Source: Betaproteobacteria bacterium
Lineage (GTDB): Bacteria > Pseudomonadota > Gammaproteobacteria > Burkholderiales > SG8-41
Assembly (NCBI GenBank): GCA_016192825.1
Contig: JACPTK010000004.1
Span: 2,905-66,904, forward strand
Length of the DNA stretch: 64,000 bases
Reading direction: 5' to 3'
The stretch's first letter is position 1, and each line of letters begins with the position of its first letter. Below, one piece after another: positions 1-64,000 of this stretch. The position numbers were made by a program, and so were the translations under genes. The notes under the pieces are model-generated. The model was not told where the DNA came from and searched no databases. It saw nothing but the letters and a program-made list of their open reading frames with translations.

Positions 1-105
1 ACAATTTCGAATTCCTCAGCCTGCACGGACCGGCGCCGAAAATCCTTTCCGAAACATGGGAAAAGCTACTCAGAGTAACTTTTCCCGGATGCACGCAATA
101 ACCGG

Positions 106-486
106 CTACCAGACCACTTCAATTGAAGCGAGGCGCTTGAGCCTTGCGTCGGCGCTCAGGAGTCGCGCGCGGTGCGCGATGGCGGTGGCGGCGATGATCC
201 GATCGGCGGGATCGGCGTGGCTGAATTCCGTTGACTGCGCAAGGGCGGCAATTCTCGGCGATATCTCCAGCACTCGCAAGTTGCGCGCCCGAATGATGTC
301 CTCAAGGAACGACTCGACCTGGGTCTCGACGGTCACGCGGCCCTTGGACACCAGCATCCCGATCTCCCACAGGCTGATGTCGCTGCAGGCGAGGGATTCG
401 GTATTGAGCAGCCGTTTCGCCCGGCGCGACAGCCGCGCGGGGGCAAGCGCATCGTGGATCAGGACGTGAGTATCAAGAACGACCAC
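106..486 (-). CDS. vapC: PIN-domain type II toxin (VapC family)
   Basis: 126-aa ORF with GTG start. PIN acidic motifs are visible (VLDTHV, LWEI, ADPADR). It overlaps the upstream small antitoxin ORF by 14 nt. Confidence 0.85.
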   Translation of the reverse strand: MVVLDTHVLIHDALAPARLSRRAKRLLNTESLACSDISLWEIGMLVSKGRVTVETQVESFLEDIIRARNLRVLEISPRIAALAQSTEFSHADPADRIIAATAIAHRARLLSADARLKRLASIEVVW

Positions 487-712
487 GTCCAGCGCGCCAA
501 CGTTCGCCGGTCGGCGAGATGACGTCGCCGACGCGGGCGGTCTTGCGCAGCGCTTTCAGGCGCGCGCGGGCCGCCTCCGGGGCGCTCTCAGCCGGCAGCA
601 AGCGCGCAACCGGCTTGCCGCGCGACGTGATGCGCAGCTCGTGCCCCTTTTCGACCTGCTTGAGGTAGGCCGGCAGGTTCTGGCGTAGCTCTGTTAACTT
701 GACGTCGTCCAT
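473..712 (-). CDS. Phd/YefM-type antitoxin
   Basis: 79-aa ORF. The N-terminus MDDVKLTELRQNLPAYLKQV..ELRITSRGKPVARLLP is typical of Phd/YefM antitoxins. It overlaps the PIN toxin gene. Confidence 0.75.
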   Translation of the reverse strand: MDDVKLTELRQNLPAYLKQVEKGHELRITSRGKPVARLLPAESAPEAARARLKALRKTARVGDVISPTGERWRAGRGRS

Positions 713-727
713 GGGGACCTTAACGCC

Positions 728-750
728 TCTGTACGCTTAAAGTGTACAGA
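728..750. promoter_or_regulatory. Inverted repeat TCTGTAC-N9-GTACAGA upstream of the antitoxin gene (candidate autoregulatory operator)
   Basis: Perfect 7-bp arms lie 16-38 nt upstream of the antitoxin ATG. TA operons are commonly autoregulated at such palindromes. Confidence 0.35.
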
Positions 751-777
751 TTTCCCGCAAGCAGGGCAAGGCGGAAA

Positions 778-2271
778 TCAGCGTCGGTTTAGCAGTATGC
801 GTGCCGCTTCAACGGTCTCGGATGCGGTAAGTCCAACAGGGCCATCGCCGCCAGCTACTGCTTGATCCGCAGCGGCGCCGTGCAAATAGACACCCGCCAG
901 CAGGGCCGTCTTCGGCTCCGCGCCCTGCGCCAGCAAGGCAGCGATGAGTCCCGTGAGCACGTCGCCCTGGCCGGCGCTCGCCATGCCGGGATTGCCAGAA
1001 GTATTGATGTTCCAAGTCCCATCGGGAGACGCGCAGATACTGCCGGCGCCTTTGAGGACTACCAGGCTGTTGAACGTTTCGGCAAGCCGGGTTGCGGCGC
1101 CCACGCGATCGGCCTGGATTTCACGCGTAGTCGTGCCGAGCAGCCGGGCCGCCTCGGCGGGGTGGGGCGTCAGTAGCTTCGGACCCGCGCGCTTCCCGAC
1201 CAGGGCCGCGAGGTGCTTGTCCATGGCAACGAGATTGAGCGCGTCGGCGTCGAGCACGAGCGGCAGCGGCGACTCCAGCGCCCATCCCAGAAAGTACGCG
1301 GCATCGGGCATCTGCCCGAGCCCGGGGCCGACGGCCAGGCAGGAGAGGTGGCCGAGCTTGAGTACTTCGTCGGCGCGGCGCAGCATCAGCTCGGGCTGCT
1401 CCGGATCGAAGAGTGGCGCGTCGCGCGCAAGCAACCCGACATAGACCCGTCCCGTTCCCAGTTTCAGCGCTGCTCGCGCGGCGAGCAGCGCTGCGCCGAC
1501 CATGCCGTAGTCGCCGCCGATGATGCCGACGCTGCCGTAGTCGCCCTTGTGCGTATTGCGCTTGCGTGACTTCAGCGCTGCCGACAGCACCTCACGCCCG
1601 ATCACGAAGCCCCGGGCCGGGCGCAGCGCCTGAGTGTCCAGCTCGAGCGCGCGCAAGTGGATCTCGCCGCAGTAATCGGGCCCGTCGAGCGTGAGCAGGC
1701 CCGGCTTCAGCGCAATGAACGTGACCGTATAGTTCGCGCGCACTGCGCAGCCCATTACGCGGCCGGTGTCGGACTGCAGCCCGCTCGGGACATCGATGGC
1801 GAGGACCGGCGCGCCCAGCCCATTGATCGCGGCTATCCATTCCGCATAGGGGCCGGTCACCTCGCGTTCAAGGCCGATGCCAAAGACGCCGTCCACCACC
1901 AGCCCCCAGTGCCGCGAAGCGGGCAGGGAGGGGGTAATCGTGCCGCCGGCTTTGCGCCATGCGCTCAATGCGGCCTTTGCGTCCGCGGACAGCTTCTTTT
2001 CCTCGCCGGCGAAGACCACCGTGACCTTGAAGTACCATTTCTTGAGATGGCGGGCGACCACGAAGGCATCGCCGCCATTGTTCCCGGGTCCGGCAAGGAT
2101 CAGGACGGGTTTTCCGGTACCGCCCGATACCTCGCGCGCGACCTCGGCGGCCGCCAGTCCCGCCCGCTCCATGAGGTGCGGCGGGTTCGGAGCGGCCGCG
2201 ACGGCAGCTTCCATGGCACGGACGTCGGCGGCGAGGTAAACCGGCGTGTTGTGCGGAAATGCAGCGGTCAT
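778..2271 (-). CDS. nnr: Bifunctional NAD(P)H-hydrate repair enzyme (epimerase / ADP-dependent dehydratase)
   Basis: N-terminal YjeF_N-like region (LAGPGNNGGDAFVVARHL) and a C-terminal carbohydrate-kinase-like region (VLKGAGS.., GNPGMASAGQGDVLTG). The ORF runs to 2319, but the ATG at 2271 (MTAAFPHNTPVY) is the more plausible start. Confidence 0.85.
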   Translation of the reverse strand: MTAAFPHNTPVYLAADVRAMEAAVAAAPNPPHLMERAGLAAAEVAREVSGGTGKPVLILAGPGNNGGDAFVVARHLKKWYFKVTVVFAGEEKKLSADAKAALSAWRKAGGTITPSLPASRHWGLVVDGVFGIGLEREVTGPYAEWIAAINGLGAPVLAIDVPSGLQSDTGRVMGCAVRANYTVTFIALKPGLLTLDGPDYCGEIHLRALELDTQALRPARGFVIGREVLSAALKSRKRNTHKGDYGSVGIIGGDYGMVGAALLAARAALKLGTGRVYVGLLARDAPLFDPEQPELMLRRADEVLKLGHLSCLAVGPGLGQMPDAAYFLGWALESPLPLVLDADALNLVAMDKHLAALVGKRAGPKLLTPHPAEAARLLGTTTREIQADRVGAATRLAETFNSLVVLKGAGSICASPDGTWNINTSGNPGMASAGQGDVLTGLIAALLAQGAEPKTALLAGVYLHGAAADQAVAGGDGPVGLTASETVEAARILLNRR

Positions 2272-2364
2272 AACTGTGGGTAGTGTAACGTGATTCGCAT
2301 CGCGCCCGCTGCGGCGCAATGCGATTTAATATAAAATGCGTTTTTAGCGACTTTGATTCGGCGC

Positions 2365-5300
2365 ATGTCGCAGATCCTGAGGCTCAAGGGACGCAACGCC
2401 CTTTCGGCCTTCCGCTCAAGCAGGCTCCTGCAGTCCACCACCGAAGCAGTTCCGCGGCTTTCAGGCATTCACGCCGGGTTCTGGCATTTCGTCGAGCTCG
2501 AGCGGGCGCTGACGGATGCCGAATCGGGACGACTCGAGCGCATCCTGACGTACGGTCCGGCGGGCTCGGCCGGCGAGACGCGCGGCGACCTCCTGCTGGT
2601 CGTTCCGCGTCCCGGGACCATTTCCCCGTGGTCGTCCAAGGCCACCGACATCGCCCGCCATTGCGGGCTCGAGAGGGTCAGGCGCATCGAGCGCGGCGCG
2701 GCCTATTTCATTTCAACGCGCGATGGCGCGGCGCTTTCCCCGGGTGAACGGGCGGCAATAGCGCCCCTGATCCATGATCGCATGACGGAAGCGGTCCTTT
2801 CCTCGTTCGAGGACGCCGCCCGTTTGTTCGAGCATTTCCCGCCCAGGCCGCTCGAGACGGTGGACGTTCTGGGCGGCGGCATAGCGGCGCTCGAGCGCGC
2901 CAACCGGGCGATGGGGCTCGCGCTGTCCCGGGACGAGGTCGAGTACCTCGCGGAGCAGTTCACCCGGATCGCCCGCAACCCGACCGATGTCGAGCTGATG
3001 ATGTTCGCGCAGGCCAACTCCGAGCATTGCCGGCACAAGATCTTCAATGCCGACTGGGTGATCGACGGCAGGCCGCAGACCGCATCCCTGTTCGGGATGA
3101 TCCGTACCACGCACGAAAGGAATCCCGCCGGCACGGTGGTCGCTTATGCCGACAACGCCGCGGTCATGGAGGGCGCGGGGATCGCGCGGTTCTATCCGCG
3201 CGACGGCGGCGAGTACCGCTACGCCGAGGAGCTCACGCACACGGTCATGAAGGTGGAGACGCACAATCATCCGACGGCGATCGCGCCTTTTCCGGGCGCG
3301 GCCACCGGTTCGGGCGGTGAAATCCGCGACGAGGGCGCGACGGGCCGCGGGGCCAAGCCCAAGGCCGGCCTGACGGGGTTCACGGTGTCTCACCTCCGGG
3401 TCCCGGGCTTCGAGCAGCCCTGGGAGCGCGATGACCCGGGGCGGCCGCGGCGCATCGCCTCGGCCCTGCAAATCATGCTCGAAGGCCCGGTCGGCGGCGC
3501 GTCCTTCAACAACGAATTCGGGCGGCCCAATCTGGCGGGTTATTTCCGCACCTTCGAGCAGCGCGTGGCGGGCGAAACGCGCGGCTATCACAAGCCGATC
3601 ATGATCGCCGGCGGCATCGGCAACCTGTCGGCGCGCCACGCGCGCAAGAGCGAGGTTGCGCCGGGCGCGGCGCTGATCCAGCTTGGCGGGCCCGGCATGC
3701 TGATCGGGCTCGGCGGGGGGGCGGCCTCCAGCATGGACACCGGCGCCAACCTGGAAGATCTCGATTTCGACTCGGTGCAGCGGGGCAATGCCGAAATTCA
3801 GCGCCGCGCGCAGGAGGTGATCGACCGCTGCTGGGCGCTGGGCGCCGGGAACCCGATCCTGTCGATACACGATGTCGGCGCCGGCGGGCTGTCGAATGCG
3901 CTGCCGGAACTGGTGCACTCGGCAAAGCGCGGCGGCCGTTTCGACCTGCGCAAGGTCCCGAGCGAGGAGCCGGGGATGTCGCCGCTGCAGATCTGGTGCA
4001 ACGAAGCGCAGGAGCGCTACGTGCTCGCGGTCGCGCCCGGGGGCCTCGACCGCTTCCGCGCGATCTGCGAGCGCGAGCGCTGCCCGTTTGCCGTGGTCGG
4101 GGAAGCGACGGGTGACGGGCAACTGGTCGTGAGCGACCCGGTGTTCAATAACCGGCCCGTGGACATGGAGCTTGCCGTCCTGCTCGGCAAGCCGCCGAAG
4201 ATGACGCGCGATGTGGCGCGCGCCCGGCGCGAACTGCCGCCGTTCGATACGACCCGCGTGGACCTGCGCGAGGCGGCGTACCGCGTGCTGCGGCTGCCGG
4301 CGGTCGCGGACAAGACCTTTCTCATCACCATCGGCGACCGCACCGTCGGCGGGCTCACCGCGCGCGACCAGATGGTCGGCCCGTGGCAGGTGCCGGTGGC
4401 GGACGCCGCGGTCACGCTGATGGGCTTCAATACGTTCCGCGGCGAGGCCTTTGCGATGGGGGAACGCACCCCGCTGGCGCTGGTCAGCCCGGAAGCATCG
4501 GGCCGCATGGCGGTCGGGGAGGCGATCACCAACATTGCTGCGGCGCCCGTTGCCCGCATCGGCGACATCAAGCTCTCCGCCAACTGGATGGCGGCGGCAG
4601 GCCACCCCGGCGAGGACGCCGCCCTGTTCGATACGGTGCGCGCCGTCGCGCTGGATTTCTGCCCGCAGCTGGGCGTCAGCATCCCGGTCGGCAAGGACAG
4701 CCTGTCCATGAAGACGGCGTGGGAGGAAAACGGCGCGAGGAGGGAAGTGACCGCGCCGCTGTCGCTGATCGTTTCCGCGTTCGCGCCGGTGGCCGACGTC
4801 CGCGGCACCGTCACGCCGCAGTTGCGGACCGATTGCGGTGACACCGTCCTCATGCTGATCGACCTGGGCGGCGGATTATGCCGAATGGGCGGCTCATCGC
4901 TCGCCCAGGTCTATAACGAGATCGGGCAGGTTGCGCCGGACGCGGATGCCGCGCGGCTGAAGGCGTTCTTCAGCGCGGCGCAGGGCCTCAACCGCGGCGG
5001 CAGGATGCTCGCCTATCACGACCGTTCGGACGGCGGCCTGTTCGCCACCGTATGCGAGATGATGTTCGCCGGTCGAATTGGAGTTTCACTCCAATTCGAC
5101 AATATGTCCCATGACAAGTCCCCGCTTGAATTTTTGTTCAACGAGGAGCTTGGCGCGGTCGTGCAGGTGCGCAAAGCCGACCTCGAAGCGGTACGCAGTG
5201 CTTTCGATACCGCCGGCCTTGGGCGCGATCTGCACGTCATCGGGACCCTCAATAGCGAAGACAGCCTGCGCGTGGCGGCGGACGGCAAGGAGATTCTCCG

Positions 5301-6258
5301 TGAAAAGCGCGGAGAGCTTCGCCGCGCCTGGTCGGAGACCACCTATCGCCTGCAGAAACTGCGCGACAACCCGGATTGCGCGCAGCAGGAATACGACCGC
5401 CTGCTCGATGCGGACGATCCGGGCCTAAACGCGCGGTTGACGTTCGATCCGGGCGAGGACATCGCGGCGCCATTTGTCAGCCGGGGCGCGCGCCCGCGCA
5501 TCGCGATCCTGCGCGAGCAGGGCGTGAACGGCCAGGTCGAGATGGCAGCGGCCTTCGACCGGGCGGGGTTTGCCGCGGTCGACGTTCACATGAGCGACAT
5601 CATTGCCGGACGCACGAGCCTGAGCGCCTTCAGGGGGTTCGCGGCATGCGGCGGGTTCTCCTATGGCGACGTGCTGGGGGCGGGGGAGGGATGGGCGAAA
5701 TCGATCCTGTTCAACGCCCGGGCGCGCGCCGAATTCGAGGCGTTTTTCGGGCGCGCGGACACGTTTGCCCTCGGCGTCTGCAACGGGTGCCAGATGATGA
5801 GCAATCTCCACGACCTCATCCCGGGCGCGGCGTCGTGGCCGCATTTCGTGCGCAACCGGTCGGAGCAGTTCGAGGCCCGCTTCGTGATGCTCGAGGTGCA
5901 ACGCTCGCCCTCGCTCTTCTTCGACGGCATGGCCGGCAGCCGCCTGCCAATCGCGGTCGCGCACGGCGAGGGCTATGCCGAGTTTACCGGCGACGCCGCA
6001 CGGAAAAACGCCGAGGCGCTGGTGACGGCGCGCTTCGTCGATCATCGCGGCGCGGTGACCGAGACCTACCCCTGCAACCCCAACGGCTCGCCGGGCGGCA
6101 TCACGGGTCTCACCACGCCCGACGGGCGCTTCACCATCCTGATGCCGCATCCCGAGCGCGTGTTCCGCGCGGTGCAGCATTCGTGGCATCCGGGCGGGTG
6201 GGGCGAGGACGGGCCGTGGCTGCGGCTGTTCAGGAATGCGAGGAAGTGGGTGGGGTAG
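2365..6258 (+). CDS. purL: Phosphoribosylformylglycinamidine synthase, single-chain large form
   Basis: About 1297 aa. It has the characteristic FGAM synthase blocks ([33 protein letters not shown]) and a C-terminal glutaminase domain ([14 protein letters not shown]). ATG 2365 is preferred over the TTG at 2353. Confidence 0.95.
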
Positions 6259-6267
6259 GATCTAACT

Positions 6268-6379
6268 GGATGAGGGATGAGGGATGAGGGATGAGGGATG
6301 AGGGATGAGGGATGAGGGATGCGGGATGAGGGATGAGGGATGCGGGATGAGGGATGAGGGATGAGGGATGAGGGATGAC
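6268..6379 (+). repeat. Tandem heptamer array (GGATGAG) x16
   Basis: Counted directly: 16 contiguous 7-nt units. Units 8 and 11 are GGATGCG and the last unit is GGATGAC. The array starts 10 nt after the purL stop. Confidence 0.97.
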
Positions 6380-6390
6380 CCCCTCCAGCA

Positions 6391-6425
6391 GAAACGGCGC
6401 ACCCAGGTGCGCCGTTTCTTATTTG
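6391..6425 (+). terminator. Rho-independent terminator of purL
   Basis: 12-bp perfect stem GAAACGGCGCAC / GTGCGCCGTTTC with a 4-nt loop, followed by a T-rich tail (CTTATTTG). Confidence 0.7.
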
Positions 6426-6466
6426 TGACGCGTCACCAGTCACGAGTCACCAGTCACCAGTCACGC
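6425..6466. repeat. Tandem heptamer array GTCACCA/GTCACGA (5 units) preceded by palindromic GTGACGC
   Basis: Units are GTCACCA, GTCACGA, GTCACCA, GTCACCA, GTCACGC at 6432-6466. The array abuts the stop codon of the minus-strand PPIase gene. Confidence 0.92.
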
Positions 6467-7248
6467 TACTCAATTTTGGCCTTGGCGCGCAGCCCGGCGA
6501 GGGCCTTGTCATAGGCCAGCTTCCGCTGAAATTGCTGCATCTGCTGCTGCAGATTGGGCTTGACCTGCTCGTACGGCGGGAGCTGCTGCGCACGCACGTC
6601 GTCGAGCCGGATGATGTGCCAGCCGAAGTTGCTCTGGACCGGCGCTTCCGTCATCTGCCCTTTCTTGAGCCGGGTCAGCGCGTCGCCGAAAGGCTTGACG
6701 TACCGGAGAGCGAGGCTCCAGTCGAGCTCGCCGTTGCGCCCTTTGCTGCCGGCGTCCTTCGACTTCTCGCCGGCGAGTTTCTCGAAGCTGGCGCCGTTCC
6801 GGATCTGGGCAATGATCTCCTTTGCCTCGTCCTCGCTCTCCACGAGAATGTGGTGCGCCTTGTATTCCTGCTGTCCCTTTGCGCGCTCGTATTCCTTCTT
6901 CATGTCGTCTTCGCTGACCGGCGCGGGCCGGACCATTTCACCCAGATAGGCGCGCACCAGGACGCTTTGCCGCGCCAGATCGATCTGCGTCGCGACCTCC
7001 GGCTTCTTGTGCAGCCCCCGGCGCGTGGCTTCCTGGGCCAGCAATTCGTAGTCGATGAGCTCCTGCCGGACCGCGTTCCTGAGATCGGGCGAATCGGCGC
7101 GGCCCTGCGACGTGAGGTTGCGTATGAAAAGGTCCATGCGCAACTGCGGGATGGTGACGCCGTTGACCCTGGCAACGCCATTTTGAGCGTGCGCCGGGGA
7201 TGCCGCGAGCAGCCCGGCAAGCACGAGCGAAAATGCGAATGACTTCAT
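6466..7248 (-). CDS. Periplasmic peptidyl-prolyl cis-trans isomerase, parvulin (PpiC) type
   Basis: 260 aa with a signal peptide (MKSFAFSLVLAGLLAASPAHA) and a parvulin core (YKAHHILVESEDEAKEI.., GELDW.., FGWHIIRLDD). Confidence 0.85.
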   Translation of the reverse strand: MKSFAFSLVLAGLLAASPAHAQNGVARVNGVTIPQLRMDLFIRNLTSQGRADSPDLRNAVRQELIDYELLAQEATRRGLHKKPEVATQIDLARQSVLVRAYLGEMVRPAPVSEDDMKKEYERAKGQQEYKAHHILVESEDEAKEIIAQIRNGASFEKLAGEKSKDAGSKGRNGELDWSLALRYVKPFGDALTRLKKGQMTEAPVQSNFGWHIIRLDDVRAQQLPPYEQVKPNLQQQMQQFQRKLAYDKALAGLRAKAKIE

Positions 7249-7273
7249 CGGGGATTCCTTTCGGTAACAGTGA

Positions 7274-7537
7274 TCAGATCTCGCCAGGGGCGTAGGCCTT
7301 GATGGCGAGCGCGTGAATTTCCTTCTTCATCATCGGCCCCAGCGCCTCGTACACCATCCGGTGCCGCAGCTGGATCGGCTTGCCGGCGAACGCCGGAGAC
7401 ACGATCACGAGACGGTAATGCCCGCCGCCGCCCCTGGCGCCTTCGTGCCCGGCGTGCTGGTGCGATTCGTCGAGGATCTCGAGCGATTCGGGACTGAGTG
7501 ATGCGAGCTGCCGCTGGATCCGCTCCGCCACGGTCAT
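7274..7537 (-). CDS. BolA family protein
   Basis: 87 aa from ATG 7537 (MTVAERIQRQL..). BolA signature: DESHQHAGH..HYRLVIVSPAFAGK..RHRMVY. The upstream part of the track ORF reads through a REP element. Confidence 0.8.
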   Translation of the reverse strand: MTVAERIQRQLASLSPESLEILDESHQHAGHEGARGGGGHYRLVIVSPAFAGKPIQLRHRMVYEALGPMMKKEIHALAIKAYAPGEI

Positions 7538-7589
7538 GTCAGGGGCTCCTGTAGGTGCTCGCGCAAATGCCTGACAAGGCATTTGCACC

Positions 7590-7631
7590 TCGAATCGCCC
7601 CTCTCCCCTCGGGAGAGGGCGGGGGTGAGGG
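7590..7631. repeat. REP-like palindromic element (CCCCTCTCCCCTCGGGAGAGGGCGGGGGTGAGGG type), copy 1
   Basis: Internal palindrome CTCTCCC..GGGAGAG. A near-identical copy lies in inverted orientation at 15101-15143. Flanked by hairpins at 7563-7586 and 7631-7666. Confidence 0.7.
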
Positions 7632-7663
7632 ATGAGCATCGTCAAGCATTTCCACGATGCTCA

Positions 7664-8203
7664 TTAATCGGCCTTCTTGTCCTCGATGTAGCGGGCGAGC
7701 ATCAGCGCCTGCAGCACGACGAACGCCAGCATCAGGCCGATGCCGCCGAAGAGCTTGAAGTTGACCCAGGCGTCGGTCGAGAAGTTGAAGGCGACGGCGA
7801 GGTTCAGGGCGCCCATCAGCGCGAAAAAGCCGACCCAGCTGGCGAGCAGCCGGCCCCACACGGCCTCGGGCAGCGACACCTGTCCCTCCATCATGGCGCG
7901 GATCAGGTTTTTCCGGAATCCCAGCGCGGCCACGGCGAGCGCGACGGCAAACAGCCAGTAGAGCACGGTCGGCTTCCACTTGATGAAGGTCTCGTCCTGC
8001 AACACCAGCGTGGCGCCGCCGAATACCACGATCACCGCCAGGCTCGCCCACTGCATGTTTTCGATCTTGCGCCGCCGCAGCCAGGTCCAGCCGATCTGCG
8101 CGAAGGTCGCGGCGATCGCCACCGCCGTGGCCACATAGATGCCGTAGAACTTGAAAGCGACGAAGAACAGGACGACCGGGAAGATGTCGAACAGGAATTT
8201 CAT
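7664..8203 (-). CDS. yciB: Intracellular septation protein A (YciB/IspZ)
   Basis: 179-aa polytopic membrane protein. The N-terminus [18 protein letters not shown] and the overall pattern are typical of YciB. Confidence 0.88.
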
Positions 8204-8248
8204 GGGCGGCTATTATCGCGCTTCGCGAGGAAATGGGAAACAGCAGAT

Positions 8249-9730
8249 CTAACGGTATCGGTCGGCGAGCGCCGGCGTTGCTTCCGTCCGACCCGGCCCA
8301 TTTCCTGATTCGTCCGGCAGCACCTTTCCTGGGTTCATGATGCCGAGGGGGTCGAACGTCGCTTTGAGCGCGCGCATCATCTCGAGTTCCACGCCGGCCT
8401 TGTAACGGGACATTTCCAGCAGCTTGGACTGGCCGATGCCGTGCTCGGCGCTGAAGCTGCCGTGGTGGCGGGCCACGATGTCGAACACGCACTGGGTGAC
8501 GTCGTTTGCCTCGCGTGCCGCGGCGTCCGCGCGCAGCCGCCCCGGCACGAACGCGTTGTAATGCAGGTTGCCATCGCCCAGGTGACCGAAACAGATCACG
8601 TCGATCCCGGGGAATCGTGCCTGCAGCGCGGCCTGCGCCTCTGCGATGAACGCCGGCACCCGGCTCACCGCCACCGCGATATCGTGGCGGTAGAGCATGC
8701 CCGGCTCCGCGCGCGCGGCTTCGGGGATGGTTTCGCGCAGTTTCCACAGCCCCTGCGACTGGCCTGCGTTCTCCGCGATGACGGCGTCGCTCGCCAGGCC
8801 GCGCTCCATGGCCGCGCCAAGCGCTCCCTCGAGCTCGGCGCGGATGGCGCCGCCTTCGCGCACGTCGCCAAGCTCGGCCAGCACGTACCAGCCATGCGGC
8901 GCGGGCAGCGGATCGCGGGTGCCCGGGATGTGGCGCAGGACGAGATCGAGGCAGTTGCGGGAAATCAGCTCGAATGCCGTCATCTTGTCGCCGCAGTGGC
9001 TCCGCAGCAGCGCCAGCAACTCGAGCGCGGCCTCGGGCGATGGCACTGCGGCCCATGCCGTCGCGCCGGAACGGGGCAGGGGGAAGAGCTTCAAGACGGC
9101 GGCGGTGATCACGCCCAGCGTGCCTTCGGCGCCGATAAAAATCTGTTTGAGGTCGTAGCCCGTGTTGTCCTTGCGAAGGCCCCGCATGCCGTCCCAGATG
9201 CGCCCGTCCGGCAGGACGACCTCCAGGCCCAGCACGAGGTCGCGCGTGTTGCCGTAGCGCAGCACGTTGACGCCACCGGCGTTGGTCGAAAGATTGCCGC
9301 CGATCTGGCAGCTGCCTTCCGCGCCCAGGGACAGCGGGAACAGGCGCGATGCCTCGCGCGCCGCCTGCTGGATGTTCGCGAGGATGCAGCCGGCCTCCAC
9401 GCTGAGGGTGTTGTTCAGCGCATCCACCCCGAGTATGCGGTTCATGCGCGCGAGGCTGAGCACGATTTCCCCGCCTTTCTCGCGTGGCACGGACGCGCCG
9501 CACATGCCGGTGTTGCCCCCTTGCGGCACGATGGGGGTGCGGGTTTCGGCGCAAAGCTTGACCACCGCGGCGACCTCGGCGGCGTTGGCCGGGCGCACCA
9601 CGGCGGGCGTTGCGCCGCGGTGGACGCCGCGCCAGTCGACGGTGTAGGGCTCGAGGTCGCCCGGATCGGTGAGCAGCCCCGGCGGGCCGACGATGGCGGC
9701 GAGGCGCTCGATGAGCGTGTGGGCGGTCAT
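8249..9730 (-). CDS. FAD-linked oxidase (GlcD / D-2-hydroxyacid dehydrogenase family)
   Basis: 493 aa. It has a PCMH-type FAD-binding region (PIVPQGGNTGMCGASVP) and C-terminal FAD-oxidase motifs (GHLGDGNLHYN, SAEHGIG). Confidence 0.85.
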   Translation of the reverse strand: MTAHTLIERLAAIVGPPGLLTDPGDLEPYTVDWRGVHRGATPAVVRPANAAEVAAVVKLCAETRTPIVPQGGNTGMCGASVPREKGGEIVLSLARMNRILGVDALNNTLSVEAGCILANIQQAAREASRLFPLSLGAEGSCQIGGNLSTNAGGVNVLRYGNTRDLVLGLEVVLPDGRIWDGMRGLRKDNTGYDLKQIFIGAEGTLGVITAAVLKLFPLPRSGATAWAAVPSPEAALELLALLRSHCGDKMTAFELISRNCLDLVLRHIPGTRDPLPAPHGWYVLAELGDVREGGAIRAELEGALGAAMERGLASDAVIAENAGQSQGLWKLRETIPEAARAEPGMLYRHDIAVAVSRVPAFIAEAQAALQARFPGIDVICFGHLGDGNLHYNAFVPGRLRADAAAREANDVTQCVFDIVARHHGSFSAEHGIGQSKLLEMSRYKAGVELEMMRALKATFDPLGIMNPGKVLPDESGNGPGRTEATPALADRYR

Positions 9731-9742
9731 ACCGGCATTATA

Positions 9743-9778
9743 GAAAAAACAAGCCGGCCTCTTGCGGATGCCGGCTTG
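9743..9778 (-). terminator. Rho-independent terminator downstream of aconitase 1
   Basis: On the minus strand there is a 9-bp stem CAAGCCGGC / GCCGGCTTG followed by TTTTTTC. Confidence 0.6.
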
Positions 9779-9827
9779 CGGGGTAACGGGTGCCCGGTAA
9801 GGCGCCCGTCGTATCCTGGGTCATGCG

Positions 9828-9872
9828 GCGGCGGCGATCAGCTCGCGTAAGAATCCTGCAATGCCGTGCGTC

Positions 9873-9901
<29 letters not shown>
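9828..9901. repeat. 25-nt direct duplication of the 3' end of acnA (copies 9828-9852 and 9877-9901)
   Basis: GCGGCGGCGATCAGCTCGCGTAAGA occurs twice, 49 nt apart. One copy encodes the last residues (..RELIAAA) and the other lies just downstream of the stop. Confidence 0.85.
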
Positions 9902-12557
<2,656 letters not shown>

Positions 12558-12855
12558 GTGGGCTCCTGAGTTTTCCTGGCGCCAGCGCCGGGGGCCGCAA
12601 GGGCGGTTCACGTTGCGGCGGCATGTCCTGCCGCCGGCACGGGGAAAAGATTATATCCGGCACCGCGTCGGACGGATAGCGCATGCCACATCATGGATAC
12701 GGGTTCCAGGACCAGCACAACAGGCGTTGGCGAGGGCACCGCTGAGCTGGAGCCGCGCATTCAAGAGGCCACTTGCGGCTGTGCTACCATCCGCCGGCCC
12801 CACCCGCAAATCCCTCCGCATCCGACCGTCTTCATCCCGGGAAGGCCATCTTATC

Positions 12856-14472
12856 TTGCCTAAGACCGCCGACATCATCGCCCAGGCGCTGAAGGAGCAG
12901 GGCGTGCGCCACGCCTTCGGCATTCCCGGCGGCGAAGTGCTCGAACTGCTGGACGCGTTCCGCAGGGCGGGGATCCGCTTTATCCTGACCAAGCAGGAGC
13001 TGGGAGCCGGTTTCATGGCCGACGCGGCGTTCCAGTTGACCGGCAGGCCGGGCGTGCTGGTGGCGACGCTGGGCCCCGGCATCACCAACACGACGACGGC
13101 CGTCGCGCAGGCCCTGCTCGATCGCTCCGCGGTGATCGTGATCACCGGCGAAATCGCAACGTCGCTCAAGGCGATCTACACGCACCAGATCATCGACCAG
13201 GCCGAGATGCTGCGACCGCTCACCAAGTGGTCCACGACTTTCGCGTCCAGGGGGGCGCTGGCGCAAGCGCGCAAGGGCATCGCCGTCGCGCTCTCGCCGA
13301 TGCCCGGCCCGGTGCATTTCAACGTGCCCACGGACGTGGCCGCGGTGGAGCAGGACGCCGGCGGCGGGCGCAGCGACGCGGCGCACGTCGGGTCACAAGC
13401 GGTGGCGCAGGACCTGGGGCGCGCCGTCAAATGGCTGGGAACGGCGCGCAGCCCGCTTGCGCTGGTCGGCGTCGGGGTCCAGCTCGACGGCGCGGCGCGC
13501 GAGCTGAGGCGCTTCGTCGAGGCGTGGCGGGTTCCGGTCATCACCACCTACAAGGCAAAGGGCGTGATCCCCGAGGATCACCCGCTTTGCATCGGCGGCG
13601 CCGGGCTGTCCCCGGTTGTGGACGCGATCCATATGGCGCGGTTGCGGGAAGCCGACCTCGTGCTTTGCGTGGGCTTCGATCCGGTGGAACTGAGAAGCGA
13701 CTGGATTGCGCCGTGGAGCGGAAGCAAGCGCACGGTGTCGCTCGACCTGGTTCCCAACACGCATCACGTATACCGCTGCGCGATCGAGTGCGCCGCGAGC
13801 ATCAAGGCCGCGCTGGCGCAGCTCGCCTCGGCCGCGCCGGCACGAGCGCCGCGACGCTGGACGGACGCCGGGCTGGATCGCTACCGCAGGACAATACGGG
13901 AGGCAATCGAGCACCGGCCGCAGCGCGGTGTGGGGCCCTACCAAGTTGTCCAGACGCTGCGGGAGGTGTTCCCGCGCGACACCATCGCGACCGTGGACAC
14001 GGGCTCGCACCGCATCCTGATCAACCACGTCTGGCAGTCGTACGAGCCGCGGCGGCTCCTGCAATCGAACGGGCTCGGCTCGATGGGTTACGCGCTGCCC
14101 GCGGCGGTCGCGGCCAAGCTGCTGTTCCCGAAGCGGCCGGTGCTGGCGATGATGGGCGAGGCCGGGCTGGACATGGTGATCGGCGAGATGGCCTTGCTCG
14201 ACCGCCACCGCCTGGCGCCGACCATCGTGGTCTTCCGCGACGATACGCTCTCGCTGATCAAGCTCAAGCAGGAACGCATGAAGCTGCCTGAGACGGGGGT
14301 CGCCACCGGCAGCCCCGACTACGCGGCGCTCGCGAAGGCCTACGGCGGGCAGGGCGTGGTGGTGGAAAGCGCCGGCGAACTCGGCAAAGCAGCCCGGTCC
14401 GCGCTCCGCTCGCGGCGCTTCACGCTGATCGAGGCCCGCATCGATCCGGCCGAATATCGCAAGCAGATGTGA
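12856..14472 (+). CDS. Thiamine-pyrophosphate enzyme, acetolactate-synthase-large-subunit-like
   Basis: Homology begins at ..PKTADIIAQALKEQGVRHAFGIPGGEVLELLDA. The TPP-binding region is GSMGYALPAAVAAKL..MMGEAG. The start is uncertain; I propose the in-frame TTG at 12856 because the track ORF extends implausibly to 12556. Confidence 0.78.
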   Translation: MPKTADIIAQALKEQGVRHAFGIPGGEVLELLDAFRRAGIRFILTKQELGAGFMADAAFQLTGRPGVLVATLGPGITNTTTAVAQALLDRSAVIVITGEIATSLKAIYTHQIIDQAEMLRPLTKWSTTFASRGALAQARKGIAVALSPMPGPVHFNVPTDVAAVEQDAGGGRSDAAHVGSQAVAQDLGRAVKWLGTARSPLALVGVGVQLDGAARELRRFVEAWRVPVITTYKAKGVIPEDHPLCIGGAGLSPVVDAIHMARLREADLVLCVGFDPVELRSDWIAPWSGSKRTVSLDLVPNTHHVYRCAIECAASIKAALAQLASAAPARAPRRWTDAGLDRYRRTIREAIEHRPQRGVGPYQVVQTLREVFPRDTIATVDTGSHRILINHVWQSYEPRRLLQSNGLGSMGYALPAAVAAKLLFPKRPVLAMMGEAGLDMVIGEMALLDRHRLAPTIVVFRDDTLSLIKLKQERMKLPETGVATGSPDYAALAKAYGGQGVVVESAGELGKAARSALRSRRFTLIEARIDPAEYRKQM

Positions 14473-14605
14473 TCGTTGCCCGAACGGGCTTTTGGGGCCG
14501 GCGTTTCTTGGGTAAGATGCGGGCTGCAGCTGCGGAGCGCGGATGTTTCGGCCGCGGGTCCGCGACAACGAAAAAGACGCGTTGGCTGAGGAGCATCCAC
14601 TCGTG

Positions 14606-15067
14606 ATGGTTGACCGGATCATTCTTGTCTGCACGCTCATAGTCGCGGCGGTCTATTTCTACGCCACCACACTCATTCCCTCGCTCGAGATCGGCGACCC
14701 GCTGGGCCCGAAGGCGTTCCCCCGGCTGCTCGGAATCAGCTTGCTCCTCGCGGCGGGCATGCTGTTCCTGGAAATGTGGAAGGACCGCAAGACCGCGGCG
14801 CCGCAGCCGGCCGCGCCCGATCTATGGGACCTGGCGCATCTGCGGGTGCTGGCGGCGGTGGCGGTGTGGACCGCCGTGTACTACGCGGGGCTGGAGACGC
14901 TTGGATACGTCGTTGCTTCGGCCATTTATCTGTTCGCCCTGATGGCCTGGTTCAACCGCGGCAAATGGGTCGCCAACGCTCTCACCGCCGTGCTGTACTC
15001 CGGCGGTAGTTACATCTTGTTCGTCAAGCTCGACGTCAATCTGCCGAAGGGCGTCCTGCCGTTCTGA
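14606..15067 (+). CDS. tctB: Tripartite tricarboxylate transporter small membrane subunit (TctB family)
   Basis: About 153-aa four-helix hydrophobic protein immediately upstream of a TctA gene. ATG 14606 is preceded by GAGGAG. Confidence 0.7.
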   Translation: MVDRIILVCTLIVAAVYFYATTLIPSLEIGDPLGPKAFPRLLGISLLLAAGMLFLEMWKDRKTAAPQPAAPDLWDLAHLRVLAAVAVWTAVYYAGLETLGYVVASAIYLFALMAWFNRGKWVANALTAVLYSGGSYILFVKLDVNLPKGVLPF

Positions 15068-15100
15068 GTGGAGCGACTACGATGATCTCGCCGCTCTGTT

Positions 15101-15143
15101 CCCTCACCCCCGCCCCTCTCCCGAGCGGAGAGGGGAGATTCGA
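15101..15143. repeat. REP-like palindromic element, copy 2 (inverted relative to 7590-7631)
   Basis: CCCTCACCCCCGCCCCTCTCCCGAGCGGAGAGGGGAGATTCGA is the near reverse complement of copy 1. It is followed by the hairpin GATGCGCAC-CG-GTGCGCATC. Confidence 0.7.
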
Positions 15144-15181
15144 GACGCGGATGCGCACCGTGCGCATCGGCGCGTGATTGA

Positions 15182-16696
15182 TTGATGGAAACCCTGACCC
15201 ACATCCTGAACGGTTTCTCGGTCTGCCTGCAGCCGATCAATCTCTGGTACACGTTCGTCGGCGTGTTCCTCGGCACGATCATCGGCGTGCTGCCGGGCAT
15301 CGGGCCCTCCGCGGGAATCGCGCTGCTGATCCCCGTGACCTACGGCATGAATCCGACCTCCGCGCTGATCATGATGGCGGGCATCTACTACGGCACGAAG
15401 TACGGCGGCTCCACCACCGCGATCCTGATCAACACGCCGGGCGAGGCCGCTTCGGTGATGACCGCCATCGACGGCTATCAGATGGCGAAGAAGGGCCGCG
15501 GCGGGGCGGCGCTCGCAATTTCGGCTGTCGGCTCGTTCATTGCCGGGACGCTGGGCGTCGTGGGGCTCACGCTGTTCGCCGTTCCGCTCACGAGCATGGC
15601 CCTGAAATTCGGCCCCGCCGAATACTTCATGCTCATGTTCTTCGCCATGACTGCGGTTTCCACCCTTGCGGGCAAGTCGCCGGCCAAGGCCATGATCTCG
15701 ACGATCCTGGGCCTGATGATCTCCACCATCGGCATCGACCTGCAAAGCGGCCAGCCGCGCTACACCATGGGCGTTCCCGAACTGCAGGACGGCGTCGGGT
15801 TCGTGATCGCCGTGGTGGGCCTGTTCGCGATTTCCGAGGTCTTCACGCAGATGGAGGACATGACCAAGGGCGTGCGGCCGGAAATCATCAAGCTGGAGGG
15901 CAAGCTGTGGTTCACGCGCGACGAATGGAATCGCTCGGTGATGCCGATCATGCGCGGCGGCATCATCGGCTTCATCATCGGCGTGCTGCCCGGCGCCGGC
16001 GGCACCATCGCCTCCATCATGAGCTACGTCTGGGAAAAGCGCCTGTCCAAGCACCCCGAGCAGTTCGGCGAAGGGGCGATCGAAGGCGTCGCCGGACCCG
16101 AGGCCGCCAACAATTCCGATACCGCCGGCGCTCTGGTGCCGTTGCTGACGCTGGGTATCCCCGGCGGCGGCGCCACGGCCGTGATGCTGGGCGCCTTCAT
16201 CATGTACGGCATCCAGCCGGGGCCGATGCTGTTCCAGAATCGCCCGGACCTGGTGTGGGGACTGGTGGACAGCATGTACATCGGGAACATCATGCTGCTG
16301 ATCCTGAACCTGCCGCTGATCGGCCTGTTCGTGCGGCTGCTCTACATACCGGGCGGCATCCTGATGCCGCTGATCATGGGGATCTCGACGATCGGCCTCT
16401 ACGGCATCAATGGCAATCCGGTGGAGCTCTACATCGGGCTGCTGTTCGGAATCCTGGGCTACATCTTCCGCAAGGTGGACATTCCGGTCGCGCCGATGGT
16501 GCTGTCGCTGGTGCTGGGAGGCATGATGGAGCAATCGTTCCGGCAGGCGATGACGATTTCGGGGGCGAACCCCAAGATCTTCGTCGGCAGCGCGATCTGC
16601 CTCGTGCTGCTGGCCCTGTCCGTCCTTTCCGTTGCGCTGCCGTTCCTGCTGCCCCGGCTCAAGGCCTGGCGCGAAGGCTCCGACGCAGCCGCGTAA
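15182..16696 (+). CDS. tctA: Tripartite tricarboxylate transporter large permease (TctA family)
   Basis: 504-aa polytopic protein with TctA blocks (GVLPGIGP, YGGSTTAILINTPGE, GVLPGAGGTIAS, GPEAANNS). Confidence 0.9.
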   Translation: MMETLTHILNGFSVCLQPINLWYTFVGVFLGTIIGVLPGIGPSAGIALLIPVTYGMNPTSALIMMAGIYYGTKYGGSTTAILINTPGEAASVMTAIDGYQMAKKGRGGAALAISAVGSFIAGTLGVVGLTLFAVPLTSMALKFGPAEYFMLMFFAMTAVSTLAGKSPAKAMISTILGLMISTIGIDLQSGQPRYTMGVPELQDGVGFVIAVVGLFAISEVFTQMEDMTKGVRPEIIKLEGKLWFTRDEWNRSVMPIMRGGIIGFIIGVLPGAGGTIASIMSYVWEKRLSKHPEQFGEGAIEGVAGPEAANNSDTAGALVPLLTLGIPGGGATAVMLGAFIMYGIQPGPMLFQNRPDLVWGLVDSMYIGNIMLLILNLPLIGLFVRLLYIPGGILMPLIMGISTIGLYGINGNPVELYIGLLFGILGYIFRKVDIPVAPMVLSLVLGGMMEQSFRQAMTISGANPKIFVGSAICLVLLALSVLSVALPFLLPRLKAWREGSDAAA

Positions 16697-16790
16697 CCAC
16701 CGCAATGGCTTCCTGAAACCGCAGATGAAGTCCCGGGCCGTTCGTGATTTTCATCGGCGCGGATCGCTGCCGGTCCGCGGTTGATCCCGC

Positions 16791-17828
16791 GTGCGAGCAA
16801 TCGCGCTGATCCCCGGTGACGGCATCGGCCCCGAGGTGACCCGGGCGGCGCGCGATGTCGTTGCCGCGTCCGGCGCGGCGGTGCGGTTCGAGGAAGTCGT
16901 GGCCGGCCTGCGGGCGGAGCGGGAATTCGGAACGCCGCTGCCGGGCGCGGTGTTTGAAGCAATCGCCAGGACGAAGCTCGCGCTGAAGGGGCCCACGCAG
17001 ACGCCTTTCGGCGGCGCCTACCGCGTCAACGTCGAGCGCGGCGGCGGCAGGCGCGACTATCCGAGCATCACCATCGCGCTGCGCAAGGAACTGGACCTCT
17101 TCGTCAACGTGAGGCCGGTCAAGAATTATCCTGGCGTCGCCTCGCGCTTCGAGCGCGTGGATCTCGTGATCTTCCGCGAGAACAGCGAGGACCTCTACCT
17201 CGGCAGGGAGCGCATGGTGGACGAGGGCACCGCGGAGGCGGTCAAGATCATCACGGCGCGGGCGACCGCCCGCGCCACGCGCTTCGCGCTGGATTACATG
17301 CGGCGCGAGGGGCGGCGCCGGCTCACGATCGGGCACAAGGCCAACGTGCTGAAGATGACCGACGGGCTGTTCCTGAAGACCGCCCAGGACATCGCCAGGG
17401 ATTCCGGATTCGCCGTGGACCAGCGCGTGGTGGACGCCCTGTGCATGGAGCTGGTGATGCGCCCGGAAGCGTTCGATTGCCTGCTGCTGCCCAATCTCTA
17501 CGGCGACATCATCTCGGACCTCGGCGCGGGACTGGTCGGTGGTCTCGGCGTCGCGCCGGGCGCCAATATCGGCACGGAATGCGCGATGTTCGAGGCGGTT
17601 CACGGCTCGGCGCCGGACATCGCGGGCAAGGACATCGCCAACCCGATGGCGGCGATACTGTCCGCCGGAATGTTGCTGCGATACATTGGGGACGCATCGG
17701 CGGCTGACCGCATCGAGACGGCGTTGACCGCCGTGCTGCGCGAGCAGCGCGCCGTCACGCGCGATCTGGGCGGCACGGCCGGGACGCGGGCGATGACCGA
17801 TGCCATCATTGAGAAGTTGACGGCGTGA
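16791..17828 (+). CDS. Isocitrate/isopropylmalate dehydrogenase family oxidative decarboxylase
   Basis: 345 aa with GTG start. Motifs: IPGDGIGPEV, NLYGDIISDLGAGLVGGLG, EAVHGSAPDIAGK. Confidence 0.85.
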   Translation: MRAIALIPGDGIGPEVTRAARDVVAASGAAVRFEEVVAGLRAEREFGTPLPGAVFEAIARTKLALKGPTQTPFGGAYRVNVERGGGRRDYPSITIALRKELDLFVNVRPVKNYPGVASRFERVDLVIFRENSEDLYLGRERMVDEGTAEAVKIITARATARATRFALDYMRREGRRRLTIGHKANVLKMTDGLFLKTAQDIARDSGFAVDQRVVDALCMELVMRPEAFDCLLLPNLYGDIISDLGAGLVGGLGVAPGANIGTECAMFEAVHGSAPDIAGKDIANPMAAILSAGMLLRYIGDASAADRIETALTAVLREQRAVTRDLGGTAGTRAMTDAIIEKLTA

Positions 17829-17860
17829 CGTGATACCGCGTGACGTGAAGATTCGTGAGG
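17823..17860 (+). repeat. Degenerate direct repeat GCGTGACGTGA (period 15) overlapping the stop codon
   Basis: The 11-mer occurs at 17823-17833 and 17838-17848, with a partial third copy. It is a GTGA-rich relative of the heptamer arrays but does not have period 7. Confidence 0.5.
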
Positions 17861-17867
17861 GAGCAGG

Positions 17868-18226
17868 TTGATGGGCAAGCGCATCGTTTTCGTTGGAGCC
17901 GGCGCCCTGGGCGGCTACGTTGGGGGGCATCTCACGCGCGCGGGCTGCGACGTCACGCTGATCGATCCGTGGCCGGAGCACGTGGACGCCATGCGCAAGA
18001 ACGGCATTCGGCTTTCCGGAACGACGGCGGCCGAGAAGCATACGGTACCCGTCAACGCCGTGCATGTCACCGACGTCCAGGGCCTGGTCAGGCAGAAGCC
18101 GATCGACATCGCCTTCGTGAGCGTCAAGTCGTACGACACCGAATGGGCGACGATGATGATCCGCCAGTACCTCGCGCCCGACGGCTTCGTGGTCTCCCTG
18201 CAGAACTGCATCAACGAGGAGCGCAA
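17868..18226 (+). pseudogene. N-terminal fragment of 2-dehydropantoate 2-reductase (PanE/ApbA family)
   Basis: Rossmann start KRIVFVGAGALGGYVGGHL and the family pattern run up to ..VVSLQNCINEE (about 120 of roughly 300 expected residues). The reading frame then terminates. Confidence 0.6.
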
Positions 18227-18433
18227 TTTGAGCGCATCGCCCATCACGGTTTGCTGGCCGTGACGCTCCCGGATGCCGAGGTTGCCGCCATCCGCGCCCG
18301 GCTGCGCGAGCGGCCCGGCGCGACGCCAAAAATCGATCTGGCCGCGCAGACCGTCACCGACCCCGCGGGGCAGGTGCGCCGCTTCGACATCCACCCGGTG
18401 CGCAGGAAATATGTCCTTTCCGTCCACCTTTGA
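18227..18433 (+). pseudogene. C-terminal fragment of a 3-isopropylmalate dehydratase small-subunit-like (LeuD family) gene
   Basis: In a different frame, directly abutting the panE fragment: F.RIAHHGLLAVTLPDAEV....IDLAAQTVTDPAG..RRFDIHP.RRK resembles LeuD C-termini. The N-terminal two thirds are missing. Confidence 0.5.
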
Positions 18434-18544
18434 TATCATTGCGCCGCAGCCCTGAACCGTGCGGGTGAACGGGCCGCGGACCGGGCGGCACTTTCGCGCG
18501 CCCGGTCCCGGTAGGGCGAAGACACCACGAGGAGGAGGAACACC

Positions 18545-19555
18545 ATGAAAAGCACGCTCGCGCTCACAATCGCATTGGCGGCGCTGGCCGCAGCGCCGCT
18601 CTCCGGAGGGGTCCAGGCGGCTTCGTTCGAAGGCAAGACGATCACGATCGTGGTCGGGTTCAAGGCGGGCGGAGGATACGACCGCACGGCCCGCATCCTG
18701 GCCCGGCACATCCCGAAGTACCTGCCCGGCACGCCGAACGTGATCGTGCAGAACATGCCGGGCGCCAACAGCATCACCGCGGCGAACCACGTCTACAACA
18801 TCGCGAAGCCCGACGGCCTGACCATCGGCACGTTCAACCGCAATCTTGTGCTGGCGCAGCTCACCAACGTGCGCGGGGTGAAATTCGATCAGACGAAGTT
18901 CGCCTGGATCGGCTCGGCGGCGAGCGAGTCCACGGTCCTCGCGATCCGCAACGACCTGCCCTACAAGACCTTCGATGATCTCAAGAAGTCGGGCAAGACG
19001 CTCGTCATCGGCGCGACCGGGCCCGGCGCCAACACCTACGACTTCCCCCTGCTGCTCAAGGAGCTTCTGGGCGTCGATCTCAAGATCGTGAGCGGCTATT
19101 CCAGCAGCTCGGACATCATGCTGGCGATCGAGCGCAAGGAGGTGGACGCGCGGGCCGGCTCGTTCACGTCGCTGCGGCCCTTCATCGACCGCAACCTGGT
19201 GCATCCGGTGATCCGCGCCCGCGCGACCGAGGCCGGGATCGAGCAGTTGCCGGTCGACGAGAATCTGGCCAGCACGCCGCGCGCGAAGGCGATCATGGCG
19301 CTGCGCTCGGCGCCCGAAGTCGTCGGCCGTCCCTACGTGATGGCGCCGGGAACGTCCGACGACATCGTCAGGGTGATGCGGGAGGCGTTCAGCAAGGCCA
19401 TCAACGATCCGGAACTGGTCGCAGAGGCGAAGAAGGGCAAGATGGATCTCGAGTACATGCCGGGCGACGAGGCGCTCAAGATCGTGAAAGACGTCCTGTC
19501 CCAGCCGAAGGACGTCGTGGACGATTTCCGAAAATACATCAAGTTCGGTGAATGA
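18545..19555 (+). CDS. tctC: Tripartite tricarboxylate transporter substrate-binding protein (TctC/Bug family)
   Basis: 336 aa with a signal peptide and Bug-type blocks (GKTITIVVGFKAGGGYDRTARILA.., NMPGANSITAAN). Confidence 0.85.
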   Translation: MKSTLALTIALAALAAAPLSGGVQAASFEGKTITIVVGFKAGGGYDRTARILARHIPKYLPGTPNVIVQNMPGANSITAANHVYNIAKPDGLTIGTFNRNLVLAQLTNVRGVKFDQTKFAWIGSAASESTVLAIRNDLPYKTFDDLKKSGKTLVIGATGPGANTYDFPLLLKELLGVDLKIVSGYSSSSDIMLAIERKEVDARAGSFTSLRPFIDRNLVHPVIRARATEAGIEQLPVDENLASTPRAKAIMALRSAPEVVGRPYVMAPGTSDDIVRVMREAFSKAINDPELVAEAKKGKMDLEYMPGDEALKIVKDVLSQPKDVVDDFRKYIKFGE

Positions 19556-19667
19556 CCGGAGCGCCCATCCAGCTCGAGGGTTGTAGGGAGCGACGCGGAA
19601 ACGGCACCCTGCGCTCAGGCCTGTTCGCGGACACCCGCCCAACGGCCCTTGGCCTGGCGGATGACAA

Positions 19668-19692
19668 AGGGGGCATCGCCCCCTCTTTTTTT
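19668..19692 (+). terminator. Rho-independent terminator/attenuator between tctC and tctA
   Basis: Stem AGGGGGC / GCCCCCT with a 3-nt loop, followed by C + T7. Confidence 0.72.
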
Positions 19693-19709
19693 GACGCCCT
19701 GTTAGCCGA

Positions 19710-21221
19710 GTGATCGACGCGCTCCTCGAGGGCCTGTTCCTCGTCCTGCAGTGGAAGGCGTTCGCCTTCATGCTGCTCGGGATCGGGCTCGGTTTCTGGG
19801 TCGGGCTCCTGCCCGGCCTGGGCGGCGTCACCACGCTGGCGCTGATGCTGCCCTTCATCTACGCGATGAAGCCGGTCGAAGGGTTTGCGTTCCTGCTGGG
19901 CATGCATTCCGTCGTCGCCACGACCGGCGACATCACCTCGGTGCTCTTCGGCATACCCGGAGAAGGCACCACCGCGGCGACGATCCTCGACGGACACGCC
20001 ATGGCGAAGAAAGGCGAGGCCGGGCGCGCCCTCGGCGCGGTGCTCGCCAGCTCCCTGGTCGGCGCGCTCGTCGGCGCGCTGGCGCTGGCGCTGGCGGTCC
20101 CGATCGTGCGCCCGCTGGTGCTCGCCTTCGGCTCGCCCGAGCTGTTCATGATCGCCATCGTGGGCATCGCCTTCATCGCCTCGCTGAGCGCGCAGGGCGG
20201 GCGCGGCATGCTTCGCGGATTTCTCGCGGGCGGTCTGGGGTTGCTGGTCGCCACGGTCGGGCAGGATCCGCAGGCCGGGATCGCGCGCTACACTTTCGAT
20301 TCGTTGTACCTGTGGGGCGGACTTGACCTGGTGCCGGTGCTGATCGGCATCTTCGCCATCCCGGAGATCATCGACCTCGTGGTGCGCGGCACCTCCATCG
20401 CGGGCGACCTGCCCAAGGGCCGTCTGAACCAGGGCGCCCTGGAGGGCGTCAAGGACACGTTCCGCCACTTCTGGCTCACGATCCGCTGCAGCCTGATCGG
20501 CACTTTCATCGGAATCATGCCGGGGCTCGGGGGCGCGGTGGCCCAATGGCTCGCCTACGGTCATGCCGCGCAGAGCGCGCGCAGCGCCGAAGAGCGCCAG
20601 GGATTCGGCAAAGGGGACGTGCGCGGCGTCCTCGGCCCGGGCGCGGCCAACAACTCCAAGGAAGGCGGCGCGCTCATCCCGACGGTGGCGTTCGGCGTGC
20701 CGGGCAGCTCGTCCATGGCGATCCTGCTCGGCGGTTTCTTCCTGCTGGGACTGGTCCCGGGCCCCGACATGCTGACCGCGCACCTGACGGTCACCTTCTC
20801 GATGGTCTGGACGATCGTGCTGGCGAACATCATCACGGTCGTCGTGTGCTTCCTGTTCCTGAACCATCTCGCCCGGCTCACGGTCGTGCGCGGTCATTTC
20901 CTGATCCCGGTGATCCTGGTGCTGGTCTTCATCGGCAGCTACACGTCCAACAATCACTACGGCGACGTGGTCCTGATGCTGTTCTTCGGCGCGGTCGGCT
21001 ACCTGATGGTGGCCGGCGGCTGGCCGCGGGCGCCGTTCGTGCTGGGACTGGTTCTGGGCAAGATCGTCGAGAACAATCTCTACATTTCGGTGGCGCGCTA
21101 CGAGACCGCCTGGCTGACGCGGCCGATCGTGCTGGTGTTGATGGCGCTGGCGGTCGCGGTGGTCCTCTATCCGCTGCTGCAGGCGCGGCGGTCGCGCTCG
21201 AGGAGGGCGGAGCATGGGTAA
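19710..21221 (+). CDS. tctA: TctA family large permease (second copy)
   Basis: 503 aa with GTG start and the same TctA block structure (GLLPGLGG, GIPGEGTTAATILDG, GIMPGLGGAVAQ, GPGAANNS). Confidence 0.9.
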   Translation: MIDALLEGLFLVLQWKAFAFMLLGIGLGFWVGLLPGLGGVTTLALMLPFIYAMKPVEGFAFLLGMHSVVATTGDITSVLFGIPGEGTTAATILDGHAMAKKGEAGRALGAVLASSLVGALVGALALALAVPIVRPLVLAFGSPELFMIAIVGIAFIASLSAQGGRGMLRGFLAGGLGLLVATVGQDPQAGIARYTFDSLYLWGGLDLVPVLIGIFAIPEIIDLVVRGTSIAGDLPKGRLNQGALEGVKDTFRHFWLTIRCSLIGTFIGIMPGLGGAVAQWLAYGHAAQSARSAEERQGFGKGDVRGVLGPGAANNSKEGGALIPTVAFGVPGSSSMAILLGGFFLLGLVPGPDMLTAHLTVTFSMVWTIVLANIITVVVCFLFLNHLARLTVVRGHFLIPVILVLVFIGSYTSNNHYGDVVLMLFFGAVGYLMVAGGWPRAPFVLGLVLGKIVENNLYISVARYETAWLTRPIVLVLMALAVAVVLYPLLQARRSRSRRAEHG

Positions 21222-21690
21222 CCGGGCGTCGCTTATTCTCGGCGTCGGCATCATGATCTGCGCGGGGGCGGCCGTCGTCATCGCGATGGGCTGGCCGTGG
21301 AAAGCCGCGCTGTTCCCGATCGTGATCGGTATCCCTGTCTTCTGCATGGCCGCCGCGGAGGTCGCGTGGGGGCTGCTCGGCTCCGGCCACCGCGGCGAGG
21401 CGATGGACTTCCAGCTTTCGGAGCACGTGCCGCCGAAAATCGCGATCCGGCGGACGCTGCTGGCGATCGCGTGGATGGCCGGCTTCTTCGCGGCGATCGT
21501 CCTGGCGGGATTCCCGCTCGCCGTCGCGCTCGTTGTATTCCTCTACCTGAAGCTCCAGGGACGCGAACGTTGGGTGATATCCATCGGGTTCACCCTCATC
21601 CTGTGGGCGGTTTTCTACGCGATCTTCGACCGTCTCCTCCACCTGCCTTTTCCCGCCGGACTGATACAGGGGTGGACCGGCCTCGGCTGA
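21214..21690 (+). CDS. tctB: TctB-like small membrane subunit
   Basis: 158-aa four-helix hydrophobic protein. Its start overlaps the tctA stop by 8 nt. The gene order C-A-B is atypical. Confidence 0.62.
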   Translation: MGNRASLILGVGIMICAGAAVVIAMGWPWKAALFPIVIGIPVFCMAAAEVAWGLLGSGHRGEAMDFQLSEHVPPKIAIRRTLLAIAWMAGFFAAIVLAGFPLAVALVVFLYLKLQGRERWVISIGFTLILWAVFYAIFDRLLHLPFPAGLIQGWTGLG

Positions 21691-21781
21691 TAAAGCGGGA
21701 ACTGGACCGGCAGCCGCCAGTTTTTCAGCCGCGCAGTTATAATGGCGGCCGCAGGATCTGTTACCGGAAAGAAAAAATTCA

Positions 21782-22654
21782 GTGATTCCCGCGAAGCGCC
21801 TGCGCTATTCCGCCATCGTCGATCGCCCGCCGCTCATGCTCCCCGACAAGGCGCGCGTGGTAGTGTGGCCGGTGGTCAACGTCGAGGTATGGGACATCGG
21901 GCGCCCGATGCCGCGGCAGGTGCTGCCGCCGCCGACCGGCGCCACCCTGCTGCCCGACGTGTCGCACTGGGGCTGGCACGAGTACGGCATGCGGGTCGGT
22001 TTCTGGCGGCTGAAAGCCATACTCGACGAATTGGGAATCGTGCCGTCGCTGTCGGTTAACGCGCGGGTTTGCCTCGACTACCCGCGCGTGGCAAAGGCCG
22101 CGCGCGACTCCGGCTGGGAGTTCATGGGGCATTCATACGACCAGCGGCCGACGCACACCGAGCCGGACCCGGTGGGGATGATCCGCCAGTCGATGAAGGT
22201 GATCCAGGAGTTTACCGGCAGGCGTCCGGTAGGCTGGATGGGGCCGGGATTGACCGAGACGCTCGATACCCCGGAGCAGCTCGCGGCCGCCGGCATCCGC
22301 TACGTCGCCGACTGGGTCATCGACGACGAGCCCTGCACCATCAAGACCCGGGGAGGCAGCCTCGTCACCCTGCCGTACACCCTGGAGCTGAACGACATCG
22401 CGATGATGGTGGTCCAGCACCACGCCGCGAAGGAGTGGGAGACGCGGTGCCTGGACTATTTCGAGCGCGTGCACCGCGAAGGCCGGGAACGCGCGAAAGT
22501 GATGGCGATCGCCGTGCACCCGTACATCTCGGGCGTTCCGCACCGCATCAAGTATTTCGAGAACGTGCTGAGGCGGCTGCGCAAGCAGAAAGGCGTGCTG
22601 ATCTGGAACGGCGCGCAGATCCTGGATTGGTACCTCAAGTCCCGCAAACGATGA
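21782..22654 (+). CDS. Polysaccharide deacetylase (NodB-homology) family protein, PuuE-like
   Basis: 290 aa with no signal peptide. The pattern ..VVWPVVNVEVWD.., WHEYGMRVGFWRL.., GWEFMGHSY resembles cytoplasmic PuuE-type deacetylase-fold hydrolases. Confidence 0.7.
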   Translation: MIPAKRLRYSAIVDRPPLMLPDKARVVVWPVVNVEVWDIGRPMPRQVLPPPTGATLLPDVSHWGWHEYGMRVGFWRLKAILDELGIVPSLSVNARVCLDYPRVAKAARDSGWEFMGHSYDQRPTHTEPDPVGMIRQSMKVIQEFTGRRPVGWMGPGLTETLDTPEQLAAAGIRYVADWVIDDEPCTIKTRGGSLVTLPYTLELNDIAMMVVQHHAAKEWETRCLDYFERVHREGRERAKVMAIAVHPYISGVPHRIKYFENVLRRLRKQKGVLIWNGAQILDWYLKSRKR

Positions 22655-22827
22655 AAATTGGCGCCATCCGCAACAGAGCGCGGCCCGTATGATGAGCGCA
22701 AGATCCGTCCCGCGTGGGTTTTCGCGCCCGCCTTGACAGCGGCTTGATCTTTTCCGTAGATTAACAAATTGACCGCGCCGTCGCAGAGAATCGGCGCGGA
22801 CGTCACCCCACACGCAAGGAGCGCCAA

Positions 22828-24063
22828 ATGGCAAAACAACCCTGGAAGACACACAACTGGTTCGTGAGCCAGTGGAATTACGCCGACGAGGTGCGCAAGG
22901 ATTTCAAGTTTCCCAAGCAGATCAAGATCCACGATATCACGCTGCGTGACGGCGAGCAGCAAACCGGCATCATCCTCAGCAAGGACGACAAGATCCGTAT
23001 TGCCGAAGCGCTGGCGGAAGCCGGGGTGCATCGCATCGAGGCGGGCATGCCGATCGTTTCGCCGTCCGACGCCGAAGCCATCAAGGAGATCGCCAGGCGC
23101 AACCTCGGCCCGCAGATCTTTGCTTTTTCGCGCTGCATGAAGGAGGACGTCCAGCGCGCGATCGACACCGGCGTCAATGGCGTGGTAATGGAGATTCCCT
23201 CCAGCCAGCACATGGTGGATCTCGCCTACAAGTGGCCGATGGAAAAAGCGATCGAGACGTCGATCGAGGCCACCAAGTTCGCTCAAAAGAACGGGCTGGA
23301 AGTCGTGTTCTTCCCCATCGACTTCTCGCGCTCGGAGATGAACTGGGTGTTGAACCTGATCAACCGGGTCGCGACCGAGGGCCACATGGACGCGCTCGCC
23401 CTGGTGGACACGTTCGGGGTCGTCTCGCCGCACGCGATGCGGTACTTCGTCCGCGAGGTCAAGAAGCGCATCAACAAGCGCCTCGAGGCGCACTTCCACC
23501 AGGACTTCGGCATGGGAGTCGCGAACACCATCATGGCGGCGGCCGAAGGCGTCGAGGTGCTGCACACGACCGTGCTCGGTGTCGGCGAGCGCGCCGGCAA
23601 CACGCCGATGGAGGAAACCGTCATGGCGTTGCTGACGATGTACGGCGTGGACGTCGGGCTCGACTACAGCAAGCTCACGCCGCTCGCCAACCTGGTGCAG
23701 AAACTGACCGGAGTGGACGTGCCGTCAAACAAACCCGTGGTGGGCAGGCAGCTCTACCAGATCGAGTCCGGCATCATCGCGAGCTGGTACAAGAACTGCG
23801 GCGAGGAGAATGCAACCGAGCTGTTCCCGGTGCGGTCGGGTTTCGTCGGGCAGCCGCCCGCCGAGGTGGTAATGGGCAAGGGCAGTGGCATCGATTCGGT
23901 CAAGGCATGGCTCGAGCACGTGGGTATCGAGGCGAGCGATGAAGAGGCCCTCAAGATGACGGCCGCGGTCAAGGGCTACTCGTTGAGCAACAAGCGCCTG
24001 CTGACCGAAGCGGAATTCCGCAAGATCGCACAGGACGTCATCGGTCAACGCGCTGCGGCGTAA
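22828..24063 (+). CDS. HMGL-like (DRE-TIM metallolyase) enzyme, homocitrate/isopropylmalate/citramalate-synthase-like
   Basis: 411 aa. Motifs: IHDITLRDGEQQTG, HFHQDFGMGVANT, GVGERAGNTPMEE. Confidence 0.8.
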   Translation: MAKQPWKTHNWFVSQWNYADEVRKDFKFPKQIKIHDITLRDGEQQTGIILSKDDKIRIAEALAEAGVHRIEAGMPIVSPSDAEAIKEIARRNLGPQIFAFSRCMKEDVQRAIDTGVNGVVMEIPSSQHMVDLAYKWPMEKAIETSIEATKFAQKNGLEVVFFPIDFSRSEMNWVLNLINRVATEGHMDALALVDTFGVVSPHAMRYFVREVKKRINKRLEAHFHQDFGMGVANTIMAAAEGVEVLHTTVLGVGERAGNTPMEETVMALLTMYGVDVGLDYSKLTPLANLVQKLTGVDVPSNKPVVGRQLYQIESGIIASWYKNCGEENATELFPVRSGFVGQPPAEVVMGKGSGIDSVKAWLEHVGIEASDEEALKMTAAVKGYSLSNKRLLTEAEFRKIAQDVIGQRAAA

Positions 24064-24113
24064 CACGGCTTGTGCAACAGCGAGCCGGCCACGTCCGAGA
24101 GGAGGATGAGGTC

Positions 24114-24986
24114 ATGACAGCAGCAACCAAGCCGGTAGTCCGGATCGCCCCCAACAACCAGGTATTCGACTTGCCGGTGATGGTCGGCATCGAGGAAGGG
24201 CTGTTCGAGCAGGCCGGGCTGGACGTGAGCTTCTCTGCGACCCACGCGGACCGCGAGCGGGACCGCGCGGAGAAACCGATCCTGTCGCGGCTCAAGGAGC
24301 AGCTGTTCGAGTGCGGGTCGGCCGACAGCTACAACGTTTGCGAGTGGGCGAGCATCGACCGGCTGGAGCGCGGCAAGCGCGGCGGCAACATCGCGGCCTT
24401 GCGCGCAGCAGTCGCGGCGCAGGCGATTCTCACCTTCGATGACGCGCTGCAGACGCCGCGCGACATGGCGGATGTCCCGGTCGTGGTGCAGGAGCTTACC
24501 GGGTCGCACTACACGACGTTGCAGATGCTCGAAAGCGCCGTGGGCAGCGACCATGTCAAGATCGTGCACGGCGGCCTGCCGCAGATGCGCTGGGCGGGAT
24601 TGAAGAACGGCACCGCCCGCGCGGTGACGGTGATGGAGCCGTTCATCAGCCTCGGCCTCAAGGAGGGCGCGCACATCATCGCCTCTTCGTTCTATCGTGG
24701 CGGGGAAGTCGTGGCGGCCGAGCTGACGCCCGGGCAACGCAAGGCCTATTACGACGCCGAGAACCGGGCGGTGGATCTCATCAACGCCGATTTCTACAAG
24801 TACGCGCATCACGTGACGGCGCATGCCAAGGGCGCCTTGGAGCCGAACGAACTGCTGCGGGCATTCGTCCGCTACAAGCACGTCGATTACTACGATCCGG
24901 AGCTGTTCAACCGGGCCTACGACTGGATGCGGGCGCGGGGGATGACCGAAGGCCAGAGCCAGCACGCCGCGCTGGTGGCGGGCTGA
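24114..24986 (+). CDS. NMT1/THI5-like (periplasmic-binding-protein fold) protein without signal peptide
   Basis: About 290 aa from ATG 24114, with GAGAGGAGGA 7 nt upstream. The assignment is a weak fold-level call from overall pattern only. Confidence 0.5.
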   Translation: MTAATKPVVRIAPNNQVFDLPVMVGIEEGLFEQAGLDVSFSATHADRERDRAEKPILSRLKEQLFECGSADSYNVCEWASIDRLERGKRGGNIAALRAAVAAQAILTFDDALQTPRDMADVPVVVQELTGSHYTTLQMLESAVGSDHVKIVHGGLPQMRWAGLKNGTARAVTVMEPFISLGLKEGAHIIASSFYRGGEVVAAELTPGQRKAYYDAENRAVDLINADFYKYAHHVTAHAKGALEPNELLRAFVRYKHVDYYDPELFNRAYDWMRARGMTEGQSQHAALVAG

Positions 24987-25016
24987 TCGCCCGCCTCGAC
25001 GCCGTCAGCTTCGAAT

Positions 25017-26120
25017 CTATAGGGGCTTCTGCAGGTCGGCGATCACGGCGTTCAGGAAGCGTCCCGCCTCGCCGCCCGTCACCACGCGATGGTCGAAGGT
25101 GAGCGAGAGCGGCAGCATGCGGTGTATCGCGGGCCTGTCGTCCGCCACCACGACGCGCTTTTCGATGCGTCCGGCGCCGAGGATGGCAACGGTAGGCGGC
25201 AGCACCAGCGGCGAGGCGTAGCGTCCGGCGATCGAGCCGTAGTTGGACAGCGTGATGGTGTTCGCGCGCAGCTCCTCCGGCGGGACTTTCCTGGCGCGGG
25301 CGTCGACGATAAGTCTTTTCAGCGCGTCCCCGAGGTCGGCCTCGTCGCGCTCGCCGCAATTGCGCAGCACCGGCACCAGCAGTCCGTCCGGTGTGTCCAC
25401 GGCGATGCCGATGTCGATTTTCTTCAGGATCCAGCGGCCGATCTTCTCGCTGTCGTACCAGGCGTTGAGGGCGGGCTCGGCGCGACAGCCCGCGACGAGC
25501 GCGCGGATCAGCCGCAGCATGGTGGGCGCATCCGGGCCCCAGGACTCGATGTCGGCATCGTCCATGATCGTGGCGGAGGCGACTTCGGCGGTCGCGAGCT
25601 CCATGTTCTGCGCCATGGTCCGGCGCACGCCGCGGATCAGCTCGATCGGCCCGATCTCGGAGAGGATGCGCGCCGCGCGCTGCACGTCGCTTGCGGTGAT
25701 GAGCCCGTCGGCCCCGGTCGGCGTGACCATCGCGAGATCCACGTTGAGCCGGCGCGCAAGCGCGCGTACCGCCGGGGTGGCCTTGATGCCGCCGGTGGCG
25801 GGAGCCGGGGCGGCCGGCGCGTCCGCAACAACCTTCTTCCCGACCTCGACGACGCCGACGACGGTCCCGGTATCCGGTGCGTCGCTCTCGCCCTCGAAGG
25901 CGACCAGGGGCGCGCCGATGTGGGCGATGTCGCCGGGATTGCCGTAGAGCCTGGCGATCCTGCCGGCGTAAGGGGCGGGAATGTCCACCACCGCCTTGGC
26001 GGTCTCGACCGACACGATGGGCGTGTCGGCTTTCACCTCGTCGCCGATCTTGACGTGCCACTTGACGATCTCGGCCTCCTGCAGCCCTTCGCCGAGGTCC
26101 GGCAGCTTGAAAATTTTCAT
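25017..26120 (-). CDS. Dihydrolipoamide acyltransferase (E2) of a 2-oxoacid dehydrogenase complex
   Basis: 367 aa with one lipoyl domain (VSVETAKAVVDIPAP), a subunit-binding domain (ATPAVRALARRLNVDL) and a catalytic DHRVVTG. Confidence 0.9.
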   Translation of the reverse strand: MKIFKLPDLGEGLQEAEIVKWHVKIGDEVKADTPIVSVETAKAVVDIPAPYAGRIARLYGNPGDIAHIGAPLVAFEGESDAPDTGTVVGVVEVGKKVVADAPAAPAPATGGIKATPAVRALARRLNVDLAMVTPTGADGLITASDVQRAARILSEIGPIELIRGVRRTMAQNMELATAEVASATIMDDADIESWGPDAPTMLRLIRALVAGCRAEPALNAWYDSEKIGRWILKKIDIGIAVDTPDGLLVPVLRNCGERDEADLGDALKRLIVDARARKVPPEELRANTITLSNYGSIAGRYASPLVLPPTVAILGAGRIEKRVVVADDRPAIHRMLPLSLTFDHRVVTGGEAGRFLNAVIADLQKPL

Positions 26121-26254
26121 TGCATGAAAATCTTAATGAAGATTCGATAGGATGCCCGATTAAAGAATGGACGGCCTGAGCATTTTCGCGCTGAAGGGCG
26201 CGATGTGGTTCGCAACCGTGCTGTCGTCAAAATAGCCACGATCGAAGTCCATTC

Positions 26255-27235
26255 TTAGGCGAAGGCGAGCGTCTTCTTCACCGCCGCCACGATCTGCGCC
26301 TTGCCCGGCTGGTAGTGATGCTCCAGGCGCGGCAGCGGCACCACCACGTCATAACCGGTCACCCGCTGCACCGGGGCGAGCAGGTTGAGCAGGGCCTCTT
26401 CCGCCAGTCGCGCGGCAATCTCCGAGGCAAAGCTGCAGGTGCGGGGCGCTTCCGTGGCCACGATGCAGCGGCCGGTCTTGGCGACGGAGCCCAGTATCGT
26501 CTCCATGTCGAGCGGCTTGAGAGTTGCAACGTCGATCACCTCGGCGGCGACGCCCTGCTCGGCGAGCTCGTCCGCGGCGGCGAGCGCTTCCGGAATCATG
26601 CCGCCCCAGCCGACGAGCGTCACGTCGGAGCCCTCGCGCAGCGTGAAGCAGGCATCGAGCGCCATCGCTTCGCCGCTGTCGGCGACCTCTTCCTTGAACA
26701 GGCGGTAGAGCCGCGTCGGCTCGAGAAAAACAACCGGGTCGGGGTCGCGGATCGCGGCGAGCAGCAGGCCATAGGCGCGGCGGGGCGAGGAGGGGTACAC
26801 CACGCGGATGCCCGGGATATGGGCGTACATCGCTTCGGGACTTTCCGAGTGGTGCTCGGGCGCGTGAATGCCGGCGCCGCACGGCATTCTCAGCACCATC
26901 GGGCAGGAGAGCCGGCCCTGGGTGCGATGGCGCATGCGCCCGGCGTGGTTGAGGATCTGGTCGATCGTGGTGTAGGCGAAGCCGGAGAACTGGATTTCGG
27001 CCACCGGCTTCAAGCCCTCCACCGACATGCCGATTGCCATGCCGGCGATCAGCGCTTCGGCAAGCGGGGTGTCGATCACGCGCTCGGGCCCGAAGCGCTC
27101 GGTGAGCCCCAGCGTCGCGCGGAATACGCCGCCGTCCACGCCGACATCCTCGCCCAGGACGACCACGCCGGGGTCGCGCTCCATCTCGCCCTTCAGCGCG
27201 AGGTTGATGGCTTCAACGAGGGTGATTTGCGCCAT
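26255..27235 (-). CDS. 2-oxoacid dehydrogenase E1 component beta subunit
   Basis: 326 aa with typical transketolase-like E1beta blocks (VVVLGEDVG..GGVFR, RVIDTPLAE, PCGAGIHAPEHHS). Confidence 0.92.
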   Translation of the reverse strand: MAQITLVEAINLALKGEMERDPGVVVLGEDVGVDGGVFRATLGLTERFGPERVIDTPLAEALIAGMAIGMSVEGLKPVAEIQFSGFAYTTIDQILNHAGRMRHRTQGRLSCPMVLRMPCGAGIHAPEHHSESPEAMYAHIPGIRVVYPSSPRRAYGLLLAAIRDPDPVVFLEPTRLYRLFKEEVADSGEAMALDACFTLREGSDVTLVGWGGMIPEALAAADELAEQGVAAEVIDVATLKPLDMETILGSVAKTGRCIVATEAPRTCSFASEIAARLAEEALLNLLAPVQRVTGYDVVVPLPRLEHHYQPGKAQIVAAVKKTLAFA

Positions 27236-27244
27236 CTGCGATCA

Positions 27245-27275
27245 GGTAATGGGTAATGGGTAATGAGTAATGAGC
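27245..27275 (+). repeat. Heptamer array GGTAATG x3, AGTAATG, AGCATCA (left arm of an inverted pair)
   Basis: Read directly. The reverse-complement array lies at 27663-27690. Confidence 0.92.
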
Positions 27276-27287
27276 ATCAAAACCCGG

Positions 27288-27665
27288 TTAGGACCGGACT
27301 GCCTTGTGAAGCCCCGTTACCAATCTGGAGACTTGATTTACAACATTGAAAATTGGATCGTTGCTATTGATGTAGCCCAGATCACTGGCGATAAGCAACT
27401 GTGTCTCCAGTTCGCTCAGCGAGCCTCGTGCCACGTTCAAGAACTGAGCGAACTCCCTGTTTCCTGTGCGCGCGGCACCCTCTGCAATATTGCTGGGAAT
27501 TGAGACTGCGGCGCGACGCATCTGCGAGACCAATCCAAACATCTCTTCCCTGGGAAATTTCTGTGTTAGTAAATAGACGTCCTTGACCAAAGCTCTGGAT
27601 ACCTTCCAGGCCTCCAGCTTGTGGTGGCCCCTTCCAGCACTTTCTGGTTGTCGTTCAGCGCCCAT
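27288..27665 (-). CDS. Four-helix-bundle protein (23S rRNA intervening-sequence protein / S23p family, Avd-like)
   Basis: About 125 aa. Family signature: ..KLEAWK..L....Y.LT..FP..E.FGL.SQMRRAAVSIPSNIAEG..R....EF.QFL..A.GSL.ELETQL. G+C is visibly lower than in the neighbouring genes. The gene is bracketed by inverted heptamer arrays. Confidence 0.9.
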   Translation of the reverse strand: MGAERQPESAGRGHHKLEAWKVSRALVKDVYLLTQKFPREEMFGLVSQMRRAAVSIPSNIAEGAARTGNREFAQFLNVARGSLSELETQLLIASDLGYINSNDPIFNVVNQVSRLVTGLHKAVRS

Positions 27666-27690
27666 CACTCATTACCCATTACTCATTACC
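27663..27690 (+). repeat. Heptamer array CATCACT, CATTACC, CATTACT, CATTACC (right arm, reverse complement of GGTAATG)
   Basis: Read directly. It contains the start of the four-helix-bundle gene and the last codons plus the stop of E1alpha. Confidence 0.92.
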
Positions 27691-28743
27691 CAGTGCAGCG
27701 GCCCGCTGGCGCGCGAGTGCTGCGGGCAACTGCGCGTAGAGATGGTCGAACATCTGCGCTGCGGCCGGAGGCGGCGTGTCGAGGTAGGCCTGCGCCGCGG
27801 CCTGCACCTGCGCGTTGCATTCCCTGAGCAGCGCGTCCTCCTTCGACTTGTCCCAGGCGCCGGATTCCATGAGGTGGGCGCGCAGCCGCACAAGGGGCTC
27901 GAGCTTCCATGCTTCCGCCAACTCGTCCGGGCTGCGGTAGCGCGAGGCGTCGTCGGCCGTGGTGTGGTCGGCGAGCCGGTAGGCAAGGGCCTCGATCAGC
28001 GTGGGGCCGCCGCCGGCGCGGGCTTTCGCGAGCGCCTGCTCCATGGCGTGGCGCACGGCGATGACATCGTTGCCGTCCACCTGCAGGCCTTCGATGCCGG
28101 CGGCGATGGCCTTCTGGGCGAGCGTGTGCGCCGCGGTCTGCTTCGCCCGCGGCACCGAGATCGCCCACTGATTGTTGGCGACGACGAAGACGAGGGGCAG
28201 CTTCCAGACGCCGGCGGCATTGAGACCCTCGTAGAAATCGCCCTTGGAGGTTGCGCCGTCGCCCAGCGCGCACACCGCCACGCGCGGCTCCCGCCGCAGC
28301 TTCATGGCGTAGGCGACTCCGACCGCGTGTGTTGCGTGCGCGGCGATGGTGATGCAAACAGGGAAGTCCCGGCGAGGGCCGGCATAATCGCTTCCGCGTT
28401 CGTCCCCGCCCCAATAGAGAAACAGCTCCTTGAGCGTCACGCCGCGCATCAGCTGCGCGCCGTTCTCGCGGTAGGTCACGAGCAGGACATCGTCCCTCGC
28501 CATCGCGGAACCGACCCCGGCTTCGATCGCCTCGTTGCCGAGCATCGAGGCGAAAGTACCGAGCTGTCCGGTGCGCTGCAGCGCGATCGCCTTGGCGTCA
28601 TAGGCGCGCATCAGCGCCATCCAGCGGTAGAGGGAGACGAGTATCCGGGGATCATGCGCGAAGCCCGGCAGGGCCTGCAGCGCCTTGCCGTGGGGATCGA
28701 GGAACTGTAAGTACCGGACCTCGAATTTGGCGGTGATATTCAA
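27679..28743 (-). CDS. 2-oxoacid dehydrogenase E1 component alpha subunit (TPP-dependent)
   Basis: 354 aa with a TPP motif region (GDGATSKGDFYEGLNAAGVWKLPLVFVVANNQWAIS). The C-terminal ..GNE-stop is encoded by the heptamer array. Confidence 0.9.
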   Translation of the reverse strand: MNITAKFEVRYLQFLDPHGKALQALPGFAHDPRILVSLYRWMALMRAYDAKAIALQRTGQLGTFASMLGNEAIEAGVGSAMARDDVLLVTYRENGAQLMRGVTLKELFLYWGGDERGSDYAGPRRDFPVCITIAAHATHAVGVAYAMKLRREPRVAVCALGDGATSKGDFYEGLNAAGVWKLPLVFVVANNQWAISVPRAKQTAAHTLAQKAIAAGIEGLQVDGNDVIAVRHAMEQALAKARAGGGPTLIEALAYRLADHTTADDASRYRSPDELAEAWKLEPLVRLRAHLMESGAWDKSKEDALLRECNAQVQAAAQAYLDTPPPAAAQMFDHLYAQLPAALARQRAAALGNE

Positions 28744-28891
28744 GCCGGGCCCCCGGAAGTGACCATTGGCCGAATTCTACCTTCCCGGCCCGCATTCCTG
28801 CTGCCCGGTTACGCGGACGAGGGGCGGCAGCGATGCCGCGCGGCTTTGTGGGACAATGCCCGCCATCAATTCACGCATTTCAGGGTCGGAA

Positions 28892-29995
28892 ATGAATCTC
28901 GGTTTCTTCACGATGCCGATGCACCCGCCGGGGCGAAACTATACGCAGACGCTCCGGGAGGATCGCGAGGCGGTGCTGCTGGCGGACCGTCTGGGATATT
29001 GCGAGGCCTTCATCGGCGAGCACATCACCGATGTGTGCGAGACCATCCCGTCGTGCCTGACGTTTATCGCGAGCGTCGCCCACGACACCCGGCAGATCCG
29101 GCTCGGCAGCGGCACCGTCAACCTGCCCAACAACCACCCGGTCCAGGTGGCCGCGCACGTTGCGATGGTGGATCACATGCTGGAGGGGCGTTTCATTTTC
29201 GGCATCGGACCGGGCGGGCTGCGCTCCGACATGGAGGTGTGCGGAAACCTGGACGCCGATCGCAACGCGATGTTCGTCGAATGCATCGACCAGATCCTCG
29301 CGATCTGGGCGGGCGATGCGCCGTACAACCTGAAGGGACGCTACTGGAACATCTCCACCGAGCGCACGCTCATCCGCGAGGCGGGACAGGGCGTGATCCT
29401 GAAGCCGTTCCAGAAGCCGCATCCCCCCATCGTGGTGACCGTCATCGCACCGCACTCGAAGGGGCTGGTCGCGGCGGCGCAGCGCGGCTGGCGACCGATT
29501 TCCGCCAATTTCCTGCAACCCCGTTGGGCGGCGACGCACTGGCCCATGTATCGGCAGGGTCGCGAGCTTGCCGGTCAACGCGCCGATCCACGGGATTGGC
29601 GCGTTTGCAAGAGCATCTTCGTGGCCGACGACGACGTCGCCGCGCGCCGTTACGCTACAAGCGCGGACGGGCCGTACGGATTCTATTACTGGAACCTGCT
29701 GACCAAGCGCAGGGGCCATGGCAACGTGGACATCTTCAAGCACGATCTGGGCGTTCCGGACGCCGCGGTGACCGTGGACTACCTGCTCGACCGGCTGGTG
29801 ATCTGCGGCGGCGTCGCGAGCGTGGTGGACCAGCTGCTCGCGTTCCGCGAAACGGTGGGGGATTTCGGCACGCTGCTCTACTGCGGCCACGACTGGGCCG
29901 ATCCGAAGCTCGCGCGCCGCTCGATGGAGCTGATGGCGGAGAAGGTGATGCCCGCAGTCAACGCGGCGCTTGGCCCTGCGTCATGCGCCGCTTGA
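28892..29995 (+). CDS. Luciferase-like (LLM class) flavin-dependent monooxygenase
   Basis: About 367 aa from ATG 28892 (MNLGFFTMPMHPPGR..). It shows an LLM pattern (IGEH.., LGSGTVNLPNNHP). The track ORF starts earlier, at 28766. Confidence 0.82.
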   Translation: MNLGFFTMPMHPPGRNYTQTLREDREAVLLADRLGYCEAFIGEHITDVCETIPSCLTFIASVAHDTRQIRLGSGTVNLPNNHPVQVAAHVAMVDHMLEGRFIFGIGPGGLRSDMEVCGNLDADRNAMFVECIDQILAIWAGDAPYNLKGRYWNISTERTLIREAGQGVILKPFQKPHPPIVVTVIAPHSKGLVAAAQRGWRPISANFLQPRWAATHWPMYRQGRELAGQRADPRDWRVCKSIFVADDDVAARRYATSADGPYGFYYWNLLTKRRGHGNVDIFKHDLGVPDAAVTVDYLLDRLVICGGVASVVDQLLAFRETVGDFGTLLYCGHDWADPKLARRSMELMAEKVMPAVNAALGPASCAA

Positions 29996-30023
29996 GTGAT
30001 GAGAGATGAGTGACGGGTGACGG
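29993..30023 (+). repeat. Short heptamer array TGAGTGA, TGAGAGA, TGAGTGA, CGGGTGA
   Basis: Four units; the first TGA is the LLM gene stop codon. There is no clear inverted partner. Confidence 0.6.
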
Positions 30024-30055
30024 AAAACAAAACGCCCCGCGTGGTTCTCGCGCGG
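30024..30055 (-). terminator. Weak candidate terminator of aconitase 2 (possibly bidirectional)
   Basis: Short GC stem CCGCG / CGCGG with a 9-nt loop. On the minus strand it is followed by GGCGTTTTGTTTT. Confidence 0.4.
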
Positions 30056-30115
30056 TATTCTTGTTAATTTACTTCTCTCGGTGTCCTGGTGGTTCAGTGC
30101 CTGCCTGTTCATGTT

Positions 30116-32809
<2,694 letters not shown>

Positions 32810-33349
32810 TCAGCTTCCTTTCTCCGGTCTGCGGTGCTGCTTGAATTCCGCGAATTTCCGGGTCTTGTAGGCGCCGCTCGCGACGAATTCGCCCAGCAGC
32901 AGGAATTCATCCGCCTCGCGGATCGTGCCGACGATGCGCACGACCTCGTTGCCGGCGAGATCGTGGAAAACGAGCGTGGGCGTGCCTTTGACTCTTGCCG
33001 ACTGCGCGTAGCTCTTCTCGGTGTGCCCGCGCCCGGCGAAATCGGTGAGCGGCACCGAGCTGTGAATGTCGATCGCGAAATTGAGGAAGCGGCTGCGATA
33101 GAACTTCTGCACCTCGGGGTGGCTGAGCACGTGGGTTTTCATGTGAATGCAGCCGGGACAGCCTTCCTGCTCGAACATGAGGAACACCGCTGTTTTCCCG
33201 GCGCTTTTCGCGTCGGCGAGCTCGTCCTTGAGGTCCCCGGTGTTGGGATTGAAGAAGTGGGTGTAGGGATCGCGGGCCTCCGCCGCAAGCGCAGGGGCGG
33301 CACCGAAGAGGCCGCACAGCATCAGGAGCAACGCGAGATTGCGAATCAT
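32810..33349 (-). CDS. Secreted thioredoxin-fold protein (CPGC motif)
   Basis: About 179 aa from ATG 33349. Sec-type signal peptide MIRNLALLLMLCGLFGAAPALA|AE and the redox motif EQEGCPGCIHM. The track start at 33370 lies inside the heptamer array. Confidence 0.7.
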   Translation of the reverse strand: MIRNLALLLMLCGLFGAAPALAAEARDPYTHFFNPNTGDLKDELADAKSAGKTAVFLMFEQEGCPGCIHMKTHVLSHPEVQKFYRSRFLNFAIDIHSSVPLTDFAGRGHTEKSYAQSARVKGTPTLVFHDLAGNEVVRIVGTIREADEFLLLGEFVASGAYKTRKFAEFKQHRRPEKGS

Positions 33350-33359
33350 CAGCCGCCTT

Positions 33360-33414
33360 TCACCAGTCACGAGTCACGAGTCACGAGTCACGAGTCACGA
33401 GTCACGAGTCACGA
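33360..33414. repeat. Tandem heptamer array: TCACCA + (GTCACGA) x7 perfect
   Basis: Counted directly: seven identical units at 33366-33414, between the prpD stop and the thioredoxin-fold gene start. Confidence 0.97.
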
Positions 33415-33420
33415 GCAGTA

Positions 33421-34863
33421 TCAGACCACGAACCGGTCCACGAATTCATTGACGGGCGTCGCTTCCAGGCGCTGCTGGTCATGGCACAGGGACAGTATCG
33501 CCTGCTGCTGCTTGGGCGCGAAACGCCGCGCGAGATGGGTGCGGAACTTGGCTTCGAGCAGCGGCACGCCTTCCTTGCGACGGCGGCGGTGGCCGACGGG
33601 GTATTCGACGGCGACCGGGTCCGTCTTCGAGCCGTCGTTGAAGAATATCTGCACAGCGTTGGCGATCGAGCGCTTGGCCGGGTCCATATAGTCCCGGCTC
33701 CAGCGCTTGTTTTCCACGCACACCATCCGCGGCCGCAACCGGTCGATTCGGGGATCGGCCGCCGCGCCATCCTCGTAATCGGAGGCCGCGAGCGTGCCCT
33801 TCATGAGCCCGATGGCGACCATGTACTGCAGGCAGTGGTCGCGGTCCGCCGGGTTGTGAAGGGGGCCCTTCTTGTCGATGATGCGGATGGCGGATTCGTG
33901 GGTCGTGATGACGATTTTCTTCACCGCATCGAGGCGGTCACGGACTTGCGGGTGCAGCTGGATCGCGGCTTCGACGGCGGTCTGGGCGTGAAACTCGGCG
34001 GGAAAGGAAATCTTGAACAGCACATTTTCCATGACGTAGGAGCCGAACGGCCGCTTGAAGCGGAACGGCCTGCCCCCGAACAGCACGTCGTAGAAGCCCC
34101 AGGTCTTCGCGGTAAGGGCGGAGGGGTAGCCCATCTCGCCCTTCAACGCGAACAGCGCCAGCCGGACCGCGCGGCTGGTGGCATCGCCCGCCGCCCACGA
34201 TTTGCGCGACCCGGTGTTGGGCGCGTGGCGGTAGGCGCGCAGGGACTGCCCGTCGATCCACGCGTTGGAGACCGCGTTGACGATTTCCTCGCGGGTGCCG
34301 CCCATCATGTGGGTGACGACGGCGGCGGAGGCGACCTTGACCAGCACCACGTGATCCAGCCCGACGCGGTTGAAGCTGTTTTCGAGCGCGATCACGCCCT
34401 GGATTTCGTGCGCCTTGATCATCGCGGTGAGCACGTCGCGCATCACCGGCGGCTTCGCGCCCCGGGAGAGGCGCGTGCGCGCCAGCCAGTCGGCGGTGGC
34501 AAGGATGCCACCCAGGTTGTCGGACGGATGGCCCCACTCGGCGGCGAGCCAGGCGTCGTTGAAATCGAGCCAGCGGACCATCGTGCCGAGGTTGAAGGCC
34601 GCCGTCACGGGGTCGAGCTGGTACGGCGTGCCCGGCACCTTCGCGCCGTCGGGCACCACGGTGCCCGCGACGATGGGACCGAGCAGCTTGGTGCACGCCG
34701 GGTACTCAAGCGCTTCCAGCCCGCAGCCCAGCGTGTCCATCAGGCACAGCCGCGCCGTGTTGTAGGCTTCATCGCTCTTGATCGGGAATCCGGCGACGTA
34801 CTCGGCGATGTCCGTCAGAACTTTATCTGGTTTCGGACGGGTATTGGAGATGCGGGAGCTCAT
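33421..34863 (-). CDS. prpD: 2-methylcitrate dehydratase
   Basis: 480 aa with the MmgE/PrpD family pattern ([11 protein letters not shown].., [13 protein letters not shown]) and adjacency to prpC. Confidence 0.9.
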
Positions 34864-34884
34864 GTGCCTCGAAACGCGCGGCTA

Positions 34885-34956
34885 GCGGATCGCGACTCGC
34901 GGATGGTGACAGCTTGCTTGATTGGCCCGGTCACGAGCCGCGATCCGCGAGTCACT
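34885..34956. repeat. Inverted pair of GC-rich heptamer arrays (GCGGATC GCGACTC GCGGATG GTGACAG ... GGTCACG AGCCGCG ATCCGCG AGTCACT)
   Basis: Left arm 34885-34912 and right arm 34929-34956. GACTCGCGGAT pairs with ATCCGCGAGTC. The right arm overlaps the prpC stop. Confidence 0.75.
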
Positions 34957-36100
34957 TTCGTTCCTGAATGGGAGCGAAGGGCCGCGGCTCGGGCCCGGTG
35001 TAGACCGCGGTGGGGCGGATGATCTTGTTGTCGATGCGCTGCTCGATGACGTGCGCCGACCACCCGCTGGTGCGGGCGATGACGAAGATCGGCGTGAACA
35101 TCGCCGTGGGCACGCCCATTCGGTGGTAGGAAACGGCCGAGAACCAGTCGAGGTTGGCGAACATCTTCTTCTCGCGCATCATCACCTGCTCGATGCGGTC
35201 GGCGATCTCGAACATCTCCATCTCGCCCGCGTCCGCCGAGAGCCGCCGCGCCACTTCCTTGATGATCTTGTTGCGCGGGTCGGCGATGGTGTAGACCGGG
35301 TGCCCGAAGCCGATCACGACCTCCTTGTTGCGCAGGCGCGCCACGATGTCGCGCTCCGCGGCGTCAGGGCTTTCGTAACGGTTCATCACTTCGAACCCGA
35401 CTTCGTTGGCGCCGCCGTGCTTGGGGCCCTTGAGCGCCCCGATCGCGCCGGTGATCGCCGAGTGCATATCGGAGCCGGTGCCGGCGACGACGCGGGCGGC
35501 GAAAGTGGAAGCGTTGAACTCGTGCTCGGCGTAGAGATTGAGGGAGGTGTGCATGGCCCGCACCCACAGCGACTTCGGCGGCTTCCCGTGCAGCAGGTGC
35601 AGGAAGTGACCGCCGATCGAGTCGTCACCGGTTTCGACCTCGATGCGGCGCCCGTCGCGGCTGTAGTGATGCCAGTAGAGCAGCATGGAGCCGAAGCAGG
35701 CCATCAGGCGATCGGCGATGTCGCGGGCGCCGCCGAGGTTGTGATCCTCCGCTTCCGGGAGCACGGTGCCGAGCGCCGAGCAGCCGGTGCGCAGCACGTC
35801 CATGGGATGGGCCGAGGCGGGGATCTGCTCGAGGGTGGTTCGCACCGCGGCGGGCAGGCCACGCAGGGATGCGAGTTTTTTCTTGTACCTCGCGAGCTCG
35901 GCCGCGTTGGGGAGCTTCTCGTGCACCAGCAGGTGCGCGATCTCCTCGAATTCGCACTGCTCGGCCGTGTCGAGTATGTCGTAGCCGCGGTAATGGAGAT
36001 CGTTGCCGCTGCGGCCGACCGTGCACAAGGCGGTGCTGCCGGCGGCAATGCCCGAGAGCGCCACCGATTTCTTAGGCTTCGGACCTTGTGATTCGCTCAT
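34952..36100 (-). CDS. prpC: 2-methylcitrate synthase
   Basis: About 382 aa from ATG 36100 ([17 protein letters not shown]). It closely follows the PrpC pattern ([58 protein letters not shown]). The track start at 36136 lies inside the heptamer array. Confidence 0.88.
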
Positions 36101-36124
36101 GGGCGAAAGCAGCGGCAGACGCGG

Positions 36125-36166
36125 GTCACCAGTCACCAGTCACCAGTCACGAGTCACGAGTCACGG
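36125..36166. repeat. Tandem heptamer array (GTCACCA) x3 (GTCACGA) x2 GTCACGG
   Basis: Six contiguous units between the mdh stop and the prpC start. Confidence 0.96.
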
Positions 36167-36172
36167 TATTAA

Positions 36173-37162
36173 TCAGCCGAGCAGGTGCTTGATGGCATCC
36201 CGCTCCTCGTGCAGTTCCTTGAGCGTCGCCATCATGCGGCCACGGCTGAATTCGCTCACCTCCAGGCCCTTGACGATCCGGTACTGCCCGTTCTTGCAGG
36301 TCACGGGGTAGCCGTAGATCACCCCCTCCGGGATCCCGTAGCTGCCGTCGGACGGTATGCCCATGCTCACCCAGTCGCCGGCGCGGGTGCCGCGAATCCA
36401 GTCGCGCACGTGCTCGATGGCGGCATTGGCGGCGCTCGCAGCCGAGGACAGGCCGCGCGCCTCGATGATGGCCGCACCGCGCTTCTGGATGACCGGGATG
36501 AACTGGCCCTCGAGCCAGGCCTGGTCGTTGACCTGCGGCCAGGCCTTCTTGCCGTCGGCCGTGGCCTGGAAGGGGTCCGGATACTGGGTGGCGGAATGGT
36601 TGCCCCAGACGGTCACCTTCCGGATGCTCGAGACCGGCTTGCCGAGCTTATGCGCGAGCTGCCCGACGGCCCGGTTGTGGTCGAGCCGCATCATCCCGGT
36701 GAAATTGGACGGCTTGAGCCCCGGGGCGTTCTTCATGGCGATCAGGCAGTTGGTATTGGCGGGATTGCCGACCACCAGCACCTTGACCTTGCGGCTCGCC
36801 ACCTCGGACAGGGCTCGCCCCTGGGGCGCGAAGATCTTGCCGTTCGCCTCGAGCAGGTCCTTGCGCTCCATGCCCGGGCCGCGGGGCCGGGCGCCGACCA
36901 GCAGCGCGACTTCGGCGTCCTTGAACGCGACCATCGGGTCCGCGGTGGGAATCATGCCGTGCACGAGGGGAAAGGCGCAGTCGTCGAGCTCCATCATGAC
37001 GCCCTTCAGCGCCTTCTGCGCCTTCTCGTCGGGAATCTCCAGCAGCTGGAAGATGACCGGCTGATCCCTGCCGAGCATTTCGCCGGCGGCGATGCGGAAC
37101 AGGAGGCTGTAGCCGATCTGGCCGGCGGCCCCGGTGACGGCGACGCGGACGGGTCGTTTCAT
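36173..37162 (-). CDS. mdh: Malate dehydrogenase
   Basis: 329 aa from ATG 37162 ([31 protein letters not shown]) with LDH/MDH family blocks ([13 protein letters not shown]). Confidence 0.93.
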
Positions 37163-37416
37163 GACGTGGACTCCTGAATTGCGGAAAATGATTTTGAGCT
37201 TCGGGAAGGAGGCGCGGCGGGACACGCTGCTAGCCGCGATGATAGCGAAGCCGCGCCGGGGGTGACAAGTTGAATCCGAAACAGTGCATTGCGCCCCTGC
37301 TCGCGCTCGGGACACCGGGCGGGTGCCACCGGGTATGCCTTATGCGGTGCGGCGAAAACTGCTAAGATTTCAACTCTCAAGCGTCGCGAACAACCTTCCC
37401 GCCACCCTGATTAGCA

Positions 37417-37791
37417 ATGCCCAAGCCGCGGCCGAAATATCTCAACCTGGTGAAGATCCGGCTTCCCATTCCGGGGATCGTTTCCATCATGCACCGGGTG
37501 AGCGGGGCCGTGCTGTTCGTTTTCATCCCGTTCCTGCTGACGCTGTTCGAACTGAGCCTCGAGTCGGCCCAGACTTTCGCGCGCTTCAAGGCGGTGTATT
37601 CGCACTGGGCGATCAAGCTGATCGTGATCGGACTGCTGTGGGGCTACCTGCACCATCTGTGCGCGGGGCTCCGCCACCTGGCGCTCGACCTCGACTACGG
37701 AACGGAGCTGGAAGCGGCGCGCGCCAGCAGCAAGGCGGTGCTCGTCGTCAGCATTGCCCTGACCGCCGTCGCCGGAGCGATGCTATGGTGA
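37417..37791 (+). CDS. sdhC: Succinate dehydrogenase cytochrome b556 subunit
   Basis: 124-aa three-helix membrane protein (..SIMHRVSGAVLF..) at the head of sdhDAB. Confidence 0.85.
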   Translation: MPKPRPKYLNLVKIRLPIPGIVSIMHRVSGAVLFVFIPFLLTLFELSLESAQTFARFKAVYSHWAIKLIVIGLLWGYLHHLCAGLRHLALDLDYGTELEAARASSKAVLVVSIALTAVAGAMLW

Positions 37792-38132
37792 GGCGCGAGG
37801 TCGTCGGTGCCCACTACGGCCTGCGCGACTGGCTCGCGCAGCGGATCACCGCGGTGATCATGATGGTGTATACCGCGCTGATCGTGTCGGCGCTGATCGG
37901 CGTGCGCCATTGGGACTACTGGCAATGGAAGGCGCTGTGGCAGGTGCCGGTGGTGCGCTACGCGACGCTGCTTTTTCTCGTAAGCCTGCTGCTCCACGCC
38001 TGGATCGGCATGCGCAACATCTTCATGGACTACATCAAGGATCCCGGACTGCGCCTGGCGCTGTACGTGATCGTGATCGGCGCCCTGGTGTGGTATGGCG
38101 TCTGGTCCATCCAGATCGTCTGGAGCCTGTGA
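37785..38132 (+). CDS. sdhD: Succinate dehydrogenase hydrophobic membrane anchor
   Basis: 115 aa from ATG 37785, overlapping the sdhC stop. Motifs: GLRDWLAQRITAV.., HAWIGMRNIFMDY. Confidence 0.85.
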   Translation: MVRREVVGAHYGLRDWLAQRITAVIMMVYTALIVSALIGVRHWDYWQWKALWQVPVVRYATLLFLVSLLLHAWIGMRNIFMDYIKDPGLRLALYVIVIGALVWYGVWSIQIVWSL

Positions 38133-39899
38133 ATGGCACTGCCGGTTCGCACTTTTGACGCGGTGATCGTCGGCGGCGGCGGGTCGGGCATGCGCGCCGC
38201 GCTGGAGCTCGCGCGCGCCGACCTCAAGGTCGCCGTGCTCTCCAAGGTCTTTCCGACGCGCTCGCACACGGTGGCGGCGCAGGGCGGCGTGGCGGCCTCG
38301 CTCGGCAACATCGACGAGGACAACTGGCACTGGCACATGTACGACACCATCAAGGGGTCGGACTACCTGGGCGACCAGGATGCGATCGAGTTCATGTGCC
38401 GCAAGGCGAACGAAGTGGTCTACGAGCTGGAGCACTTCGGCATGCCGTTCGACCGGCTCGCCGGCGGGAAGATCTACCAGCGCCCTTTCGGCGGGCACAT
38501 GCGGGAATACGGCAAATCCCCGGTGCCGCGCGCCTGCGCCGCGGCCGATCGCACGGGGCATGCCTTGCTGCACACGCTCTACCAGGCGAATCTCAAGGCG
38601 CGCACGCAATTTTTCGTGGAGTGGATGGCGCTCGACCTCATTCGCGCCCAGGATGGCACGGTGCTGGGCGTCACGGCGCTCGAGATGGAGACCGGCGAAG
38701 TGATGGTGCTGCAGGCGAAGGCGACGGTGTTCGCCACCGGCGGCGCGGGGCGCATCTTCGCAGCCAGCACCAACGCCTTCATCAACACGGGCGACGGGCT
38801 GGGCATGGCGGCGCGCGCGGGGATCCCGCTCCAGGACCTGGAGTTCTGGCAGTTTCACCCGACCGGAGTGGCGGGCGCGGGCGTATTGATCACGGAAGGC
38901 GTGCGCGGGGAGGGCGGCTACCTGCTGAACAAGAACGGCGAGCGCTTCATGGAGCGCTACGCGCCGAACGCCAAGGACCTCGCGAGCCGCGACGTCGTCT
39001 CGCGCGCGATGGCGACCGAAATCAAGGAGGGGCGCGGCGCCGGCAAGGACGGCGACTGCATCCTGCTCAAGCTCGACCATCTCGGCGAGGAAGTGATCAG
39101 CAAGCGGCTGCCGGGCATACGGGAGATCGCCAAGACGTTCGCCAACGTGGATCCGGTCAAGGACCCGATCCCGGTGGTGCCGACCTGTCATTACCAGATG
39201 GGCGGCATTCCCACCAATTACCGCGGGCAAGTGGTGGTTCCCGCCAACGGCAATCCCGAAACGGTGGTGCCCGGTTTCTACGCCGCGGGCGAGTGCGCCT
39301 GCGTCTCGGTCCACGGCGCCAACCGCCTTGGGTGCAATTCGTTGCTCGATCTGCTCGTGTTCGGCAAGTCCGCGGGCGAGACCGTGATCCGCGACCTCCG
39401 GAGCGAAGGCAAGTCGCACCGCAGCCTGCCCGGGGACGCGAGCGATCTCGCGCTCTCGCGCCTCGCGCGCCTCGATGGCCAGAAGAGCGGCGAGCGCGTG
39501 GCCGATGTTGGGGCCGACATGCGGCGCGTCATGCAGCTGCACTGCGGCGTGTTCCGGTTTCCGGACCTGCTGACCGAAGGCGTCAGGAAGATCAAGGAGG
39601 TGGCCGAGCGCGCCGGCCGCACCGAGATCACCGACAAGAGCCGGACTTTCAACACGGCAAGGGTGGAGGCGCTCGAGCTCGACAACCTCGTCGAGACCGC
39701 TGTCGCTTCCCTGGTGTCGGCGGACGCGCGCAAGGAAAGCCGTGGCTCGCACGACCGCGCCGATTTCCACCAGCGCGACGACGTGAACTGGATGAAGCAC
39801 ACGCTGTGGTACAAGCAGGGCAGCCGGCTGGAGTACAAGCCGGTTCACCGCAAGCCGCTCACCGTCGAGCCCTTCGAGCCCAAGGCCCGCGTCTACTGA
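38133..39899 (+). CDS. sdhA: Succinate dehydrogenase flavoprotein subunit
   Basis: 588 aa. Motifs: [46 protein letters not shown]. Confidence 0.97.
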
Positions 39900-39901
39900 C
39901 G

Positions 39902-40008
39902 GTGAATCGTGATTGGTGATTAGTGAGCGGACCAAACCGAAGAGCGACGCATGATGGACTTCCGTCTTCCCGCTTGTCACCAATCACTAAACACCACTCA
40001 CTAATCAC
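39902..40008. repeat. Inverted pair of heptamer arrays in the sdhA|sdhB spacer (GTGAATC GTGATTG GTGATTA GTGAGCG ... TTGTCAC CAATCAC TAAACAC CACTCAC TAATCAC)
   Basis: Left arm 39902-39929 and right arm 39974-40008. There is a 12-nt perfect complement: GTGATTAGTGAG (39916-39927) with CTCACTAATCAC (39997-40008). Confidence 0.9.
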
Positions 40009-40026
40009 GCAGTTGCGGAGCAGCCG

Positions 40027-40722
40027 ATGAGATTCTCGATCTACCGCTACAACCCCGAGGCCGACGAGAAGCCGCGCCTGCAGAGCTACGATATCGCGCT
40101 CGAGCCGACCGACCGCATGCTGCTCGACGCGCTGGTGCGCATCAAGGCGCGCGACGACACGCTGTCGTTCCGGCGCTCCTGCCGCGAGGGCGTGTGCGGG
40201 TCGGACGCCATGAACATCAACGGCAAGAACGGGCTCGCGTGCGTCACGCGGATCGCCGACCTGAAGGAGCCGGTGGAGATCCGGCCGCTGCCGGGGCTGC
40301 CGGTGGTGCGCGACCTGATCGTGGACATGTCGCAGTTCTTCAAGCAGTACCACTCGGTCAAGCCCTATCTCGTCAACAACGAGCCGCCGCCCGAGAAGGA
40401 GCGGCTGCAGTCCCCGGAGGATCGCGAGGAGCTGGATGGCCTTTATGAATGCATCCTGTGCGCCTGCTGCTCGACCTCCTGCCCGTCGTTCTGGTGGAAC
40501 CCGGACAAGTTCGTCGGTCCGGCCGGCCTGCTGCAGGCGTACCGCTTCATCGCCGACACGCGCGACCAGGCCACCAACGAGCGGCTGGACGATCTGGAAG
40601 ATCCGTACCGCCTGTTCCGTTGCCACTCCATCATGAACTGCGTGGAGGTGTGCCCGAAAGGGCTCAACCCGACGCGGGCGATCGGCAAGATCAAGGATCT
40701 GCTGGTCAAGCGCACCGTCTAG
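40027..40722 (+). CDS. sdhB: Succinate dehydrogenase iron-sulfur subunit
   Basis: 231 aa with three Cys clusters ([39 protein letters not shown]). Confidence 0.97.
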
Positions 40723-40753
40723 GAATTCGTCGGTGCCCTGGCTCGACGAATTT
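40723..40753 (+). other. Hairpin directly after the sdhB stop (possible attenuator/terminator)
   Basis: Stem GAATTCGTCG / CGACGAATT(T) of 9-10 bp with an 11-nt loop; only a short T tail follows. Confidence 0.35.
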
Positions 40754-40842
40754 CATATTGGGCTAATTTGAAATCGGCAATATGGCGTGGTTGCTGCAGA
40801 TGATGGAATTCAGTAGCAGTGCCGAAATGCCGTTATATGCAA

Positions 40843-40874
40843 GGAATTTGCCGGACGATAGGCCGGCAAATTCC
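40843..40874. repeat. REP-like hairpin GGAATTTGCCGG-N8-CCGGCAAATTCC
   Basis: 12-bp perfect stem. A related copy (GGAGTTTGCCGG..CCGACAAACTCC) lies at 48414-48445. Confidence 0.6.
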
Positions 40875-40886
40875 TAGTTCGAGCGA

Positions 40887-41117
40887 ATGCGAGAACTGGA
40901 CCGCATCCGCTGGCGCTGCCGGCGCGGGTTGCTCGAGCTCGATCTCTTGCTCAGCGGATTTCTGGAGCGCCGTTTCGACCGGCTCGACGCGGCTGAGCGG
41001 CAGGCGTTCACGGAGCTGCTCGACCAGCCCGACAACGACCTGCTGGACCTGGTGCTGGGACGGTGCGAGCCGGCGCCGCGCTACCGGGCGGTGGTGGAGA
41101 TGCTGCGGGCGGGGTGA
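40887..41117 (+). CDS. sdhE: FAD assembly factor SdhE (Sdh5/YgfY family)
   Basis: 76 aa with the family motif WRCRRG.LELDLLL and a position between sdhB and gltA. Confidence 0.8.
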
Positions 41118-41188
41118 GGCAGTCCCGGACGCGCAGGGCGTGGGAGCGGCGCAAGCCGCGTGATGGATGGAAAACTGGGGAGACCAAC

Positions 41189-42487
41189 ATGGCAGAGAAA
41201 CTGGCAACCCTGAGCTTCAGTGACGGCACGCCGTCGGTCGATTTCCCCGTGCTGGGCGGCAGCGAAGGCCCGGAAGTGATCGACGTGCGGGCACTCTACG
41301 GCAAGACCGGCAAGTTCACCTACGACCCCGGCTTCATGTCCACGGCCAGCTGCCGCTCCACCATCACCTATATCGACGGCGACAAGGGGATACTGCAATA
41401 CCGCGGCTACCCGATCGAGCAGATCGCCGAGCATTGCACGTTCCTCGAGGTGGCCTACCTGATCCTCAACGGCGAGCTGCCGAACAAGAAGCAGCTCGAG
41501 GAATTCGTGACTACCGTCACCCACCACACCATGGTGCACGAGCAGCTCGGGCGCTTTTACTCGGGTTTCCGGCGCGACGCGCACCCGATGGCGGTGCTGT
41601 GCGGGGTGGTGGGCGCCCTGTCCGCCTTCTACCACGACTCGATCGATATTCACGACGAGCGCAGCCGGGAGATCGCGGCGTTCCGGCTGATCGCGAAGCT
41701 GCCGACCATCACGGCGATGACCTACAAATACAGCGCCGGACAGCCGTTCATGTACCCGAAGAACGCGCTGTCCTACGTGGACAACTTCCTCTACATGATG
41801 TTCGGCACGCCGTGCGAGGAGTACAAGCCCAACCGGACCCTGTCGCGGGCGATGGACCGCATCCTGATCCTTCACGCCGACCACGAGCAGAACGCGTCGA
41901 CCTCCACGGTGCGGCTCGCCGGCTCGACCGGCGCCAACCCGTTCGCGTGCATCTCCGCCGGCATCGCGAGCCTGTGGGGCCCGGCCCACGGCGGCGCCAA
42001 CGAGGCGGTGCTCAAGATGCTCGGCGAAATCGGCGACGTGAAGAACATTCCCGCGTTCATCAAGCGCGTCAAGGACAAGGACGGCCACGCCATGCTGATG
42101 GGCTTCGGCCACCGCGTCTACAAGAACTACGACCCGCGCGCCAAGCTCATCCAGAAGACCTGCCACGAGGTGCTGGAGGAGCTCGACCTCAAGGACGACA
42201 AGCTGTTCAAGCTCGCGATCGCGCTGGAGAAGGTGGCGCTCGAGGACGAGTACTTCGTCAAGCGCAAGCTCTATCCCAACGTGGATTTCTATTCCGGCAT
42301 CGTCTACAAGGCGCTCGGCATTCCGGTCGCGATGTTCACCGCGATATTCGCGCTCGCCCGCACGGTGGGTTGGATCGCCCAGTGGAAGGAGCTGATCAGC
42401 GACCCGGATCAGAAGATCGGGCGCCCGCGGCAGCTCTTCACGGGCGCGGCGCGCCGCGACTTCGTGCCCATGAACAAGCGAAAGTGA
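41189..42487 (+). CDS. gltA: Citrate synthase (type II, hexameric type)
   Basis: 432 aa from ATG 41189 ([13 protein letters not shown]..). Motifs: [30 protein letters not shown]. The track ORF starts earlier, at 41063. Confidence 0.95.
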
Positions 42488-42571
42488 TTCGTGAGTCGTG
42501 AATCGTGATTCGAGGGCGTATCGTGTGCGGACCATAGCGGGCCGAATCACGAATCACCCATCACGATTCAC
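42484..42571. repeat. Inverted pair of heptamer arrays in the gltA|sucA spacer (GTGATTC GTGAGTC GTGAATC GTGATTC ... GAATCAC GAATCAC CCATCAC GATTCAC)
   Basis: Left arm 42484-42511, whose first unit contains the gltA TGA. Right arm 42544-42571. The centre is 32 nt. Confidence 0.92.
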
Positions 42572-42596
42572 GCTCTTGGGTTTCTGAGGCGCAGCC

Positions 42597-45449
42597 ATGA
42601 TGAAGCAGATGCTCGGCAGCTCCCATCTCTTCGGCGCGAACGCGCCGTTCATCGAGGCGCTCTACGACGCCTGGCTCAGGGACCCGGCCTCGGTCGAGCC
42701 GCGCTGGCGCGATTACTTCGAGGAATTGCAGCGTCTCGACCAGGGCGCCGCGGATGTGTCGCACTACGAGGTCCAGGAGCGCTTCGCGCAGCTCGCCCGG
42801 GCGCCGCGCGCGGGCGCGCCGACGGTCGTGATCAACCGCCCGCAGCTCGGCGAGAAGCAATACGCCGTGCTCCATCTCATCACGGCCCATCGCATCCTGG
42901 GCAGCCGCCACGCCGACATCGATCCCCTCCGGCGCCGCGAAAAGCCGGACATTCCCGAGCTCGACCCCGCATTCTACGGGCTGAGCGATGCAGACATGGA
43001 GGCGGCGTTCAACACCGGGACGCTGGTCGGGCCGCGGGAGATGAAGCTCAGCGACATCCTGCAGTTCCTCAAGGACACCTATTGCCGCAGCGTCGGCGTC
43101 GAATACATGCACGTCACCGACATGGCGCAGAAGCGATGGGTGCAGGAGCGTCTGGAGCGCACCCGCTCGACGCCTTCCTACGACGCCGAGTACCGCAAGC
43201 ACATCCTGGAGCGGCTGACCGCCGCCGAGACGCTGGAAAAATACCTGCACACCAAATACGTCGGCCAGAAGCGCTTCTCGCTGGAGGGCGGCGAGTCCCT
43301 GATTCCGCAGCTCGACCACCTGCTGCAGAGCGCGGGGAAAGCGGGCGTGCAGGAACTGGTGATCGGCATGGCCCACCGCGGCCGCATCAACGTCCTCGTC
43401 AATACCCTGGGCAAGATGCCCAAGGATCTTTTCGCGGAGTTCGAAGGCAAGCACGATGACTCGCTGCTTGCCGGCGACGTCAAGTACCACCAGGGCTTCT
43501 CCGCCAACATCATGTCGCCGGGCGGGCCGATGCACGTCTCCCTGGCGTTCAACCCCTCGCACCTCGAGATCGTCAACCCGGTGGTCGAGGGCTCGGTGCG
43601 CGCGCGCCAGCACCGCCGGCGGGATCTAAGGGGCGACCAGGTCCTGCCGGTGCTCATCCACGGCGATGCCGCGTTCGCGGGGCAAGGCGTGAACATGGAA
43701 ACCTTCGAGCTGGCGCAGACGCGCGGCTACGGCACCAGCGGCACGCTGCACCTGGTGGTGAACAACCAGATCGGCTTCACCTGCTCCGACCTGCGCGACG
43801 CCCGCTCGACGCTCTACTGCACCGACATCGCCAAGATGCTCGAAGTGCCGATCTTTCACGTGAACGCCGACGATCCGGAAGCGGTGTGCCTGGTGACGGA
43901 GATCGCGCTGGAATACCGCATGAAGTTCCACAAGGACGTGGTGGTGGACCTGGTGTGCTACCGGCGCCTCGGGCACAACGAGCAGGACGAGCCGATGGTC
44001 ACCCAGCCGCTGATGTACAAGACCATCGCCCGGCTCCCCACCACGCGCAAGCTGTACGCCGACAGGCTCGAGCGCGAAGGCGCGATCCAGCCGGGCGGGG
44101 GCGACGCCATGGTCGTGAACTTCCGCGCCGCGCTCGATGGCGGGCACCACACCAACAAGACCATCCTGTCCAACTACAAGCCCCCGTTCGAGGTCGACTG
44201 GGGCAAGTACCGGGGCGGCAAGTGGAACGAGCACGACGACACGCGGCTCCCGATCGAGACGCTGAAGCGGCTGGGGGAGCGCATCACCACCGTGCCCGAG
44301 AACTTCAAGCTGCATTCCTCGGTGCAGCGGATCATCGAGAACCGGCGCCTGATGGCGCAGGGCAAGCTCCCGCTCGACTGGGGCATGGCCGAGCATCTGG
44401 CCTTCGCCACGCTGCTCGAGGAGGGCTACTCGGTCCGGCTCTCGGGCCAGGACAGCGGGCGCGGAACCTTCTTTCACCGCCATGCCGTGCTGCACGACCA
44501 GAACCGGGAGAAATGGGACCAGGGCACCTACGTTCCGCTGCAGCACCTGAGCGACAAGCAGGGCGATTTCGTGGTGATCGATTCGGTGCTGTCCGAGGAG
44601 GCCGTGATGGGCTTCGAGTTCGGCTACTCGACCTCGGCGCCCAACGAGCTGGTGATCTGGGAAGGACAATTCGGCGATTTCGCGAACGGCGCCCAGGTGG
44701 TCATCGACCAGTTCATCGCCTCGGGCGAGGCCAAGTGGGGCCGGCTGTGCGGGCTGGTGCTGATGCTGCCCCACGGCTACGAGGGGCAGGGGCCGGAGCA
44801 CTCGTCCGCCCGCATCGAGCGCTACATGCAGTTGTGCGCCGACTACAACATGCAGGTCTGCGTCCCGGCAACCCCGGTGCAGCTCTATTACCTGCTGCGG
44901 CGGCAGATGATCCGGCCGTACCGCAAGCCGCTCATCCTGTTCACGCCGAAGAGCCTGCTGCGCCACAAGGAATCGGTCTCGCCGCTGGAGGAATTCGCCA
45001 CCGACAAGTTCAAGCCGGTGAACGAGGACTGGGAATCCAAGGACATCAATCCCGACGCAGTGAAGCGCGTCGTCTTCTGCAGCGGCAAGGTCTATTACGA
45101 TCTGCGCGTCGAACGCAAGGCGCGCGGCCTGAAGGACCTGCCGCTCGCGCGCATCGCGCAGCTCTACCCGTTCGCGCACGACGACTTCCATGCGCAGATC
45201 GAGCGCTACAAAACGGCGAGCGAGATCGTGTGGTGCCAGGAGGAGCCGCGCAACCAGGGCGCGTGGCACCGCATCCAGCACTACCTGGAGCGCCACCTGC
45301 TGCCGCACCAGAAACTGATCTACGCCGGCCGCGACTCCTCGGCCGCGCCGGCCGCGGGGTACAAGTCGCTGCACGACCGTCAGCAGAAGGAGCTCGTGGA
45401 TCTTGCGCTGTCCGTGGGTGTCGTCTCGCGCGCCGACGGGGTGCGGTGA
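42597..45449 (+). CDS. sucA: 2-oxoglutarate dehydrogenase E1 component
   Basis: 950 aa with characteristic blocks (RILGSRHADIDPL, GMAHRGRINVL, HGDAAFAGQGV, LPHGYEGQGPEHSSAR). Confidence 0.97.
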   Translation: MMKQMLGSSHLFGANAPFIEALYDAWLRDPASVEPRWRDYFEELQRLDQGAADVSHYEVQERFAQLARAPRAGAPTVVINRPQLGEKQYAVLHLITAHRILGSRHADIDPLRRREKPDIPELDPAFYGLSDADMEAAFNTGTLVGPREMKLSDILQFLKDTYCRSVGVEYMHVTDMAQKRWVQERLERTRSTPSYDAEYRKHILERLTAAETLEKYLHTKYVGQKRFSLEGGESLIPQLDHLLQSAGKAGVQELVIGMAHRGRINVLVNTLGKMPKDLFAEFEGKHDDSLLAGDVKYHQGFSANIMSPGGPMHVSLAFNPSHLEIVNPVVEGSVRARQHRRRDLRGDQVLPVLIHGDAAFAGQGVNMETFELAQTRGYGTSGTLHLVVNNQIGFTCSDLRDARSTLYCTDIAKMLEVPIFHVNADDPEAVCLVTEIALEYRMKFHKDVVVDLVCYRRLGHNEQDEPMVTQPLMYKTIARLPTTRKLYADRLEREGAIQPGGGDAMVVNFRAALDGGHHTNKTILSNYKPPFEVDWGKYRGGKWNEHDDTRLPIETLKRLGERITTVPENFKLHSSVQRIIENRRLMAQGKLPLDWGMAEHLAFATLLEEGYSVRLSGQDSGRGTFFHRHAVLHDQNREKWDQGTYVPLQHLSDKQGDFVVIDSVLSEEAVMGFEFGYSTSAPNELVIWEGQFGDFANGAQVVIDQFIASGEAKWGRLCGLVLMLPHGYEGQGPEHSSARIERYMQLCADYNMQVCVPATPVQLYYLLRRQMIRPYRKPLILFTPKSLLRHKESVSPLEEFATDKFKPVNEDWESKDINPDAVKRVVFCSGKVYYDLRVERKARGLKDLPLARIAQLYPFAHDDFHAQIERYKTASEIVWCQEEPRNQGAWHRIQHYLERHLLPHQKLIYAGRDSSAAPAAGYKSLHDRQQKELVDLALSVGVVSRADGVR

Positions 45450-45483
45450 GCGGCAATTCGCAGCCGCCGCTGCGAATTGCCGC
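45450..45483 (+). other. 15-bp perfect hairpin immediately after the sucA stop
   Basis: GCGGCAATTCGCAGC-CGCC-GCTGCGAATTGCCGC, followed by an A/T-rich sequence but no clean T-run. Confidence 0.5.
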
Positions 45484-45609
45484 TAATTGAAATTCTGAAA
45501 TGGATATAGGTGAGGTTGGCTGCGGGAACGTTTCCCGTCCTAGAATGAGGTGTCCAGGCGAGTTGGAAATGAACGTTGCACTGCCCCATTCAATCATGTT
45601 CTCTAGGTT

Positions 45610-45643
45610 AGGATTTTTTCGCGCGCCAGCGCGAAAAAATCCT
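45610..45643 (+). promoter_or_regulatory. 14-bp hairpin abutting the sucB Shine-Dalgarno
   Basis: AGGATTTTTTCGCG-N6-CGCGAAAAAATCCT. Its right arm ends 1 nt before GGAG (45644-45647). Confidence 0.4.
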
Positions 45644-45657
45644 GGAGCGGAGTGAGC

Positions 45658-46887
45658 ATGCTGATCGAGGTCAAGGTTCCGCAGTTGTCGGAATCGGTGT
45701 CGGAAGCGACGCTGCTCACCTGGCACAGGAAGGCCGGCGAAGCGGTCAAGCGCGACGAGAACCTGGTGGACATCGAGACCGACAAGGTGGTGCTCGAGAC
45801 CCCCGCGCCGGCAGCGGGCGTGCTGGTCAGGATCATCAAGGGCGACGGCGGCACAGTGACCAGCAACGAAGTGATCGCCCAGATCGACAGCGAAGGCGCG
45901 GCGACGGTGTCCGTCGCCGCGCCTGAACAGAAAGATAGGGCAAGGACGGAAGCTCCGGCCGCGAAGGAGGGAACTCCGGCCATGCCGGCGGCGCAAAGGC
46001 TGGCGGCGGAGAAGCAGGTGGATACCGCCACGATCGCGGGAACGGGACGGGGAGGACGCGTCACCAAGGACGACGTGATGCAGGCGGTGGCGGGCGGGGC
46101 CCAAGCTGCGGTCAAGGCGCCGGCTGCCGCCGCTCCGGCTGTGCAGCGGGCCACCGCGCCTTCAGTGGACCTCGGCGCGCTGGGCGAGCGGCCCGAGCAG
46201 CGCGTGCCGATGTCGCGGCTGCGGGCGCGCGTCGCCGAGCGCCTGGTGCAGTCGCAGCACACGGCGGCGATCCTCACCACCTTCAACGAAGCCAACATGC
46301 AGCCGGTGATGGATCTCAGGAAGAAGCACCAGGAGCGGTTCGAGAAGACCCACGGCGTGCGGCTCGGCTTCATGTCGTTCTTCGTCAAGGCGGCGGTGCA
46401 CGCGCTGAAACAGTACCCCGTAGTCAACGCCTCGGTGGACGGCACCGACATCGTCTACCACGGTTTTTACGACATCGGCATCGCGGTCGGCAGCCCGCGC
46501 GGCCTGGTGGTGCCGATCCTGCGCAATGCCGACCAGCTTTCCCTGGCCGACATCGAGAAGCAGATCGCGGATTTCGGCAAGCGCGCGCAGGAAGGCAAGC
46601 TCACGATCGAGGAACTCACCGGCGGCACGTTCTCGATCTCCAACGGCGGGGTGTTCGGCTCGATGCTGTCCACTCCCATCATCAACCCGCCGCAGAGCGC
46701 GATCCTCGGCGTGCACGCGACGCGCGAGCGGCCAGTGGCCGAAAACGGCCAGGTGGTGATCCGGCCGATCAACTACCTCGCGCTGTCCTACGACCACCGC
46801 ATCATCGACGGCCGGGAGGCGGTGCTGTCCCTGATCGCCATGAAGGAAGCGCTGGAAGACCCGGCGCGCATCCTGCTCGACATCTGA
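45658..46887 (+). CDS. sucB: Dihydrolipoamide succinyltransferase (E2o)
   Basis: About 409 aa. Lipoyl domain [35 protein letters not shown] and catalytic [12 protein letters not shown] 45658 is preferred over GTG 45652. Confidence 0.95.
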
Positions 46888-46893
46888 AAGGGC

Positions 46894-46978
46894 GTGAATG
46901 GTGAGTGGTGAGTGGTGAATGGCAGAAACGGCCGGTTTCCGGGTTCAGCCCAATCACTACTCACCAATCACTATTCAC
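46894..46978. repeat. Inverted pair of heptamer arrays in the sucB|lpdA spacer (GTGAATG GTGAGTG GTGAGTG GTGAATG ... CAATCAC TACTCAC CAATCAC TATTCAC)
   Basis: Left arm 46894-46921 and right arm 46951-46978. The centre is 29 nt and contains a small GAAAC..GTTTC stem. Confidence 0.92.
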
Positions 46979-46989
46979 GCAGTTCAATC

Positions 46990-48414
46990 ATGGCCAAATT
47001 ATTTGATGTCGTCGTGATCGGCGCCGGTCCGGGCGGCTACATCGCCGCGATCCGCGCCGCCCAGCTGGGGCTGGCAACGGCGTGCATCGACGAATGGAAA
47101 ACCGCCGACGGCAAGCCGGCGCCGGGCGGCACCTGCACCAACGTCGGCTGCATACCGTCGAAAGCCCTGTTGCAGTCCTCGGAGAATTATCATCATGCTG
47201 CACACGCATTCTCGGATCACGGCATACAGATCAAGGGCCTGGCCCTTGATCTGGCGCAGATGCTCAGGCGCAAGGACAAAGTCGTCAGGCAGAACAACGA
47301 GGGCATCCTGTTCCTGTTCAAGAAGAACAAGGTCGCGTTCTACCACGGCCGCGGCAGTTTCGCCGGCGGCAAGGCCGGGGCGTGGGACATCAAGGTCGCC
47401 GGCAAGCCGGATGAAACGCTGAGCGCGAAGCACGTTATCGTCGCCACCGGCTCCACTCCGCGCGCCCTGCCCGGCGCCGCTTTCGACGACAAGCTCATCC
47501 TCGACAACGACGGTGCGCTTGCGATACCGGAAGTGCCGAAGCGGCTGGGCGTGATCGGCGCGGGCGTGATCGGTCTCGAGATGGGCAGCGTGTGGCGGCG
47601 GCTCGGCGCCGAGGTCGTCATCCTGGAGGCGCTGCCGGCGTTTCTCGGGGCGGCGGACGAGCAGGTCGCGCGCGAAGCCCTCAAGATCTTCACAAAGCAG
47701 GGACTCGGCATCCACACCGGCGTGAAGGTCGGCAAGGTGACGACGGGCAGGGATGTGAGGGTCGAATACGCCGATGGCGTGGGCAAGGCGCAGACGCTGA
47801 CGGTGGACAAGCTCATCGTCTCCATCGGCCGCATGCCCAACACGGAGGGGCTCAATGCGGGGGCGGTCGGGCTCAAGGTGGACGAGCGCGGCTTCATCGC
47901 GGTGGACGACGAATGCCGCACGAACCTGCCCAACGTGTGGGCTGTGGGCGACGTGGTGCGCGGGCCGATGCTCGCGCACAAGGCGGAAGAGGAGGGCGTG
48001 GCCGTCGCCGAGCACATCGCGGGCAAGCACGGCCACGTCGATTTCAACACGATCCCGTGGGTGATCTATACCTCGCCGGAGATCGCCTGGGTGGGGAAGA
48101 CCGAGCAGCAGCTCCGGAGCGAGGGGGTGCGCTACAAGGCTGGCCAGTTTCCGTTCATGGCCAACGGCCGCGCCCGCGCGCTCGGCGACACCGCGGGCTT
48201 CGTGAAATTCCTGGCCGACGAGAAGACCGACCGCATCCTGGGCGTGCACATCATCGGGCCGATGGCCTCCGAAACGATCGCCGAGGCGGTGGTGGCGATG
48301 GAGTTCCGCGCCTCGGCCGAGGACATCGCGCTGATCTGCCACGCCCATCCGTCGCTCTCCGAGGCGATGAAGGAGGCTGCGCTGGCGGTCGCTCAGCGCA
48401 GCCTGAATGTCTAG
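46990..48414 (+). CDS. lpdA: Dihydrolipoyl dehydrogenase (E3)
   Basis: 474 aa from ATG 46990. Motifs: [23 protein letters not shown], redox-active [14 protein letters not shown]-terminal HAHPSLSE. Confidence 0.95.
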
Positions 48415-48445
48415 GAGTTTGCCGGACTTGGGGCCGACAAACTCC
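48414..48445. repeat. REP-like hairpin GGAGTTTGCCGG-N8-CCGACAAACTCC, overlapping the last base of the lpdA stop
   Basis: 12-bp stem with one mismatch. Same family as 40843-40874. Confidence 0.6.
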
Positions 48446-48452
48446 TAAATGC

Positions 48453-48577
48453 AAATCCGCCTGCGCAAAAACGAATGAAAAGGCAGTGAAAACCTTATGT
48501 TCAGCCTGCTCGCGTGCCCGTTGGAGGCCAAGAAGGGTCGTCATCCCGTATTTCATTCGAAATGCGCAGGCGGTTTT
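48453..48577. repeat. Long-range inverted repeat (about 27-nt arms) enclosing about 70 nt
   Basis: The left arm AAATCCGCCTGCGCAAAAACGAATGAAA pairs with the right arm TTTCATTCGAAATGCGCAGGCGGTTTT. The match is 11 + 9 nt perfect segments separated by a small bubble. Confidence 0.6.
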
Positions 48578-48584
48578 GCTGTGA

Positions 48585-48618
48585 GCAGCCTGTCGGAATG
48601 CCAAGTCCGACGGGCTGC
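48585..48618. repeat. REP-like hairpin GCAGCCTGTCGG-AATGCCAAGT-CCGACGGGCTGC (family with 52064 and 62663)
   Basis: 12-bp stem with one mismatch. It shares stem and loop sequence with the two other copies. Confidence 0.7.
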
Positions 48619-48698
48619 CAGGAACCGTTCAACGGACCGTGTTTCCGGGTAGCCGTTGCCAATCCTGCTTTCATTCAGGCCGGCTCCAGGAATGGTGA

Positions 48699-49868
48699 TT
48701 GCCGGTGACTGAGGATGCCACCGAGGCGCCCAGGGTCGCCACGCCGCTCTTGAGGGAGCCGGCCTCCGTCCTGGAGCTGTACCGGGAGACGCTCAGGAAA
48801 CGAGGATTCGCGCCCGACGATTCGCAGTACGCGGCGGTGTTGCGCCTCCAGAACCTGTACGAAGCGTGGACCGACTACAAGCGCCGGCGCCGGACCGCGC
48901 TGCATCGCCTGGTGGTCCGCCCACCGCTGCCACGGGGAGTCTACTTGTGGGGCGCGGTCGGGCGCGGCAAGACCTTCCTCATGGACAGCTTCTACCGCTG
49001 CCTGCCGCTCGTGCGCCAGCGCCGCGTGCACTTCCATCACTTTATGCGCGACGTGCACCGGGAACTCGACGAGCTGAAGGGTACCGTGGACCCGCTCGAT
49101 GCGCTCGCCGGGCGGGTTTCCAAGCGCTACCGGCTGGTGTGTTTCGACGAGATCGCGCTGTCGGACGTCGCGGATGCCATGATCCTCGGGCGGCTCCTGA
49201 CGCGCACTCTGGACCGGGGGGTGGTCTACTGCATGACCTCGAACTACCACCCCGACGAGCTCTACAAGGACGGCCTTAAGCGCGAGGACTTCCTGCCGAC
49301 CATCGAGCTCATCAAGCAGCGCCTCGACGTGATCCGCGTGGATGGCGGGACCGACTACCGCAGGCGTGCCCTGCAGCAGGTCAAGGTCTACCACACGCCG
49401 CTCGCGCCCGAAACCGACCGGGCGCTGATGGATGCGTTCCGGCAGATCGCGGAAGTCGAAGAGGAGAACCACGAACTCGACGTCGAGGGGCGGGTCATTC
49501 CCTATCGGCACCGGGCCGGCGGCGTGGTGTGGTTCGATTTCAGGATAATCTGCGGCTGGGGCCGCTCGCAGAATGACTACATCGACCTCGCCAAGCGTTT
49601 TCATACGCTCATCGTCTCGGGGGTGCCGCGCATGGACCTGGAGCGCGCCGACGAGGCGCGCCGCTTCACGCTGCTGGTTGACGTCCTCTACGACCAGCGC
49701 GTAAAAATGATCGTCTCGGCGGAGGCGCCGCCGGACGGGTTGCTCGCGCGGGGCGCCGGTTCCGCTGACGCACAGCTGCAGGCGATGATGTTCCAGTTCG
49801 ACCGCACCGCGAGCCGCCTCACCGAAATGCAGTCACGGGAGTACCTGGAACAGCCGCGCGGGGGTTAG
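48699..49868 (+). CDS. zapE: AFG1-family ATPase (cell division protein ZapE)
   Basis: 389 aa with Walker A GVYLWGAVGRGKTFLMD and Walker B LVCFDE. It sits downstream of lpdA, as in many proteobacteria. The start is TTG 48699 or GTG 48705. Confidence 0.85.
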   Translation: MPVTEDATEAPRVATPLLREPASVLELYRETLRKRGFAPDDSQYAAVLRLQNLYEAWTDYKRRRRTALHRLVVRPPLPRGVYLWGAVGRGKTFLMDSFYRCLPLVRQRRVHFHHFMRDVHRELDELKGTVDPLDALAGRVSKRYRLVCFDEIALSDVADAMILGRLLTRTLDRGVVYCMTSNYHPDELYKDGLKREDFLPTIELIKQRLDVIRVDGGTDYRRRALQQVKVYHTPLAPETDRALMDAFRQIAEVEEENHELDVEGRVIPYRHRAGGVVWFDFRIICGWGRSQNDYIDLAKRFHTLIVSGVPRMDLERADEARRFTLLVDVLYDQRVKMIVSAEAPPDGLLARGAGSADAQLQAMMFQFDRTASRLTEMQSREYLEQPRGG

Positions 49869-49877
49869 GGACGGAAC

Positions 49878-50864
49878 ATGGAATCCTTCAAGGCCTATCG
49901 CATCTTCAGCGAGAACGACCGGGTGGCCGGGCGGGTCGTCGACGCGCGACTGGAAGAGCTGTCGGCGGGCGAGGTGGTGTTCCGGGCCGCGTACTCGAGC
50001 GTCAACTACAAGGATGCGCTGGCGGCGACCGGGACCGGCGGCAGGATCATCAAGGCTTTTCCGCGCATCGGCGGGATAGACGCCGCCGGCACGGTGATTT
50101 CGTCCGCTGATCCACGGCTCAAGGCCGGAGATGAGGTGATCTGCACGAGCTACGAATTCGGCGTTGGCCACGACGGCGGCTACTCCCAGGTGTGCCGGGT
50201 GCCCGCCAACTGGATCGTGCCGCTGCCCAAAGGGCTCACGCTGCACGAAGCGGGATCTCTCGGCGTCGCGGGTTATACCGCGGGGCTTGCCGTGGAGCTG
50301 CTGGAGCTGAACGGAATGGCGCCCAGCCGGGGAAACGTCCTGGTCAACGGCGCGACCGGGGGCGTGGCGACACTCGCCATCGATATGCTGGCTCGCCTCG
50401 GGTATCGGGTGGTCGCGGTCACCGGCAAGGACGCCGAGCACGGATTCCTGAAGAAACTCGGAGCGGCGGAAGTGCTGTCCCGCCACCAGCTGGAGTTGGG
50501 AACGCGCCCGCTGGAGAAACCGCTGTGGGCGGCTGCGTTCGACTCCGTGGGCGGCGATCAGCTCGCCTGGCTCATCCGCACCATGCAGCCCGAAGGCGTC
50601 ATCGCGAGCTTCGGCAACGCGGGCGGCATCGAGTTCAAGGCCACGGTGCTGCCCTTTATCCTGCGCGGCGTGCGGCTGATCGGCGTCGATTCCGGCTACA
50701 CGCCGATGCCGCTGCGCCGCAAGATCTGGGGCCGGCTCGCCGCCGACCTGAGGCCGCGGCATTTCGCCGACATCGTGAGCGCCATCACCCTGGAGGAACT
50801 GCCCGCTTATTTCGAGAAGATGCTCAAGGGGCAGATCAAGGGGAGGGCGGTCATCAAGCTCTGA
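49878..50864 (+). CDS. YhdH/YhfP-type MDR oxidoreductase (acrylyl-CoA reductase AcuI-like)
   Basis: 328 aa. Pattern: SSVNYKDALA.TG.G.I...P.I.GID.AG.V, VTGATGGV... Confidence 0.82.
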   Translation: MESFKAYRIFSENDRVAGRVVDARLEELSAGEVVFRAAYSSVNYKDALAATGTGGRIIKAFPRIGGIDAAGTVISSADPRLKAGDEVICTSYEFGVGHDGGYSQVCRVPANWIVPLPKGLTLHEAGSLGVAGYTAGLAVELLELNGMAPSRGNVLVNGATGGVATLAIDMLARLGYRVVAVTGKDAEHGFLKKLGAAEVLSRHQLELGTRPLEKPLWAAAFDSVGGDQLAWLIRTMQPEGVIASFGNAGGIEFKATVLPFILRGVRLIGVDSGYTPMPLRRKIWGRLAADLRPRHFADIVSAITLEELPAYFEKMLKGQIKGRAVIKL

Positions 50865-50867
50865 CCT

Positions 50868-50950
50868 CAGCTTCCAGCTTCCAGCAACCAGCAGTCAGCC
50901 GAAACCGCAAACTGGAAGCTCTAAGCTGGCAGCTCGTAGCTGATAGCTGC
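50868..50950. repeat. Inverted pair of heptamer arrays with unit CAGCTTC (CAGCTTC x2, CAGCAAC, CAGCAGT, CAGCCGA ... GGAAGCT CTAAGCT GGCAGCT CGTAGCT GATAGCT)
   Basis: Left arm 50868-50902 and right arm 50914-50948, between convergent genes. Confidence 0.85.
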
Positions 50951-50952
50951 GG

Positions 50953-51933
50953 TTATTCCGGCTCGACGCCGGCGAGCTTCACCAGCTCCGCGAACCGCTT
51001 GATATTGGAGACAACCAGTTTCCTGAATTCCTCCGGCGTGCCGCCGATCGGCGCGAGGCGGACCGCCTCGATGCGCTGCCGCATCCGGGGGTTCTTGAAG
51101 GCCTTCTGGATCTCGCCAGACAGCTTCGCCAGCACGGCGGGCGGGAGCTTCGCAGGCGACAGCAGTCCGTGCCAGCTGGGCGGCATATCGGTACCGGTTA
51201 CGCCGGACTCGACCATCGTCGGCACGTCCGGCAGGAAGGACGCGCGCTTGGCGCCGTTGTAGGCGATCGCCCTCGCGCGACCGGCCGTGATGTGCGGCAT
51301 GCCCAGCGGGGCCGTGGCGAACATGACCTGGATCTCGCCTGCCACCAGCGCCGTCAGCGCCGGGCCGGCGCCCTTGTAGGGCACGTGCACCATGTTGGCC
51401 CCGGTGCGAGCGGCGAACACGGCGGTCGCCATGTGGATGGTGTTGCCGACGCCCGGCGACCCGTAGGCGAGCTTGCCGCCCGGCTTGCGGGCCAGCTCGA
51501 TCAGTTCCTTCACGTTGCGCACGGGCAGCGACGGATTGACGACGACGATGTGCGCTTCGCCTTCGGTGATCTGCGAGACGGGCGTGAAATCCTTCACCGT
51601 GTCGTAGGGCAGCTTCTTCCGGACGCTGGGATTGACCACGAACGAACCGGACGTGTACAGCAGGGTGTGGCCGTCCGGAGTGGCCTTGGCGACGATGTCG
51701 GCGGCGATGATGCCGTTCGCGCCTGGCCGGTTGTCCACGACGAAGGTCTGTTTCGTCTGGGCGGCGAGCTGCTGCGCCAGGATGCGCGCCGTGGTGTCGG
51801 GCCCGCCCGCGCCGAAGCCGAGCACGATGCGCACGGGGCGGCCGGGATACTCGGCGCCGGCGGCACCGAACGACAGGAGCGCCGCAGCGAGCGGCGCCAG
51901 CAAGAACGGCGGCAGTAGCCTGAAGCTGACCAT
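50953..51933 (-). CDS. Bug/TctC-family substrate-binding protein (solitary)
   Basis: 326 aa with a signal peptide and Bug blocks (RPVRIVLGFGAGGPDTTARILAQ, DNRPGANGIIAAD, LPDVPTMVESG). Confidence 0.88.
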   Translation of the reverse strand: MVSFRLLPPFLLAPLAAALLSFGAAGAEYPGRPVRIVLGFGAGGPDTTARILAQQLAAQTKQTFVVDNRPGANGIIAADIVAKATPDGHTLLYTSGSFVVNPSVRKKLPYDTVKDFTPVSQITEGEAHIVVVNPSLPVRNVKELIELARKPGGKLAYGSPGVGNTIHMATAVFAARTGANMVHVPYKGAGPALTALVAGEIQVMFATAPLGMPHITAGRARAIAYNGAKRASFLPDVPTMVESGVTGTDMPPSWHGLLSPAKLPPAVLAKLSGEIQKAFKNPRMRQRIEAVRLAPIGGTPEEFRKLVVSNIKRFAELVKLAGVEPE

Positions 51934-52063
51934 GTCTCTCCTCGCTATGTAATGACGTGGGGCAATGCGTGCGTCAGCGGAATTGAAACGAAATGCAGTT
52001 AGCGGCGGGAGCGTAGTTGCCGCGGTACCGGATCTTGATGACCAGAGTGGCGGCTTCCATGCC

Positions 52064-52101
52064 TAGCAGCCTGTCGGAGTTGAAGTTCCGACAGGCTGCT
52101 A
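52064..52101. repeat. REP-like hairpin TAGCAGCCTGTCGG-N10-CCGACAGGCTGCTA
   Basis: 14-bp perfect stem. Confidence 0.8.
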
Positions 52102-52308
52102 AAGGCGAAGCGGCTCATTCCGCCGTCGACCGGCGTCACGGTGCCGGTAATATACCGCCTCCCGCGCGAGCCCCTCGAGCAGGTTGACGCGCCGCGCGGC
52201 GACGGCGGGCTTCACGCCTCCGCGCGCGAGGCCCAGCGCGATAGCGCGCCCGATGCCGCGCGAGGCGCCGGTGGCGAGGGCGGCGCGGGATTCAAGTTGA
52301 AGGTCCAT
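52099..52308 (-). pseudogene. Short-chain dehydrogenase/reductase remnant with a large internal deletion
   Basis: The N-terminus MDLQLESRAALATGASRGIGRAIALGLARGG.. (about 50 aa) is joined out of frame directly to an SDR C-terminal motif YITGTVTPVDGGM. The catalytic core is missing. Confidence 0.6.
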
Positions 52309-52320
52309 ATGTTGAAAGGC

Positions 52321-52348
52321 GTGACTGGTGACTGGTGATTGGTGGATT
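52321..52348 (+). repeat. Heptamer array GTGACTG x2, GTGATTG, GTGGATT
   Basis: Four units. It is the reverse-orientation, phase-shifted relative of the GTCACCA arrays. Confidence 0.8.
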
Positions 52349-52494
52349 ATACGGCCTCGTGCGGGCAGCGCGCCTCCCGAAGTTTGATGACCAAGGCGCA
52401 ATGGTTACGGGATGCGATGCGGGTCCGGCCCAGCCGATTGTCATCCGGCAATACCGCCCTTAGAATGAGTTATTGATCCGTCAAGAGACTCGAC

Positions 52495-53274
52495 ATGGAC
52501 TTCGAGACCATAATCTACCGGGAAGAAGAGCCGATCGGCTGGCTGACCCTGAACCGTCCCGACGACGGCAACATGTTCACGCCGACCATGTGTCACGAGA
52601 TTCGCGACTGCATCAACGCGGTGCGGCAGGAGACGCGTACGCGCGTGCTGGTGGTCACCGGGGCCGGCGACAGATTTTTCTGCATAGGCGGGCGCAAGGA
52701 GGGCATGGAGGATACGACACTCCATGCCGGCATGCTGCCGACGCTGGAAATCTACGAGAGCATAGAACGGCTGCAAAAACCGGTGATTGCCTCGGTCAAC
52801 GGCTACGCGGTGGGCGGCGGCCAGGTGCTGCAGGTGATGTGCGACATCACGATTGCGAAGGAGAGCGCAGTGTTTCGGCAGGTCGGGCCGATGATGGGTA
52901 GTTTCGACGCGGGTTACGGCACCTGGTACCTTGAAGACCTGGTCGGCAAAAAGAAGGCAAAGGAGATATGGTTCGCCAATCCGCGGTTAACCGCGCGCGA
53001 GGCGCTGGCGATCGGTCTCATCAATAAGGTCGTGCCCGACGACAAGCTGGGGGAAGAGACGCGCAAGATGGCGCTCGAGATCGCCGAGCGCGGCGCGTTC
53101 GCGCTGGCGGCCCTCAAAGCGGCGTTCACCGCGCGCCATGGCGGGGTGTCAGGGCTCGCGCGCATGTCGCACGACCTGCTGCTGCGGCTGTACCTTGACT
53201 CCGAGGAATCGCGGGAACTGGGCGAGGCGTTTGGCAGCAAACGCAAGCCCGACCCGAAAAAGTTTGGGCATTGA
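52495..53274 (+). CDS. Crotonase-superfamily enzyme of the MenB/BadI subfamily (2-ketocyclohexanecarboxyl-CoA hydrolase-like)
   Basis: 259 aa. MenB/BadI-type blocks: KPVIASVNGYAVGGGQVLQVMCDITIA, FRQVGPMMGSFDAGYG, GKKKAKEIW, C-terminal EESRELGEAFGSKRKP. Confidence 0.8.
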   Translation: MDFETIIYREEEPIGWLTLNRPDDGNMFTPTMCHEIRDCINAVRQETRTRVLVVTGAGDRFFCIGGRKEGMEDTTLHAGMLPTLEIYESIERLQKPVIASVNGYAVGGGQVLQVMCDITIAKESAVFRQVGPMMGSFDAGYGTWYLEDLVGKKKAKEIWFANPRLTAREALAIGLINKVVPDDKLGEETRKMALEIAERGAFALAALKAAFTARHGGVSGLARMSHDLLLRLYLDSEESRELGEAFGSKRKPDPKKFGH

Positions 53275-54977
53275 CGGGGCTCGCTTTGAGCACGCTGCTC
53301 ACGCTGCACGACCCGCAGACCGCACGCCGCTATTACGAGGCCGGGTACTGGTGCGAGGACACGCTGTATACGCGACTCGCGCACCATGCGCGGAAGCGTC
53401 CCGACGCATACGCGCTGCGCGACAGCCGGCGCCGTCTCACGTGGTCGGGGCTGCTCGCATGGGTGGATGCGCTAGCGTTCGATTTCCACAGGACGGGGCT
53501 CAAGCGCGGGCAGCGCGTGTCGGTCTGGCTGCCGAATCGCGCCGAAGCGGCCGTCGTGCTGCTTGCGTGCTCCCGGAATGGTTACGTATGCAATCCATCG
53601 CTGCACCAGAACTATACGGTGGGCGAGGTCGTGGCGCTCCTGGAGCGCATCCAAAGCGCGGCGTTGTTCGCGCAGCCCGGCTACGGAGCTGATGCCGATC
53701 GCGCGGACATCTTCATTGCGGCGAAGGCGCTGCCGGCGATGAGGCGCCTCTATTGCCTGGATGCGGCGGCAATCCGTAACCCGGTGATGCCGGGGGTCGC
53801 CACTTTCCCCGAGCAGGGTGCTGCGGTTGACACCCTGGCCCTGCCCGAAGTGGATGCCAATCCCGACAAGGTCTGTTATCTCGCGTTCACTTCCGGTACG
53901 ACGGGTCTGCCCAAAGGCGTGATGCACTCGGACAACACGCTGCTTGCAAACGGCCGGGCAATGGTGCGCGACTGGCGTCATGGCGAGCGCACGGTGATCT
54001 ACAGCATGAGCCCGCTGTCGCACCACATCGCGACGGTGGCCATCGAGCAGAGTCTGGTCGCGGGATTCGAGTTGGTGGTGAACGACTTGCCCGGCGGCAG
54101 GAAGCCGCTCGACTGGATTGTCGAGACCGGCGCGACGTACGTGATGGGCGTGCCCACCCACGGCATCGATATCCTCGCGGACATGAAACGGCGCGGCTTG
54201 ACGAAGCTGGGCAATGTCACCGTGTTTTACATGGCTGGATCCGTTATCCCGCCGGAGACGGCAAGAGCCTTCCTCGACATGGGGATCAAGCCGCAGAACA
54301 TCTATGGCATGACCGAGAACGGCTCCCATCAGTACACGCTGCCCGACGATGATGCACGAATCGTGACCACGACGTGCGGCAAGGCTTGCCACGGCTACGA
54401 GACACGGCTGTGGGACCAGGAGAACCCCGATATGGAAGCGAAACCCGGCGAGATCGGTGAGATCGGCACCCGTGGCGCGCTACTCACGCTAGGCTACTTC
54501 GATAACCAGGCCGCGACTGAGGCTTCGTTCAATCGCAGCGGCTGGTTCATGAGCGGGGACCTGGGGCGCTTCGACGCGAATGGCAATCTCCAGATCGTCG
54601 GCCGCAAGAAGGACCTGATCATCCGCGGCGGATACAACGTTCACCCGGCGCGCATCGAGAACCTGGCGTTGAAGCATCCCGCGGTATTGAAGGCTGCGGC
54701 ATTTCCGGTCGCCGATGCGCGGCTCGGCGAGCGCGTGTGCCTGGCCGTAATAGCGCGCGAAGGCGCCGGCGTGGACGCCGATGAATTGCTCTCGCATCTT
54801 GCCGGCGCCGGGCTTTCGAAATACGACATGCCCGAATACTTCATCACGCTGGATGCGTTCCCCCTCACGGCGAGCGGCAAGATACTCAAGCGCGAGCTGG
54901 TGGAATGGACCAAGAGCGGCAGGATCAGGCCTGCGCAAGTGCGCTGGGTGGCCGATAGGGCGAAACACGAGACATGA
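53271..54977 (+). CDS. AMP-forming acyl-CoA synthetase (cyclohexanecarboxylate-CoA ligase AliA-like)
   Basis: 568 aa with AMP-binding motifs (LAFTSGTTGLPKGVMH, YGMTE, SGDLGRFDANGNLQIVGRKKD). The TTG start overlaps the upstream stop. Confidence 0.85.
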   Translation: MTGLALSTLLTLHDPQTARRYYEAGYWCEDTLYTRLAHHARKRPDAYALRDSRRRLTWSGLLAWVDALAFDFHRTGLKRGQRVSVWLPNRAEAAVVLLACSRNGYVCNPSLHQNYTVGEVVALLERIQSAALFAQPGYGADADRADIFIAAKALPAMRRLYCLDAAAIRNPVMPGVATFPEQGAAVDTLALPEVDANPDKVCYLAFTSGTTGLPKGVMHSDNTLLANGRAMVRDWRHGERTVIYSMSPLSHHIATVAIEQSLVAGFELVVNDLPGGRKPLDWIVETGATYVMGVPTHGIDILADMKRRGLTKLGNVTVFYMAGSVIPPETARAFLDMGIKPQNIYGMTENGSHQYTLPDDDARIVTTTCGKACHGYETRLWDQENPDMEAKPGEIGEIGTRGALLTLGYFDNQAATEASFNRSGWFMSGDLGRFDANGNLQIVGRKKDLIIRGGYNVHPARIENLALKHPAVLKAAAFPVADARLGERVCLAVIAREGAGVDADELLSHLAGAGLSKYDMPEYFITLDAFPLTASGKILKRELVEWTKSGRIRPAQVRWVADRAKHET

Positions 54978-54984
54978 GACGGGA

Positions 54985-55752
54985 ATGGCGATCGAGCTGA
55001 CACGGGTCGACGAATTCGCGCTGATCACGCTGAACCGACCAGAGGCGCTGAATGCGCTTTCGTTCTCCCTGATCCGCGACCTCGGGCGCGCGCTTGACGA
55101 GGTCGCTGCGGGTGAAGCGCGTGGGCTCATCATTACCGGTGCGGGCGTAAAGGCGTTCTGCGCGGGCGCCGACATCAAGGAGCTGACGGGCCGCTCGATG
55201 ATGCCGCAGAGGGCGGGCGCCGAGCTCGGGCAGGCGACGTTTGCAAAGCTCGATCGCTTGCCGGTGCCATCGGTGGCGGTCATCAACGGCTACGCATTCG
55301 GCGGCGGGCTTGAGCTTGCGCTCGCCTGCACCTTCCGGATCGCCACGCGCAACGCAAAGATGGGGCTGCCTGAAATCAAGCTCGGGCTCATTCCAGGCTA
55401 CGGCGGCACGCAGCGGTTGCCGCGTCTCGTTGGCGAAGCGCGTGCGCTGGAGATGATCATGACCGGCCGCACGGTAGACGCCGAAGAAGCGCACCGCATC
55501 GGACTCGTGAACCGGATGGTGGATGGCGACCCGGTGGCGCAGGGCGTCGCGTTCGCTCGCGGGTTCGCAGAATACAGCCGGCCGGTGCTGGCGCTTGCGC
55601 GCGACGCGGCGACCCGAGCGCTCGACGTGCCGCTCACCGAGGGCCTCAAGGTCGAGGCGGACCTCTCGACGCTCGCATTTCAGACGAAGGACGCGGCCGA
55701 GGGCATGGCGGCGTTCATCGATAAGCGCAAGCCGAAGTTCAGGGATGAATAA
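54985..55752 (+). CDS. Enoyl-CoA hydratase (BadK-like)
   Basis: 255 aa from ATG 54985. Crotonase motifs: AFCAGADIKE, INGYAFGGGLELALACTFRIA, GLPEIKLGLIPGYGGTQRL. Confidence 0.88.
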   Translation: MAIELTRVDEFALITLNRPEALNALSFSLIRDLGRALDEVAAGEARGLIITGAGVKAFCAGADIKELTGRSMMPQRAGAELGQATFAKLDRLPVPSVAVINGYAFGGGLELALACTFRIATRNAKMGLPEIKLGLIPGYGGTQRLPRLVGEARALEMIMTGRTVDAEEAHRIGLVNRMVDGDPVAQGVAFARGFAEYSRPVLALARDAATRALDVPLTEGLKVEADLSTLAFQTKDAAEGMAAFIDKRKPKFRDE

Positions 55753-55755
55753 CGG

Positions 55756-56490
55756 GTGCAGGGCAAGACCATTGCCGTAACCGGGGCAAGCCGCGGCATC
55801 GGCGCGGCGATCGCCCTGGAGCTCGCGCAGCGCGGATTCACCGTGGCCTGCCTGACGCGCAAGGGTGCGGGGGCCGAAGCCGCGGGCGTGCCTGCGGAGC
55901 GCGTGATCGACGTGCAATGCGACGTGACCGACGAAGCCAGCGTGAAGCGCGCCTTCTCCGAGACTGTGACAAGAGCCGGAGGACTCCACGGGCTGGTCAA
56001 CAACGCGGGTATCCACATCGATGCGCCCAGCCATGAGATGTCTACCGACACCTACGAGCAAGTGATGGCGACCAACGCAACGGCCGTATTCGCGGCGTGC
56101 CGCGAGGCATACCCCCACCTCGTGCGAGCGGGCGGCGGCGTGATCGTCAACATCGGCTCGTTTTTCGACCGGATCGGCGTCAAGCGTAATCTCGCCTATT
56201 GCGCGTCAAAGGCCGCCGTGGGGGCAATCACGCGGTGCCTTGCGGTGGAATGGGCGGGCAAAGGGGTGCGGGTGCTGGACGTCGCGCCCGGTTACATCGA
56301 GACCGACCTCAATCGCGACACGCTCGCGAGCGGGCCGCTGCGCGACTTCCTGGCGAAGCGGATTCCCGGCGGCAGGACCGGCTCGACGCGCGACGTGGCG
56401 CGGCTCGTCGCGGCGATCTTCAGCGAAGACATTCCGTTTCTGACCGGCGAGACGATCTATCTCGACGGCGGCCAGGGCATCGCGCACTAG
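55756..56490 (+). CDS. Short-chain dehydrogenase/reductase (BadH-like 2-hydroxyacyl-CoA dehydrogenase candidate)
   Basis: 244 aa with GTG start. Motifs: TGASRGIGAAIA, NNAG, YCASKAAV. Confidence 0.85.
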   Translation: MQGKTIAVTGASRGIGAAIALELAQRGFTVACLTRKGAGAEAAGVPAERVIDVQCDVTDEASVKRAFSETVTRAGGLHGLVNNAGIHIDAPSHEMSTDTYEQVMATNATAVFAACREAYPHLVRAGGGVIVNIGSFFDRIGVKRNLAYCASKAAVGAITRCLAVEWAGKGVRVLDVAPGYIETDLNRDTLASGPLRDFLAKRIPGGRTGSTRDVARLVAAIFSEDIPFLTGETIYLDGGQGIAH

Positions 56491-56496
56491 GATCCC

Positions 56497-57663
56497 ATGA
56501 GCGTATTCGACCGGCTTGATGCGGGCGTTCCCCTGTCCAGCGAAGAGCGCATGCTGCTCGAGAGCGTACGGCAGCTCGCGCGCGACGCGATTGCGCCGCG
56601 CGCCGAGCACTATGACAGGACCGGCGAGTTCCCGTTCGATAACATTGATAAAATCAATGTATTGGGGTTGAACGGGGTGTTTATCCCCGAGGCTTACGGC
56701 GGCGCGCCGCTGTCGTATGCCGCCTATCTTGCGTGCGTGCGGGAGCTCAGCAGGGCGTGCGCTTCCACCGGCGCCATCTGGGCGACCAACTTCCACGCGA
56801 TCAAGCCGCTGATCGACTTCGGGACCGAGGACCAGAGGAAACGGCTCCTGCCGGTGATCGCAAAGGGCGGATTGGCATCGCTCGTCATCACCGAGCCCAC
56901 GGCGGGATCCGATGCGACCGGCATGAAGACGACGTTTCGGCCCGACGGCGACGCGATCGTCGTCAACGGCACGAAGACCTTCATCACCAACGGGGCGCAT
57001 GCCGATCTTTACCTTGTCTTCGGCAAGTGGAGCGGGATCGATGACGGCAAGGCGGCGATCTCCACATTGGTGGTCGAGAAGGGCGCGGCGGGGCTCAAGG
57101 TGGGGCGCGAGGAGGACAAAATGGGTCTCCGGGCCTCCAGCACTGCGGGGCTCGCGTTCGACAACTGCCGGGTTCCCCGCGCGAACCTGCTCCGTGAGCC
57201 GGGCGAGGGGTTGAAGATCCTGCTGGCATCGCTCAACAAATCGCGTCCGAGCATCGCGGCCCATGCACTCGGCATCGCGCGTGCGGCATTCGAGGATGCG
57301 GTGGCCTATATCAACCAGCGCAGGCAGTCGGGGCGGCGAATCGTCGAGTTCCAGGGCATCCAGTTCATGCTCGCGGACATGGCGACCGAGCTTGCGCAAT
57401 GCGAGGCGTGGCTATGGTACGTGGCGCGGCTGGTGGATTCCGGCGCGACCGACTTCGGCATCGAGGCCTCGATGCTCAAGCTGCGCGCCTCCGATCTCGC
57501 GATGCGGATTGCGACCGATGCGGTGCAACTGCACGGCGGCTACGGTTACTGCAAGGACTACCGCGTCGAGCGGCTGATGCGGGATGCCAAGATTACGCAA
57601 ATCTGGGAAGGCACGAACCAGATCCACCGCCAGCTGATCGGCCGCAGCTTCATAAGAAAGTGA
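56497..57663 (+). CDS. Acyl-CoA dehydrogenase (AliB-like)
   Basis: 388 aa with ACAD blocks (TEPTAGSDATGM, QLHGGYGYCKDYRVERLMRDAKITQIWEGTNQI). Confidence 0.92.
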   Translation: MSVFDRLDAGVPLSSEERMLLESVRQLARDAIAPRAEHYDRTGEFPFDNIDKINVLGLNGVFIPEAYGGAPLSYAAYLACVRELSRACASTGAIWATNFHAIKPLIDFGTEDQRKRLLPVIAKGGLASLVITEPTAGSDATGMKTTFRPDGDAIVVNGTKTFITNGAHADLYLVFGKWSGIDDGKAAISTLVVEKGAAGLKVGREEDKMGLRASSTAGLAFDNCRVPRANLLREPGEGLKILLASLNKSRPSIAAHALGIARAAFEDAVAYINQRRQSGRRIVEFQGIQFMLADMATELAQCEAWLWYVARLVDSGATDFGIEASMLKLRASDLAMRIATDAVQLHGGYGYCKDYRVERLMRDAKITQIWEGTNQIHRQLIGRSFIRK

Positions 57664-57737
57664 AAGCAGGAACGCGTGTCATTGGAACGATCACTTCCAC
57701 CCGCCGAAGGAGGACGTCATGCACTTAACCTTGCGTC

Positions 57738-58136
57738 GTGTCGCTGGTGAGCGGCGAGACTTCGATGCTGTTCGCCACGATCCCTTCGGCAATCCAGCAC
57801 ATCCAGGCGGGAAGGCTGCGCGGCCTGGCGGTCAGCCGGGCGAAGCGCAGTTCCGCGCTTCCCGACATCCCGACGGTTGCCGAGGCGGGCGTTCCCGGCT
57901 ATGAGGCGATCGAATGGAACGGCGGCATGGTCCCGGCCGGCACCCCTCAGGCTGTCATCCGGCGAATTCACGCATCGCTTTCCAAGGTGCTGTCGATGCC
58001 CGCCATAAGCGAACGTATCGTCGGATTGGGTGCGGAGCCGGTGGGAAGCTCGCCGGCAGAATTCGCCGCATTCATCAAAAGCGAGCTCGCCACGTGGTCG
58101 AAAGTGATCAAAGAAGTGGGAATTTCCATCGAGTGA
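57738..58136 (+). pseudogene. 5'-truncated Bug/TctC-family gene (C-terminal third only)
   Basis: Homology starts abruptly at ..LVSGETSMLFATIPSAIQHIQAGRLRGLAVS..LPDIPTVAEAG, 3 codons after an in-frame stop. About 200 N-terminal residues and the signal peptide are absent. Confidence 0.65.
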
Positions 58137-59014
58137 TGACAACAGCAATCAAGACCGTGGGAGTTGCGGGCAGCGGCACGATGGGCGCGGGAATCGCCAT
58201 CGTTGCCGCGCGCGCCGGCTTCAAGACCATCATCTATGACGTGCGCGAGGAGGCGCTGTCCCGTGCGCGCAAGCAGACCGAGGGATTTTTCGCGAAATCG
58301 GTCGAGCGGAAAAAGCTCACGCAGCCGCAGGTGGACAAGATCATCGGCGATCTCACCGGCACGACCCGCATCGCGGAGCTTGCGGCGTGCGATATCGTGA
58401 TCGAGGCGGTGTTCGAGGACCTGAAGGTGAAGCACGCGCTGCTCGGAGAGCTGGACAAGGTCTGTCCGGCGCACACTCTGTTCGCGTCCAACACGTCCAC
58501 CCTGTCGATCACCGAGATCGCCGCCGGCTCCGGGCGCGACGAACGTGTCGTCGGCATGCATTTCTGCCTGCCGGCGCAGCTGATGAAGCTCGTGGAAATG
58601 TCGCCGGGCATCCGCACCGGCGATGACGCATTTCGCGCGGCGTGGGAATTCTGCATGGCGCTGGGCCAGATCCCGGTCAGGACCAAGGACAATCCGGGAT
58701 TCATCCTCAATTACTTTTTGGTGCCGTTCAACAACGATGCCATCCGGCTGGTGGAGGCGGGCGTCGCCGCGCCGGCCGATATCGACCGCGCGGTGAAGAG
58801 CGGCCTCGGCTACCCGATGGGGCCGCTCGAGCTGCTCGATCTCGTCGGGCTCGACACGCACCTGCTGGTCGCCGAGGCGCTTTACGCGTCGACCCACGAG
58901 CCGCGCACGGCGGTACCGGCGCTGGTGAAGCGCATGATCGCGGCGGGCCACTTGGGCCGAAAGACCGGGCGGGGGTTCTACACCTACCAAGGCAACGCGA
59001 TGTTCGGAGGATGA
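58136..59014 (+). CDS. 3-hydroxyacyl-CoA (3-hydroxybutyryl-CoA type) dehydrogenase
   Basis: 292 aa. The ATG overlaps the upstream TGA (TGATG). Motifs: VGVAGSGTMGAGIA, SNTSTLSITE, GMHFC.P, NPGFILNY, GYPMGPLELLDLVGLD. Confidence 0.9.
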   Translation: MTTAIKTVGVAGSGTMGAGIAIVAARAGFKTIIYDVREEALSRARKQTEGFFAKSVERKKLTQPQVDKIIGDLTGTTRIAELAACDIVIEAVFEDLKVKHALLGELDKVCPAHTLFASNTSTLSITEIAAGSGRDERVVGMHFCLPAQLMKLVEMSPGIRTGDDAFRAAWEFCMALGQIPVRTKDNPGFILNYFLVPFNNDAIRLVEAGVAAPADIDRAVKSGLGYPMGPLELLDLVGLDTHLLVAEALYASTHEPRTAVPALVKRMIAAGHLGRKTGRGFYTYQGNAMFGG

Positions 59015-59048
59015 ACGCTCCGCGTTCATCCTTAATGGGAAAACGGAA

Positions 59049-59690
59049 ATGAAATATCAAATCATTCACGCCGGCGAAAGTCGGTCGTTTGCCGATGACC
59101 ATCCGTTGGTCGCGGGTGCGGCAGAAAGCGGGGAAATTGCGGTCGTCATCGGTACGATGGCAGGGACGGTCTTCACGGAACTTGTTGATCGTGGGCGCAA
59201 GCTCGCGATACTGATCGAGCTCGGGACCGAATGCCTGGGCGCGCATACGGGCGAATCGCGCGGCGAGGAAGGCTCCAACGTGCTGGGATTCGCCCGTTTC
59301 CGCCTCGGCGACGCCGATCCCTCGAATCTCGTGGAGCTGGTGCGCCAGCCGCGCACGACCGAAGCCGCGCTTGCCGCCGCAAAACAGGTGCTGGAGGGCG
59401 CCGGCCTTCAGGTCGCTGTATGCGCCGACTTCGCCGGACGCATCATCGACCGGCTCGTGCGGCCATACTACAACGCGGCGCTCAGGCGGCTCGACGAAGG
59501 ACTGGCGACCGCTGACGATCTCGACACGACGCTGAAACTGGGCCTGGGCTACCCCGAAGGCCCCATCGCGCTGCTGGAGCGCACGGGCCTCAGCCATCAC
59601 TTCCATGTCACGCAGGCGCTCTACGAGGCTTACGGCGATCCGGCCTACGCGCCCGCCCGACGCGCGCATGTCGCGAAACAGAGGGGATAG
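59049..59690 (+). CDS. 3-hydroxyacyl-CoA dehydrogenase-like protein lacking a recognisable N-terminal dinucleotide-binding motif
   Basis: 213 aa. The C-terminal two thirds align by eye with HADH (FAGRIIDRLVRPYYN.A.RRLDEGLATADDLD...KLGLGYPEGPIALLERTGL). The N-terminus has no GxGxxG. Confidence 0.55.
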   Translation: MKYQIIHAGESRSFADDHPLVAGAAESGEIAVVIGTMAGTVFTELVDRGRKLAILIELGTECLGAHTGESRGEEGSNVLGFARFRLGDADPSNLVELVRQPRTTEAALAAAKQVLEGAGLQVAVCADFAGRIIDRLVRPYYNAALRRLDEGLATADDLDTTLKLGLGYPEGPIALLERTGLSHHFHVTQALYEAYGDPAYAPARRAHVAKQRG

Positions 59691-59695
59691 GACCC

Positions 59696-60805
59696 ATGCA
59701 ACCACTCGAAGGCGTGCGCGTTCTCGACTTCGGCACGCTGTTGCCGGGGCCGCTCGCGACGTTGATCCTCGCCGAAGCCGGCGCGGAAGTCATCAAGATC
59801 GAGCGTCCCGGCCGCGGCGACGAGATGCGCTCGTACGAGCCCAAATTCGGCGCTGACAGTGTCAACTTCGCGCTGCTGAATCGCGGTAAACGCAGCATCG
59901 CGATCGATCTCAAGGCGCCGGGCGCAGTGGACAGGCTCGCGCCGCTCATCGTGGGCGCGGACGTAGTGGTGGAGCAGTTCCGGCCGGGCGTCATGGACCG
60001 GTTGGGCCTGGGGTACGAGGTTCTGAGGAACATCAACCCGCGCCTTATCTACTGCGCGATCACCGGCTACGGCCAGCACGGGCCCCGCAAGGATGTCGCA
60101 GCGCACGACCTCAACTACGTGGCCGAGGCAGGCATGCTGTCGCTTGCGGCGGGCGCGGATGGCGCGCCGGTGCCGCCGGCGGCGTTGGTTGCCGACATCG
60201 GCGGCGGGACCTACCCCGCGGTCATCAACATCCTGCTCGCCCTGCGGAACCGCGAGCGCACCGGCGAGGGCTGCAAGCTCGACCTCGCAATGGCCGATAA
60301 CCTGTTCACGTTCCTGTACTGGGCGCTCGGAAACGGGCTCGCCGCGGGCGAATGGCCGAAGCCCGGCAGCGATCTCGTAACCGGCGGCAGCCCGCGCTAT
60401 AACGTCTACCGTAGCAAGGACGGCAAGTTCATCGCCGCCGCGCCGCTCGAGCAGAAGTTCTGGGAGAACTTCTGCGATGCGATCGGGCTTCCGCCGGCGC
60501 TGCGCGATGATGCTCCGGATCCCGCCGCCACGAAGCGGGCCGTGGCGGAGATCATCCGCGGGAAATCGGCGGCAGAGTGGCGCAGCCGCTTCGAGCGCCG
60601 CGACGTCTGCTGCTCGGTGATGGCGAGCATCGAAGAGGCGCTGCGCGATGCGCACTTTGCGGCGCGCGGGGTGTTCGCGCGCAAGCTCGTGGCCGGCGGC
60701 GAGACCATTACCGCCCTGCCGGTGCCGGTGGCGGAGATCTTCCGTCCGCGCGGGACTGAAGCGGGATATCCGGCGCTTGGCGAAGCGAATTCCCTGATGA
60801 AGTAA
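59696..60805 (+). CDS. Family III CoA-transferase (CaiB/BaiF), alpha-methylacyl-CoA racemase-like
   Basis: 369 aa. Motifs: GVRVLDFGTLLPGPLATLILAEAGAEVIKIE, EQFRPGVMDRLGLGYE, ITGYGQHGP...AAHDLNY. Confidence 0.85.
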   Translation: MQPLEGVRVLDFGTLLPGPLATLILAEAGAEVIKIERPGRGDEMRSYEPKFGADSVNFALLNRGKRSIAIDLKAPGAVDRLAPLIVGADVVVEQFRPGVMDRLGLGYEVLRNINPRLIYCAITGYGQHGPRKDVAAHDLNYVAEAGMLSLAAGADGAPVPPAALVADIGGGTYPAVINILLALRNRERTGEGCKLDLAMADNLFTFLYWALGNGLAAGEWPKPGSDLVTGGSPRYNVYRSKDGKFIAAAPLEQKFWENFCDAIGLPPALRDDAPDPAATKRAVAEIIRGKSAAEWRSRFERRDVCCSVMASIEEALRDAHFAARGVFARKLVAGGETITALPVPVAEIFRPRGTEAGYPALGEANSLMK

Positions 60806-61815
60806 TGGCGGCGGAGAAACCGGTGCGCGCGTTGGTGGTGAAAGAACACGGCCCGATCGAAAACGTGGCGCTCAGCGATATTCCCGACCCTCGTCCGGGC
60901 AGGGCCGCGGTACTGATCGACGTGCGCGCGGCCAGCGTCAACTTCCCCGACTTGCTGGTCATTGGCGGGACCTATCAGAATCTTCCGCCGCGGCCGTTCG
61001 TGCCGGGCAAGGACCTCGCCGGTGTCGTCGCCGCGGTGGGCGAGGGCGTGACGCTGGTGAAAGCTGGCGACCGCGTGATGGCGCAGATCGAGCACGGCGC
61101 TTACGCCGAGCGCTGTGTGGTGCCCGAGCAGAACTGCTCCGTGATGCCGGCGGGCATGAGCTACGCGGAAGGCGCCGCGATGGGGCTCGCCTATCTCACC
61201 GCGCATTTTGCGCTGGTGGAACGCGCGGGCTGCCGGGCCGGCGAGACCGTGCTCGTGACGGGCGCTGCTGGCGGCGTCGGGCTCGCCGCGGTGCAGGTGG
61301 CAAAGGCGCTCGGCGCAACGGTGGTCGCGGCCGTGAGCTCGGCGGAGAAGGCCGCAGTAGCGAAGACCTCCGGCGCCGACCATGTCGTGCGCACTGACGT
61401 ACCCGACCTGCGCGAGACGTTCCGCACGCAGGTATTCGACGCCGTCGGGAAGCGCGGCGTGGATATCGTGATCGATCCCGTCGGCGGCAACGTATTCGAC
61501 GCCAGCCTGCGCGCGGTTGGCTGGTGTGGACGCATCGTCATCGTCGGTTTCGCCGAAGGGCGCGTCCCCGAGATCAAGACCGGGCTCGTCCTCGTGAAAA
61601 ACATCGCGCTGATCGGGCTGCAAGTCAGCGATTACCGCGACCGCGAGCCCGCGAAGGTGCGCCGCGTGCTGGCCGAACTTTTCGCCTGGTACCAGCAGGG
61701 CAAGGTGAAACCGCACGTGATGGCGCGCTTTCCATTGCACGAGCACCGCGCGGCGCTTGCGGCCGTGCGCGACCGCAGGGTGGTGGGCAAGGTGGTGCTC
61801 GTGATGCGCGATTGA
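60805..61815 (+). CDS. Zinc-free MDR NADPH:quinone oxidoreductase family protein
   Basis: 336 aa. Motifs: VNFPDLL.IGGTYQ, VLVTGAAGGVGLAAVQVAKALGA. Confidence 0.82.
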   Translation: MAAEKPVRALVVKEHGPIENVALSDIPDPRPGRAAVLIDVRAASVNFPDLLVIGGTYQNLPPRPFVPGKDLAGVVAAVGEGVTLVKAGDRVMAQIEHGAYAERCVVPEQNCSVMPAGMSYAEGAAMGLAYLTAHFALVERAGCRAGETVLVTGAAGGVGLAAVQVAKALGATVVAAVSSAEKAAVAKTSGADHVVRTDVPDLRETFRTQVFDAVGKRGVDIVIDPVGGNVFDASLRAVGWCGRIVIVGFAEGRVPEIKTGLVLVKNIALIGLQVSDYRDREPAKVRRVLAELFAWYQQGKVKPHVMARFPLHEHRAALAAVRDRRVVGKVVLVMRD

Positions 61816-61934
61816 CCCGCAGTGGTTCCACACTGCGGACGGCGTGCGCCGTTGCGTTGACACCCACACGGCCCGACATTATAAAGAGGCTGGTCCCAGC
61901 GGCTCGGGACGGATTCGACGATCCGGAGTTTTTC

Positions 61935-62666
61935 ATGATGTCTCGCATCGGCCTGCTGGTCCCATCCTCCAACACCACGGTGGAGCCGGAGTTCTACCGC
62001 GCGCTGCCGGCGGGCGTCACGCTGCACACGGCGCGCCTCTACCTCACCAAGATCACCCCCGATGCCATACTCGGCATGGTGCAGGATATGGAGACGCAGG
62101 CGAAGCTGCTCGCATCGGCCGATGTGGATGTCATCGTGCTGGGCGCCACCGCGCCGAGTTTCTTGAAGGGCTTGGGCTACGACCGCGAGCTGATCGGCAA
62201 GATCGAGGCCGCGAGCGGCAAGCCCGCGACCACCACCTCCACGGCATTGATCGAGGCGATCCGCTGCCTCGGCGCGAAACGGGTCGTGCTGGGCTCGGCC
62301 TACGACGAGAAGGTGAGCGCGATTGCGCAATCGTTCATCGAAGCGAGCGGCATCACGGTGCTCGATGCGCAGGGGCTGGGATACGTCGACAACCTCAAGG
62401 TCGGGCGGCTCGCCGCCGACACGGCATACGACCTCGCGCGCAAGGTGGATCGTCCCGATGCCGATGCGATCGTGCTCGCCTGCACCAACTGGAAGACCAT
62501 GGACGCGATCGACCGGATCGAGCGCGACACCGGCAAGCCGGTGGTCTCGACGACGCAGGCAAGCGTCTGGGCGGCGCTGCGGATGATCGGTGCGCCGGGC
62601 GTCACCGGATACGGCCGGCTGCTGCGCGAGGTGGCGGCTGCCGGCAAGCAAGTACAACCCGCCTAG
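61935..62666 (+). CDS. Asp/Glu/hydantoin-racemase-superfamily protein, arylmalonate-decarboxylase-like (single-Cys pattern)
   Basis: 243 aa from ATG 61935. Pattern: RIGLLVPSSNTTVEPEF. The first catalytic position reads VLGATAPSF (no Cys) and the second reads VLACTNW (Cys). Confidence 0.72.
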   Translation: MMSRIGLLVPSSNTTVEPEFYRALPAGVTLHTARLYLTKITPDAILGMVQDMETQAKLLASADVDVIVLGATAPSFLKGLGYDRELIGKIEAASGKPATTTSTALIEAIRCLGAKRVVLGSAYDEKVSAIAQSFIEASGITVLDAQGLGYVDNLKVGRLAADTAYDLARKVDRPDADAIVLACTNWKTMDAIDRIERDTGKPVVSTTQASVWAALRMIGAPGVTGYGRLLREVAAAGKQVQPA

Positions 62667-62752
62667 CAGCCTGTCGGCTCGGCGCTAACCAGGAGCGACT
62701 GCCCATGCGTTCACACCGACCGCTCATGATGCCAAGTCCGACAGTCTGCTAG
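62663..62752. repeat. Split REP-like element: CTAGCAGCCTGTCGG ... GATGCCAAGT-CCGACAGTCTGCTAG with about 50 nt inserted in the loop
   Basis: The two halves match the compact copies at 48585 and 52064, including the loop motif ATGCCAAGT. The left half contains the upstream TAG stop and the right half contributes AGGAG before the next ATG. Confidence 0.7.
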
Positions 62753-62762
62753 GAGAAAGATC

Positions 62763-63557
62763 ATGTACGGATGGCGCGGCCGCATCGGCCTGCTGGTGCC
62801 CTCGATCAATACCACCATGGAGACGGAGTTCTGGCGCATCGCTCCCGCAGGCGTGTCGGTGCATTCGGCACGCATATCGGGCGGCCGCCACGGCACCCCG
62901 GAGGAGCTGCGCGGCATGGAGAATGCAAGCAAGGCCGCTGCGCGCGACGTGGCGATGATCGAGCCTGACGTGGTGGCCTACGGCTGCACCAGCGGCAGCT
63001 TCTTCGAGGGGCCCGAGTGGAACGCGAAGATCTGCGAGCAGCTGACCGAAATCACCGGAGCACCGACAGTGACCACCGCCGGCGCCATGGCGGCGTGCCT
63101 CCTCGCCGGGGGGCATCGCAAGGTCGACGTGGTGACGCCGTACGTCGAGCTTACCAACGAGCGCCTGAAGCAGTTCTTGCGCGCCCACGGCATCGAAGTC
63201 TCCCGGCTCGGCACCTTCGATATGCTGGACATGTTCGACCACGCGAAGATCCAGCCCGAGGAGATCTACCAGAAGGTGAAGGAAACCAACAGCGCCGATA
63301 CTGAGGCGATTTTCGTGGCCTGTACCCAGCTCCGCGCGCTCGAGGTGATCGATCTGCTGGAGCGGGACCTGGGCAAGCCGGTATATTCGGCGGTGCAGGC
63401 GAGCGCGTGGCAGGCGTATGCGGAGATGGGCATCGACCCGCGTATCGCAGACTGCGGCAGCCTTTTGCGCAAGCTCTCGGAACCCGGCGCGCTCAAGCAG
63501 CCGGCGAAGCGCCTGCGCAGGTCGGCTTGGGCGGCGAAGGCAATCGCCGACAAGTGA
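62763..63557 (+). CDS. Asp/Glu/hydantoin-racemase-superfamily protein, maleate cis-trans isomerase-like (two-Cys pattern)
   Basis: 264 aa. Pattern: RIGLLVPSINTTMETEF. Both catalytic positions carry Cys (AYGCTSGSF and FVACTQL). Confidence 0.75.
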   Translation: MYGWRGRIGLLVPSINTTMETEFWRIAPAGVSVHSARISGGRHGTPEELRGMENASKAAARDVAMIEPDVVAYGCTSGSFFEGPEWNAKICEQLTEITGAPTVTTAGAMAACLLAGGHRKVDVVTPYVELTNERLKQFLRAHGIEVSRLGTFDMLDMFDHAKIQPEEIYQKVKETNSADTEAIFVACTQLRALEVIDLLERDLGKPVYSAVQASAWQAYAEMGIDPRIADCGSLLRKLSEPGALKQPAKRLRRSAWAAKAIADK

Positions 63558-64000
63558 CAGCAGATTCCGAGACATTCGACGTCGTCGTCGTGGGTGGCGG
63601 CGGCGCGGGCCTGGCGGCGGCCGCCGAAGCCGCGCGGCTCGGCCGCAGCGTGGTGCTGCTCGAGAAGAATCCCGAGCCCGGCGGCTCGACCTCGTGGTCT
63701 GTGGGATCGATGACGGTAACCAACAGCCCGCATCAGAGGAAGGCGGGGATCCAGGACACGCCGCAGGCGCACTTCGAGGACATGGAAAAGCACGCCGGGC
63801 CGCTGGCGCAGCGCGACAACCCGGTGCTCCGACGCATCCTGGTCGAGAACACGACCGACATGCTCGAATGGCTCATGCGCATCGGTGTCGTGTTCGTGGG
63901 GCCCATGCCCGAGCCGCCGCACCGCTACAATCGCATGCACAACGTAGTGCCCAATTCGCGCTCGTTCGCCTATCATCTCGCGCGGCACTGCCGCCGGCTG
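63554..64000 (+). CDS. FAD-dependent oxidoreductase (fumarate reductase / KstD-like flavoprotein), 5' part only
   Basis: The GTG start overlaps the upstream TGA (GTGA). Translation: TFDVVVVGGGGAGLAAAAEAARLGRSVVLLEKNPEPGGSTSWS. The frame stays open to the window end. Confidence 0.75.
   Translation, partial: MTADSETFDVVVVGGGGAGLAAAAEAARLGRSVVLLEKNPEPGGSTSWSVGSMTVTNSPHQRKAGIQDTPQAHFEDMEKHAGPLAQRDNPVLRRILVENTTDMLEWLMRIGVVFVGPMPEPPHRYNRMHNVVPNSRSFAYHLARHCRRL

Follow-up and report, generated by a model that had tools for sequence, protein, structure and literature searches.

The insert that separates gltA from sucA in this genome is, in the reading we favour by analogy with known IVS elements, a gene-less ("solo") IVS-type hairpin, which would be co-transcribed with its neighbours and then, as an RNA stem, probably be processed or stabilised. 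Its two arms belong to a genome-wide family, the members of which we take, with somewhat better than even confidence, to be polar modules of the form 5'-AAAnGC-(GTGANTN)~4-GAC; such modules always come as two facing arms, G-rich strand 5', and every copy has a loop of its own between them. Non-conservation among species counts against an important function for the host, and the insert is most probably no conserved regulator but an insertion that is tolerated, selfish or neutral.

Within the window (i.e., the whole 64,000-nt stretch of DNA that was analysed), the gltA-sucA gap holds four GTGANNN units opposite four NNNTCAC units, with a 32-nt centre between them:

41063..42487, + strand: gltA (type I citrate synthase; NCBIfam NF004126, 760 bits), with its stop TGA at 42485-42487
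42484..42511, + strand: left G-rich arm, GTGATTC GTGAGTC GTGAATC GTGATTC (sequence, TRF, pattern count, inverted-repeat search)
42512..42543, no strand: centre (loop), 32 nt, unique, with GCGGACCA at 42527-42534
42544..42571, + strand: right C-rich arm, GAATCAC GAATCAC CCATCAC GATTCAC (on the minus strand, four GTGANNN units)
42572..42596, + strand: tail, 25 nt, between the right arm and sucA, with the sucA Shine-Dalgarno GAGG at 42586-42589
42597..45449, + strand: sucA (2-oxoglutarate dehydrogenase E1; NCBIfam NF006914, 1335 bits), ATG at 42597

The sequence thus reads as the first-pass annotation had described it, with four plus four heptamers, a 32-nt centre and 25 nt to the sucA ATG, and with the gltA TGA being that of the first unit. 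The open frame of gltA runs from 41063, its likely start lying near 41192, and the insert begins exactly at the native AAG-TGA stop of the gene; the left arm carries TGA in all three frames. Both arrays were recovered by TRF, and an inverted-repeat search returned arms of 29 nt that are 83% complementary and 30 nt apart. Matches to the pattern (GTGANNN)3GTGA number 15 in the window, where 100 shuffles predict 0.00, and a near-identical copy of the right arm (1 mismatch) is found at C98:77231-77312 of this genome (G000). Downstream, the GCTCTT of the tail matches the outer clamp of the family, GCnTTT, and the ribosome-binding site of sucA is left free by the insert.

The predicted fold of the insert amounts to -52 kcal/mol (z -3.3), with the sucA GAGG unpaired and with an imperfect stem, in which 23 of 28 positions form Watson-Crick pairs when the arms are held in register, and the longest perfect run (13 bp) lies in a slipped register. 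No Rfam family matched the insert at a permissive threshold. A promoter/terminator scan of the spacer found no promoter-like or canonical terminator-like site, with the caveat that its silence on terminators is not decisive, such a scan being blind to stems with large loops; as the genes are also coupled in relatives, there is probably one gltA-sucAB mRNA. Transcribed as part of this mRNA, the insert would probably fold into an imperfect stem of ~28 bp, and this stem may, by analogy, let the insert fold out of the message; its tolerance inside operons for single enzymes would then be explained. From the 28-bp stem of the Coxiella IVS and the Escherichia coli site 5' of sucA, RNase III suggests itself as the candidate enzyme to cut the stem, which would leave gltA and sucAB on separate transcripts; this genome carries rnc. 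Left uncut, the stem could instead stabilise the gltA segment in the manner of REP elements, by forming a barrier at its 3' end.

Across 19 congeners, the gltA-sucA spacer, 109 nt long in this genome, ranges from -4 to about 350 nt and includes at least five different repeat types. A spacer conserved in relatives as a conventional terminator/promoter region, which the first-pass annotation had named as something that would refute its reading, is not what this hypervariability within the genus shows. In the tree, this genome is sister to G016 (spacer of 12 nt), followed by G003 (22 nt), and in other congeners the two genes overlap or stand 4 nt apart; with spacers this short in the two closest species, the insert is, by sequence comparison, lineage-specific, either gained here or lost in both. 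Junctions are likewise tight in G003 at four other insert sites of the same operon region. Common to congeners are the gltA C-terminus (KRK followed by the stop) and its AAGTGA ending, and the sucA start, ATGATGAAG, is conserved among them. Exact-pattern and protein-guided scans of metagenome contigs for strain-level variants returned no conspecific contig, the best gltA match being 82%.

The gltA-sucA arms are part of a large family. Arrays of at least three GTGANNN units number 253 on the plus strand and 251 on the minus strand of this 5.1-Mb genome, and pairing of arrays within 5-140 nt yields 100 convergent (GTGA..TCAC), 0 divergent (TCAC..GTGA) and 8+11 direct pairs genome-wide; when pairs are defined by TRF, a G-rich left arm is joined to a C-rich right arm in 99 of 111. 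Hairpin formation alone does not account for such strict chirality. Array length has a sharp peak at four units (395 arrays of two, 142 of three, 284 of four and 51 of five units in the whole genome), four being the count in 62% and 61% of paired arms, and centres are mostly 20-50 nt long. The family avoids divergent promoter regions: 65 of the 77 classifiable pairs lie between co-directional genes, 11 between convergent genes and a single one between divergent genes, against a background of 74/13/13%. For 52 genes across the genome the stop codon is the TGA of the first unit (offset -1), and for a further 67 the offset is +6 to +9.

The unit consensus is GTGANTN, with no G run longer than 2, and both ends of the arms are marked. 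An outer clamp, AAAnGC / GCnTTT, recurs at post-stop and pre-start ends alike, with AA.GC at a frequency of 33% among paired arms, 16% among lone arrays and 1% among controls; at the inner boundary, the motif G-A-C (often GGACY) recurs at arm ends and not in the loop. Between these marks the arms are diverse, with 237 distinct sequences among the 284 four-unit arms. On a derivation from a few master arrays, this diversity and a mild excess of identical pairs (78 vs 54 +/- 5) are not decisive. Mirrored units of an element differ at 1.417 of their 3 variable positions and non-mirrored units of the same element at 1.388 (permutation p = 0.999), compared with 1.4 within and 1.79 between elements overall. 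Mirrored units being no more complementary than others, the comparison bears the mark of selection for a common family of units but not for an exact stem; register-specific covariation of the arms, as expected of a selected stem or of fold-back copying, is absent from this genome-wide unit comparison. Post-stop and pre-start arms show no sense/antisense asymmetry either, which counts against a strong function specific to the mRNA sense. Mimicry of Shine-Dalgarno sequences by G-rich arms, or of the 16S tail by C-rich arms, was rejected, with anti-SD duplex energies no better than those of shuffled arms (-7.4 vs -8.5 kcal/mol).

A link to S23p (PF05635, rRNA intervening-sequence protein) emerges from the same arrays. 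All seven S23p loci of this genome lie inside convergent arrays, of period 7 or, at one locus, period 8, and each has a unit type of its own; across 25 congeners, S23p copies and GTGANTN arrays correlate with rho 0.63 when relatedness is ignored, and the four that lack S23p combine short gltA-sucA spacers with 0-9 arrays. The 32-nt gltA-sucA loop contains no S23p ORF, the seven PF05635 loci of the genome all being elsewhere, and the label "empty" given to this insert in the first-pass annotation is therefore apt, as gene-filled versions of the same design exist. It is conceivable, though doubtful, that heptamer modules are laid down not by slippage but by a dedicated, polar and length-measured process tied to S23p (Avd-like four-helix-bundle) genes, with empty pairs as the footprints of a new self-propagating hairpin element. 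One possible route starts from a break or an inserted fragment, where the 3' end on either side would be extended by G-rich heptamers copied from a template; this would give the G-rich-5' chirality, the four-unit quantum, the AAAnGC start and GAC stop motifs and a unique filler loop. If true, this would describe an element that lodges at the stop codons of tight operons and is neutralised by RNA folding out or by RNase III cleavage.

An opposing view of the centre had been raised in the first-pass annotation, i.e., that GCGGACCA, noticed in the centres of both the gltA-sucA and sdhA-sdhB elements, hints at a shared core, which would suit a MITE-like mobile element. The octamer is indeed in both (at 39927-39934 in the sdhA-sdhB element, one position away from the coordinate first given), its match extends with flanks to 12 of 14 positions (GTG[A/T]GCGGACCA[A/T]A), and the gltA-sucA array of G008 carries GCGGACC at its inner edge. 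However, GCGGACCA occurs in only 2 of the 102 centres tested, and in a Smith-Waterman comparison of the gltA-sucA centre with 149 other centres it was itself the best local match, equalled or bettered by 99.5% of shuffles. Centres are not multicopy, a blastn of all of them against the genome giving no excess of other-locus copies over random-segment controls, and no metagenome contig matches the gltA-sucA centre exactly. The flanks of the insert, AAGCGAAA and GCTCTTGG, are not a direct repeat of the target-site-duplication kind, and the same method readily finds a real MITE-like family in the same genome (213 nt, at least 90 copies, about 94% identity). With centres that match no better than shuffles, in the very alignment that had been proposed to decide the matter, a conserved core is already refuted for this element and retains next to no credence. 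The gltA-sucA centre also lacks structure of its own (fold z = +1.3 and +1.1 in two tests) and is unalignable to the G003 or G016 spacers, so that neither an ancestral spacer nor a pre-existing hairpin was retained as its source. In other copies, no centre sub-families were seen beyond hairpins of the form CTCCCGCG..CGCGGGAG and repeats of the form CCCTCTCCCC..GGGGAGAGGG.

Could the insert be a purely mutational by-product, in which two seeds, GTGAnnn at the gltA stop and a complementary one upstream of sucA, were amplified by replication slippage, with neither a dedicated mechanism nor a role in RNA? The seed is certainly available, as native gltA ends in AAGTGA in 8-9 congeners and one-unit versions exist in G007 (GTGAGGCG..CGCCTCAC) and G003 (GTGAGCTTCAC). 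Local duplication would also account for units being more alike within an arm (0.96 mismatches) than across arms (1.4), and units i and i+2 are the most alike (0.86), which suggests 14-nt duplications; moreover, an excess of heptanucleotide repeats in bacteria is known and unexplained (Mrazek 2007, as summarised in PMC4679880). Slippage alone nonetheless leaves unexplained the 100 convergent vs 0 divergent pairs, the sharp four-unit peak, the boundary motifs conserved outside and inside at both kinds of end, the unique centre of ~32 nt (also new relative to G003 and G016) and the genome-wide coupling of arrays to S23p genes, and we consider it rather unlikely as the whole account.

Two further functions were considered. 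As a weak bidirectional intrinsic terminator or attenuator (AAAnGC..stem..GCnUUU), the insert would tune read-through from gltA into sucAB, in keeping with a family consensus in which an A-run precedes and a T-run follows the GC clamp, with a T-run at the 3' end of 17 of 150 centres and with the observation by Rehm et al. (PMC4692102) of transcript ends located at repeats or no more than 30 nt away. In the gltA-sucA copy, though, the left clamp is absent, the sequence there being coding, the tail GCUCUUGGGUUUCUG makes a poor U-tract and there is no promoter-like site ahead of sucA; a compact GC-rich stem with a small loop and, directly after it, a U-tract of at least 5/8 is not what is found, with a loop of 32 nt and a tail of GCUCUUGG. 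Furthermore, convergent gene ends show no excess of family members (14%, with a background of 13%), and members sit inside single-enzyme operons (sdhA-sdhB, sucB-lpdA), where termination would be harmful. Weak attenuation by this insert is compatible with the data, yet termination as the explanation of the insert appears quite improbable. At the DNA level, each arm might instead present four 7-bp sites to a protein that acts on chromosome structure, replication or repair, an option that would suit the quantised arm length, the strict strand symmetry without sense/antisense asymmetry and the co-occurrence of arrays with S23p genes; S23p itself, a toroidal four-helix-bundle homopentamer (PMC4990558), would be the candidate binder. 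Little likelihood attaches to this option, as DNA binding by S23p is hypothetical, each element has its own unit variants (237 distinct among 284), which are hard to fit to one sequence-specific binder, and the family shuns divergent promoter regions and hugs transcribed gene ends. A gene-less hairpin that would be co-transcribed continues to be our favoured reading.

Among long simple repeats, heptamers show the strongest over-representation in many bacterial genomes. To our knowledge they have no accepted explanation, the sole mechanistic idea in print being that four units make a G-quadruplex. Here, the four-unit preference, the convergent pairing and the placement at stops are all kept by a unit incapable of forming a quadruplex, and the explanation must thus lie elsewhere; chirality, boundary motifs, unique loops and co-variation with S23p place concrete constraints on how such elements arise. 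Our analysis also indicates that operons of central metabolism (sdh-gltA-suc-lpd) can take up several hairpin inserts of 100 nt, at junctions measuring 0-22 nt in a sister species. This bears on how mRNA structure buffers insertions and on operon annotation, because ORF callers extend N-termini through C-rich arms.

REP/BIME elements are extragenic palindromes between co-directional or convergent genes, transcribed in operons, the stem-loops of which stabilise the upstream segment; REPs all repeat a single consensus palindrome, headed by GTAG (GT[AG]G), and are mobilised by RAYT transposases. Inserts of the gltA-sucA type resemble them in lying between co-directional or convergent genes and within operons, but have arms that are tandem arrays of variable units. 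The TAACTGA repeats of Beggiatoaceae and cyanobacteria form intergenic arrays of 2-6 units with forward three-frame stops, some overlapping the upstream stop (MacGregor 2015, PMC4679880). The present family shares with them and with cyanobacterial STRR the intergenic heptamer arrays, the three-frame stops and the overlap with the stop of the upstream gene. TAACTGA arrays, however, are almost always single and direct, just upstream of start codons, with one inverted pair reported and a single unit sequence (PMC4679880), in contrast to the paired convergent arrays and variable units seen here.

The repeat arms belong to a known but unexplained class (Rehm et al. 2015). As set out in that work (PMC4692102), the GGGAATC heptamers of Xanthomonas and GGGGAYT heptamers of Nostoc form 70-75 pairs per genome, always convergent, with one repeat on each strand; sense-strand repeats lie at or overlap stops, antisense-strand repeats lie upstream of starts, and between divergent genes there is under-representation. 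In Xanthomonas, transcripts begin or end at the heptamers more often than at control repeats. The likeness extends to the modal four units, the invariable convergence, the stop-codon placement and the scarcity between divergent genes (1/77 here vs 13% background). The units differ in that GTGANTN has no G-tract and cannot form a G-quadruplex, yet keeps the four-unit peak. A term search of PMC4692102 and one of its sections gave no AAAnGC/GAC boundary motifs, three-frame TGA or S23p link.

A structural parallel for the gltA-sucA insert comes from Coxiella burnetii, the 23S rRNA IVS of which has a 28-bp stem (4 x 7) made of terminal inverted repeats with tandem heptamers in strain-variable number, and an S23p gene in the loop; RNase III cleaves this stem (Warrier et al. 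2016, PMC4990558). Arms of 28-29 nt and a predicted stem of ~28 bp are features in common, and seven filled pairs of this genome carry S23p in the loop. The gltA-sucA copy differs in occupying an mRNA spacer rather than rRNA, in being gene-less with a 32-nt loop, and in having a less perfect stem, for which RNase III cleavage is only putative. In E. coli, "5' of sucA" is a well-known RNase III site, and it lies in the same TCA operon mRNA, sdhCDAB-sucABCD (PMC5371410).

A direct read of the gltA-sucA spacer, which lies between the genes for citrate synthase and 2-oxoglutarate dehydrogenase E1, confirmed the four-plus-four heptamer inverted pair with the gltA TGA inside unit 1, as described in the first-pass annotation.

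Anatomy of the gltA-sucA element (forward strand)
gltA end, ...AAG CGA AAG TGA; stop TGA at 42485-42487, read directly
42484-42511, left arm, GTGATTC GTGAGTC GTGAATC GTGATTC
42512-42543, centre of 32 nt, GAGGGCGTATCGTGTGCGGACCATAGCGGGCC
42544-42571, right arm, GAATCAC GAATCAC CCATCAC GATTCAC
25-nt tail, GCTCTTGGGTTTCTGAGGCGCAGCC, directly before the sucA ATG at 42597

Both arrays are detected by TRF; the arms are 29 nt and 83% complementary in a repeat search, with 23/28 Watson-Crick pairs in register by manual count. The GCTCTT at the right end matches the outer boundary motif of the wider family, and the left end is native gltA sequence. Within the window, (GTGANNN)3GTGA occurs 15 times versus 0.00 expected. 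A near-twin of the right arm with 1 mismatch (GAATCAC GAATCAC CCATCAC GAATCAC) lies at C98:77231-77312 of this genome; the centre of that pair is unrelated, and unit 1 of the pair provides the stop of a minus-strand gene (..LKKP*).

The 5.1-Mb draft genome (65% G+C, 123 contigs) contains 1513 period-7 arrays by TRF, with a modal unit number of four. Using a strict regular expression (arrays of at least three GTGANNN units, pairs 5-140 nt apart), we counted 253 arrays on the (+) strand and 251 on the (-) strand, forming 100 convergent GTGA..TCAC pairs, 8 and 11 direct pairs, and no divergent TCAC..GTGA pairs in the whole genome. Run lengths show a sharp maximum at four units (2:395, 3:142, 4:284, 5:51), four-unit arms make up 62% and 61% of paired arms, and centres are largely 20-50 nt. 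Further unit families (AGTGCTG, AGGATTG, GGGATAA, AAGGGAA, and others) follow the same orientation rule; among TRF-defined short pairs, the left arm is G-rich and the right arm C-rich in 99/111. Classifiable GTGA pairs (n = 77) lie between co-directional genes in 65 cases, convergent genes in 11, and divergent genes in 1, against a background of 74/13/13%.

A stop codon within unit 1, as at gltA, is a generic arrangement across the family: genome-wide, the stop is the TGA of unit 1 in 52 genes, of unit 2 in 15, and of unit 3 in 7, with most remaining post-stop arrays starting 3-6 nt past the stop. For 792 non-coding period-7 arrays, a stop triplet is present on the G-rich strand in 69% (47% expected) and on the C-rich strand in 3.8% (15% expected). 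Just before an array, the G-rich strand reads A(.58) A(.69) A(.57) n G(.68) C(.79), and just after it G(.96) A(.64) C(.41), so that the palindrome reaches out to AAAnGC...GCnTTT. This outer motif is seen equally at post-stop and pre-start ends. AA.GC marks 33% of paired arms and 16% of lone arrays, compared with 1% of control GTGA sites that are isolated and non-coding. In '-1' class genes (stop in unit 1), the outer clamp is coding, with endings such as ..K-A-stop. At 26 paired elements (52 arrays across the genome), the ORF on the upstream side crosses the AAAGGC clamp of the element and terminates on the first GTGA, yielding C-terminal tails ..K-A or ..K-G (e.g., C108:1412, C93:111770, and C14:27255 of this genome), and native stop codons appear to have been replaced by these inserts. 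Separately, an 85-nt GC-rich pair at 34863-34947 (GCGGATC/GATCCGC-type units that end in GGTGAC..GGTCAC) adjoins a minus-strand gene at its GTGA stop; the congeneric genome G007 lacks the pair and has 1 nt there.

The core GCGGACCA, suspected from its presence in both the gltA-sucA and sdhA-sdhB centres, was found in 2/102 centres tested, i.e., just the two already seen; the second lies at 39927-39934 rather than 39928-39935, the sole slip in that observation. When the gltA-sucA centre was compared with 149 others, the top local alignment was GCGGACCA, a score at least equalled by 99.5% of shuffled centres. Centres gave 27 non-self genome matches versus 39 for random segments (at least 34 bits), and the gltA-sucA centre by itself is unstructured (fold z +1.3 and +1.1). 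The pentamer GGACY, a common inner-boundary motif of the family, is probably what was spotted in the sdhA-sdhB copy; in the gltA-sucA copy it sits 15 nt into the centre and may be a coincidence. Downstream (3') of lpdA, a 213-nt element (48411-48624) lies between two hairpins, the 3' one (CAGCCTGTCGGAATGCCAAGTCCGAC..) beginning at 48586. With at least 90 near-full-length copies genome-wide at ~94% identity, it is a genuine MITE-like family, absent from this site in the congener G003 (63 nt versus 357). Its detection means that copy-paste elements with a core are readily visible in this genome; the heptamer pairs are not such elements.

Nor is an exact stem produced or selected. Mirrored units differ by 1.417 mismatches per 3 variable positions and non-mirrored units of the same element by 1.388, so that mirrored units are no better matched (permutation p = 0.999); units of different elements differ by 1.79, and, within one arm, neighbouring units by 0.96 and i versus i+2 units by 0.86. 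From these figures, the arms share a unit family and local homogenisation, with no register-specific pairing. Comparison of post-stop with pre-start arms revealed no sense asymmetry. The 284 four-unit arms comprise 237 distinct sequences, with identical arm pairs in mild excess (78 versus 54 +/- 5).

We compared the gltA-sucA junction among 19 species of the genus, together with 15 genomes from elsewhere in the order. Spacers in the genus measure -4, 4, 4, 12, 22, 22, 45, 79, 89, 92, 94, 96, 106, 109 (window genome, G000), 116, 127, and 169 nt, plus two of ~350 nt.

Occupants of the gltA-sucA spacer in congeneric genomes
G006, G023: TTGAGTG/CTCAAAA pairs
G008: GTGAnTn array, partly decayed
G014, G004: degenerate pairs
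G009, G019: inverted arrays of the 9-mer AAGGACAC
G017: arrays of the 14-mer CAGTCACGTnnnnn
G007: one-unit palindrome GTGAGGCG..CGCCTCAC
G003: one-unit palindrome GTGAGCTTCAC

The G020 junction (C282, locus L018) is masked as a run of N. A spacer conserved in relatives as a terminator or promoter, the contrary outcome considered in the first-pass annotation, was not what emerged; lengths and occupants vary, and the spacer is thus conserved as neither. It is instead a hotspot for such inserts. In a gltA+sucA tree, G016 (12-nt spacer) is sister to G000, followed by G003 (22 nt); given these short spacers, the gltA-sucA copy is therefore lineage-specific.

Junction lengths in G003 and G000, with the insert in G000
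E1alpha/E1beta: 0 nt, 439 nt; S23p cassette
sdhA/sdhB: 10 nt, 125 nt; heptamer pair
gltA/sucA: 21-22 nt, 108-109 nt; heptamer pair under study
sucA/sucB: 0 nt, 198 nt; another kind of hairpin
sucB/lpdA: 7 nt, 112 nt; heptamer pair

Without its insert, the G000 gltA-sucA junction reads AAGTGA followed by GCT.., the same as G003, and a target-site duplication is absent. Inserts may have been gained repeatedly, or may have been present ancestrally and then lost; the one-unit traces at three G003 sites would be consistent with palindrome deletion as well. AT-rich inserts of ~180-200 nt at 45451-45648 (sucA-sucB) and 40721-40896 (after sdhB; 27 nt in G003) are both edged by perfect hairpins (e.g., CGGCAATTCGCAGC..GCTGCGAATTGCCG, AGGATTTTTTCGCGCG..CGCGAAAAAATCCT) and have a GCTAATT(T)GAAAT stretch in common; the 3' hairpin of the post-sdhB insert has ~20 relatives in the genome.

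The gltA-sucA insert occupies a tight, formerly coupled junction, and its arms can form a ~28-bp stem. The fold is predicted at -52 kcal/mol (z -3.3), and the sucA GAGG stays unpaired in it. The element matched no Rfam family, and a scan of the spacer detected no promoter-like or canonical terminator-like site. The gltA-sucAB message would presumably include the transcribed element, with the stem folding the insert out of the mRNA; the folded stem might be cut by RNase III, the gene for which is present in this genome, or kept in the manner of REP elements, which persist as a 3' barrier on mRNA. We regard the element as a tolerated selfish or neutral insert, not a regulator, because sister species lack it and because such inserts also lie between subunits of one enzyme. 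The proposed fate of the stem is backed by analogy with three precedents. The Coxiella S23p intervening sequence (IVS) has a 28-bp stem with tandem heptamers, and RNase III from either Coxiella or E. coli cuts within this stem (PMC4990558). In E. coli, the homologous operon has a classic RNase III site immediately 5' of sucA (PMC5371410). In Xanthomonas, assembled transcripts begin or end at heptamer repeats more than at control repeats (PMC4692102).

The 23S rRNA IVS protein S23p (PF05635) is encoded at 7 loci in G000 (8 matched segments; one locus frameshifted, one with a stop), and 7/7 are enclosed by convergent arrays of the same chirality as the heptamer pairs, with a different unit type at each and period 8 at one. 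The window cassette (27245-27692; S23p gene 27318-27620, minus strand), flanked by GGTAATG and CATTACC arrays, sits between the E1alpha and E1beta genes, which abut in G003 with ATCACTCATCACC alone between them. S23p copies correlate with GTGANTN array number (rho 0.63 in 25 congeners; rho 0.78 once 16 non-congeneric genomes from the order are included), and since related genomes are not independent, these values are indications, not tests. The S23p-free congeners G001, G003, G005, and G011 have 0-9 arrays and gltA-sucA spacers of 4-45 nt.

As to origin, four features speak against generation of the arrays by plain slippage: chirality is strict, length is quantised, the boundaries carry motifs, and each loop is unique. 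A directed, polar process would be compatible with all four, a speculative idea to which we give little credence. The closest described class is the heptamer repeats of Xanthomonas and Nostoc, which display a four-unit preference, 70-75 convergent pairs, proximity to stops, and scarcity between divergent genes (PMC4692102). The GTGA family of G000 resembles them in unit number, convergent pairing, stop proximity, and divergent scarcity; however, it is without G-tracts, on which the published G-quadruplex rationale depends. The gltA-sucA copy is an ordinary member of this G-tract-less family.

Follow-up and report, generated by a model that had tools for sequence, protein, structure and literature searches.

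A gene-less heptamer hairpin at the sucB-lpdA junction of a Burkholderiales genome and its probable origin as a lineage-specific insertion

This study focused on the question of why a spacer of 102 nt, built from inverted arrays of heptamers, should lie between sucB and lpdA, two genes that in the nearest relatives are separated by 9 nt or abut as TGAATG. The element is part of a window of 64,000 nt (the whole stretch of DNA that was analysed) from an uncultured Burkholderiales lineage, the assembly of which (G000) comprises 5.1 Mb in 123 contigs with 65% G+C. The spacer is one gene-less copy of a genome-wide family of heptamer hairpin repeats, and most likely represents a lineage-specific insertion, not a conserved regulator. 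The same arm architecture also encloses every four-helix-bundle (4HB; PF05635/TIGR02436) gene of this genome.

Structure of the element and its predicted fold

The initial annotation had described the spacer as an empty pair of inverted heptamer arrays at 46888-46989, and the sequence and coordinates it gave were exact to the base. The parts are as follows.

45652-46887, + strand: sucB (E2 of 2-oxoglutarate dehydrogenase), the gene 5' of the insert
46885-46887, + strand: sucB stop codon TGA, identical in position in all relatives
46888-46893, + strand: left terminal motif AAGGGC (family consensus AAA(G/T)GC, just outside the arm)
46894-46921, + strand: left arm, four heptamers, GTGAATG GTGAGTG GTGAGTG GTGAATG
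46922-46950, + strand: centre (loop) of 29 nt, with an inner CCGG-TTT-CCGG mini-hairpin at 46932-46942
46951-46978, + strand: right arm, four heptamers, CAATCAC TACTCAC CAATCAC TATTCAC
46979-46984, + strand: right terminal motif GCAGTT (family consensus GC(C/A)(T/G)TT, the mirror of the left tip)
46985-46989, + strand: CAATC, the final 5 nt ahead of the lpdA start, with no Shine-Dalgarno motif
46990-48414, + strand: lpdA (dihydrolipoyl dehydrogenase), ATG at 46990

Both arms were detected as period-7 arrays by TRF, and an inverted-repeat search returned arms of 31 nt each (46892-46922 and 46950-46980), 87% complementary and 27 nt apart. The left arm carries TGA in all three frames (at 46895, 46902, 46909 and 46916), and the right arm (46951-46978), which ends 11 nt before the lpdA ATG, contains neither a G nor a start codon. 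The pattern of four successive GTGAN3 units occurred 20 times in the window, compared with 0.00 times in 100 shuffles. There is no ORF in the 29-nt loop, and hence no S23p/PF05635 gene; the loop ends (GCAGAAAC ... GGTTCAGCC) resemble GGA(N)AAAC and GGTTCAGTCC, which are common to several other copies in the genome, and a tail, GTTCAATC, is shared with the best-matching copy (C10:14462-14562). An identical stretch of 151 nt was present in two independently assembled Logan contigs (SRR12113432 and SRR12113426), so the element is not an assembly artefact.

The predicted RNA fold had a free energy of -58.3 kcal/mol, compared with -34.1 +/- 3.5 kcal/mol for 200 shuffled sequences, none of which equalled it (z = -6.9). 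The stem consists of 27 pairs, two of them G-U, with a single G-A mismatch, and reaches 31 bp with extensions in which GC pairs with GC and then UGAA (46885-46888, including the sucB stop) with UUCA (46983-46986), so that the whole 102-nt spacer forms one hairpin, which begins at the sucB stop and closes 3 nt short of the lpdA ATG. Pairing of the arms, on which the initial annotation had made its reading depend, was predicted with a probability of about 1 in a 300-nt context. Occlusion of the ribosome-binding region of lpdA, which had also been raised there, is likewise predicted by the model, with the right arm and the base of the stem covering positions -10 to -40 of the ATG; over positions -20 to -1 the mean unpaired probability was 0.21 in the 300-nt context. 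When a ribosome footprint was imposed on the sucB stop codon, the lower 9 pairs opened and this value rose from 0.21 to 0.66. The sequence upstream of lpdA (CACGCAGTTCAATCATG) contains no Shine-Dalgarno motif.

The junction and its operon in related genomes

The junction was compared in 24 genomes of the same genus and in further Burkholderiales. It is TGAATG, with no spacer, in five congeners (G003, G022, G013, G024 and G001), and there is a spacer of 1-9 nt in three other genomes (G004, G007 and L055). Heptamer hairpins with other units and other centres occupy it in seven (G006, G002, G018, G015, G014, G012 and G023), and octamer-armed hairpins in six (G019, G009, G016, G008, G020 and G027); in all, at least 14 congeners carry a heptamer or octamer hairpin at this point. 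A maximum-likelihood tree was built from 2115 flanking columns for 40 tips in four junction states. The window was sister to the empty G003 (100/99), with the empty L055 as the next relative (99/96), and the junction states required at least 21 changes over the 40 tips. Even when only 150 nt on each side of the junction were considered, the window remained closest to its empty relatives, which rules out import of the element by homologous recombination. Alignment of the boundaries (TGA followed by AAGGGC at the left, CAATC followed by ATG at the right) with the TGAATG of the sister genome revealed no direct repeat longer than 1 nt, and thus no target-site duplication.

A distinctive pattern was seen for G006 and G012, which share an orthologous sucB-lpdA element with centres that are 85% identical, yet G006 groups (100/100) with four genomes that have TGAATG, and its flanks give no sign of import. 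This points either to precise loss or to repeated site-specific gain. In G012, a nested insert of some 130 nt interrupts the right arm of this same element, showing that an intact hairpin is not required. In a search for population polymorphism, two scans of metagenomes, directed at the empty and at the occupied allele, gave no matches.

Other repeats were also encountered at these sites. Octamer hairpins of the same size and position were seen in congeners and in other Burkholderiales (L088, L096, L097, L106, L093, L099, L001 and L063), with arms such as CGCAAAGA, GCGGAGAC, CACGAAGG and GACGCCAA that contain no stop triplets, and represent a second periodic-arm family competing for the sucB-lpdA junction. 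The insert nested in the heptamer right arm of G012 (L091/L036) is a GC-rich repeat ending in GGGGTGGTGGGAG; a repeat with the same end fills the gltA-sucA spacer of G019 (L122), making this a third repeat family in the genus.

The sucB-lpdA element had been reported as the third of its kind in the sdhCDAB-sdhE-gltA-sucAB-lpdA cluster, and the present analysis bore this out. The three occupancies are also independent, as claimed; their centres differ, and the sister genome G003 lacks all three, with spacers of 0 nt at sucB-lpdA, 22 nt at gltA-sucA and about 10 nt at sdhA-sdhB, which indicates three separate events in the lineage of the window. The statement that each element has its own unit variant holds weakly, all three being mosaics of one GTGAnTn family (identity at variable positions is, genome-wide, 0.594 for the arms of one element vs 0.554 for arms of different elements). 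It had further been suggested that the elements are either tolerated at gene boundaries within operons or targeted there. A general preference for gene ends was found, while targeting of the cluster was contradicted by the extra DNA elsewhere: about seven junctions from 33.4 to 50.9 kb of the window have sequence that G003 lacks (at sdhB-sdhE, at sucA-sucB and after lpdA, for example), and this includes two other kinds of insert and a repeat of about 210 nt. Extra DNA of several kinds speaks for a repeat-invaded genome and not for targeting of the operon.

The 210-nt repeat lies directly 3' of lpdA (48415-48640), where G003 has no such sequence, and GC-rich hairpins such as GGAGTTTGCCGGACTTGGGGCCGACAAACTCC form its boundaries; it gave 175 BLAST matches in the genome, has at least 80 copies close to full length, with identities of up to 94%, and is a second, younger, MITE-like family. 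The spacers at sdhB-sdhE (40723-40887, 165 nt) and sucA-sucB (45450-45656, 207 nt), which measure about 23 and 18 nt in G003, have an AT-rich core between two GC-rich hairpins and are almost unique in the genome, only a 35-nt terminal hairpin recurring a few times.

The genome-wide family, four-helix-bundle genes and comparable systems

When arrays were counted under one criterion for all periods (19 or more of 21 positions matching at the lag in question), this genome had 464 of period 7, against 35 of period 8, 17 of period 9 and 6 of period 6. The units fall into about 180 classes, with a GTGA/TCAC core in 43%, and 92 short inverted pairs, of median length 95 nt, met strict criteria. About 120 places in the genome match the sucB-lpdA element, the full-length copies being 70-79% identical to it, and the family has the general plan AAAKGC-(GTGAnTn)x4-loop-(nAnTCAC)x4-GCMKTT, in which the loop measures about 30-40 nt. 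Across 94 element ends, C was found at -1 in 81, G at -2 in 71 and A at -5 in 73, with A predominating from -4 to -6, giving the tip consensus AAAKGC before GTGA and GCMKTT after TCAC. Four units per arm was the mode (66/96 arms) and the median loop was 39 nt. Among 88 loop ends, CTGAA was counted in 9 and AAAC in 11, so that the shared loop ends are a feature of a subgroup. Within the GTGAnTn unit, where positions 1-4 are fixed by the search pattern, position 6 was T in 77% and positions 5 and 7 varied freely.

The two arms of an element belonged to the same unit family more often than did arms of different elements (0.587 vs 0.455). The orthologous elements available for comparison (gltA-sucA in G000 and G012, sucB-lpdA in G006 and G012) showed unit changes without compensation. 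Over 70 co-directional hairpins the sense strand folded better in 40 and worse in 30 (mean -1.7 kcal/mol), a difference that was not significant (p = 0.09), so the comparison of strands gives no support for selection at the RNA level; an asymmetry of G-U against A-C pairs between the strands was rejected as a sign of such selection, there being no significant sense excess of G-U. The constant parts of the family are the tips and the GTGA core repeated every 7 nt, and selection for pairing of the arms is unsupported. No two hairpins of the genome were more than 84% identical over their full length, and thus there was no sign of recent copy-and-paste transposition. About 88% of period-7 arrays were solitary, which means that the hairpin may be a special case of a broader array-forming process.

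Placement relative to genes followed a consistent pattern. Hairpins were found in co-directional gaps in 76% of cases, compared with a background of 65%, and there they began a median of 3 nt past the upstream stop codon, often providing that stop, and ended a median of 18 nt before the next start; array-free co-directional spacers had a median of 77 nt. For the 349 arrays of this genome at gene 3' ends (starting within -12 to +20 nt of a stop codon), the unit contained a stop triplet in the sense direction in 63% and in the antisense direction in 12%, with 17.5% for random heptamers. Given the period of 7, three stop-bearing units place a stop in every frame. The octamer families displayed no comparable enrichment of stop triplets in their units.

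The load of arrays with four GTGA units was 509 in G000, ranged from 2 to 470 within the genus, and was about 0 in 16 other families of the order. Genomes with an occupied sucB-lpdA junction had a median of 57 arrays per Mb, and those with an empty one 6.8. Array load was correlated with the number of PF05635 genes (Spearman 0.71), although the genomes are related and, as kin are not independent, correlations and p-value overstate the link. It is also a loose one, because G003 has 103 arrays of four GTGA units and no PF05635 gene, and G010 has three such genes and only 9 arrays. In G000 itself, 7/7 PF05635 genes lay inside a pair of inverted heptamer arrays, with a unit peculiar to each, and the ORF of the cassette in the window matched TIGR02436, 'four helix bundle protein'. 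In a sample of congener 4HB genes (n = 20), a period-7 array was present on at least one side in 14 and on both sides in about 9. The possibility that empty elements are internal deletions of 4HB cassettes was considered; the loop ends are similar to the inner ends of the window's cassette and of one in G015, but not to those of other cassettes, and the similarity is anecdotal.

No transposase or other mobility gene could be tied to the family; the gene-bearing relatives of the hairpin have only the 4HB gene, which is without known transposase activity. The genome has eight matches to Y1 transposases (PF01797), three of which lie within 1.5 kb of a period-7 array, a number that does not exceed what the background density predicts, and a link to RAYT/REPIN systems was rejected since none of these eight RAYT/IS200-type genes was bracketed by arrays. 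No 23S rRNA gene is assembled in the genome, so no 23S intervening sequence (IVS) was seen there.

The closest published counterparts are the GGGAATC repeats of Xanthomonas (Rehm et al. 2015, PLoS One, PMC4692102), which consist of four units and form 70-75 convergent inverted pairs per genome, mostly between co-directional ORFs, with the G-rich strand sense just past stops and antisense just before starts. They are transcribed, have been shown to form G-quadruplexes, and were assigned no function (PMC4692102). The sucB-lpdA element resembles them in its 4 + 4 tandem 7-nt units, in its convergent placement between aligned ORFs and in having the G-rich strand sense right after the stop. It differs in its units, GTGAATG and GTGAGTG in place of GGGAATC/(GGGANTN), which lack a run of three G; with no G-runs of 3 or more in GTGAnTn, a G-quadruplex of the published type cannot form. 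Also unlike Xanthomonas, there are many unit families in one genome, conserved tips, and loop ends common to some copies. Presence and absence across a genus at one junction, and the link to 4HB genes, are absent from the paper of Rehm et al. (PMC4692102). Intergenic period-7 arrays in excess are also represented by the cyanobacterial STRR/GGGGAYT and the Beggiatoaceae TAACTGA direct repeats (PMC4679880, PMC4692102), but these are mostly direct arrays with few inverted pairs and other unit sequences than here.

A second point of comparison is the 23S IVS of Coxiella burnetii (Warrier et al. 2016, PMC4990558), in which the inverted repeats at the ends pair into a stem of about 28 bp, broken by one or two defects, and heptamer repeats of strain-variable number adjoin an S23p/four-helix-bundle ORF. 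It is regarded as selfish, and RNase III cuts the 28-bp stem mid-way (PMC4990558); a Leptospira 23S IVS with an S23p ORF is cited in a passage of the same paper. The sucB-lpdA stem is similar, at 27 bp plus extensions with one G-A mismatch, and sibling copies in this genome carry the S23p/four-helix-bundle gene family. In contrast to the 23S IVSs, which occupy helix 9, 25 or 45, the sucB-lpdA copy is in an mRNA spacer and has no ORF.

Like REP, BIME and REPIN sequences, the hairpins are short, imperfect intergenic palindromes in hundreds of copies, found at gene ends or between co-transcribed genes and without target duplication; unlike those of REP/REPIN-RAYT systems, which are single palindromes of 20-35 nt, their arms are tandem heptamer arrays. 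The Correia (NEMIS) elements of Neisseria and the ERIC sequences of enterobacteria are MITEs, inserts of about 100-150 nt with inverted repeats that lie at gene boundaries and are co-transcribed as long hairpins, and those of Correia elements are reported RNase III substrates that alter mRNA stability. Correia elements duplicate a TA target, and their terminal inverted repeats are uniform. The family of the sucB-lpdA element shares with MITEs its terminal inverted repeats and many dispersed copies, but the heptamer element lacks a duplication and has periodic arms of variable unit composition. The family is neither a REP/RAYT system, a classical MITE with target duplication, a terminator, nor a strict IVS.

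Possible mode of entry and competing explanations

The explanation considered probable is that the insert is selfish or neutral, and that it is tolerated by virtue of its hairpin, which holds stop and start close to each other and leaves translation of lpdA coupled to sucB. The copy would have entered the lineage at a TGAATG or 9-nt-spacer junction, without target duplication or exchange of flanks, and would now be co-transcribed with sucAB-lpdA. TGAATG is the classic arrangement for coupling by termination and reinitiation. The 27-bp stem (31 bp when extended) would bring the sucB stop back next to the lpdA start, while burying positions -10 to -40 of lpdA, and a ribosome halting at the sucB UGA would presumably melt the base of the stem and free the start region of lpdA. 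Since lpdA has no Shine-Dalgarno motif, it is proposed to stay translated by coupling to sucB, so that the palindromic insert may make initiation at lpdA depend on translation of sucB. The TGA in each unit would stop any reading frame entering the element and, with stop and start kept close and TGA in all units, insertion at gene ends would be harmless. The stem is of the same size as the 28-bp stems that RNase III cuts in 23S IVSs, which suggests processing of the operon mRNA by this enzyme; by this analogy such cutting is plausible. The nested insert in G012, and arms that are not kept complementary, are evidence for neutrality, and the rise of occupancy with repeat load and 4HB gene number supports insertions rather than regulators.

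The alternative of a regulatory RNA selected by the host and setting the ratio of sucB to lpdA expression, whether by serving as a site of processing, by stabilising the mRNA or by gating the translation of lpdA, is considered unlikely. It would account for a very stable structure over the initiation region of lpdA, for a sense strand that folds better than the antisense in this copy (-57.2 vs -49.5 kcal/mol, with two G-U pairs), for the presence of some hairpin at sucB-lpdA in most repeat-rich congeners, and for the modest enrichment of hairpins in co-directional gaps, but it is difficult to reconcile with the junctions of the two nearest relatives and of 9-10 congeners, where TGAATG or a few nt stand in place of the element. 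Occupancy follows the genome-wide repeat load and not phylogeny or gene content, the sequence, the unit type and even the period (7 or 8) vary between lineages, one arm is split by an insert in G012, and there is neither a sense-strand advantage across the genome nor compensatory evolution of the arms. That the spacer is simply an internal promoter or terminator region, in turn, is extremely improbable, even though lpdA has its own promoter in some bacteria. The initial annotation had named a conserved promoter region in relatives as one finding that would overturn its reading; on the + strand from 46600 to 47200 there were 0 sigma-70-like sites (-35/-10 hexamers spaced by 16-18 nt) and no stem with a T-run, that is, no intrinsic terminator (the tail is GCAGTTCAATC), and the absence of the spacer from the nearest relatives, together with the lack of a sigma-70-like site, means that this is not a conserved promoter. 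Rfam gave no match at the gathering threshold, a permissive search returning generic pre-miRNA-like hairpins far below it.

Local generation, in which slippage of a stop-containing 7-nt unit built the left array and a templated or inversion-type copy then gave the right arm, is considered quite unlikely; it would make the element a simple-sequence repeat instead of a mobile unit. Arrays lie flush with or over stop codons (median +3 nt), 63% of units at gene ends have a sense stop triplet, a single genome has 180 unit classes and no hairpin copies more than 84% identical, the unit GTGAATG itself contains the ancestral junction TGAATG, and unit number varies between strains in the Coxiella IVS (PMC4990558), all of which speak for such a process. 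On the other hand, copies at unrelated loci generally have the AAAKGC and GCMKTT tips in common, and some of them also share loop ends of the GGTTCAGTCC type and the GTTCAATC tail; these shared non-repeat parts argue against purely local slippage. In addition, the whole 102 nt arrive in a single step between TGA and ATG, leaving the flanks as they were, and the arms of one element share a unit family far above chance (0.587 vs 0.455). A function at the level of DNA, with the GTGA units binding a protein (such as the 4HB or a nucleoid protein) or forming non-B DNA (a cruciform or G-quadruplex), is judged very unlikely. Position 6 of the unit is fairly conserved (T in 77%) between the free positions 5 and 7, as in a binding motif (positions 1-4 being fixed by the search), the variable positions are not kept paired, 4HB genes become more numerous as array load increases, and GGGAATC repeats do form G-quadruplexes (PMC4692102); against this, GTGAnTn lacks the G-runs of 3 or more needed for the published type, about 180 unrelated unit classes with one architecture argue against a single sequence-specific binder, and G003 manages 103 arrays with no 4HB gene.

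Returning to the selfish or neutral insert, a wider reading can be offered tentatively, as a possibility that is more doubtful than probable: the heptamer hairpins may belong to a class of insertable elements not yet described, as its form without a gene, the gene-bearing form being the one that carries a 4HB (23S-IVS/Avd-like) gene. Such elements would enter and leave stop/start junctions precisely, without duplication or exchange of flanks, and would act as 'intervening sequences of mRNAs', cut or removed by RNase III, with the stop-laden palindromic arms as adaptations that keep operons working. If such a class exists, it would explain the excess of heptanucleotide repeats in bacterial genomes, long noted according to a passage of PMC4692102, and if the links to RNase III and to 4HB genes hold, the IVSs of rRNA would be one case of a much wider class. 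The 2015 description of the inverted heptamer pairs of Xanthomonas gave neither an origin nor a function for them (PMC4692102), and the holding together of stop and start, with stops in all frames, offers a testable reason for tolerance in essential operons. The sucB-lpdA junction, TGAATG in some species and varied hairpins in others of the genus, provides a clean natural experiment.

Two further sites in the window have heptamer arrays in other arrangements. At 34864-36172, an ORF of 394 aa on the minus strand (34952-36136) has arrays at both ends (34877-34904 and 36125-36164); nothing corresponds to it in the syntenic 22-nt gap of G003, and it looks like a whole gene inserted or lost between arrays. 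At 6268-6464, an array of 16 GGATGAG units and an array of GTCACCA/GTCACGA units, which are not mutually complementary, flank a terminator-like hairpin (AGAAACGGCGCACCCAGGTGCGCCGTTTCT followed by TATTT), with the appearance of two array families at one convergent-looking site.
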